Shown: positions 1-33,908 of the stretch, one piece after another
Numbering within the stretch: position 1 is the first letter of the stretch
Layout: every line of letters begins with the position of its first letter
DNA from: an uncultured Nitrososphaerota archaeon
Lineage (GTDB): Archaea; Asgardarchaeota; Njordarchaeia; Njordarchaeales; Njordarchaeaceae
NCBI GenBank assembly: GCA_964518475.1
Contig: CAZFGR010000016.1
Location: 1 to 33,908, forward strand
DNA length: 33,908 bases
Direction: 5' to 3'
The notes under the pieces: model-generated
What the model was told of the DNA's origin: nothing
What the model saw: the letters and a program-made list of their open reading frames with translations, nothing else
Database searches by the model: none
Made by a program: the position numbers and the translations under genes

Positions 1-80
1 TCCACCACCCGCCGTCTTGCCCGGCAGCCTTTACCTCCGGGGTTGCCCCTTGTCCCTTTAGCCCCGATTAAGGGGCTAAA
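1..80 (-). ncRNA. Probable 5' end/leader of a stable structured RNA running off the window (best guess 23S rRNA 5' region; RNase P RNA not excluded)
   Basis: GC-rich island in AT-rich DNA. Perfect 9-bp hairpin at 57-80, GGG-GCAA-CCC GNRA hairpin at 39-49. The minus strand ends ...GGCGGGTGGTGGA, resembling the archaeal 23S 5' motif TGGTGGA(TGG). TATA box about 25 nt upstream. Confidence 0.4.
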
Positions 81-100
81 AATTGGTATTGATGAGTTGC

Positions 101-120
101 ATTTTATAAATTTTTCTTCT
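101..120 (-). promoter_or_regulatory. Archaeal BRE/TATA promoter for the stable RNA at the left edge
   Basis: Minus strand AGAAGAAAAA-TTTATAAA; spacing places the start site near position 80, where the GC-rich hairpins begin. Confidence 0.55.
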
Positions 121-262
121 GTTTTTTATCTTATCCGTATGGTATGTTTGGTGATACTGAGTACTTATAAATCTTACTAACATTGTTTTACCATTCCTTC
201 CCTTTATTTATTCGAAAGTCCTAAAGTAAAACTCTACATACTCAGGTTAGGTTAGATAGTGT

Positions 263-1975
263 GTGTTAAATAGTGTGTACATCTTTTCAAATCTTAGATT
301 CAGGGATACTCTCTGGGGAATAGCTGTGGAACCTCATGACTTCAGGGGCGTCTTAGTAGGTGACAAGGGACAGAGAGAAATTTTCACAAGGTTTATACAG
401 GAGTTAATAACTAGCTTGGAGAAGTCTCCTACTTTGGATAAGAAGAAGATTCAGATGTTGAAAATTTCTTTAAGTAGGAAATATCGTTTGCCTCGTATTC
501 CTAGAGATTATGAAATTCTCCAAAATTTGCCAGAAAACATCAGAGAGAGGTTTAAGAATATACTTAAGTTAAAACCGGTAAGAACCCTTTCGGGAGTCGC
601 TGTTATTGCTGTGATGACAAAGCCTCTTCCTTGTCCCGGTAAGTGCATATATTGTCCAGGAGGAGTTGAGGCTCGACAGCCTTCACCGAAATCGTATACT
701 GGTATAGAGCCCGCCGCTAGACGCGCGTTTCAATACGGTTTTGATCCCTATCTTCAAGTGCGGGGGCGTATTAGGCAACTAGAGATTATTGGTCATAATC
801 CCGAAAAACTGGAGATTATTATTATGGGTGGAACGTTCTTAGCTGCTCCGAAGGAGTATAAGGAATGGTTCATAAGGGGGATCTATGAAGGTGTTTTAGG
901 CGCTAGATATCCGGGAGCTTCCTTAGAGGAGCTTAAGAAGATGTTGGAGACTTCGAAATACAGGATTGTCGGTTTAACAATAGAGACTAGGCCTGATTAT
1001 TGTATGGAGGAGCATGTTGATGAAATGCTTTTTTATGGAGCTACTCGTGTAGAAATTGGTGTCCAGACTCTTGATGAATCAGTTCTAAGAATTATCGAGA
1101 GAGGGCACGATTTAGAAACTGTTAGAAAAGCTTTTAGAATAGCTAAAGATGCTGGATTTAAAATCGTAGCTCATATGATGCTTAACCTCCCATCATCCGA
1201 CCCTGAAACTGACCTGCGATCATTTAGAAGACTTTTTGAAGAGCCTGATTTCAGACCAGATATGCTTAAAATATATCCTACCGCTGTAATAGAGGGGACA
1301 AAACTATATGATATGTGGAAGCGCGGTGATTACAAACCATATCCTGAGGATGAACTAATTAAGGTAATAGCAGAGATCAAAAAAATGATACCACCTTGGG
1401 TGCGTATACAACGTGTTCAGCGCGATATACCCGTTAAAATAGTTTTAGCCGGATATAAAAAAGGAAACTTGAGAAACATTGTTCAAGATTACATGCGATT
1501 CCGAGGCTGGAGATGTAGATGTATAAGATGTAGAGAAGTAGGCTTGAGGGAACATAAAGAAGGTGTGAAAGTAGATCCGGACCGCATAAGGTTAGTAATA
1601 AGAAAATACCCAGCGTCTCTTGGTGAGGAACTTTTCTTATCATACGAAGATGTAAAAAACGATATCATAATTGGTTTTCTACGTCTCAGAAAACCCTCAA
1701 CTAATGCTCACCGTCCAGAAATAGATGATAAAACAATGATTGTTAGAGAACTTCACGTTTACGGCTCTTTAATTCCCATTGGAGAAAAGCCGAAAGATGG
1801 TTGGCAGCATAGAGGGTATGGTGCCAAATTATTGAGAATGGCTGAGAAAATAGCACAAGAAGATTATGATGCGAAGAAAGTAGTAATAATATCGGGAATA
1901 GGCGTACGTGAATATTATAGAAAATTTGGTTATGAACTCGAAGGACCATATATGAGTAAAAAATTAGCTAACTAA
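263..1975 (+). CDS. elp3: tRNA uridine(34) acetyltransferase Elp3 (radical SAM + GNAT)
   Basis: KPVRTLSGVAVIAVMTKP, CPGKCIYCPGG radical SAM motif, TIETRPD, RELHVYG, WQHRGYG, ISGIGVREYYRKFGY. True start is probably the GTG at 326. Confidence 0.96.
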   Translation: MLNSVYIFSNLRFRDTLWGIAVEPHDFRGVLVGDKGQREIFTRFIQELITSLEKSPTLDKKKIQMLKISLSRKYRLPRIPRDYEILQNLPENIRERFKNILKLKPVRTLSGVAVIAVMTKPLPCPGKCIYCPGGVEARQPSPKSYTGIEPAARRAFQYGFDPYLQVRGRIRQLEIIGHNPEKLEIIIMGGTFLAAPKEYKEWFIRGIYEGVLGARYPGASLEELKKMLETSKYRIVGLTIETRPDYCMEEHVDEMLFYGATRVEIGVQTLDESVLRIIERGHDLETVRKAFRIAKDAGFKIVAHMMLNLPSSDPETDLRSFRRLFEEPDFRPDMLKIYPTAVIEGTKLYDMWKRGDYKPYPEDELIKVIAEIKKMIPPWVRIQRVQRDIPVKIVLAGYKKGNLRNIVQDYMRFRGWRCRCIRCREVGLREHKEGVKVDPDRIRLVIRKYPASLGEELFLSYEDVKNDIIIGFLRLRKPSTNAHRPEIDDKTMIVRELHVYGSLIPIGEKPKDGWQHRGYGAKLLRMAEKIAQEDYDAKKVVIISGIGVREYYRKFGYELEGPYMSKKLAN

Positions 1976-2009
1976 GCACCGCTAAATTCGTTTCGAAAAT
2001 ATTTGCTAT

Positions 2010-2747
2010 ATGCTTACGCTGGTAAATAACGTAAATAATCGTGGGGTTATCATGAACTATAAAACAAAGATCTACCTTATACTCGCTGATGCCTCCCTTG
2101 AACCAATTCCTCCCGAACTATGGTCTGATCCTCTCATAAAAAAGCACGCTAAACGTCAAAAAAAATCACCAAAAGAACTAATTCTGGATCAGTTTTATCA
2201 TGGCCCAGCAATAGTTAACTCATCCCTAACAGATAAGGAGAAAAGGGGGCGCCCAGACATCGTCCATCGAGTCATCCTATTAGCTCAAGATAGTGAGTTG
2301 AACTATCGTGGGTTTCTCAGAGTGTACGTTCACACAGTTAGGGGAGACTTAATTGCTGTTGATCCTTCTGTTAAACCACCTAGAAATTATCTACGCTTTA
2401 TAGGTTTAATGGAGCAATTATTTAAAGAAGGCCGCGTCCCACCAGAAGGCCGCCCCTTATTTTCGCTTACCAGAACATCTCTAACTTCTTTTCTTGAGAA
2501 ATTTCGAGGAAACATCATTGGTTTTTCTCGACGCGGAAAAAAAGTAAAGGATTTGAAAAAATTCCTAATTGAAAGGATTAAGAATCCATCTCCACTAGTA
2601 TTGATCATTGGCGCTTTTCCTCGCGGATTCTTCTCACAAGAAGTAGTGAGGAATCTTGATGAGTTAATAGCGATATCTGATAGATCACTTACCACAAGTT
2701 ATGTGGTATGTAAAGTATTATCAGCTCTAGAAGAGCTTCTAATCTAA
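2010..2747 (+). CDS. nep1: 16S rRNA pseudouridine N1-methyltransferase Nep1/Emg1 (SPOUT)
   Basis: KRGRPDIVH, VYVHT, PPRNYLRFIGLMEQLF, IIGAFPRG. Likely start is the ATG at 2052. Confidence 0.93.
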   Translation: MLTLVNNVNNRGVIMNYKTKIYLILADASLEPIPPELWSDPLIKKHAKRQKKSPKELILDQFYHGPAIVNSSLTDKEKRGRPDIVHRVILLAQDSELNYRGFLRVYVHTVRGDLIAVDPSVKPPRNYLRFIGLMEQLFKEGRVPPEGRPLFSLTRTSLTSFLEKFRGNIIGFSRRGKKVKDLKKFLIERIKNPSPLVLIIGAFPRGFFSQEVVRNLDELIAISDRSLTTSYVVCKVLSALEELLI

Positions 2748-2871
2748 AATACCTATTCTCCATTCCTCAACTGTGGTCTTATAGGAACTGCTGGGAGATA
2801 ATGTTAAGCTTTTAGTTTAAAGATGTCTATAAGAGTTAAGTGTATGGAAGCATTTTAACGGAGGAATAATT

Positions 2872-3516
2872 ATGGTACTTTCCATTGAGGAATTAACGGA
2901 TTCTGATGGTGTTTATCTAGTTAGATTAGCCAGAAGGGCGATAGAGGAGTATGTGTTGAATAAAAAGAGAATAGCTCCCCCCAAAGATGCTCCATCAAAA
3001 CTTTATGAAAAAGCTGGTGCTTTTGTTACCATAAACAAGATCATTGGAAGCAGAGAGGAGCTACGTGGTTGTATCGGATACATTTTACCAATAAAACCGC
3101 TTGTAGAAACTATTATCGATGTAGCTATTGCGGCAGCTGTCGAGGATCCAAGATTTCCTCCTCTTTCTTCTGAGGAACTGGATGAAATAATTGTAGAAGT
3201 TACTGTTTTGACTCCTCCTCAAAAAATCGAGGTAAGAGACCCCAAGGAGTATTTAGAGAAAATAGTTATTGGAAGGGATGGTTTACTACTGAAATATGGG
3301 CCTTTTTCCGGTACCTTATTGCCCCAAGTCCCCATCGAGTACAACTGGGACGTAGAAGAATTCCTCGACAATCTTTGCGTAAAGGCTGGCCTAGTCCCTG
3401 GCTGTTGGAAGGATCTAAATGTAAAAATATTTGCTTACCAAGGAGCAATTTGGAAAGAAACTAGTCCTCGAGGCGAAATTATCAGAGTAGAGCTTTCACG
3501 GCAGAAAAAGTGTTAA
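2872..3516 (+). CDS. AMMECR1 / TIGR00296 domain protein
   Basis: GAFVT, LRGCIG, AAVEDPRFPP, EVTVLT, GTLLPQV, LCVKAG motifs. Confidence 0.93.
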   Translation: MVLSIEELTDSDGVYLVRLARRAIEEYVLNKKRIAPPKDAPSKLYEKAGAFVTINKIIGSREELRGCIGYILPIKPLVETIIDVAIAAAVEDPRFPPLSSEELDEIIVEVTVLTPPQKIEVRDPKEYLEKIVIGRDGLLLKYGPFSGTLLPQVPIEYNWDVEEFLDNLCVKAGLVPGCWKDLNVKIFAYQGAIWKETSPRGEIIRVELSRQKKC

Positions 3517-3555
3517 AAAAAGTTAAAAAGTGTTTTTGAGATATTCTCCTAGATT

Positions 3556-3792
3556 TTAAGGCTTAAGAAAGTATTGTGTGAAAGCTCTCTCAATGTCTTC
3601 CTTCTTCACAGTTTTTCTCTTGTCGCTTTCAGCATTCATCTTAGCTAAGTTGGAGACTCTGACAATTAAGTTCTCTAGGATATCCCTTAGAGCCTCTACA
3701 GCCTCAGCAGAAATTCTAATCTCCTTGGAGCCAATACCCTTCTCCATGTATCTCCTAATTGGTTGAAGAGGCATGTGCTTTTCTTTGGCCAT
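3556..3792 (-). CDS. Archaeal histone (HMf-like fold), variant
   Basis: PLQPIRR...RISAEAVEAL...KRKTVKKEDI histone-fold pattern; GGTGA RBS at 3799-3803. Confidence 0.9.
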   Translation of the reverse strand: MAKEKHMPLQPIRRYMEKGIGSKEIRISAEAVEALRDILENLIVRVSNLAKMNAESDKRKTVKKEDIERAFTQYFLKP

Positions 3793-4015
3793 ATTTAATC
3801 ACCGAACAAGAGATTTCGATATAATAATAGTATGGTCATCCTTATAAATTTTTCGATAATTCGTATAATATTCAGATTCAACATAATTTCGTATGTTTGA
3901 AAAATTCGTAAAATTGCGTTTGTTGTATCTATTGCATTCAAGGGGGCCAGATAATACTTATTAACTGACTCCATTACTATGCTACTTTGTATGGGATCTG
4001 TGTGGAGGGAAAAAT

Positions 4016-4576
4016 TTGCGGACATTCATCGCCATTGATATTGAAACTCCAGAATTAGTTAGTAAATTAGTAAACATTCAGGATTACATCAAAAAAACTG
4101 GCGCTGCTATGAAAATGGTTGAACCCGAAAATTTTCATATTACCCTTAAATTCCTCGGTGAGATCTCTCCCAGTGATGTCACGGTCATTACGGATGCTTT
4201 GAAAAAAGCTCTAGCTGATGCAAAAATTTTCGAAATTTCTCTAGAAGGTATAGGGGCTTTTCCTACTATTGCTAAACCTAGAGTAATATGGGTAGGAATA
4301 AGCACTGGCAAAGATTTCTTGAAAATATTAGTTAAGAAAATCTCCCATGAATTACTATCCATAGGTATAAGAGGCGATAACAAGGAATTTCATCCTCATG
4401 TTACTCTAGCACGGGTAAAGAGATTTAATAGGGATCTTGTAAGAGCCTTAGAGGAGCTTGGGAATATTAAAATAGGATCTATGATCGTTAAGCATGTTAG
4501 GTTGAAGAAAAGCGTTCTAACACCTCAAGGTCCCATATACTCTACGCTCGTCGAGATTCCTCTTAAAGACACTTGA
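4016..4576 (+). CDS. thpR: RNA 2',3'-cyclic phosphodiesterase (2H family)
   Basis: MRTFIAIDI start, two HxT motifs (FHITLKFLG, PHVTLAR), PRVIWVG, S.LTPQGPIY; TTG start. Confidence 0.94.
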   Translation: MRTFIAIDIETPELVSKLVNIQDYIKKTGAAMKMVEPENFHITLKFLGEISPSDVTVITDALKKALADAKIFEISLEGIGAFPTIAKPRVIWVGISTGKDFLKILVKKISHELLSIGIRGDNKEFHPHVTLARVKRFNRDLVRALEELGNIKIGSMIVKHVRLKKSVLTPQGPIYSTLVEIPLKDT

Positions 4577-4752
4577 ACATTTTTAATAGAGATAATAAAG
4601 CACGAAATGGTATTTTTACATCACAATATTATGATATCGGAGTAAATATTTCGTGAAAACCAATATCCTTAGAATTGTTGATTTTTAGAAACAGAAAAAT
4701 ATCAGAATTATGAAATTATGTCATTAAGGAATGCGAAGGCTGGTAATTAAAG

Positions 4753-5145
4753 ATGTCTGAAAGAGAAGAGTGGATAATTTATCCTGAGTATTTCGACTCT
4801 AGACTATCTCGACGATTGGGAAGAAAAGTAAGTCTCCAACATGCGATTAAATCCCCCCAATTAGAGGAATTGTATGAGGCCTTGAAATACTTAAAAATTC
4901 GTGGCATTAGAATAGAAAAGGACAAAAGCCACCCAGCTAATTGGATTGAGAGAAAAGGACGGATAATTATATACAAAATCCCTGGAAAAAGTAAACATTC
5001 TCTACTTATAGAAATTGCAAAAGCACTGAAACATGTAAGGATTAAGATGCTTAGAAAGAAAAAGGTCGAAGAAGCGGAAAAGAAGAAAAAGAAGAAGAGA
5101 AAAGACATTGAGAAATACCTTGAGAAGTTCATGCAGAAAAAATGA
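4753..5145 (+). CDS. srp19: Signal recognition particle protein SRP19 with basic C-terminal extension
   Basis: IIYPEYFDSRLSRRLGRKV, P...EL..A, K.HPANW...GRI, K..LL..IA. Confidence 0.9.
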   Translation: MSEREEWIIYPEYFDSRLSRRLGRKVSLQHAIKSPQLEELYEALKYLKIRGIRIEKDKSHPANWIERKGRIIIYKIPGKSKHSLLIEIAKALKHVRIKMLRKKKVEEAEKKKKKKRKDIEKYLEKFMQKK

Positions 5146-5175
5146 TTTGAGATACTTATCGGAGGACACATTAAT

Positions 5176-5694
5176 ATGATTTGGGTACTATTTGATACCA
5201 AAGCAATTTTAGATTCCATTATCTATATCTTTCCAGCTTATGTAGCTAATGCTGCTCCAGTTATTTTCGGTGGAGGAGCCCCATTAGACCTAGGAAAAAG
5301 GTTTATTGATGGAAAAAGAATATTTGGTGACCATAAGACTATACGAGGACTCGTCTCAGGAATTATCTGCGGAATATTAGCTGGTATCCTCTTATCTCCT
5401 TTTACCAGTCTGTCCTTAATGGAAGATGTTCGAAGAGCTATATTACTTTCCATCGGTGCTCATCTCGGGGATTTATTAGGCTCATTTATAAAGAGGAGGA
5501 TAAGTATCCCTCCCGGTGGTAGTTTGCCAGTAATGGATCAAATAGGCTTCTTAATATTTTCTTTAGCAATAACATTACCATTTTATCCATTGCCTCTACC
5601 GTGCATCTTATTTCTTGTACTAGTTACCCTAATCCTTCATCCCCTCACAAACATTCTCGCATATTTGCTGAAGCTTAAAGAAAAACCCTACTAA
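5176..5694 (+). CDS. carS: CDP-archaeol synthase (DUF46)
   Basis: PAYVANAAPV, PLDLG...DGKRIFGDHKTIRG, GDLLGSFIKRR, DQ motif, LKLKEKPY end. Confidence 0.94.
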   Translation: MIWVLFDTKAILDSIIYIFPAYVANAAPVIFGGGAPLDLGKRFIDGKRIFGDHKTIRGLVSGIICGILAGILLSPFTSLSLMEDVRRAILLSIGAHLGDLLGSFIKRRISIPPGGSLPVMDQIGFLIFSLAITLPFYPLPLPCILFLVLVTLILHPLTNILAYLLKLKEKPY

Positions 5695-5784
5695 ATACAC
5701 GGATCAACTCGCTACATTCTTTTTTGCTAAACAATTTTGATTTTTAAAAAAAAATCAGCGAGAGCATAAGTAGGTGAGGCTAAA

Positions 5785-6549
5785 ATGTATGTCGCCATTA
5801 TTTTAGGTACTGCGGGTAGTGGCAAGACTATGCTTACTAGATCACTAGCTGACTACTTAGATGACAAAGGATTAGATTATGCTATCATGAATTTAGATCC
5901 AGGAGTTTTAACAGAAAATCTACCGTATACTCCAGATATAGATGTTCGCGAGTTTGTAAGAGCAGAAGAAGTCATGAATGAATATCGTCTAGGACCAAAT
6001 GGAGCATTAATAGCATCGATGGATTTACTGGCTAATTATATTTTCGATTTACAACAAAAAATTCTCGAAATAAAACCCGAGTATTTATTGGTAGATACTC
6101 CCGGTCAAATGGAGATATTTGCTTATAGGCCTTCAGGGCCAGTTATCATAGAAAATTTGTTTAAAATGCCAGACACACGATGCGCGATTGTTTATCTTTT
6201 AGATCCATTTCTATGCGTGTATTCTCCTAGTGCTTTATTGAGTGCTCTTTTATTAGTTGAAAGCGTATATTGGAGATTTGAGCTGCCAATGCTTACAGCC
6301 TTATCAAAAATAGATTTGCTTGAGGAGGGAGTGTTGGAAAAGTTATTGAAAGTAATCGAGGAGCCTTCCAAATTGATTGTTTTTAAGGAAATATTCCAAA
6401 TAAAAAGAGATCTTTCTCCTCTTTTAGCAGTAATTGATAAAGTACAAGAAATAATAGCAAAAGACGTAATTCCCGTAAGTGCTGTGACCGGAGAAGGTAT
6501 TTTTGATGTATTTTCGAATCTGTTGAATGTTTGGTCAGAGACTGGATAA
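5785..6549 (+). CDS. GPN-loop GTPase
   Basis: GTAGSGKT, NLDPG, LGPNGAL (GPN), DTPGQME, SKID, VSA. Confidence 0.93.
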   Translation: MYVAIILGTAGSGKTMLTRSLADYLDDKGLDYAIMNLDPGVLTENLPYTPDIDVREFVRAEEVMNEYRLGPNGALIASMDLLANYIFDLQQKILEIKPEYLLVDTPGQMEIFAYRPSGPVIIENLFKMPDTRCAIVYLLDPFLCVYSPSALLSALLLVESVYWRFELPMLTALSKIDLLEEGVLEKLLKVIEEPSKLIVFKEIFQIKRDLSPLLAVIDKVQEIIAKDVIPVSAVTGEGIFDVFSNLLNVWSETG

Positions 6550-6720
6550 TACTTTCCGCGTTTTCTCCACTAAACAAAAATAATTTAAATTTAGATGTTG
6601 CCTAGGAGCGGTAAGGCAACCCTGATAACTAACTTAAGAAATTAATACCTCTCAATTCTTGTATCAATTTATCAAAGGTTCAAACTTACATATCATGACT
6701 TATCCTGCGGTGGTTTTCTA

Positions 6721-7461
6721 TTGGGTAAATACTTTGTGCTTGTAGCACTAAATACCCATTCGTTCGCATTTTTTGATGAGAACAATCTCTTGGGAATAGT
6801 TAATCCCGAATCTCCAAAAAAGCTATTAAAGCATACATGTGCAGAGGAAATTTCTTTACAATTATCTAATGCTGCAGTGATTTTTACTAAGTGTCCACCT
6901 CTGTCTTTATTATTTGATTGGTCGGAAATTTCATATGCTGTATTGGTGTTAAATAAATGCGCGAATCATAGTACCACTGCATCCGAAAACATAACTGAAT
7001 TTCGAGAAAATATTGTACTTCTTCCCTCTAATGAACCATTCTCACTATCTGCAGATATAGATATTATTTTCCCCGAAGAATTCATTGGAAATTATCATTC
7101 TGGTTTAGCGATTTTAGACCATGGACAACGTCTTCGTATGATATTTTTAGAGATGCCACTAGAAAAATTAACACGACCTGACCATATATTAAACGCCGAT
7201 ATAACAATAATACCCGCTAATGATTACCTTATATCACTTCTAGAGAATGCCATAACTCCAGCCGATATTGTAAAAGGAGTAAACATTCAAACTGAATATT
7301 TGGTAATTCTCACATCCCTCGAAGAAAAAATGCATATCTCAGAAATATTAAAAAGTAAGCACATTAATGATTACGTGCTCCCAATGGCTTTCTGTGATAA
7401 GCTTGGATTTACCAGACATCTCTATAGAATTAAGATTATAAAGCGGTTACCGACTGCGTAG
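6721..7461 (+). CDS. Hypothetical protein, possibly a degenerate (metal-site-less) metallo-beta-lactamase fold
   Basis: 246-aa ORF; spacing of LNTHSF...GIVNP, AVIFTK and ADITIIP resembles the MBL scaffold but lacks HxHxDH. Confidence 0.55.
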   Translation: MGKYFVLVALNTHSFAFFDENNLLGIVNPESPKKLLKHTCAEEISLQLSNAAVIFTKCPPLSLLFDWSEISYAVLVLNKCANHSTTASENITEFRENIVLLPSNEPFSLSADIDIIFPEEFIGNYHSGLAILDHGQRLRMIFLEMPLEKLTRPDHILNADITIIPANDYLISLLENAITPADIVKGVNIQTEYLVILTSLEEKMHISEILKSKHINDYVLPMAFCDKLGFTRHLYRIKIIKRLPTA

Positions 7462-7511
7462 AGTTTTTTTTGTATTTAAAGATAGCGATAATAGGAAGAA
7501 GATTGTTTTAA

Positions 7512-7605
7512 TGGAGCCGCGGGCGGGATTCGAACCCGCGACCTCGGGATCTCTTGTATAGCGATTATTACAAGTCCCGCGCTCTACCAGCTGAGCTACC
7601 GCGGC
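7512..7605 (-). tRNA. tRNA-Thr(TGT) with 18-nt canonical intron (7551-7568), CCA encoded
   Basis: Cloverleaf GCCGCGG/CCGCGGC-T-CCA, anticodon loop CT-TGT-A^A, intron CAAG pairs with C32-G35. Confidence 0.93.
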
Positions 7606-7665
7606 ATTTAGTTTTTTTCTGAATTAGAGTCGTGTGCGTAGTAGCTTATGAGTACGTAATAATTG

Positions 7666-7742
7666 TGGGGTGGGGGGCGGGATTCGAACCCGCGACCTCG
7701 GGATCCACAGTCCCGCGCTCTACCAGCTGAGCTACCCCCACC
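7666..7742 (-). tRNA. tRNA-His(GTG), G-1 and CCA encoded
   Basis: G-GTGGGGG/CCCCCAC-C-CCA, anticodon loop CT-GTG-GA, TTCGAAT T loop. Confidence 0.96.
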
Positions 7743-7893
7743 ATTTTCGCAATTCTCTCGGTCAGATAAGCAACATTCCACTCATCCCATAACTATATAT
7801 CTTTCGAGAGATAGTGTTAAGCTTAAAATTTTTTCTCTCAGTAAGTCATACTGAAGAATAGCATTAGCTTTTTACCTAAGTAGAGAATTATTT

Positions 7894-9840
7894 TTAGAGC
7901 AATCGGATAGTTTCCATATTATGCGGTGCTATTGCATCTACCTTAAATGTATTCCTACAAACTTCCGCGAATTTGCTACATTTTTTATCTTCGCCATGAA
8001 TAACTAATACTTTTTGAGGTATTGGTTTCATTGCTTGTACGAATTTTAACAGTTCTGGGAATGGTGAGTGCCCAGAAAATCCTCTAATTTGATGAACTTC
8101 CATCTTTAGTGTCATTTTTCTTATACTACCCCCGTCATAAAACATAAGTTCTCTCGCACCTCTCAAAATATTCCATCCCGGTGTTCCTGGTGCTTGATAT
8201 GAAACAAAAATTAAGGCGTTTCTTTCATCCTCTGCAAGGTATTTAAGAAATTCTAACACCGGTCCACCTTGTAACATTCCATTTGTTGCTAATATAATTG
8301 CCGGTCTCGAACTCTCGCTTATCTCTGCGATATCTGCGGGATCTTTTACTGTTACAAAAAACTCTGCCAAGAATGGATTCTCATTTTTTCGCAAAATTCT
8401 ATCTCTTAGTCTTCTCGATAAATATTCTGGATTTGCTGTATGAATAGCCACGGCCTCTTTAATCATACCACTTAAGTACACTGGCGTTTCTGGAAGTATT
8501 TTCTTCTTCACCATGTAATGATAAAGAATGAGCATAATCTCTTGAGCCCTACCAACCGCAAGCACTGGTATTAATACTTTACCTCTCCTCTCTATCACTC
8601 TCTTGATAATGTTAATAAGCTCACTCTCAGCAACTTCTCGTGGAGGGAACTTATCTCGTGGGCTTCCATAGGTTGCTTCAATAATAAGCGTTTCTACCCT
8701 CGGAAAGCTAGTCACTGCACGATCTAATAATCTAGTATCACTATACTTAATGTCTGAAGCGATAACGATATTATACAAGCCTTCCGCAACATGAATATGC
8801 ACGATTGAACTGCCTAATATATGTCCAGCATTATACAGTGTCAGTCGTATATCGGGAGTTATATCATTAACTTCTTCATAATTAAGCGTAATAGTATGAA
8901 TTAATTCTTTGTCAATATCATTATAGGAGTAGGGGGATAACCTCCCTTCTTTTCTAGCTAATTCGATGTAATCTCTTTGCAGAAGAGCCATTAAATACTT
9001 CGTTGGTTCTGTGCAATAAACGGGCCCCCTATATCCATATTTAAATAAATAAGGAACCATTCCTGAATGATCTAGATGAGCATGAGTGATTATTACGGCA
9101 TCTAATTCTTCTATGGAGAATTCGGGTATGTTAAAACGAGGAAATATTTCTCCCGGCTCTGAAGCCCCCACTCTAATACCTGCATCAACTAATATTGAAC
9201 TTTCCCTAGTCTGGATAAGAATGGCATTTCCGCCAACTTCCCTACCGCCTCCTAGTACTGTAACACGAACCCTATTGTTTTTTAGTATATAGGGTCTATG
9301 AATTCGCTCGCCAATTTCTTCTAAGAACGCTCGTCTTTGCGCAGATGTTATCTCCTCCAACTTCCTTGCGTATCTTACGATGTTAGAGTCCAATGGAGGA
9401 GCTCTAACGATTACGGGTGCCCACCTGGTTTCTAAAGTTATACGCTTGCGTGTGATGCCCTTAGGCCCGATAACTACACCCGGTTTTTCTGCTTCTATGT
9501 ATACTTGTCCAGTTACATCATCAAAGTGGATATTCTTTATTCTCGCACGATCTCCCGCTATTTCTAGTATTAGTTTTTCAGCCTCTTTCTTAGGAAGCCT
9601 CACAGAAGGGTCGGATCTTATTGAGATTCTTTTATGATAGGTTTTGGCAATTTCCCTTATCAAATCCTGTTTTAGCAAAAGTAATTGCGGATTTTTCGAG
9701 TAAATAACTATCTTAGGACCCTCGAATACTATTTTCGTAACCATGCTCTCCTCTGGCAATTTTTCAAGAATCTTCTTAAAAAGCTTCTCTTTCCAGCCTA
9801 ATATCGTTACATCATTCGCTCCTTTCGACAATATTAGCAC
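7894..9840 (-). CDS. fttA: beta-CASP ribonuclease aCPSF1 / transcription termination factor FttA
   Basis: N-terminal KH domains (KPGVVIGPKG), THAHLDHSG, AGHILGS, EATYG, GFSGH, HGE; 648 aa. Confidence 0.95.
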   Translation of the reverse strand: MLILSKGANDVTILGWKEKLFKKILEKLPEESMVTKIVFEGPKIVIYSKNPQLLLLKQDLIREIAKTYHKRISIRSDPSVRLPKKEAEKLILEIAGDRARIKNIHFDDVTGQVYIEAEKPGVVIGPKGITRKRITLETRWAPVIVRAPPLDSNIVRYARKLEEITSAQRRAFLEEIGERIHRPYILKNNRVRVTVLGGGREVGGNAILIQTRESSILVDAGIRVGASEPGEIFPRFNIPEFSIEELDAVIITHAHLDHSGMVPYLFKYGYRGPVYCTEPTKYLMALLQRDYIELARKEGRLSPYSYNDIDKELIHTITLNYEEVNDITPDIRLTLYNAGHILGSSIVHIHVAEGLYNIVIASDIKYSDTRLLDRAVTSFPRVETLIIEATYGSPRDKFPPREVAESELINIIKRVIERRGKVLIPVLAVGRAQEIMLILYHYMVKKKILPETPVYLSGMIKEAVAIHTANPEYLSRRLRDRILRKNENPFLAEFFVTVKDPADIAEISESSRPAIILATNGMLQGGPVLEFLKYLAEDERNALIFVSYQAPGTPGWNILRGARELMFYDGGSIRKMTLKMEVHQIRGFSGHSPFPELLKFVQAMKPIPQKVLVIHGEDKKCSKFAEVCRNTFKVDAIAPHNMETIRLL

Positions 9841-10056
9841 CTTTTTACTACTCTAGCAAATACCTCCCGTCTCTACCATTAAAAATGCGGCTAAGGGGAT
9901 CTCAAGTAGGGATTGTCCTCTTATCTGGGAACATAGATGTGATCAATAATCGTGGAGGACTACGTATTAGGAGCAAAAGCTTAGAATGCCACCCGTAGCG
10001 TTCTATCTTCATATTTGTATAACTTCTATGTGTGAATTTTAAGTAGGGATTGTAGA

Positions 10057-10184
10057 TGGTCGGGGCGGCGGGAGTCGAACCCGCGACCTCCCGGTTTCTG
10101 TATGAGCGCCCGCTGGATCCCCCGCGGCTCCTATGGAGCCGCTTCTACAGCCGGGCGCTCTCTCCGCAACTGAGCTACGCCCCG
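10057..10184 (-). tRNA. tRNA-Tyr(GTA) with 49-nt canonical intron (10096-10144), CCA encoded
   Basis: C1-G72 acceptor CGGGGCG/CGCCCCG-A-CCA, CT-GTA-G^A loop, intron ACAG pairs with C32-T35. Confidence 0.93.
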
Positions 10185-10672
10185 TTTTTGTGAGTTAAGG
10201 TTTTAGGCTTTATTTTCTGCTCGGATCGCTAATTTATGATTTTTTTCCCCATTCTTCATAGTATAATCTCCTTTTATCAGACTCTTTTTAAATTTTCTTT
10301 CTCACGCTGATACTCATAGTTTTATATTCTTACCATTTTGGAGATAATTATCACTTACAACTAATGCTTCCTCCACTTGTACATTCTCTAAGTACCGGAT
10401 CTATCTGATGGTCTTAACCACACTGTATTATTTGTCAGAAAGGCATCTCAGTTTTACCAACTATCAACCAGAAATAGTCCTCTAACTACTAATTACTGTA
10501 CTAAATTACCAAATTTATATTTATTATTATCTAACAACCTTAGGAGCAATGATCCTCATCGATTTCTATTTTTGCTGCCTTATATCTGACTCCGAAGAAA
10601 TATTGGTTAGAGAGACTATTCAGGTAATCTAATTAAGTTTTGTGCTTCGTGCTAAGGAAATTTTAGAATAAA

Positions 10673-11137
10673 GTGTTAGAGATGAGGAAGGTTTTCGAAA
10701 CGCTGAGAAAAATATTGCACGATAGAAGGGGTTCCCCAATAACTGAGGAAGCATTATTAATTGGCCTAGCAATAGTTATTTTTACAGGTATTTTAATGCT
10801 GGTATCTAGTATAAGAAAATTCATGGAAGATCAATATCAGAAATTTTCTGAACAATTTTCTCAAACAATTATGGCCTATGGCTTTAATGAAACAAACATC
10901 CCCGATCTTGGAACTTATTTAAAATCTTGGCCAGCTTTACTTGAAAAAATGCTGTCATGGCTTAAAATAATATTCAACTATTTGGTTTATGCTACGATGT
11001 TTATTGGCGGCATTATGATACTCTGGGGCGCTATTGAATGGGCTACTGGTTATAACGAATTAAGTGGAAAGAAAACTATCGTTCGAGGTATAGTCTTAGT
11101 CACATTAGCTCTAGCGCCCATACTTGTGAATTTATGA
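10673..11137 (+). CDS. Putative pilin: N-terminal Flp/type IV prepilin joined to a C-terminal VirB2/TrbC-like helical hairpin
   Basis: Class III signal DRRG|SPITEEALLIGLAIV with E at +5; C-terminal IGGIMILWGAIEWATG...GKKTIVRGIVLV two-helix pattern. Likely start is the ATG at 10682. Confidence 0.6.
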   Translation: MLEMRKVFETLRKILHDRRGSPITEEALLIGLAIVIFTGILMLVSSIRKFMEDQYQKFSEQFSQTIMAYGFNETNIPDLGTYLKSWPALLEKMLSWLKIIFNYLVYATMFIGGIMILWGAIEWATGYNELSGKKTIVRGIVLVTLALAPILVNL

Positions 11138-11787
11138 CAATATTTCAGGTTCTAGAAATGACTCCATCAAAACAAGTGCTATTATTTTTAATTCTCATAA
11201 CTATAATGAGTCTTATAACATATCTTCTGATGTTTAGATTGTATAAAATTGTTAAAAATGTAGAAATCAGTTTTCGAGTTCTTGATTCATTTCCTCTATA
11301 CCTTCTAGTAATATCTAATTTGAACTCTGAAACTTTTTCTCATACCCCACGCACTCTACTTAAGCAAATGAAGCTTACAAAGCCTATATATTTATGTTCT
11401 AGCTATACTGAGCTAATCAATTCATTTGAGGTTATTAAGAATTCTTTATCGCCCCAATTTCTGAATATGCTAATTTCAAGCCTCTCAAATTCATCCAACT
11501 TTTCAGATAAGATTGTTCAGATAACTAGCGAAATTGTTTACACAAGTATTCTACTGAAAAAAGAGATGTTAAGCTTTTTTAATGAAAGAGAAAGAATTGT
11601 CTTTTTCCTAGTAGTGTTTGCTCCACTCTCTCTTTTTTTAATAAGCGTTCTCATTAATTACAACTACCTACTATTTGGATTTCTATGCGAGTTACTTGGT
11701 ATCCTGTTTTGTCATTTCTCTTTCACATCTTTTTATTCTAGAATGCAATATGATATGATTAGAGGGTTGTTAATTGAGGAATATTAA
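11134..11787 (+). CDS. Membrane protein, diverged TadB/TadC (T2SS-F)-like
   Basis: ATGA overlap with the pilin gene; N-terminal TM, soluble helical domain (VLDSFPLYLLVIS...FLNMLISSLSNSSNFSDKI), two C-terminal TMs. Confidence 0.5.
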   Translation: MTIFQVLEMTPSKQVLLFLILITIMSLITYLLMFRLYKIVKNVEISFRVLDSFPLYLLVISNLNSETFSHTPRTLLKQMKLTKPIYLCSSYTELINSFEVIKNSLSPQFLNMLISSLSNSSNFSDKIVQITSEIVYTSILLKKEMLSFFNERERIVFFLVVFAPLSLFLISVLINYNYLLFGFLCELLGILFCHFSFTSFYSRMQYDMIRGLLIEEY

Positions 11788-12463
11788 TGGATGGAGGAGG
11801 AGTATTTCTATTTTCGAAAAAACTAGCGATTATTATTATCTCCATAAACTTCTGTCAGTAATTGCATGTTTAAAAGAAGGTAAACCCATTCTAAGATGCT
11901 TAGGCATTCATTTTAATGAAGGTTATCATCCACTATTATACAAGTCCGAAAACGCTTTTCTTTCACAAATTTTCATGCAACTCCAGAAGAAACTTCTTTC
12001 CAAAATTTTGTTGCAATCGTATCTCCTCTTAATCTTATTGTACAGAAGAACGCCAACCCGAGTTTTGCAAATACTAGAAAAAATGTTTGACCATATACTC
12101 ACAGATATAGCCATTAATTTTGAGATTCTGTCGTATGCGAAGTCGTTTCGGATAAAATTTTACATAGTTACTATCGTTCTTTTCACAATATCGAATATAG
12201 TCCTAAAAGTTTTTTCAATCTCAGAGAAAGAGTATTTTTTATACGTGCTTCAGAGAAATTCTCTACTTTTCATACTCTCGGTGACAAATTTACATCTTTT
12301 AGTAGGATTACTGTTAATACATATTCTAGGAATATCAATAAGCTACATTTACATAATCTACAATCCATTACTCCGAGCTAATAAGACCATCTTACTCAGA
12401 GATGTTCTCGTACTCATCTCCACTATCGTTATTATTAATACACTGATTTGGCTAATACTTTAA
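11774..12463 (+). CDS. Membrane protein, diverged TadB/TadC (T2SS-F)-like
   Basis: IACLKEGKPILRCL resembles the T2SS-F LxxGxsl..AL motif; VLQILEKMFDHI helix; three C-terminal TMs; start uncertain (TTG). Confidence 0.5.
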   Translation: MRNINGWRRSISIFEKTSDYYYLHKLLSVIACLKEGKPILRCLGIHFNEGYHPLLYKSENAFLSQIFMQLQKKLLSKILLQSYLLLILLYRRTPTRVLQILEKMFDHILTDIAINFEILSYAKSFRIKFYIVTIVLFTISNIVLKVFSISEKEYFLYVLQRNSLLFILSVTNLHLLVGLLLIHILGISISYIYIIYNPLLRANKTILLRDVLVLISTIVIINTLIWLIL

Positions 12464-12582
12464 GGAAAAAATCACAATAGCATATTAAGTATTATTGCTC
12501 CAAACGCCTACAAGTACTAATCGACAAGTTTTTAAAAAAGACGTAAGACTCCTAAGAATATAGAGTGGAGAATACCCCATAT

Positions 12583-12656
12583 GGGGCCGTAGTCTAGCCA
12601 GGTAGGATGCCGGCCTGGGGCGCCGGTGGTCGCGGGTTCGAATCCCGCCGGCCCCA
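12583..12656 (+). tRNA. tRNA-Pro(GGG), CCA not encoded
   Basis: GGGGCCG/CGGCCCC-A, CCGGC-CT-GGG-GC-GCCGG arm. Confidence 0.95.
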
Positions 12657-12660
12657 CTAT

Positions 12661-12754
12661 GCCCCGGTGGCCTAGGGGTAAGGGCGCCCCCCTGGTAAGC
12701 TACCTTACACCAGAAAGGGGGAGGTCGCGGGTTCGAGTCCCGCCCGGGGCTCCA
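12661..12754 (+). tRNA. tRNA-Thr(GGT) with 18-nt canonical intron (12698-12715), CCA encoded
   Basis: GCCCCGG/CCGGGGC-T-CCA, CCCCC-CT-GGT-A^A-GGGGG, intron CCAG pairs with CTGG. Confidence 0.93.
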
Positions 12755-12761
12755 AAACATT

Positions 12762-12876
12762 GCGGGGGTTCCCGAGCGGACAAAGGGGCCGGTTATATAG
12801 GCCAGGCAATAGAAAGGCTAGACTTAAGATCCGGTGGCGCAGGCCTTCGCGGGTTCGAATCCCGCCCCCCGCACCA
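12762..12876 (+). tRNA. tRNA-Leu(TAA) with 29-nt non-canonical intron at 30/31 (12793-12821), CCA encoded
   Basis: GCGGGGG/CCCCCGC-A-CCA, long variable arm. Removing 12793-12821 restores CCGGA-CT-TAA-GA-TCCGG; central helix GGCC/GGCT. Confidence 0.9.
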
Positions 12877-13009
12877 ATTCTCTTTTAAGGATCTTTCTTC
12901 TCAGAATACTAGTCTTATTTTAAATCTACAGGCGGGACTTAATTTATATACATGTGGATGTAAATCCGCTCAAAAAAATTCTCTGTAGAACTTTTAACGG
13001 TGAATCTTT

Positions 13010-14353
13010 GTGTCTCCTGAATTAGAGGGTTATAAGGGAAGAGCGTTCAACGTGCTGAAGCGTGCAAAAGCTCGTATATGGTCTAGGATAACATTGAAAC
13101 TAGAAGATAATGTAGAACTTAATGGTCTTCTGCTTCCAGCACCAGCAGACACTGAAAACTTCATTTATCTAAAATTAGAGAATGGCTATAACATCGCTTT
13201 TTCCGTCGATAAAATAAAGGAAATCTACGTGAAAGGCCATGAACTAGTCAAATACGAAATTCCTGAAAAAACGATACAGCCTAATCCCTCATTACCCAAC
13301 GTCATAGTGATTGGGGCTGGTGGCACTATAGCTTCTCGCATAGAGTACACAACAGGTGCGGTGAAGCCGGCTTTTTCGGTCTCGGAATTAGCTAATTCTA
13401 TTCCAGAAATCTTTGCACTTGCTAATATCACGCCAGTAATGCTTTTTAACATTTTTAGCGAAGATATGGAGCCTAAGCACTGGATAACCATGGCTAAGCG
13501 GGTTGTAAAAGAAATACGCGCGGGTTATGATGGCGTCGTAATAACTCATGGCACAGATACTATGCAGTATTCTGCAGCCGCTTTAACATTTATGATAAAT
13601 AATCTTTCCGTACCTGTAGTATTTACGGGGGCACAAAGAAGTAGTGATCGTCCAGCTTCAGATGCGGCTACAAATATGATAAATTCTGTTCTATTTGCTT
13701 CTAGAGGAAAGGCAGCTGAGGTTCTCGTTTGCATGCATGCTAATTTAGATGATAATTCTGCTCTAGTTCATCGAGGAGTACGTGTAAGAAAAATGCATAG
13801 TAGCCGAAGAGATGCGTTCAGAACCATTGGAGATGTGCCCGTAGCGCTCATTTTTAATGGGGAAATAAAATATCTTAGAGATGATTATCAGCCACGTGGA
13901 AAATATTCAAACGAAGATTCTTACGCTGATGCTGTTTTTGAAGAAAAAGTAGCCTTGGTTTACATATTTCCCGGGATGAATCCTGAGATTTTAGATCTCT
14001 TAATTGATAAAAAGTATCGGGGAATTGTATTAGTGGGAACTGGACTTGGTCATGTACCTCATAAGCTTCTCTCTACTATTCAAAGAGGTATTCAAGAAGA
14101 GACGCTATTCTTCATGACTACTCAATGCTTATGGGGGCCAGTGAATCTTAATGTCTATGAACGTGGTCGCATATTAAAGAAAATTGGAGTTGTACCAGCT
14201 GATGGTATGCTGCCCGAAGTCGCTTATGTAAAACTTGGTTGGTTACTGGGACATGATTTATCTAATGACGAAGTAATCAGGTTAATGCAAACAAACCTAA
14301 AAAATGAAATCGTCAAAAGAGAACCCGTTAATTCCTTCTTCAGAAATATATAA
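13010..14353 (+). CDS. gatD: Glu-tRNA(Gln) amidotransferase subunit D
   Basis: KLENGYNI N-domain, GGTIASRIEY.TGAV.P, HGTDTM, GAQRSSDRPASDA, RKMHSSRRDAF, MLPEVAYVKL. Confidence 0.96.
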   Translation: MSPELEGYKGRAFNVLKRAKARIWSRITLKLEDNVELNGLLLPAPADTENFIYLKLENGYNIAFSVDKIKEIYVKGHELVKYEIPEKTIQPNPSLPNVIVIGAGGTIASRIEYTTGAVKPAFSVSELANSIPEIFALANITPVMLFNIFSEDMEPKHWITMAKRVVKEIRAGYDGVVITHGTDTMQYSAAALTFMINNLSVPVVFTGAQRSSDRPASDAATNMINSVLFASRGKAAEVLVCMHANLDDNSALVHRGVRVRKMHSSRRDAFRTIGDVPVALIFNGEIKYLRDDYQPRGKYSNEDSYADAVFEEKVALVYIFPGMNPEILDLLIDKKYRGIVLVGTGLGHVPHKLLSTIQRGIQEETLFFMTTQCLWGPVNLNVYERGRILKKIGVVPADGMLPEVAYVKLGWLLGHDLSNDEVIRLMQTNLKNEIVKREPVNSFFRNI

Positions 14354-14391
14354 ACATCATTTCAGTTTATATTTTATTCACTAATCAGCTA

Positions 14392-15545
14392 TTAGCCCAA
14401 TTTGAGAATATCGATTAGTTTATTTACTAATTTTTCAAGTCCAATTCCACTTTTTGCTGAAAGTTCAACTATGTTTTCTCCAATTTTTTTCCCGACATTT
14501 TTTCATAAAGTTCTTCTACAATCATTTTCTTGGTTTCTATCTCAATTCTATCAGTTATTTTATCTATTTTATTAAGACCAACAATTACTGGTTTATTACC
14601 AGCTAGTGCTCCAGTATCTTTTAAAATTTTCAGAGATGTTTCAACTTTCATCCTAAAAAGCTCAGTTTTATCAGAAACATCTAGTAATAGCACAAGTGCA
14701 TCAGCAAAACGCATGTCATCAACGTTTATTTCAAAAGACTTTATAATACGGGGGTTTAAATCAACTACGAAGCCAATAGTATCCACGAGCAATATTCTTT
14801 CAGCTCCTTTTAACTTAGCATATTTACTTGAGAGAGTCGTAAAGGGCATATCACTGACTGGTTTATCTAGCCCCGTAAGTGCGTTGAATAAAGTTGTTTT
14901 TCCAGCATTATAATAACCAACAATACACACGATCTTAAAACCCCTCTCTTTTCGCTCATAAATTTGCCGCAATTTCTCCTCGCGGTAACGTTTAATTTCT
15001 TCCCTTAATCTACGCATCCTACGCCGTAACTCTGCTACCTTAGGTTTCCATCCATATTCTCCACCCGCTTTTATAAAGGGTCTATCACGCATATGCACCA
15101 TCGAAGTTATTAAGCGAACGTAGGGCAGTTCTTTCTGAATTTTCGCGAGTTCTATTTGTAATTTAGCCACAGCATCACTTGCATTCTTAGAGAAAATTTC
15201 TAGCGTCAAATCATATCTATCGATAACACGTCTCCCTACAAGCAGTTCTAGATTTACTTTTTGGATACTTTTAAGATCATTATAGACTATTAACGTGTCC
15301 GCATGAAGTGTTTCCATGATTTCACGAATTTCCGCTATTTTTCCCCTCCCAAATAAAGTAGCAGCCTTAGGCGCCTCTTTAACTTGCACAATTTCTTTTA
15401 GTACCTCATAACCAGCAGATTCTGCTAATCTCTTAAGTTCCTCTAATTTTAGGCGCCAGAATTTCTCGCCCGGCCTTCTTAACATCGCTACCACAGCACG
15501 TTGATTTTCCATACTAAATCCCCTTAACTGTAGAACAACATCCAT
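14392..15545 (-). CDS. hflX: GTPase HflX, frameshifted: 0-frame stop at 14469; C-terminal 30 aa including G5 lie in the -1 frame, ending at 14392
   Basis: EL..LAESAGY, G.GK..E, IDRYDLTLEIF, AKLQIELA, GYYNAGKTT, DTIGF, NKID; -1 frame gives IGENIVELSAKSGIGLEKL. Likely start 15512. Confidence 0.9.
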
Positions 15546-15770
15546 ATGATGATAAATTCCTTCTTTATCATATTTCCAAAGAGCTACTACAAATGTATCT
15601 TAGTCATTTAACACTGAGTTCTTCGAGTATTGTTACGAGTGCTAAGTAATGAAATTATAGATGCTACGTTTTCGTCAATTTTATCGCTACTTATTAAATT
15701 AAGTCTTTTAAGCGAGCTAATAACTATAACAGGAAAACTGTTTGATGTTTCAGTCTATGCGTAATGAGAT

Positions 15771-16424
15771 GTGGTATTTTTAGTTTTATACAGTATTTGT
15801 ATTATATCTTATATTTACCACAATTCATGTAAGTCAATCTATTACATCATTACCATGCAATGCATTATGGTACCCTTTATGTCTCCCACGAAAGAGATAA
15901 AATTCATAGTTGATGAGATGTTAGGGAATCTAGCAAGATGGCTTCGAATATTAGGGTTCGATACAGTATATGCTCAGGAAATTAGGAAAAAGGAGAACAT
16001 TAGGGAGAACAAAAGATTTGATACCTATATCATAAGAATAGCATTACTCGAAGATAGGATCTTAGTTACAAGAGACACTGAACTTTACACGCGTGCTAGA
16101 TATTATGGTGTTAAAGCGATTTTACTATACAGTAATATTTCTGACATAGTCTCCACTTTGTATACAATTCTTTCAAAAGTTAACGTGAAGCAACTACCAA
16201 TATATTCGAGTTCTCCGAGATGTCCAGTGTGTAATGGATTATTAAAACAAATAACCGAAGCAAAAATCAGATTGCTAGTTCCAGAAAACTCGTGGCAGTA
16301 TTCCACGGAATTTTATGTATGTAATAGTTGCGGAAAAGTCTATTGGAAGGGAAGCCATTGGAGAAGAATATCTAGTGTCCTAGCTAAGATTTCACAGCTT
16401 CTAAAGCAAGCAAATACCCACTAA
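15771..16424 (+). CDS. Mut7-C RNase (PIN + Zn ribbon, DUF82) domain protein
   Basis: FIVDEMLGNLARWLRILGFDT, RILVTRD, RCPVCNG.L, C..CGKVYWKGSHW. Likely start is the ATG at 15879. Confidence 0.92.
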   Translation: MVFLVLYSICIISYIYHNSCKSIYYIITMQCIMVPFMSPTKEIKFIVDEMLGNLARWLRILGFDTVYAQEIRKKENIRENKRFDTYIIRIALLEDRILVTRDTELYTRARYYGVKAILLYSNISDIVSTLYTILSKVNVKQLPIYSSSPRCPVCNGLLKQITEAKIRLLVPENSWQYSTEFYVCNSCGKVYWKGSHWRRISSVLAKISQLLKQANTH

Positions 16425-16428
16425 ATTT

Positions 16429-16647
16429 TTAGGAATAAGAAATTATTAAAAAGGCTACCGCAACTCCCAGAATTACGGATATAAGTAAAATATGCCCTAA
16501 GATCTTTATTCTATATACTCGTTTAGAGGAAGCGGTTGTCGCTGCAACTTCATATATAAATAGTATGAAGGCAAAAACTAGTAAGAGCCAACCTACTATC
16601 TTGCTATACTTTGAGAGAAAGTTAACTAAAAATTTCAGACTATCCAT
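16429..16647 (-). CDS. Small 2-TM protein, OST5/TMEM258-like
   Basis: 72 aa, two TMs; FILFIYEVAAT and SVILGVAVAFL resemble TMEM258 (FFVYEVTST; SLFMGFGVLFL) as recalled; directly downstream of proS. Confidence 0.55.
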   Translation of the reverse strand: MDSLKFLVNFLSKYSKIVGWLLLVFAFILFIYEVAATTASSKRVYRIKILGHILLISVILGVAVAFLIISYS

Positions 16648-16660
16648 TCAGCATCAATCC

Positions 16661-18106
16661 TCAGTAAGTTCTTGCAATCACAATTTTATATTTAGCTGGT
16701 TTATCACAATTTATACAAGTAGGGCTAGAAGCTTTCTTTGGATTTAAATCTTGATCCAAACGAATTCCTAGCAATCTTGCCTCCACTTCCTCCTGTAATT
16801 CCATCCCACATTCCTCCGAGCCACACCAATCAGCTTCTACAACATATCCATTATTTATCGTACTAATAGCTTCCTCAACGTTTCTTACGTTCTTGATCAT
16901 ACTTTCAAAAAATTCGATTGCTCTTCTTTTCATATCCTCCCACATTCTGCTAAGGATCTCCTTAGTTTTCTCTATGAATTCATTTTCTCTGACGTTATAA
17001 CGTTCTAATGTATCCCTTCGGACAATTGTAACTGATCCTTTCTGGAGATCTTTAGGCCCTATCTCAATTCTTAATGGAACTCCCTTTAATTCCCATTTAT
17101 AGTACTTCGAACCAGGTGTATCTGGTGAATCATCGAGAACGCACCGAAATCCTTTTTTGATTAATTTCTCCGAGATTTCTCTAGCTTTTTGCATAATTTC
17201 TTTTTCGAAATCTTTGTAGAGAATTGGGATGACAACGATTTGTATAGGTGCTACATGCGGGGGGAATACAGGCCCGTGATCATCTCCATGTATTGCAAGT
17301 AAGGCCGTAATCACTCGACCCGAAACACCAAAACACATTTGCCATACGTATTCAATGCGTCCATTGGGCATTTGAACTTTGATGTCAAACGCCTTAGAGA
17401 AGTTTTGACCAAGATTATGGACAGTACCTATTTGCAGCGTCCTTCCATTTGGTAAGATTGTATCAAATGCTATTGTGTAGACAGCCCCAGGGAATTTATC
17501 CCAATTGGGCCTTCTCGTTATTAACGCAGGGATACCTAACCAATCAAAGAACTCCTTATAGATACTTACCGCTTTTTTTACTTCTTTCTCATTTTCTTCA
17601 GCAGTCGCAAACGCTGAATGACTTTCAAAGAAAGTCGTAATTTCGCGCTCTCTATAGAGAGGATGTGTAGCCTCTGTTTCATATCTAAATACGTTAACTA
17701 TTTGGAAGATTCGAAGAGGCAGATCCGAATAACTATTAAGCCACAAAGAGAACATATAATACATAGCTGTTTCTGATGTAGGTCTTAAAACGTATTTTCT
17801 GTCTAATTCTTTACTACCACCTCTAGTAACCCAAAATACCTCTTTCTCAAATGATGCCACATGCTCGCTCTCTTTCCTGAATAGATCCTCAGGAATTAAT
17901 GTTGGAAATAAGACCTCCCTATAACCCGCCCTTTTTTGCAGTTCTTTTAAATAATTATAGACTCTTTCTCTTAACTCGAAACCATACGGAAGCCACACCC
18001 CCGTTCCTTTTACTGGATACCGATAATCGTAAATTTCTGCTTTCAGCAGTACGTTTTCATACCATCCAGAAAAGTTCTTCCAGTTATCACGGGGGATTTC
18101 TTTCAT
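16661..18106 (-). CDS. proS: Prolyl-tRNA synthetase (archaeal/eukaryotic type)
   Basis: YPVKG..VW.PYG, LRPTSET, FRYET, GTVHNLGQNFSKAF, WELKGVPLRIEIGP, C-terminal ARTY. Confidence 0.97.
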   Translation of the reverse strand: MKEIPRDNWKNFSGWYENVLLKAEIYDYRYPVKGTGVWLPYGFELRERVYNYLKELQKRAGYREVLFPTLIPEDLFRKESEHVASFEKEVFWVTRGGSKELDRKYVLRPTSETAMYYMFSLWLNSYSDLPLRIFQIVNVFRYETEATHPLYREREITTFFESHSAFATAEENEKEVKKAVSIYKEFFDWLGIPALITRRPNWDKFPGAVYTIAFDTILPNGRTLQIGTVHNLGQNFSKAFDIKVQMPNGRIEYVWQMCFGVSGRVITALLAIHGDDHGPVFPPHVAPIQIVVIPILYKDFEKEIMQKAREISEKLIKKGFRCVLDDSPDTPGSKYYKWELKGVPLRIEIGPKDLQKGSVTIVRRDTLERYNVRENEFIEKTKEILSRMWEDMKRRAIEFFESMIKNVRNVEEAISTINNGYVVEADWCGSEECGMELQEEVEARLLGIRLDQDLNPKKASSPTCINCDKPAKYKIVIARTY

Positions 18107-18257
18107 TCTATCTCCTCTCTTACTAAACTCTCTCTCCTATATTTCTTAAAGTTCCTCAAACGCTGTCATAAAACTTATGGATGCAAATCCTTGTTAAACC
18201 GTAATATAATGAGACACTTCTTAAACGGATTAATGGGATTAAAGCCGTGTGTTCTAC

Positions 18258-18671
18258 CTAAACGGGGAAGATGCTTAAAATTAAGATCCCTAGAATGATC
18301 GTGGTTAATAGGATCAACATCCATTTCTTGTAAACTTTTGTTTCTACTTCCGCTTCTAGCAGAGCTTTCGCTTCTTCTAGAGTGATTTCTAATTTTTCTG
18401 CAAATTCCTTCGCTCTAGTATCGAGCCTTAATTTCTCTTTAAGAAGTTGCACACGCAGGGATAAACTAGTACTAAATAGAAGAACCACGGTAAGGAGAAA
18501 AAATACTGCTCTCCCTTGAATCTTCATTATATACCAGTATCCAAAGCTAATTATCGTTAATACTCCAGTCACGAGCATGTACACACTAAGCATTTTTTCG
18601 ATACGTGTTTTACCCAAAAATACTCGTTCAAATAGATTCTTGGCATTACTTGCTTTTTCATAGTGACTCAT
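18258..18671 (-). CDS. Hypothetical membrane protein (3 TM, internal charged helix)
   Basis: 137 aa, three hydrophobic segments, RBS-like GGGG upstream, co-directional with the upstream phosphoesterase. Confidence 0.7.
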   Translation of the reverse strand: MSHYEKASNAKNLFERVFLGKTRIEKMLSVYMLVTGVLTIISFGYWYIMKIQGRAVFFLLTVVLLFSTSLSLRVQLLKEKLRLDTRAKEFAEKLEITLEEAKALLEAEVETKVYKKWMLILLTTIILGILILSIFPV

Positions 18672-18683
18672 AGAGCTACCCCT

Positions 18684-19478
18684 TTAATCCATAATTGGCG
18701 TTAAATCCAACAAGAGAAAACTTCTATTAAGAATTTTTGCTTGAAGAGACGGAAAGGGAGATCTAGCTAATATTTCATTTTTTGGCAATGCCCTTAGATC
18801 ACTTCCTACTATTATTTCGCTAAAAGCAGGCATTATAATCCATTTATATTTTCTCTTCAAAAATTCAATATCAAAAATCGCCCACACCTTCACTTTTATT
18901 CCTGGCGCAATTGAGACGGCGGGATGCATATGAGAAGAAATAACTATCAGCCCTTTTCGATATTTCTCAAAAAGCCCCTTATCTAACTTCATATGCCCAT
19001 GAGTAATTATTATAGGCCTTGCACTCTTACGCGGCTGTATTAAAACACTCTTTGCAATAACCACTTTTGATGCATATTCTTTTTCTAAGAGAATTTCCTC
19101 AATACGACCATCATGATTTCCTTTAACGATAAAGATCTTATCAAAAATTTTCAAAACTTCTCTTAGAAAAAGTTCTATCATCTCCCTCTCTACCCTAGAC
19201 TTAAGTGGCCCAATTCTCTCTTTTATATCCCCCGTCAGAATAAGTTTATGAGCCTTTACAAGATCCCTTAATTTTTTTACCCGCTCAATAAGGTTTTCAA
19301 CGAATGTTCTATGAAATGCGAAATCTTTCGATATAATAGCACCAATATGAAGATCTCCTATAACAAGAAAACCAGGATTAACAAATATTGCTGGCTCCTC
19401 TTTAATAGGTTGAATACTTTCGACTTCGTCCCTAACAATTACTATATTTCTAACAGTTGTTAATCGTCCCATTCGCAT
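18684..19478 (-). CDS. Calcineurin-like metallophosphoesterase (ICC-like)
   Basis: GDLHIG, TGD.K, GNHD, HGH, HMHP, MPAF motifs. Confidence 0.9.
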   Translation of the reverse strand: MRMGRLTTVRNIVIVRDEVESIQPIKEEPAIFVNPGFLVIGDLHIGAIISKDFAFHRTFVENLIERVKKLRDLVKAHKLILTGDIKERIGPLKSRVEREMIELFLREVLKIFDKIFIVKGNHDGRIEEILLEKEYASKVVIAKSVLIQPRKSARPIIITHGHMKLDKGLFEKYRKGLIVISSHMHPAVSIAPGIKVKVWAIFDIEFLKRKYKWIIMPAFSEIIVGSDLRALPKNEILARSPFPSLQAKILNRSFLLLDLTPIMD

Positions 19479-19600
19479 TTACACTCCGTTAGGGACTACT
19501 TTACGTCCTTCTTAAAACAACTTATTTTTCAACTTCTTCTCAAAAACAACGTATAGTCTCAACATTTAATGCCGATGGAGCAGGGAGCTAGAAGAGCTAG

Positions 19601-19683
19601 TGCCGGGGGCGGGACTCGAACCCGCGAGGCGTAATCGCCACCGGCTCTCCAGGCCGGCGCCGTTCCAACTCGGCAACCCCGGC
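19601..19683 (-). tRNA. tRNA-Ser(GGA), unusual A73, CCA not encoded
   Basis: GCCGGGG/CCCCGGC acceptor, CCGGC-CT-GGA-GA-GCCGG, long variable arm GGCG-ATTA-CGCC. Confidence 0.92.
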
Positions 19684-19824
19684 ATGTTTAGTCAATTTTT
19701 ATTTTCTAGGGATCCCTGCCTATTGCTATCCTATCCTAATAAACTAACTATTCTTCAATCGCTCACTACTTAAATCTTAACACCAATTCTAGATTATTTT
19801 TATACTAATTGTTGAGGTGATTCT

Positions 19825-20589
19825 ATGGAGTATCTCTCCCAAGAATTTCTTTATTTTTTCATAGTCTTCATGATACCATTTATCCTTATAGTTATTCTTC
19901 CATTCCTTATCTCGTACATAAAAGGGGAGAAAGATCTTAAACGAGCCGTTAATACTTACATTAAAAGTCTTAGAAAAATACAGAAAACAGTTTTAAGTAA
20001 CAAACTCGCGGATCATAAACTCCTAAGATCAAAATTATCAATCAATTATACAATTAAGATTACAGAGCCCCCATCAACAATAAATGCTGAAATCTCTCTA
20101 ATTGAACGTCGCACTTACGTTTACTATCTGTATAGGCTATTCAAACCTCTCCCAGACATTTTAATAATTCGAGCTAATTTAGAGGCTCCCTCGCCAGTAG
20201 TACCTGTCTATATCATACCTCGTCACAGAAAAAAGTTGATAAACAAATTGATGCCGTACCTGGCTGAATTGAAAGAAATACGGATAAAAGGGTTAAGTGA
20301 GAAAGCAATTATTGTTAGTTCAGAACCACGTTATGCTGTCCAATATTTTACACAAAAAACATTAACGAAAATATCGTTCTTACTACCTCATTTAAATTTC
20401 CTTTTCATTGATTCAGCGGCACCGAATATAGAAATAAACACCTCATTACAAGAAAAGACTTGTTCCTCGATTTTTAATATATCATTTACTTTATGTCTGG
20501 AACTACTAGATCGAATTGCGAAAAGCAAGAAAGGAGGAAAAGAAACAGATACTTTAAAGTACCTCAGAAGAGTCTTGCTAAGCCTCTAA
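19825..20589 (+). CDS. Single-pass membrane protein, candidate CCDC47 (PAT complex, DUF1682)-like
   Basis: GGTGA RBS, N-terminal TM ending SYIKGEK, colinear similarity to the recalled CCDC47 globular domain. Confidence 0.55.
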   Translation: MEYLSQEFLYFFIVFMIPFILIVILPFLISYIKGEKDLKRAVNTYIKSLRKIQKTVLSNKLADHKLLRSKLSINYTIKITEPPSTINAEISLIERRTYVYYLYRLFKPLPDILIIRANLEAPSPVVPVYIIPRHRKKLINKLMPYLAELKEIRIKGLSEKAIIVSSEPRYAVQYFTQKTLTKISFLLPHLNFLFIDSAAPNIEINTSLQEKTCSSIFNISFTLCLELLDRIAKSKKGGKETDTLKYLRRVLLSL

Positions 20590-20608
20590 AGGAATCAAGA
20601 ATAGTAAA

Positions 20609-21709
20609 TTATGTAACTTCTTCGTCCATCTCTTCTCTTTCTTCTAACTCTCCCTCTAATCCCTCCAGAAGCACCTCTGCTTGTTCTTCTTCACTCATCT
20701 GCAAAAACTGCTCCAGAAATTCATCCGTGAGTAATCCGTGCTCAACCAAAAATTCCAAGTCTCTATAGTCGAGTTTGCCCTCTTCCATGATTTTAGCTCG
20801 AATCTCTTGTAATCTTCGTTGTATTAGTTTCTTAAGCTCTTCTTTTCTTCTCAGTTCTTCTTTTTCTTCTCTAAGTTTACTGATCCTTCTTAGTGTTAGC
20901 ATTATTTTTTGCCGGATATCCCGTATTTTCGCTAGAGCGTCATTTATTTTAGCTATTTCTTCACGAATCTCCTGAACTTTTGCATGATGTTGATCTGCTT
21001 CACTCTTTTTCTCATCCCTTATTTTTGCAAGTTCCGCTATTTTTTCATCTATTCGTCTTCTTTCTTCGTAGTAAATAGCTAAGGATCTCCTTATTGCCGT
21101 TAAGTCAGATTTATACTTCTCCAACTCTTGTCTTAGCTTCTGCAATTGCTTCCATTGTTCCTCTTGTTGTTTCAAAATTTTTAGCTTCTCCGACAATCTT
21201 AAAATACGTTCTGTTATTCTTTTCTCTATGATATCAGGCAATGTCTGCGTTTGTAAAGCCCATTCTAGCCGTTCTATCTGAGCCTGAAGCCTTTGTAACT
21301 CTCTCCTATTAAATCCCTTTATTTCACGCTCAATACTTTCCACTTGCTTACTTAGCTCCTTTATTTTTTCCCGAATCTGATTGCCTTCATTTCTTTTCTC
21401 ATTAATAAATTTCTGAAGCTCTCTTCTGCGCTCTCGCAGCTGTCTAATAGCTTGCGCTACTTCTCTGACTTTCTCATTTAATTCATTCCTCTTAGCTCGC
21501 TCATCCCTTAATATAGATATCAATTCTCTTCTTTTCTCAATTAATTTTCGAGAAATCTCTCTTAGTTCATGAAATTTTTTGCTTAATTCTCGAGATAATT
21601 GTCTTAGATCCTTATCAACTAATTCCTCGGGTGTAGCCGTTAACACTTTTTGCACTTCTTCTGGTATTTTTAGTGCGATCTGAACCTCCTCTAGCAGTTC
21701 TTTCGCCAT
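20609..21709 (-). CDS. Archaeal coiled-coil protein (COG1340-like)
   Basis: Long heptad pattern; IERLEWALQTQTL...EK.I..RI..L motif; A...H..V; acidic tail. Confidence 0.8.
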   Translation of the reverse strand: MAKELLEEVQIALKIPEEVQKVLTATPEELVDKDLRQLSRELSKKFHELREISRKLIEKRRELISILRDERAKRNELNEKVREVAQAIRQLRERRRELQKFINEKRNEGNQIREKIKELSKQVESIEREIKGFNRRELQRLQAQIERLEWALQTQTLPDIIEKRITERILRLSEKLKILKQQEEQWKQLQKLRQELEKYKSDLTAIRRSLAIYYEERRRIDEKIAELAKIRDEKKSEADQHHAKVQEIREEIAKINDALAKIRDIRQKIMLTLRRISKLREEKEELRRKEELKKLIQRRLQEIRAKIMEEGKLDYRDLEFLVEHGLLTDEFLEQFLQMSEEEQAEVLLEGLEGELEEREEMDEEVT

Positions 21710-21956
21710 TTTATTGCACCTTCACCATGCTTAGAATTCCTTTAACTATACATCCTCTTTAGCTATCGCTTCAAATGTATTTTAAACTTATCATCAGAAA
21801 AATGATGACCCTCTTATTATCAAAGTATGTCTTTAGCTCATTCTATGTTGTCCCTTTAAGCACTCTTAAGAAATATTTTAAGGATGTACCATCTTCATTA
21901 GTTTGTTAAAGTGAAACCAAGTACTTTCCACCATATTAGCAAAATCTAACCAACTT

Positions 21957-24629
21957 GTGGTGCATCTAATGGTATCAGAGGATATCGAAGAAGGGATAGA
22001 CATAAGAAAACTCGACTATCTCCTGCCTCCAATGATAATTGATAGATTATCGTCACTTGGGATTATTAGACTTCGACAATTTCAGGTAAAGGCTTTAGAA
22101 GTAGGCCTTCAAGGTAAAAATCTCCTAGTCATAGCTCCGACAGGATCCGGAAAAACTCTCGTTGGTGAATTATTAGCCACTACGAATTTTATTCAGCGTA
22201 AAAAGAAGAGCCTTTTCCTAGTACCCTATAAAGCATTAGCTGAAGAGCTAAAAAATACGTTAGAGCAAAGATATCCATTTGTAAGACTTGGGATATCTAC
22301 GGGAGATTACCGCGAAATCTCGATTAAACGTCTGGGACACGAATATGACCTAATGATAGTAACGTATGAGAAAGCAGATATGATAAGACGTGAAAAACCT
22401 TCTTGGTTATCTAATGTTGGCCTTATAGTTATTGATGAGATACACTTAATAGGGGAAAGTGACCGCGGAGCTCTTCTGGACGCTGTAGTAACAAAATTTC
22501 GTGAATTAAACATTCAAATAATTGCTCTTTCCGCCACTATTTCTAATCCAGAAGAACTTGCTGAATGGTTAGGAGCTGAAATAATTCAAAGCAATTATAG
22601 GCCAGTGAAACTTCTAGAGGGTGTGTATCTCCCCAAGGCCACTAAAATATATTACTATGATCCAAAACCAGAAGAAGCCGAAGAGATCTTAATTAAAACG
22701 CCTAATGAAAACTCGGAAAGAACCCCGAGTCAGACAAGCATCTACTCTTTTTTCTCTGAGAAAAAACTTAAAGATATGTTAAAAAGCGTCCTTGGACCAT
22801 CTATAGAGATAGAGGAAGTGAGAGAAGGCTTCGGTAAGATAATAAAACGAGAGCTTTCGCATGATAATCTTTCAGAAACACTAATGAACATATTTTATGA
22901 TAGGTTAGGACACGGGAAGATAGGCTTTTATTCTATTAGAAAAGCGCCTCTTAGCGGTAAAGGCTTTTCAAAATACATCCTTGATTTAACCTATGATCTT
23001 TTATCCTCAGCAAAAAAATATGGTATTAGCTGGCAAATATTGATATTCCGCCGTTCTAGGAAACTATCACAAACAACTGCGGAAAAAATAGCAAACATGC
23101 TCGAAAAAACTGGTCTTACAAAGCTATTCCCAGACGCTCCAAAAATTGCTCGTGAATTACTTAATACTGTAGATGAAATTACACCATTAACAGAAAATTT
23201 AGCGAATGTTTTAAAAAGAGGAGTAGCTTTCCATCATGCTGGCTTAACTAGGGAGGAAAGAGCTATAGTGGAAAAAGCCTTTAGGGATAGAAAAATAGGT
23301 GTAATAGTAGCCACACCCACGCTAGGAGCTGGCATAAACCTACCAGCTCGGCGAGTAGTTATTGAGCATATCATGTACGATCCAATACTGGGTAGAAATG
23401 TCCTCATTAGTGTTGCTCATTATAAACAAAGAGCTGGAAGAGCTGGACGCCCTGGGTTAGACACTGTAGGTGAATCAGTCTTAATAGCTAGTAAAGAACA
23501 GGAACTCATAGAATTTTTCGATCACTATATTTTTGGTCAACCAGAGCCCATAAGTTCTTTCTTAGGTGCTCATCTTCCTATTTTACGTTCACAAGTACTC
23601 GCATATATTGTTTCCGAAGCCGACATAAAGCCCAGTTTAAAGGATGTTCTATCATTCTTTAAACGAACGTTTTATTATTGGCAAGCATTAAGGCGAAATG
23701 ATCTTTATGCTTTAGTATCTTTGGAGGATAATCTGATAAGATGTCTCCAAGAACTTATTTCATGGGGATATTTGGAGGTTTTTAAAGAAGGTAGGAAATT
23801 ACAACCGAACGAGGCAACTAAGAAACTAAAAAATGATACTGAACTATATTTTCAGCCAACCCTAATAGGAAGGAAAATCTCTCAGCTATATCTTGATCCA
23901 GTATCGGCTCGAGAGATAATCGAAGTTCTATTGCACTGGAAAGAAATGGGAAAAGAGAGAATCTCCGAGTTACTTTTGGCAATAAGTCGGACACCAGATT
24001 TGGCCCCGATGCGGGCTAAATTATTAAGCAACATAAAAACTCTTGCGAAATTTATATTAGAGACGCTCTCTAGCTTTAAAAACGACAATATACTTCCACC
24101 CCTTATTCCTAAGAAGATACTGAACGTTTTAGAAAAACTTTCTAAGAGGCAGTACATAGAATTATCTCCTGCAGAAGAGGAATTACTGTCTGCTATAGGT
24201 ATCACGTCTTTACTATTTCTATGGATAAATGAAGTACCAGTAAAGGACATTTTAACACCATTCTCTCCTAACTTTAGTGGAGGTGATTTTAGAGAGCTTA
24301 TTAGGATTAGTGAATGGCTATTATATTGTGCTAAAGAACTAGCTAGCATCTTAAGGCTTCCTCCACCAGTTATAAAGAGAATAGACATTCTAAGAAGTCG
24401 TATAGAATATGGAGTTACTGAAGACTTACTAGAACTTGTTAAAATTCCCGAGATCGGCCGCGTACGCGCTCGCAGACTTAAGCAGTATGGATTCGATAGT
24501 CTGGAAAAACTAGCTAAGGCATCTGTAGCACGATTATCTCTGATCCCCGGTATCGGAGAAAAGCTAGCCAAAAAGATTATAGAATATGCTAATGTCTCAT
24601 TAAGGAAGAAAAGTAATCTTCTCCCATAA
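21957..24629 (+). CDS. hel308: Ski2-like DEAD/DEAH DNA helicase Hel308/Hjm with large insertion
   Basis: APTGSGKT, TYEK.D, DEIH, LSAT, RPVKL, GVAFHHAGL, GINLPARRV, QRAGRAGRPG.D, C-terminal HhH (IGRVRARRL, IPGIG). Confidence 0.9.
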   Translation: MVHLMVSEDIEEGIDIRKLDYLLPPMIIDRLSSLGIIRLRQFQVKALEVGLQGKNLLVIAPTGSGKTLVGELLATTNFIQRKKKSLFLVPYKALAEELKNTLEQRYPFVRLGISTGDYREISIKRLGHEYDLMIVTYEKADMIRREKPSWLSNVGLIVIDEIHLIGESDRGALLDAVVTKFRELNIQIIALSATISNPEELAEWLGAEIIQSNYRPVKLLEGVYLPKATKIYYYDPKPEEAEEILIKTPNENSERTPSQTSIYSFFSEKKLKDMLKSVLGPSIEIEEVREGFGKIIKRELSHDNLSETLMNIFYDRLGHGKIGFYSIRKAPLSGKGFSKYILDLTYDLLSSAKKYGISWQILIFRRSRKLSQTTAEKIANMLEKTGLTKLFPDAPKIARELLNTVDEITPLTENLANVLKRGVAFHHAGLTREERAIVEKAFRDRKIGVIVATPTLGAGINLPARRVVIEHIMYDPILGRNVLISVAHYKQRAGRAGRPGLDTVGESVLIASKEQELIEFFDHYIFGQPEPISSFLGAHLPILRSQVLAYIVSEADIKPSLKDVLSFFKRTFYYWQALRRNDLYALVSLEDNLIRCLQELISWGYLEVFKEGRKLQPNEATKKLKNDTELYFQPTLIGRKISQLYLDPVSAREIIEVLLHWKEMGKERISELLLAISRTPDLAPMRAKLLSNIKTLAKFILETLSSFKNDNILPPLIPKKILNVLEKLSKRQYIELSPAEEELLSAIGITSLLFLWINEVPVKDILTPFSPNFSGGDFRELIRISEWLLYCAKELASILRLPPPVIKRIDILRSRIEYGVTEDLLELVKIPEIGRVRARRLKQYGFDSLEKLAKASVARLSLIPGIGEKLAKKIIEYANVSLRKKSNLLP

Positions 24630-24681
24630 TACTACTAAGGCCTATTAGCATTATTTTTGCCTTATTTCTTTTATGGAAGGA

Positions 24682-25767
24682 CTATTCTACGTCTTCCGCA
24701 TCTCTAATTCCGTCATCAGCGATTTCAAAAACAACTTCGCTCTCTGGCAAGTATGGGCTATCCTCCAGTTTTGCGATTCTTTTGTTACCCTTACCCTTTC
24801 TTAAGGATACTCTTGTCGTAACATTATGTGCTAAAATATGTCCCCCAATCGCGTGCACCGGATTACCAAAGAATGTTGCAGGGTTAGTGACAACCTGATT
24901 AGTAACAACCACAGCTACATCGAACGCGAACGCAATCCTATGTAAATCGTGGATATGTACATTTAATTTTTGCTGCCTAACAGCAAGTGTATCTATCCCA
25001 ACATACTCTGCCCTAAAATGATTGGTAAGAGAATCTACAATTATTAGCTCAATATTTTGTGTCTGGATAAACTTCTTAGCTCTTCTAATAGTCTCCATTT
25101 GATGATCTGTAGAAAAAACTCGTGCTACGATGATATTTTTCAATACTTCTTCGGGGTCTAGCCCAAATCGCTTAGCTATTGGTACGACTCGTTCTGGTCT
25201 AAAAGTTCCTTCAGTATCTACATAGAGGGCTCTCCCCCCTAACCCGCCCTCCTCTTCCGGTAGCTGAACAGTAACTGCTAACGTATGACAGATCTGCGTT
25301 TTACCTGTTCTATACTCTCCATAAAACTCTGTAATTGCTTGGGTTTCTACTCCTCCACCTAGTAGTTCGTCTAAAGCTCTTGATCCAGTCGTTATTCTCT
25401 TTACATTCTTTCTCTTCTTAAGAAAATCTAGCGCTGTTTGAAATTCCAATTTCAGCGCTTCTCTAGCTGCATTAACTATTTTCTCTGCTGATTTTTCGCC
25501 AATTCCTACCTCTTCTGCTAATATACGAGGAGATGTAACCGCTATTAGTTTCAGAGACGTATAACCAGCATCAATAAGTTTAACAGCTATACTTCTTCCA
25601 ATACCAGGCAATGCTGTTAACTCTTTCAATGCCTCTTGTCTCAGTTTTTTCTCATCCATTACTTCTAAATCTCCGTTCAATTTACTTTCTTCTTTTTTAC
25701 TTTTTCCCTTATTAGTCATCTTGCTCAGCTTGCTGAGAGATTCTACAGTTAATATAAACATGAACAA
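24682..25767 (-). CDS. radA: DNA repair and recombination protein RadA
   Basis: HhH N-domain, FQTA oligomerisation motif, [45 protein letters not shown]. Likely start 25719. Confidence 0.96.
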
Positions 25768-25938
25768 CTAATTGTAAGAAAAAGCTGAAATATCGATTTA
25801 AATTTTCGCATGTATCTCTTTTTTCGAAAATAATTGTGAAAGTAAACATTGAGGAATACTACGTGTTAGATTAAAATCTTAAGACATTAGTAACATTTAG
25901 AATTGGTTAGAGAAGGTCCACTACATTCTTTACGAGTC

Positions 25939-26121
25939 TTACCTTCTCCTCTTTGGTTGTCCCCATCTTAATCCTAAGACAAATCTTTTGTAGTATTTCT
26001 CTCGATTATTAACTCTAGGAGGAGGAGTATGTCTCTCCTTTGGTACAATACCTAACGCTTTCATTGCTTCAAGAGTCGCCCTTCTTACTTTCCCAGCCTT
26101 ATCAAGGGATCCATGCGTCAA
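25939..26121 (-). CDS. rps30e: 30S ribosomal protein S30e
   Basis: THGSLDKAGKVR..T, PPRV.NR.KY.KRF; GGTGA RBS. Confidence 0.93.
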   Translation of the reverse strand: MTHGSLDKAGKVRRATLEAMKALGIVPKERHTPPPRVNNREKYYKRFVLGLRWGQPKRRR

Positions 26122-26283
26122 TTAAATCACCATGAGATAAATAATTATACCACTTGTTAATGAAATAGGCTATCAAAATAAAACCCTTAAAAACTTAACC
26201 TTTTTGAGCCCTTATTTGCGTCCACATTCATCTAGCTAATCTTCACTAAATATCATGATATCCCTCATTCATTAAGAAAAAGA

Positions 26284-26898
26284 ATGATAATATGCGTGAT
26301 GATTATGCTTATTGGTATCGCTATTACAGGAATGCCGGGAGCTGGTAAAAGTACATTAGCTAATGCTGCAAAAAAGTTAGGAATTCCCGTAGTGTCCATG
26401 GGTGAAATTATCTTTCAAGAAACAAAGAAAAGAGGCTTATCGCTCACTCCAGAGAATGTAGGTAAGGTTGCTACGGAATTGAGAAAAACATTTGGCGATG
26501 ATATTGTAGCAAAGCTTACAATTGAACACATACGAGAAAAAATATTGCCACAATCTCCTTCATCAGAGAAAATATTTATTGCTATCGACGGTGTGAGAAG
26601 TCTGGCAGAAATTAATACGTTTAAAAAGTTCTTCGATAGACTCATTGTCATAGCTGTGCATGCACCTCCAGAAATTAGATATAAGCGTCTTCTAAATCGA
26701 AAAAGATTAGATGATCCCTCAGAAGTAGAAAAATTAATAAAACGCGATCTGCGAGAGCTCTCTTTTGGCCTAGGGGATGTTATTGCATTGGCTGATGAAA
26801 TATTGATTAATAAGGATAAGAGTTACAATGAGTTTTTTAATGAATGTATTGAATTTCTAAAACGCTTATTAAAGGAGGAAAACGCAAATTGCCGATAA
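26284..26898 (+). CDS. UPF0200 P-loop kinase (dephospho-CoA kinase-like, COG0237)
   Basis: ITGMPGAGKS, SMG, IDGVRS..E, R..RL..R.R.DD, RD.REL.FG. Likely start about 26305. Confidence 0.88.
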   Translation: MIICVMIMLIGIAITGMPGAGKSTLANAAKKLGIPVVSMGEIIFQETKKRGLSLTPENVGKVATELRKTFGDDIVAKLTIEHIREKILPQSPSSEKIFIAIDGVRSLAEINTFKKFFDRLIVIAVHAPPEIRYKRLLNRKRLDDPSEVEKLIKRDLRELSFGLGDVIALADEILINKDKSYNEFFNECIEFLKRLLKEENANCR

Positions 26899-27317
26899 AA
26901 GTACGATTACAATGTACAGTAAACCCTACAGAGAATGAGGAAAAAGTTCTTCGAGCTTTAAAGAATATTTCCGACTTTGAAGAAAATGTAAACATGAAGA
27001 GAAAATCTCGGGAGTATTTTGTAGACATAGTGATAGAGGGTGACTTAAGCATCCTGAGAAAACTTCGTAATAAGATAAAAGGCAGATCAAGAGACTTAGC
27101 GCGTATGTTACTTTTTAAAAATCGTGTGGGGAAAAGGACGTACCTTCTGATTAACAAACAAGTCGCTTATGTGGGAAAAATAAGTTTCTGTGAAACGAGA
27201 AACGAGAGCCCATTAGGCCCCATAGTGATTGAGATCATAGGCGATAGCGAGGATGAAATCGACAGTATGGTTGCTTGGATAGTACAAGAAAATAAAGAAT
27301 TTGAAATTGAAATATGA
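26889..27317 (+). CDS. UPF0201 / DUF54 putative RNA-binding protein
   Basis: VNPTENEEKV..AL.NI, NKQVAYVG.ISF, ESPLGPI. Confidence 0.9.
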   Translation: MPIKVRLQCTVNPTENEEKVLRALKNISDFEENVNMKRKSREYFVDIVIEGDLSILRKLRNKIKGRSRDLARMLLFKNRVGKRTYLLINKQVAYVGKISFCETRNESPLGPIVIEIIGDSEDEIDSMVAWIVQENKEFEIEI

Positions 27318-27384
27318 TCTAGTATCAAACTATTAAGAATCTTTAAAAAATTATGCTCGCTTTGAGCCGAGAAATAGACTACTT

Positions 27385-27714
27385 CTAGAGCCTATGAGCT
27401 GGGATTTTTACCTCTTCTTTCATGAGACTCTCTAGTCCCCTCTCCTTTATAGCTTTAAGAACTTCTTCGTCACTAGCTCCTCTCGGAATATCTAGTTTTA
27501 CTGCGAGAGGCATTATATGATCAACATTCATTCGCCGTCTTTTTACACCATTCAGCTCTTTAGGTCCTGTAATCATTACAAAGTTTTCATCAATTATATC
27601 AACAACAACTGCCTTCTTACCAGCCCTTCTGCCTCGGAGAATCACTATTACTCTACCAATGTCTATTAACCTACTCATTTTGTTCTCCTCCCTCAAGCAA
27701 CGCTTTACATACAC
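27385..27714 (-). CDS. rpl14e: 50S ribosomal protein L14e
   Basis: IGRV...[24 protein letters not shown]....GVKRRR.N. Likely start 27678. Confidence 0.95.
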
Positions 27715-28231
27715 TTACGGCAACTTTTATACTTTCTTCTTTAGTTAGCTTTGAGGTATTTATCACGACATGAAAATCATTTAAATTCCAAAGATCAACT
27801 CCATAAAGCCGTTTAAATCTTTCTTTTTCGATACGATCCCTAATTTCGACATCTTCTTTAGCTTTTTCATATGATACTCCTTCACGCTGCATAATTCTTC
27901 GAATCCTATCCTCCTTATTAGCTATTACTAATATCGAAATAGGATTGAGTTCTCTAACCATCCAGTACGCTAGTTGAGAGTCCAGAACAACATTTCCTTT
28001 CCGTGCTTCTTTCTTCATCTCTTCGTCAATCTCGATATCTATCTCAGGATGTTCTGCTACGTATTTCGAGAATTCTATAATATCAAGTCCGAGCTCCTTA
28101 GCTTTTTTCCGAAAAATTTCTCCAGCAGAAACATATCTTAAATTAAGTTCTTTGGCAATAGCTTTTGCAATTGTCGATTTTCCAGAGCCATGAGGCCCAC
28201 TAATAGCTATGATTATCAAGTTCGTCACCAC
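27671..28231 (-). CDS. cmk: Cytidylate kinase (archaeal type)
   Basis: [28 protein letters not shown]...YG; lies between L34e and L14e. Confidence 0.93.
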
Positions 28232-28383
28232 ATCTTTTTGCTTATAACTTGTCCATTAAAGTAGTAAAGCTTGCCTTTGTAGTAAACAAAAGATAGAAGT
28301 AAGTATATTATTACTCTAGCTTTGCTGAATATTAAATCATTAAGAGACTAAGTCCCTCTAAAATATCTCCAATATTTTATCCC

Positions 28384-28668
28384 TTACATAGATTTGCCAA
28401 TGTTTGGAGCATACTTACGGATTACTTCTAGAGTTAGTTCTCGTCTTAAGCACTCAGCACATAGGTAGCCGCCATACGGTCTTTCTGGTCTTCTGCTTGA
28501 TTTTGGATATTTTTCTGGTTCTCTCGGGACTCCAGCTAATGGTCTTCCACAAATTGCACATTTATACCAGCTCTTATGTCTTTTTTCGTAATGAATAACG
28601 AGTCTACCCCCAGGCGTTCTCACGAACACTTTTCTGAGAGATCTAGTTCTGTAACGTGGTCTAGGCAT
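28384..28668 (-). CDS. rpl34e: 50S ribosomal protein L34e
   Basis: MPRPRYR.RS, RTPGG, CAICG..L.GV, RPERPYGG.LC..C. Confidence 0.96.
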   Translation of the reverse strand: MPRPRYRTRSLRKVFVRTPGGRLVIHYEKRHKSWYKCAICGRPLAGVPREPEKYPKSSRRPERPYGGYLCAECLRRELTLEVIRKYAPNIGKSM

Positions 28669-28756
28669 TATCGAGTACCCCCTATCGATATTTCATGTTT
28701 TATCTCATAAGGTCTTGCCACTTGATTAAAAAATATTACTCTCATACATACTTTTC

Positions 28757-29278
28757 TTAAAATGGTCTTCGACCTAGAAGTTTTAATATTGCATTAATCA
28801 GAGCAGATACCGCTAGATAACTTATAAAGTACCACCAAAAAGCATTCATTAACGTGTAATGATCACTCGAAGGACCAAACCAGTTTACTGGAATTCTGAA
28901 TGGCATTTGAATAACGGGATTTCTACCATACGCAGTCATGATGATATTAAAGACTATTATGAAAAGCAGGAAGGATATTAATAGTGGCTTAAATTGTTCA
29001 GATGAAAGTTCCATTTGAAGTTTCATGATATATTCTTTCTCCTTATTCACTTCGCTTAAGAGACGAGGATTCCCCGTTTTCATTGCGCGTTTGTACTTAG
29101 CTCGCCACTTCTTAATCCTCTCATTGTATATCCTTACCTTATGAAAGTCTATAACCAATTGCTGTATAAGAGCATAAATCACTGCTAAAAAGATGGATAC
29201 TATCATAATAAATAGCCCCGCGTATGGAGGCGTTCCAAAATTTGCCCTTATCCACTCGATAATTCCTCCAAAAACCAT
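28757..29278 (-). CDS. DUF106 / EMC3-TMCO1-Get1 (Oxa1 superfamily) membrane insertase
   Basis: TM1, cytosolic coiled coil, FKP motif before TM2, PF, WWYF in TM3; canonical position upstream of L34e. Confidence 0.85.
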   Translation of the reverse strand: MVFGGIIEWIRANFGTPPYAGLFIMIVSIFLAVIYALIQQLVIDFHKVRIYNERIKKWRAKYKRAMKTGNPRLLSEVNKEKEYIMKLQMELSSEQFKPLLISFLLFIIVFNIIMTAYGRNPVIQMPFRIPVNWFGPSSDHYTLMNAFWWYFISYLAVSALINAILKLLGRRPF

Positions 29279-29322
29279 TGTTGATCCCCACTATCTCAAT
29301 CGTGGCTAGCCAAGATAAATAA

Positions 29323-31269
29323 TTAATCATGACACCATCTTCTCTTTTTCAGTCTCCTAAAATATTCAATACCCGTATCTTTTAGTCCTCGGATCACGTG
29401 CTCAATAAACAAATGTATGTTTTTCTTAAAGCGATCGTATATTTTAACAAAGTTTGCTATTGCTTTTTCAACAACTTCCCTTTTACTCATTTTACCCTCT
29501 TCAACAGATTTAAAATAAGCTTCTATTTTAGACCTAATCTTTGGATCTATCACTTCTGGCACTAATTCTTCCAGAGCCCGAGCTATAGCTATTCCGTAAG
29601 GTGTCGGGATCAACTTACCTCCACGTCTTATTACGTAACCCCTCTCAATATTCTTGTGAATATGCTCTGCAAATGTAGCGTCTGTTCCTATACCAAGTTT
29701 CTCCATTAACTTGATCAATTCGCTCTCTGAAATAGGTTGAATTATTTTCATTTTCTTCTCTTCGACTTCAAAGCGATCTACTATAACATCCTTCCCTTCA
29801 CTCTTTAACATATTTTCTAGACTTTCCTTACTAATGTTCCTCGTTTCTTTCAAAATATCCGCGTATTTGTATATTCTGAGAAAACCTAGCTCTTTCATCA
29901 TCCTTATCTTGGATGTGTATTGATTACCATCTTGATCTTCTCCCTTGAACCGAATCTCTTCTATAAACGCGTCTGATGAGAAGTTCGCTGCGAAATGTCT
30001 ACATATGAGCTCATATAACTTAGCAGCATCTTTTCCGAGTCTCCTCTCAACAGTTTCTATCGCAACAAACCTTTTTGGGTGAATTGGTGGATGAGCATGA
30101 TCATTTTTTCTCCCTTGTTTAGGAGATTGCGGTTTATGGCTCTCTGAGATAAATCTCTTTCTTTTCATTTCATCAAGAACTTTCCAGACCTCTCTTAACA
30201 CTTCTTTAGTATAGACCTCGGTTTCTGTCCGTGGATAAGAGATCAAACCTTCAAGATACAGCTTCTCAGCAAGGTTAAGGGTTTTACGCGCACTTAGTCC
30301 CAGATATTTTGAAGCTAGAGCTGCTAATCTATTTGTGTTGAGAGGTAGGGGCCGGGGAACCTTAATTATTTTCCTTTCTACATCGATTATTTTGATCCTT
30401 TTAGTATTGTTTCTCAACGATTCAAGGTACTTGCGTGCATCATCAATGCTTCGAAACGTTCTTGATAGTTCAAACCTTAATGCTTGTGAGTTGATCCTAC
30501 ACAAGGCGTATATCTTGAAGATCTTATTCTTTTCAGCCTCTTTCTTTGATTCTAAGTGTTCAAGATATCTCCTAACGATTAAACCTAGTGTCGGAGTTTG
30601 ACAGGGACCAATAGATAATAAGGGCAGTTTTACTCCTCTAACTCTCTCATGTAACTTTAATGTAGCTAATCTAGTAAAAGCTACTCCATATCTTAGATCT
30701 AGTTCTTGCCTTGTCTCCGATGCATCGATTTTATTTCTGTCCAATCCGGTAAGATTTTTCTCCTCGAATGCCCTTCTGATCTCTTCTCTTGTTAGCGAAC
30801 TAAATCTCGCTCTTTTAATGATTATCCTAGGATTTACTTTCTTAGCAATTAACTCCGCCACTTGCATTCCTATATTTTCTCCTTCTCTGTCAAAATCTGT
30901 TGCGATGATTAAAATGTCTGCTTTTCTACATTCTCTCTTTAAGATTCCTATAATGTGGCGAGACTCCAGCCTAACTATCTTAACGAGTGGAGCTTTCGTT
31001 AGAAGATACTTAGGATCTACATCGCGCCACTTTTTTTCGTGGATTTTTCTAGAAAATTCTGTCGTGAATATGTGTCCCTTAACACTTGTGATTCTGTATA
31101 TTTTCGAGTTCGTTTTTACCTCCAGTACCGGTACGGGTGATTTTGTAATTTTTTTCACCTGCTTGTTGTTCCTTGCCAAAGCACGTGCTATTTGTTCCGC
31201 AGCTCTGGGTTTTTCAGCCACTACAAGTATCTTTTTCATACCGCTATCACTCATACACGAGTTAGTCAA
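29323..31269 (-). CDS. topA: Type IA DNA topoisomerase, eukaryotic TOP3-like
   Basis: VAEKP, GH, ATDFDREGENIG (TOPRIM), ISYPRTET catalytic Tyr, GIGTDAT; no C-terminal Zn ribbons. Likely start 31239. Confidence 0.93.
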   Translation of the reverse strand: MTNSCMSDSGMKKILVVAEKPRAAEQIARALARNNKQVKKITKSPVPVLEVKTNSKIYRITSVKGHIFTTEFSRKIHEKKWRDVDPKYLLTKAPLVKIVRLESRHIIGILKRECRKADILIIATDFDREGENIGMQVAELIAKKVNPRIIIKRARFSSLTREEIRRAFEEKNLTGLDRNKIDASETRQELDLRYGVAFTRLATLKLHERVRGVKLPLLSIGPCQTPTLGLIVRRYLEHLESKKEAEKNKIFKIYALCRINSQALRFELSRTFRSIDDARKYLESLRNNTKRIKIIDVERKIIKVPRPLPLNTNRLAALASKYLGLSARKTLNLAEKLYLEGLISYPRTETEVYTKEVLREVWKVLDEMKRKRFISESHKPQSPKQGRKNDHAHPPIHPKRFVAIETVERRLGKDAAKLYELICRHFAANFSSDAFIEEIRFKGEDQDGNQYTSKIRMMKELGFLRIYKYADILKETRNISKESLENMLKSEGKDVIVDRFEVEEKKMKIIQPISESELIKLMEKLGIGTDATFAEHIHKNIERGYVIRRGGKLIPTPYGIAIARALEELVPEVIDPKIRSKIEAYFKSVEEGKMSKREVVEKAIANFVKIYDRFKKNIHLFIEHVIRGLKDTGIEYFRRLKKRRWCHD

Positions 31270-31388
31270 AATTCCGACTCAACTGACATAGTAAGTAATA
31301 TCTAGTGTGTAATAGAGTAAAAGAGAAGTCAGGTGAAGCGAATATAAAATTGTGGTTTCTTCGTTATTGTTTTTCAATTGATAAGAAG

Positions 31389-32642
31389 CTAATTCTTAAT
31401 GAGCCTAGCTATGAAAAATCCGCTTACATCCTTATCAGGGAAGAATCTAGCCACTTTATTCCAAAAAGGAAACGTGGAATAACCTCTCTCAGCTCTAGGC
31501 AGGTTTAGTGTATCAAGCTCTATTTCATTGAATTGTTCGAGAACCCACTGTATAACTTCTTCTCCCTCATTTGGCATTAGGGAGCATGTTGAGTATACAA
31601 TAAATCCTCCTTTCTTTATTGTTTTCAAAACTCCCTGCAAAATCTTTTTCTGAAGAGTTGAGTACGTCTGAACGTCCCTCTTTTTAATCCTCCACTTAAG
31701 ATCTGGCTGTTCTCTAAAAATTCCCGAATCACTACAAGGTGCATCTACTAGTATTTTTGTGAAAATATTCTCCTTAAAAGGTGGTTTCGTTGAATCAGCA
31801 ATTATCACTTCAAACGCGTTCCCTAACTTCTTCTTAATACTATTTAGCATTCGTGCCCTTCTAGCATCTATCTCAACAGCTAGTAATAGGGCCTTGTTTT
31901 TCACGATAGATGCTATATGGGAAACTTTTATTCCTGGTGCTGCACAGGCATCTAGTATTACATCCTCCCCTGTGGGGTTCAGTGAGTATACTACAGCAGC
32001 ACTGGAAAAATTTTGGACAATAAACAATCCATTTTCATAATCCTTAGAACTCAACATCTCCTTAAGATACGATGTCTTTGCCTCGAAAATATCCGGAAAT
32101 TCTGTCTTCCCAAGCATCGGCCAGCGGGATCTAAATTCGTCAGGGGATATTCTTAATGTATTTACTCTCACAAATTTTTTCTTAATAGGCACGTTATTAG
32201 CTTCTAGAATCTTAATAACTCTCTCCTTACTCATGACTTTCATTAACTCTTTGATAAACCATGTTGGATGATAATACTTAAGTGCTAAGTATTCGTGCTC
32301 ATCTTGGACCTCTTCCAGTGGATCATAGTCTATTGCCTTATGGTAAATACTCACTAACTCCGCTGGTAACTTCGGAGGCTTTAATCCCAAAAACTTCCGC
32401 ATCACAATAGCTAAGCGTAAAGTATTCCTATACCCACCCCTTATTTTGCGTGAAAACTTTTCTATACAAGCATCAACGTAATTCAGCCTCTTAATGGTCT
32501 CAAGAACCATTTTATATACTAAATCAAAATCTACCCCCCTCCGATGTCTCCCAAACAAAGCATCTCTTAGAGGTTGATGTTTCAGGAAAACAGCGTTCAA
32601 AATCTTAATAGCGGATCTAAACTCCCTCTCAAACTTTACCAA
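31389..32642 (-). CDS. RsmB/NOP2/NSUN family RNA m5C methyltransferase
   Basis: RVNTL, LDACAAPGIK, LVDAPCSDSG, YSTCS, GFFIA.L; helical N-domain. Confidence 0.92.
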   Translation of the reverse strand: MVKFEREFRSAIKILNAVFLKHQPLRDALFGRHRRGVDFDLVYKMVLETIKRLNYVDACIEKFSRKIRGGYRNTLRLAIVMRKFLGLKPPKLPAELVSIYHKAIDYDPLEEVQDEHEYLALKYYHPTWFIKELMKVMSKERVIKILEANNVPIKKKFVRVNTLRISPDEFRSRWPMLGKTEFPDIFEAKTSYLKEMLSSKDYENGLFIVQNFSSAAVVYSLNPTGEDVILDACAAPGIKVSHIASIVKNKALLLAVEIDARRARMLNSIKKKLGNAFEVIIADSTKPPFKENIFTKILVDAPCSDSGIFREQPDLKWRIKKRDVQTYSTLQKKILQGVLKTIKKGGFIVYSTCSLMPNEGEEVIQWVLEQFNEIELDTLNLPRAERGYSTFPFWNKVARFFPDKDVSGFFIARLIKN

Positions 32643-32646
32643 CTTT

Positions 32647-33717
32647 TTAACCCCTAAAAAATCTCTTAAGACTACTATCCCCCCGATCTCTCATTCTAAG
32701 CTTATTAAAAACTAACTCCCTAGGAATCCTAGGAATTGGATATGAGGGAATACCCAGCTCCCTTCTTAAATAATTAGCAAAGAAATCATTGAAACCAAAA
32801 ACCGTCAAAACGCCATCTGGATCTACCCTTTCAACAAATTCTACTAGACTCAAAAAGCTAGAATGAGCCGATAAAGGAAAAGCCACCGCGTTACCGAATT
32901 TCCTAGAAACAGCCCAGCCCGTAAAAATAAATTTCTTAGCCCTGGGAGCTGGGGGAGAGAATATATTTCTTACAAACACATCAGCAGATCCTCCAATGCT
33001 ATAATTCCCCAAAGCCATACCAATAGATTCCTCAAACACCCTGTTGTAAATCCCCACAGACCTCTCGACACTTATAGTACCCCCAACAAACTCCCAAGCC
33101 AGCCGAGTAAGCTCCTGCCCCTTACCTAAAGCATATCCATGAAGAGAAAGCAAAAAACCTTCTTCAGCAGCCTCCCGCAACCTCTCTCTTATTAACCTAT
33201 ACAAAATCCTACGCGGCGGAAAACTATACTTAGGCATTCCATAAGTCGAATCCACTACCAAAATATCACAATCCAATAAATCAGCCCGCCTCATAACCAC
33301 GGAATCCTCATAATTAAAATCACCCGTATAACCAAACCTAACACTACCAAAATCAATCTCAAACATCAAAGACCCCACGGCATGCCCTGCATGCTTAGCC
33401 GAAACCTCAACTCCACAAATATCCAAAACATCACCAGGAGAAACCAGAAGTACATCAGAGGATCTAAACCTATAACCGTCAAGCCTTAACAAACGATAAG
33501 TCTCCCTAGACATTACAACAGGAACGCCTGGCCTATACAAATCTGACAAACCAGAAACATGATCAGAATGAGCATGAGAAACCAAAATAACATCAGGAAA
33601 AACCTCAACACCTGACCCACTAGGATCAGCAACAACATTCAAACCATTAACAGAGAAAACAATCCCATTCGAAGACAAAAAAACCCTCCAGCCACCAACC
33701 ACGGAAAACACCAACAA
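32647..33717 (-). CDS. MBL-fold beta-CASP nuclease (short, SNM1/aCPSF2-like)
   Basis: SHAHSDH, AGHAVGS, YTGD, DSTYG.P.Y.FP, YALGKGQE, TGWA, LSAH. Confidence 0.9.
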   Translation of the reverse strand: MLVFSVVGGWRVFLSSNGIVFSVNGLNVVADPSGSGVEVFPDVILVSHAHSDHVSGLSDLYRPGVPVVMSRETYRLLRLDGYRFRSSDVLLVSPGDVLDICGVEVSAKHAGHAVGSLMFEIDFGSVRFGYTGDFNYEDSVVMRRADLLDCDILVVDSTYGMPKYSFPPRRILYRLIRERLREAAEEGFLLSLHGYALGKGQELTRLAWEFVGGTISVERSVGIYNRVFEESIGMALGNYSIGGSADVFVRNIFSPPAPRAKKFIFTGWAVSRKFGNAVAFPLSAHSSFLSLVEFVERVDPDGVLTVFGFNDFFANYLRRELGIPSYPIPRIPRELVFNKLRMRDRGDSSLKRFFRG

Positions 33718-33781
33718 ACAACCAGAGAAAGAAGAAATATTATTACAGAGAAATAAAAAACATACCCCACAAACCCAGTAG

Positions 33782-33853
33782 TGGGGCCGGGCGGAATCGA
33801 ACCGCCGTCCTCCCGGTTGTCAGCCGGGCGTCCTACCACTAGACCACGGCCCC
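33782..33853 (-). tRNA. tRNA-Val(GAC), CCA not encoded
   Basis: GGGGCCG/CGGCCCC-A, CCCGG-CT-GAC-AA-CCGGG, TTCGATT T loop; TATA-like TTTATAAA at 33893-33900. Confidence 0.88.
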
Positions 33854-33908
33854 AACCAGAGTTCCAGTAAGTTATGCTCATACCATAGTCACTTTATAAA
33901 AGTTTACC

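Follow-up and report, generated by a model that had tools for sequence, protein, structure and literature searches.

Can one small archaeal gene encode parts of two kinds of pilus? Type IV filaments and conjugative (VirB2-type) pili are regarded as unrelated machines. An open reading frame at positions 10673 to 11137 (plus strand) of the stretch of DNA analysed here (33,908 nucleotides, hereafter the window) had been taken in a sequence-only reading for a Flp-type prepilin fused to a VirB2/TrbC-like conjugative pilin, a hybrid that could link Tad-type and T4SS/Ced-type filament assembly. In the following the N-terminal part of the encoded protein is called module A, the C-terminal part module B, and the two genes directly downstream C and D (Table 1).

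Genomic setting and layout of the fused gene

The window covers chromosomal housekeeping genes of an archaeon, among them those for FttA/aCPSF1, GatD, RadA, Hel308, ProRS and ELP3. The three-gene locus comprising the fused A-B gene, C and D is bracketed by tRNA genes. Because relatives keep the same FttA ... GatD neighbourhood, the locus is not an integrated element.

Table 1. Coordinates of the locus in the window
Feature	Position	Strand	Basis and remarks
Fused A-B gene	10673..11137	+	Open reading frame list and translation; 154 aa from GTG at 10673
Class III / Flp-like basic leader, ends at G20	10682..10732	+	Alignment A8; an A24 peptidase is predicted to cut between 10732 and 10733
Module A, mature part: hydrophobic helix and amphipathic tail	10733..10870	+	Separate gene of 54-94 aa in split relatives
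Module B: N-x-T sequon, amphipathic helix, two hydrophobic helices, basic loop	10871..11134	+	Separate gene of ~84 aa in split relatives
Gene C, divergent TadB-like (T2SSF), 217 aa	11134..11787	+	Profiles; its start and the stop of the fused gene share ATGA
Gene D, divergent TadC-like (T2SSF), 229 aa	11774..12463	+	Profiles; overlaps C by 14 nt
tRNA genes bracketing the locus	10060-10184	-	One of the three tRNA genes has a long intron
	12583-12657	+	
	12661-12751	+	

The reading frame and its division into two modules were borne out, each module being a separate gene elsewhere. Translation probably begins at the ATG at 10682, for a product of 151 aa; the database copy begins at this methionine (M4), and every relative does likewise. 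The predicted cleavage site, the glutamate at +5, the internal methionine and the hydrophobic hairpin with its basic loop all lie where the sequence-only reading had placed them: G20/S21 falls at 10732/10733, glutamates occupy positions +5 and +6, M67 is encoded by the ATG at 10871, and residues 96-150 contain two hydrophobic helices with the loop TGYNELSGKKTIVRG between them. In the AlphaFold2 model of the fused protein (25 sequences, pLDDT 85) helices extend over residues 19-65, 76-122 and 126-150. The loop motif WGAIEWATGYNE..G.K is (nearly) invariant in the closer relatives. This conservation, together with an N-terminal motif that stays invariant despite 30-62% identity, argues that the layout of the gene is more than chance. 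Sequence and profile searches of the PDB gave no meaningful match for the fused protein, B, C or D, and the NCBIfam search returned zero matches.

Such a frame could also arise artificially, through an indel introduced during sequencing or assembly where the stop and start of two genes overlap, since fused and split forms differ by a small indel at a short overlap and the genomes are metagenome-assembled. However, an independently built Logan contig (word depth ~30), which has the identical frame and probably comes from the source sample, is identical over positions 10500-12500 with zero indels. Fused frames were also found in at least eight distinct sequences from different samples and assemblers, belonging to three clades and having different linkers. 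The fused frame is genuine and not an assembly slip, and an artefact is highly improbable.

Fused and split forms among relatives

In an exhaustive search of 1.8 billion representatives the fused protein had one full-length relative, and about 12 further proteins (76-117 aa) matched residues 67-153 only. On the contigs of these short B proteins a separate gene of 54-94 aa, encoding the same N-terminal motif, lies directly upstream (e.g. P0024 and P0025). In every one of the 25 related loci compared, and in the 13 genomes compared from the same order, A and B are adjacent. The fusion recurs: fused homologues from other assemblies share 59-67% identity with the window protein, and the fused state occurs in three clades, represented by the window with L012 and L018, by L014, L015 and L028, and by L021 and L022. 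Eighteen other distinct sequences are split, some of them in the same GTDB genus as fused forms. In a tree of B the fused state amounts to three changes; the well-supported branches are also compatible with a single origin. The sequence-only reading had named two findings that together would speak against it, separate halves in relatives and a stop in the reads. The halves are indeed separate in relatives, but the fused frame is genuine and recurrent.

In the split forms of the closest clade the stop of A overlaps the start of B by 8-20 nt, and B is in the +1 frame, so a small indel of one or two bases is enough for fusion. Closely related lineages differ in whether the genes are fused or split, and the split genes share bases at their junction; A and B are therefore probably made in a 1:1 ratio and stay together. 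The two would then most probably act in 1:1 contact and end in one final assembly. A complex prediction for A (57 aa) and B (84 aa) of a split locus scored 0.00, a value that gives no verdict either way. At least for the fused lineages, which lack a second Flp-like gene, the probable 1:1 production speaks against a filament made of A alone, with B left behind.

Module A resembles Flp-type prepilins

Module A has the properties of a prepilin: it is short and has a basic leader, Gly or Ala at position -1, Glu at +5 and a stretch of about 20 hydrophobic residues. In the alignment of 15 sequences (A8), which are otherwise 30-62% identical, the region around the predicted cleavage site reads [GA]/S-P-x-x-E-E-x-L-L-I-G-L-A-I. 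The residues S, P, E, E, L, L, I, L and F are invariant, the first four of them occupying positions +1, +2, +5 and +6, and the hydrophobic helix follows. Position for position, this is what we take to be the Flp processing motif. An A24 peptidase would accordingly be expected to cut after G20.

The Pfam families Flp_Fap (PF04964) and Class_IIIsignal (PF04021) had no match at E <= 10 among the 15 A sequences, and genome-wide searches with the two families did not recover the A gene. A profile of A, on the other hand, detected one small ORF in each of 175 genomes out of the 201 sampled from the phylum; the genome of the window has exactly one. At 57-100 aa, the homologues are as long as Flp pilins. 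In at least 13 genomes the ORF lies 0.8-5 kb from a Pfam T2SSF match. Three loci from other families of the same phylum (L123, L125 and L134) have the order T2SSE (55-69 bits), T2SSF (32 bits, above the cut-off), D-like gene and A. Motif and genomic association together point to A as the pilin of an archaeal Tad-like system. The view that the N-terminal half is a Flp-type class III prepilin thus gains support from the position of its homologues at the end of operons and from the TadV-sized A24 peptidase encoded in the genome. The A profile found no second Flp-like gene in the genome of the window, and a crude FlaFind-like scan of the same genome revealed no convincing second pilin operon.

Class III signals are also present on non-pilin archaeal proteins, for example the bindosome proteins of Sulfolobus. 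By analogy, the signal of A might only direct processing or membrane handling of a small protein complex with three TM segments, and A-B might stay in the membrane as an accessory or as a part of the base of the machine. Such a role would suit the strong hydrophobicity of B and of the fused form, the positive-inside loop, and the fact that most other families encode B alone. It is at odds with the homologues of A that occupy the pilin position in complete Tad-like operons, and with a genome that offers no other candidate for the major pilin of the system. We consider a non-pilus role of A-B quite improbable.

Genes C and D encode divergent platform proteins

C and D had no match in Pfam, NCBIfam or the PDB; with the Pfam family T2SSF (PF00482) their homologues had none either. 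Word-based homologue searches with C and D found only C and D themselves. Their relationship to T2SSF proteins was assessed with family HMMs, which were run against 9,227 ORFs made up of 9,085 decoys from the window's own genome and of loci with T2SSF genes. The best 17 non-self matches of the C HMM (A4) were all T2SSF proteins, and all of them ranked above the 9,085 decoys (E 1e-5 to 0.04). The D HMM (A5) matched Pfam-verified T2SSF proteins with E values of 9e-8, 4e-7 and 3.5e-6, and none of the 9,085 decoys. In hhalign comparisons (P 0.002-0.005) the T2SSF signature G.SL..AL was in register with T.Sl..al of C and G.SLe..L of D. In the Atlas, C had a feature score of 0.92, and the structure search related D to a T2SSF cluster with a TM of 0.50. 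The AlphaFold2 model of C was poor (pLDDT 67, below 50 in the cytoplasmic domain) and its Atlas shape search gave no T2SSF row; the assignment of C to T2SSF therefore rests on profiles.

Comparison with the canonical operons indicates that C is the first and D the second gene of the canonical T2SSF pair. Both evolve fast, with 34-37% identity where the pilin holds 67%. As Pfam T2SSF has no match in any sampled genome of the order, we take C and D to be the order's own divergent platform proteins, TadB-like and TadC-like as judged from their profiles.

One lineage of the order (f3; L016, L074, L079, L083, L085 and L086) has A, B and C, and no D-like gene. In L016 a ribosomal protein gene directly follows C. 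In this lineage one T2SSF-like protein may be sufficient.

ATPase and peptidase are encoded elsewhere in the genome

The genome of the window has one T2SSE ATPase of the right kind (G000:C1:210982-212490, 45 bits). With the ATPases encoded first in the canonical operons it shares 36-38% identity (E 1e-55 to 1e-63). An orthologous ATPase was found in 12 of 14 genomes of the order, never beside the A-B-C-D locus. The A24 peptidase (157 aa, G000:C19:6818-7291) has both catalytic motifs, DxxxRxIxN and GGGD. The analysis identifies A, C, D and the ATPase as Tad-like.

Module B belongs to a widespread family of membrane hairpins

Members of the B family occur in 91 of the 201 genomes sampled from the phylum, and in other orders B mostly stands alone. 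In most other families these solo genes have no A, C or D nearby, and their neighbours are housekeeping genes (SF1 helicase, MutS-like, TFB). The primary role of B may therefore be unrelated to pili.

An N-x-S/T sequon is found in the N-terminal tail of B in 20 of 27 sequences of the order, compared with 7% of random windows, and the tail is probably glycosylated. The sequon and the basic loop fit a predicted topology in which both ends of B are outside the cell and the loop is cytoplasmic. With its N-terminus predicted outside, B would tolerate fusion to the outward-facing tail of A.

Two other arrangements of the family were seen. In family f14 (G011, G067, G096, G101, G113 and G121) an A-like gene and a solo B-like gene lie on the same contig at a constant distance of ~17 kb, pointing to synteny that is conserved although the two are not neighbours. 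In another family of the phylum (L110:5548-6235 and L111:5927-6635) the B family is represented by a four-TM protein of 165-173 aa, apparently a doubled hairpin. There, a further hairpin gene of 61-81 aa follows the four-TM gene, beside an RNA polymerase subunit gene.

Likeness of module B to conjugative pilins

The Pfam scores of B were far below the cut-offs, both for TrbC (PF04956, 13.5 bits versus 27.9) and for T4SS_pilin (PF18895, 10.7 bits versus 26.6). Sub-threshold matches to one or the other family were obtained for 5-6 of 16 members of the B family, with best E values of 0.0017-0.0019. Searching the window's own genome with T4SS_pilin and TrbC did not recover the fused gene. T4SS_pilin had no match over the cut-off in the 201 genomes; in two of them (G066 and G042) the fused gene was the best match, with 18.8-20.8 bits (cut-off 26.6). 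The strongest T4SS_pilin match of the 201 genomes (25.4 bits; L135:1159-2109 and L138:1159-2109) was a false positive, a 316-aa EamA-like transporter with 10 TM segments, which shows that sub-threshold scores of PF18895 are unspecific and that transmembrane helices can yield false matches nearly as high as its cut-off. An apparent neighbourhood of A and T4SS_pilin in G003 and G159 was rejected, its T4SS_pilin match being a 10-TM transporter.

The structural comparisons were also of mixed outcome. T4SS_pilin and TrbC clusters took four of the ten rows in the Atlas shape search of the model (TM 0.58-0.59), and the clusters nearest to B in language-model features were DUF3852, T4SS_pilin, DUF2976, TrbC, DUF4134 and DUF6112. 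Foldseek of the fused-protein model against the PDB returned nothing at E <= 0.001. The similarity to CedA1 named in the sequence-only reading did not stand out: chain 8dfu_B aligned to the model over 65 residues (Z 6.2, rmsd 2.6) at rank 45, tied with unrelated, generic hairpins. A profile search of all PDB chains yielded no conjugative pilin at E <= 10, and tblastn of B against 72,556 plasmids gave noise only.

The proposed link to T4SS/Ced-type assembly found no support in the neighbourhood. Neither the window nor any of the 25 related loci contains a VirB4/CedB- or VirB6/CedA-type gene. Only A, B, C and D stand between the housekeeping genes, and the neighbours of the fusion are TadB/TadC-like. 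Taken together, only the Atlas shape and feature searches consistently favour conjugative-pilin families for the C-terminal half; its Pfam scores are far below the cut-offs, and its CedA1 match is no better than that of generic hairpins. We treat the resemblance to VirB2 and T4SS pilins, based on sub-threshold Pfam matches, language-model features and hairpin shape, as a weak lead and not as membership.

In its strong form the hybrid reading would make B a homologue of VirB2/CedA1-type pilins, and a Tad-type motor would polymerise the cleaved three-helix A-B protein, or A and B in a 1:1 ratio, possibly with bound lipid. The conjugative-pilin families among the shape rows and feature clusters, the sub-threshold matches and the best-match rank of the fused gene in two genomes all agree with such a protein. 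So does the predicted topology, which is that of VirB2, with both ends out and the basic loop in, and the conserved sequon speaks for exposure at the surface. That lineages move freely between the fused and the split state implies one shared final assembly, and the genome of the window has no other Flp-like gene. Against this stand the Pfam scores, the transporter that scored 25.4 bits for T4SS_pilin, the PDB profile search and the unspecific CedA1 match. Moreover, we know of no filament of the three-helix Flp plus hairpin type. On balance a true hybrid pilin is doubtful.

The genome of the window encodes six HerA/DUF87 ATPases, none of them beside the locus. One (G000:C11:17464-20055, 863 aa) is of HerA/DUF87 type with an N-terminal membrane segment and a weak match to TrwB/VirD4-type P-loop proteins. 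If B were a conjugative-type pilin, this ATPase would be a candidate for a VirB4/CedB-like motor.

Comparison with known systems

The closest known systems are Tad/Flp (type IVc) pili and their archaeal relatives, the Epd-type pili of Methanococcus and type IV pilus loci with two TadC-like genes (PMC4858521, PMC6668835). Like them, the system of the window has a short prepilin, whose basic leader ends in Gly at -1 and whose hydrophobic helix has Glu at +5. It also has a pair of T2SSF genes of half size, a T2SSE ATPase and a small A24 peptidase that lacks a methyltransferase domain. In Tad/Flp systems, too, the ATPase can be encoded apart from the pilin locus. Unlike them, the window locus has the pilin gene first and its ATPase on another contig, its C and D are too divergent for Pfam, and behind the pilin gene comes an extra one for a two-TM hairpin, with which it has merged in several lineages.

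The canonical operons of the phylum (L123, L125 and L134) have a homologous ATPase, C-like and D-like proteins and an A-like pilin with the motif GSPxxE(E/Q)GLL. Their pilin, however, is a free protein of 71-75 aa encoded at the operon end, and B is elsewhere, in one family ~17 kb away.

Module B resembles the VirB2/TrbC/T4SS_pilin conjugative pilins and the archaeal CedA1/TedC (PMC9905601; PDB 8dfu) in several respects: it is of similar size, a short basic loop links its two hydrophobic helices, both of its ends are predicted to lie outside, and its model is a helical hairpin. It differs in having no significant sequence or profile match to them and no leader of the signal peptidase I type. 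The window locus also lacks VirB4/CedB and VirB6/CedA, and the partner genes belong to the type IV filament class.

In the literature searched we found no description of a pilin-hairpin fusion or of an obligatory A-B pairing. The parts themselves are of known kinds, a Flp-type pilin, TadB/TadC, TadA and TadV, and the locus is Tad-like, not a demonstrated hybrid of Tad and T4SS.

Proposed mechanism

We favour, with a probability of roughly 0.65, the interpretation that two adjacent genes of a rearranged archaeal Tad-like (type IV filament) locus have naturally fused into one, with A as the pilin and C and D as the platform. The 157-aa TadV-like A24 peptidase would remove the basic leader of A after G20. 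Cleavage would expose the N-terminus S-P-I-T-E-E, followed by the hydrophobic helix with its Glu at +5. The platform proteins C and D, together with the TadA-like ATPase encoded on another contig, would then act on this helix. B would be a small membrane hairpin with its N- and C-terminus out, encoded directly behind the pilin gene. As the tail of A and the head of B would both be outside, an indel of one or two bases could join them and leave the topology unchanged.

B may contribute as an anchor or assembly partner, or as a filament subunit; this contribution, like the cleavage, the topology, the glycosylation and the A-B contact, is what we infer from the sequences. A conventional Flp filament is hard to fit in the fused lineages, because a pilin with two more hydrophobic helices covalently attached could not easily be pulled out of the membrane in the manner usual for type IV systems, and because there is no second Flp-like gene. 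A surface filament that a Tad-type motor builds from the Flp helix and a VirB2-like, lipid-binding hairpin, joined covalently or stoichiometrically, would be an unlikely outcome.

Significance

The analysis gives an annotation to genes that are blank in Pfam: a Flp-like pilin family that most genomes sampled from the phylum possess, and the divergent TadB/TadC pair in an order where no T2SSF had been detectable. Beyond this, a type IV-class pilin has repeatedly been fused to a hairpin that at least resembles conjugative pilins, and in this order it always lies beside it. If the hairpin is an assembly partner, it would be a previously unnoticed component of archaeal Tad-like systems. If the A-B pair forms one subunit, the filament would have a new architecture. 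And if the hybrid pilin were true, it would connect type IV filaments structurally with conjugative or DNA-import pili.

Follow-up and report, generated by a model that had tools for sequence, protein, structure and literature searches.

A CCDC47-like membrane protein of Njordarchaeales and its relatives among the Asgard archaea

It is known that CCDC47 (calumin) is a subunit of the PAT complex and of the multipass/SND3 translocon, and that it corresponds to the Pfam family PF07946, formerly DUF1682. In eukaryotes, it is a central scaffold of the translocons by which multi-pass membrane proteins are built. According to the published view, prokaryotes lack PAT components (PMC9630114). A DNA stretch of 33,908 nucleotides from an uncultured archaeon of the order Njordarchaeales (hereinafter, the window) raises the question of whether this view holds for the Asgard archaea, because one of its genes had been tentatively described, from the sequence alone, as encoding a minimal CCDC47. 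A conserved Asgard family of this kind would give the endoplasmic reticulum factor CCDC47 an archaeal root and, if it were true that a forerunner of the PAT complex/multipass translocon existed in Archaea, the view of prokaryotes without PAT components would be contradicted. The literature was searched for CCDC47 or the PAT complex/multipass translocon in combination with Asgard, for TtfA in combination with CCDC47, and for DUF1682, and no relevant paper was found.

The gene and the predicted architecture of its product

The open reading frame lies exactly where the preliminary description had placed it (Table 1). It starts with an ATG codon directly preceded by a Shine-Dalgarno-like motif (GAGGTGA) and by an A/T-rich, TATA-like stretch; upstream of this stretch, a tRNA-Ser gene is located on the opposite strand. 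The gene is present in a single copy in all the 14 genomes of the order, and the closest named relative of its product, assigned to Candidatus Njordarchaeales, shares 55% identity with it. The genome belongs to the Asgard phylum, together with Heimdallarchaeaceae, Hodarchaeum, Jordarchaeales, and Borrarchaeum. An overlapping open reading frame of 91 codons (20493-20768) is antisense to the next gene and was discarded as unsupported.

Table 1. Position of the CCDC47-like gene, of the parts of its product, and of the convergent neighbouring gene in the window (residues are numbered on the encoded protein)
Feature	Coordinates	Strand	Basis
Gene of the CCDC47-like membrane protein (P0001), 254 aa	19825..20589	+	ORF list, upstream sequence, conservation
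Single membrane helix, residues 9-30, with invariant Pro26	19849..19914	+	Helix 2-55 of the model; charges; alignment with the membrane helix of CCDC47 from its residue 135 onwards
Juxtamembrane motif YIKGEKDLKRA, residues 31-41	19915..19947	+	Alignments; HMMER alignment to CCDC47
Basic cytoplasmic alpha/beta globular domain with CCDC47 fold, about residues 56-233	19990..20523	+	Model, Z-scores, charge, conservation
Short basic C-terminal tail, residues 234-254	20524..20586	+	Tail lengths and charges by clade; model helix 242-253
Convergent neighbour encoding a coiled-coil protein of 366 aa, rich in Glu, Arg, and Lys and weakly matching DUF7121	20609..21709	-	Pfam 24.9 bits, below cut-off

A structural model was obtained with AlphaFold2 on an alignment of 18 sequences (pLDDT 92, pTM 0.85). 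It consists of a long helix embedding residues 2-55, hydrophobic between positions 9 and 30, followed by a mixed alpha/beta domain with about nine strands and several helices; at its end, a Gly-containing linker leads to a short amphipathic helix (residues 242-253) carrying a conserved LKYLRR motif. The N-terminal stub has a charge of -2 and the 30 residues past the membrane helix one of +7, which argues for an N-out/C-in topology. The protein is therefore of the reverse signal anchor type, and its cytoplasmic part is strongly basic, the net charge being +10 in the globular domain, +3 in the tail, and +18 in the whole protein. In the family alignment, no substitution occurs at Arg95 and hardly any at Asp111 and Pro200, and Gly34 of the juxtamembrane motif is conserved in 63 out of 63 relatives.

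The preliminary description had pointed out that two parts of CCDC47, its lumenal domain and its long coil at the C-terminus, are missing. This is indeed the case, since just 8 residues are located ahead of the membrane helix, leaving no room for a lumenal domain (acidic in CCDC47), and just 21 residues follow the globular domain, too few for a long coil; moreover, unlike CCDC47, the Njord protein has no signal peptide.

A weak match between the family profiles and the trypanosomatid ribosomal protein eL22 was also recorded (E 0.006 and 0.026); it involves residues from about 44 to 108 of the window protein (about 19954-20148 in the window) and is centred on an RR-Y-YL-K-F...D motif.

Similarity to CCDC47 at the structural and sequence level

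The Foldseek search of the model against the PDB retrieved 7tm3_4, 9i78_4, and 6w6l_7 as the top three matches, with E-values ranging from 6.8e-9 to 4.3e-6. These are the chains corresponding to CCDC47 in the respective entries (chain 4 of 7TM3, chain 4 of 9I78, and chain 7 of 6W6L): those of 7TM3 and 6W6L were identified as such in a match of the PDB sequences performed with HMMER, and the paper on 9I78 reports the presence of CCDC47 in that complex. The alignment of the model with the three chains by means of VIA-align gave Z-scores of 16.9, 15.3, and 13.5. In the best superposition (rmsd 3.5), 227 residues, including the membrane helix, are matched, and residues 13-246 of the model correspond in a colinear way to residues 135-413 of CCDC47, the identity in the structural alignments being about 10%. 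The fourth-best structural match is the bacterial protein TtfA (Z 11.5 over 159 residues), and unrelated folds follow with Z-scores of 7.5 or less. The comparison of a structural model with CCDC47, proposed in the preliminary description as a way of checking its reading, placed only CCDC47 chains at the top of the matches of a confidently predicted model.

The sequence comparison gave a more nuanced picture. Taken alone, the window protein does not match PF07946, even at an E-value of 10, either in the Pfam scan or in a search of the whole genome with the PF07946 profile; however, the same profile matches 6 of the 18 members of the first alignment and 36 of the 63 relatives collected throughout the phylum (best E 1.5e-9), and no other Pfam family is matched repeatedly across these relatives. 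The curated cut-off of the family (27.7 bits) is exceeded by four of them, with scores of 37.9, 32.6, 31.8, and 28.2 bits, the last one belonging to P0010, a member of the window protein's own clade. The matches are colinear, and that of one Heimdallarchaeaceae protein spans positions 8-314 out of the 326 of the profile; one Heimdall member is also labelled "DUF1682 domain-containing protein" by NCBI. In the three clades described below, the proteins matching PF07946 are 10 out of 13 in the Heimdall-type clade, 7 out of 21 in the Njord clade (E 0.1 or better), and 4 out of 13 in the CstA-linked clade.

When a profile of the 63 members was compared with the CCDC47 chain (7TM3/6W6L) using HMMER, a weak match was obtained (E 0.086), in which profile positions 16-144 correspond to CCDC47 residues 141-282; here, the juxtamembrane motif is aligned to residues 141-160 of CCDC47 and pairs with its YIIGKNKNSRLA stretch. 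The preliminary description had listed five colinear blocks shared with the human protein. Three of them, i.e., those including YIMNYIIGKNKNSRLA, LRFLKRQ...MRPVSDQVQIKVTM, and LQKEMQDLSEF on the CCDC47 side, were reproduced by HMMER; the last two fall beyond the span aligned by this program and within the colinear structural alignment. The phmmer search of P0010 against the PDB sequences retrieved nothing, and the clade-specific profiles A4, A5, and A6 did not reach CCDC47 among the same sequences, this proxy being too insensitive for ranking the clades. Lastly, no longer (fused or eukaryote-sized) relative was found with the family profile.

The absence of a Pfam match for the window protein itself, the failure of the clade-specific profiles to retrieve CCDC47, and the low identity in the structural alignments might suggest that the resemblance is due to convergence or chance, and that the protein is an unrelated membrane-anchored one. 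This appears highly improbable, since four independent lines of evidence agree with each other, that is, the topology, a fold shared over 227 residues, the PF07946 matches of the relatives (four of which above the cut-off), and the presence of the motifs at equivalent positions. On the whole, it is very likely that the Njord protein and eukaryotic CCDC47 are homologous. In both, a single membrane helix leaves most of the protein on the cytoplasmic side, a YxxG(K/N)K motif lies next to the membrane, the alpha/beta fold and the positions of R and D are shared, and a short linker leads to a basic C-terminal helix.

Clades, tails, and the wider superfamily

The family is small, consisting of 17 clusters at 50% identity among the 1.8 billion proteins searched with phmmer. 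Within the phylum, it was found in 113 out of 400 genomes and in 33 out of 85 genera, with a rather uneven distribution: it is nearly universal in some taxonomic families and occurs in only 1 of the 135 genomes of a large one. An alignment-based scan of the locus disclosed just four close relatives.

A bootstrapped, unrooted phylogenetic tree was constructed using 63 Asgard members. Its analysis revealed a Njord clade including the window protein (support 100/100), a Heimdall-type clade (95/79) plus a Hod/Hermod group, and a third clade (95/94) embedding all the 12 members whose genes adjoin cstA, together with Jord-, f18 and Borr- proteins. The HHalign comparison linked the Njord clade to the Heimdall-type one with a probability of 98.9% (E 1.6e-17) and, just as strongly, to the CstA-linked one (99.0%); furthermore, a grouping of the Njord and CstA-containing clades was not rejected by the AU test (p 0.34). 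Hence, according to the tree, the Njord proteins may be nearer either to the CCDC47-like tailed type or to the CstA-linked one.

Two members of the family coexist in the genomes G058, G071, G075, G304, G308, G397, G398, and G399; in those fetched with both copies, one adjoins CstA and the other does not, and these pairs point to an old duplication.

The three types of proteins differ in their C-terminal tail, the length of which was counted from the conserved Pro200. The CstA-linked and Jord-type proteins have 32-39 residues after this position and end with the domain, without any tail. In the Njord clade, these residues are 50-60 and include a conserved tail of about 21 residues (G-x-K/R ... 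LKYLRR) with a charge ranging from +3 to +7, whereas in the Heimdall-type proteins they can be up to 108, with a K/E/R-rich tail of about 70 residues and a charge from +12 to +15. The Njord tail is thus intermediate between the other two conditions. As regards the remaining features, the Heimdall-type proteins share with the Njord form the family, the membrane helix, the motif, and the domain, but they exceed the PF07946 cut-off, and their C-terminal helix, rich in K, E, and R, measures about 56-70 residues. The model of one of them (pLDDT 90) shows a C-terminal helix of 56 residues and is superimposable on CCDC47 with a Z-score of 17.2 over 258 residues, reaching CCDC47 residue 452, whereas the Njord model stops at residue 413. 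The CstA-linked forms belong to the same size class as the Njord protein and have the same membrane helix and globular domain; they are, however, tail-less and located beside CstA, while in the Njord order CstA is absent and the tail is maintained. There is no Pfam family for these mini forms.

The conserved gene neighbourhood of the Heimdall-type proteins is also different from that of the Njord form. In Heimdallarchaeaceae (L031-L034), a gene encoding a Rab/Ras-like GTPase lies directly upstream of the CCDC47-like gene; in other families (also L035, L036, L044, L045, and L065), the upstream genes encode a DUF835-like protein and a helix-hairpin-helix nucleotidyltransferase, and the downstream one YjeF (NAD(P)HX repair).

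In CCDC47, the globular domain touches the ribosomal protein eL6 and rRNA helix H25, and the region made up of latch helices and coiled coil is wedged between Sec61 and rRNA helix H24, ending at the tunnel exit (PMC7505659; PMC12572126). The Njord tail occupies the position of the long basic coiled coil of CCDC47 and of the Heimdall-type relatives, with 21 residues against the approximately 70 of latch helices and coiled coil by which CCDC47 braces Sec61 and reaches the tunnel exit. Judging from the tail lengths and from the roles of these parts in CCDC47, the Njord protein retains the anchor and the domain but only a stub of the tail, and is devoid of the part acting on Sec61. The series going from tail-less proteins, through the short-tailed Njord ones, up to the Heimdall-type proteins with their CCDC47-like basic coiled coil, suggests a stepwise path, in which an anchored globular domain was provided with a growing ribosome/Sec-binding tail and then with the lumenal domain and Asterix.

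The family is, in turn, part of a wider assemblage. In a structure atlas, the nearest groups are a Heimdall cluster (TM 0.79), a mostly Chloroflexota cluster (0.74), and eukaryotic CCDC47 (0.73), followed by a mostly Thermoproteota cluster (0.67) and by TtfA (0.56); the best matches of a sequence-feature search of the same atlas are unannotated bacterial clusters. The occurrence of similar models in Bacteria and Thermoproteota, together with TtfA, indicates that the anchored CCDC47-like domain is an old and widespread prokaryotic module. A closer grouping with a widespread prokaryotic family was one of the outcomes that, according to the preliminary description, would have spoken against a CCDC47-like protein. 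This outcome was observed in part, as the protein falls within a broad prokaryotic superfamily to which the mini forms linked to CstA, TtfA, and clusters of bacterial proteins also belong.

TtfA (PDB 6T84), the trehalose monomycolate transport factor A of Mycobacteriales, is an actinobacteria-specific protein that works with MmpL3. It has an N-terminal anchor and a related alpha/beta fold; compared with CCDC47, however, it has a lower structural score to the Njord model, and no sequence link to the latter was seen. Moreover, the DUF3137 profile gave no match in the genome. The known or implied partners of the superfamily in Bacteria are transporters, i.e., MmpL3 for TtfA and CstA for the mini forms. 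Since proteins with the same fold assist transporters in Bacteria, the ancestry shared with CCDC47 does not in itself prove the existence of an archaeal multipass translocon.

Genomic neighbourhood and proposed role

In the light of these partners, the Njord protein might be an accessory subunit of a specific transporter or of another membrane complex, with no role at the ribosome or SecY and linked to CCDC47 by a shared deep ancestry only. The rank of TtfA as the fourth-best structural match, the 12 Asgard relatives adjoining CstA, the similar models in bacterial and Thermoproteota clusters, and the position of the Njord clade, equally near to the CstA-linked and to the Heimdall-type ones in the analyses described above, are all consistent with this explanation. 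However, CstA is absent from 14 out of 14 genomes of the order, all of which harbor the CCDC47-like gene, so that the Njord protein is not part of a CstA module; no conserved transporter gene is found next to it, the ArsA/Get3-like genes of the genome are located on other contigs, the structural scores with CCDC47 are higher than that with TtfA, and the basic Njord tail is conserved, while it is missing from the CstA-linked forms. For these reasons, a transporter-accessory function, the strongest of the competing explanations, must be taken seriously, but we consider it rather unlikely.

The window corresponds to a housekeeping region, with genes encoding Elp3, SRP19, a GPN-loop GTPase, FttA, GatD, HflX, ProRS, a metallophosphoesterase, Hel308, RadA, L14e, L34e, kinases, Ylp1, a topoisomerase, and RsmB; none of the genes neighbouring the CCDC47-like one is a translocon gene. 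The preliminary description had given weight to the presence, in the same window, of an EMC3/TMCO1-family gene, of SRP19, and of an OST5-like gene. The first one was found at 28757-29278 on the reverse strand (E 4.6e-19 with Pfam) and encodes Ylp1; it adjoins the genes for L34e, cytidylate kinase, and L14e in the usual archaeal cluster, 8 kb from the CCDC47-like gene. SRP19 is also present (4774-5034), whereas the OST5-like gene has no Pfam support within the window. Both Ylp1 and SRP19 are known to be universal in Archaea, and such ordinary genes do not make the window special.

The partners of the eukaryotic complex were sought in the whole genome, which is 91% complete. No match to Asterix (PF03669), the obligate partner in the PAT complex, was detected at an E-value of 10, although profile searches readily overlook membrane proteins of small size, and the Njord protein differs from CCDC47 also in this lack of a detectable Asterix; TMEM147 (PF09767) gave no match either, in a weak search that was equally negative in the control genomes. 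As for the EMC6/OPTI family (PF07019), only a sub-threshold match was obtained, with a 93-aa open reading frame located on another contig (G000:C1:229598-229807, reverse strand), which covers positions 6-80 out of 81 with 21 bits (E 9e-4), the cut-off being 23.3 bits; its product may be a partner of Ylp1. What stands of the preliminary reading is that the archaeal protein is related to CCDC47 in a minimal form, without the acidic lumenal domain and the long coil; its extension to a prokaryotic PAT component and to a eukaryote-type multipass translocon is not borne out, as neither Asterix nor TMEM147 was found and the neighbouring genes are ordinary ones.

The gene facing the CCDC47-like one deserves a separate consideration. 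Its product contains 19% Glu, 12% Arg, and 11% Lys and, in the closest relative, is much better conserved than the CCDC47-like protein (85% vs. 55% identity). The two genes adjoin each other in three families of the order, in spite of different upstream genes, no other neighbour being maintained to this extent, and they may be linked. Since a K/E/R-rich coiled coil is present in cis in CCDC47 and in the Heimdall-type relatives, one might imagine a split CCDC47, with the long coiled coil supplied in trans by the neighbour. Nevertheless, the genes are convergent and thus not co-transcribed; the coiled-coil gene accompanies the CCDC47-like one in no other lineage and is also a neighbour of Hel308, lying between the two in several relatives; and the sole family hint for its product is the sub-threshold match to DUF7121. 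Overall, a split CCDC47 seems very unlikely.

Returning to the protein as a minimal relative of CCDC47, it probably acts as an adaptor at the cytoplasmic side of the membrane, where it would dock onto a machine handling multi-pass membrane proteins. We are somewhat inclined to accept this statement as a whole, i.e., that of a short-tailed homologue of the CCDC47 core working in this way. The favoured machine would be the insertion site formed by the ribosome, SecYE-beta, and Ylp1, with the basic domain facing the rRNA as the globular domain of CCDC47 faces H25; given the lack of a long tail, SecY would be neither braced nor plugged in the manner in which CCDC47 acts on Sec61. A role at the translocon is suggested by the basic surface, the conserved basic tail, the occurrence of the gene throughout the order, and the lack of a transporter as its partner, and it is a possibility worth entertaining, even if we would sooner doubt it than assert it. 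More doubtful still is the broader idea that the tailed Asgard CCDC47-like proteins, including the short-tailed Njord form, are ribosome- and SecY-associated scaffolds, representing an archaeal forerunner of the PAT complex/multipass translocon that predates Eukarya.

Two other features of the window can be mentioned. The region 18258-18671 (reverse strand), beside the metallophosphoesterase gene, encodes a protein of 137 residues, for which three membrane helices are predicted, the last two being separated by a charged helix; it is conserved at this position within the genus and matches no family. In addition, ARAGORN disclosed, beside the tRNA-His gene, a tRNA of 94 nucleotides (7512-7605, reverse strand) with no assigned identity and with a four-base anticodon (gtaa), which probably contains an intron.
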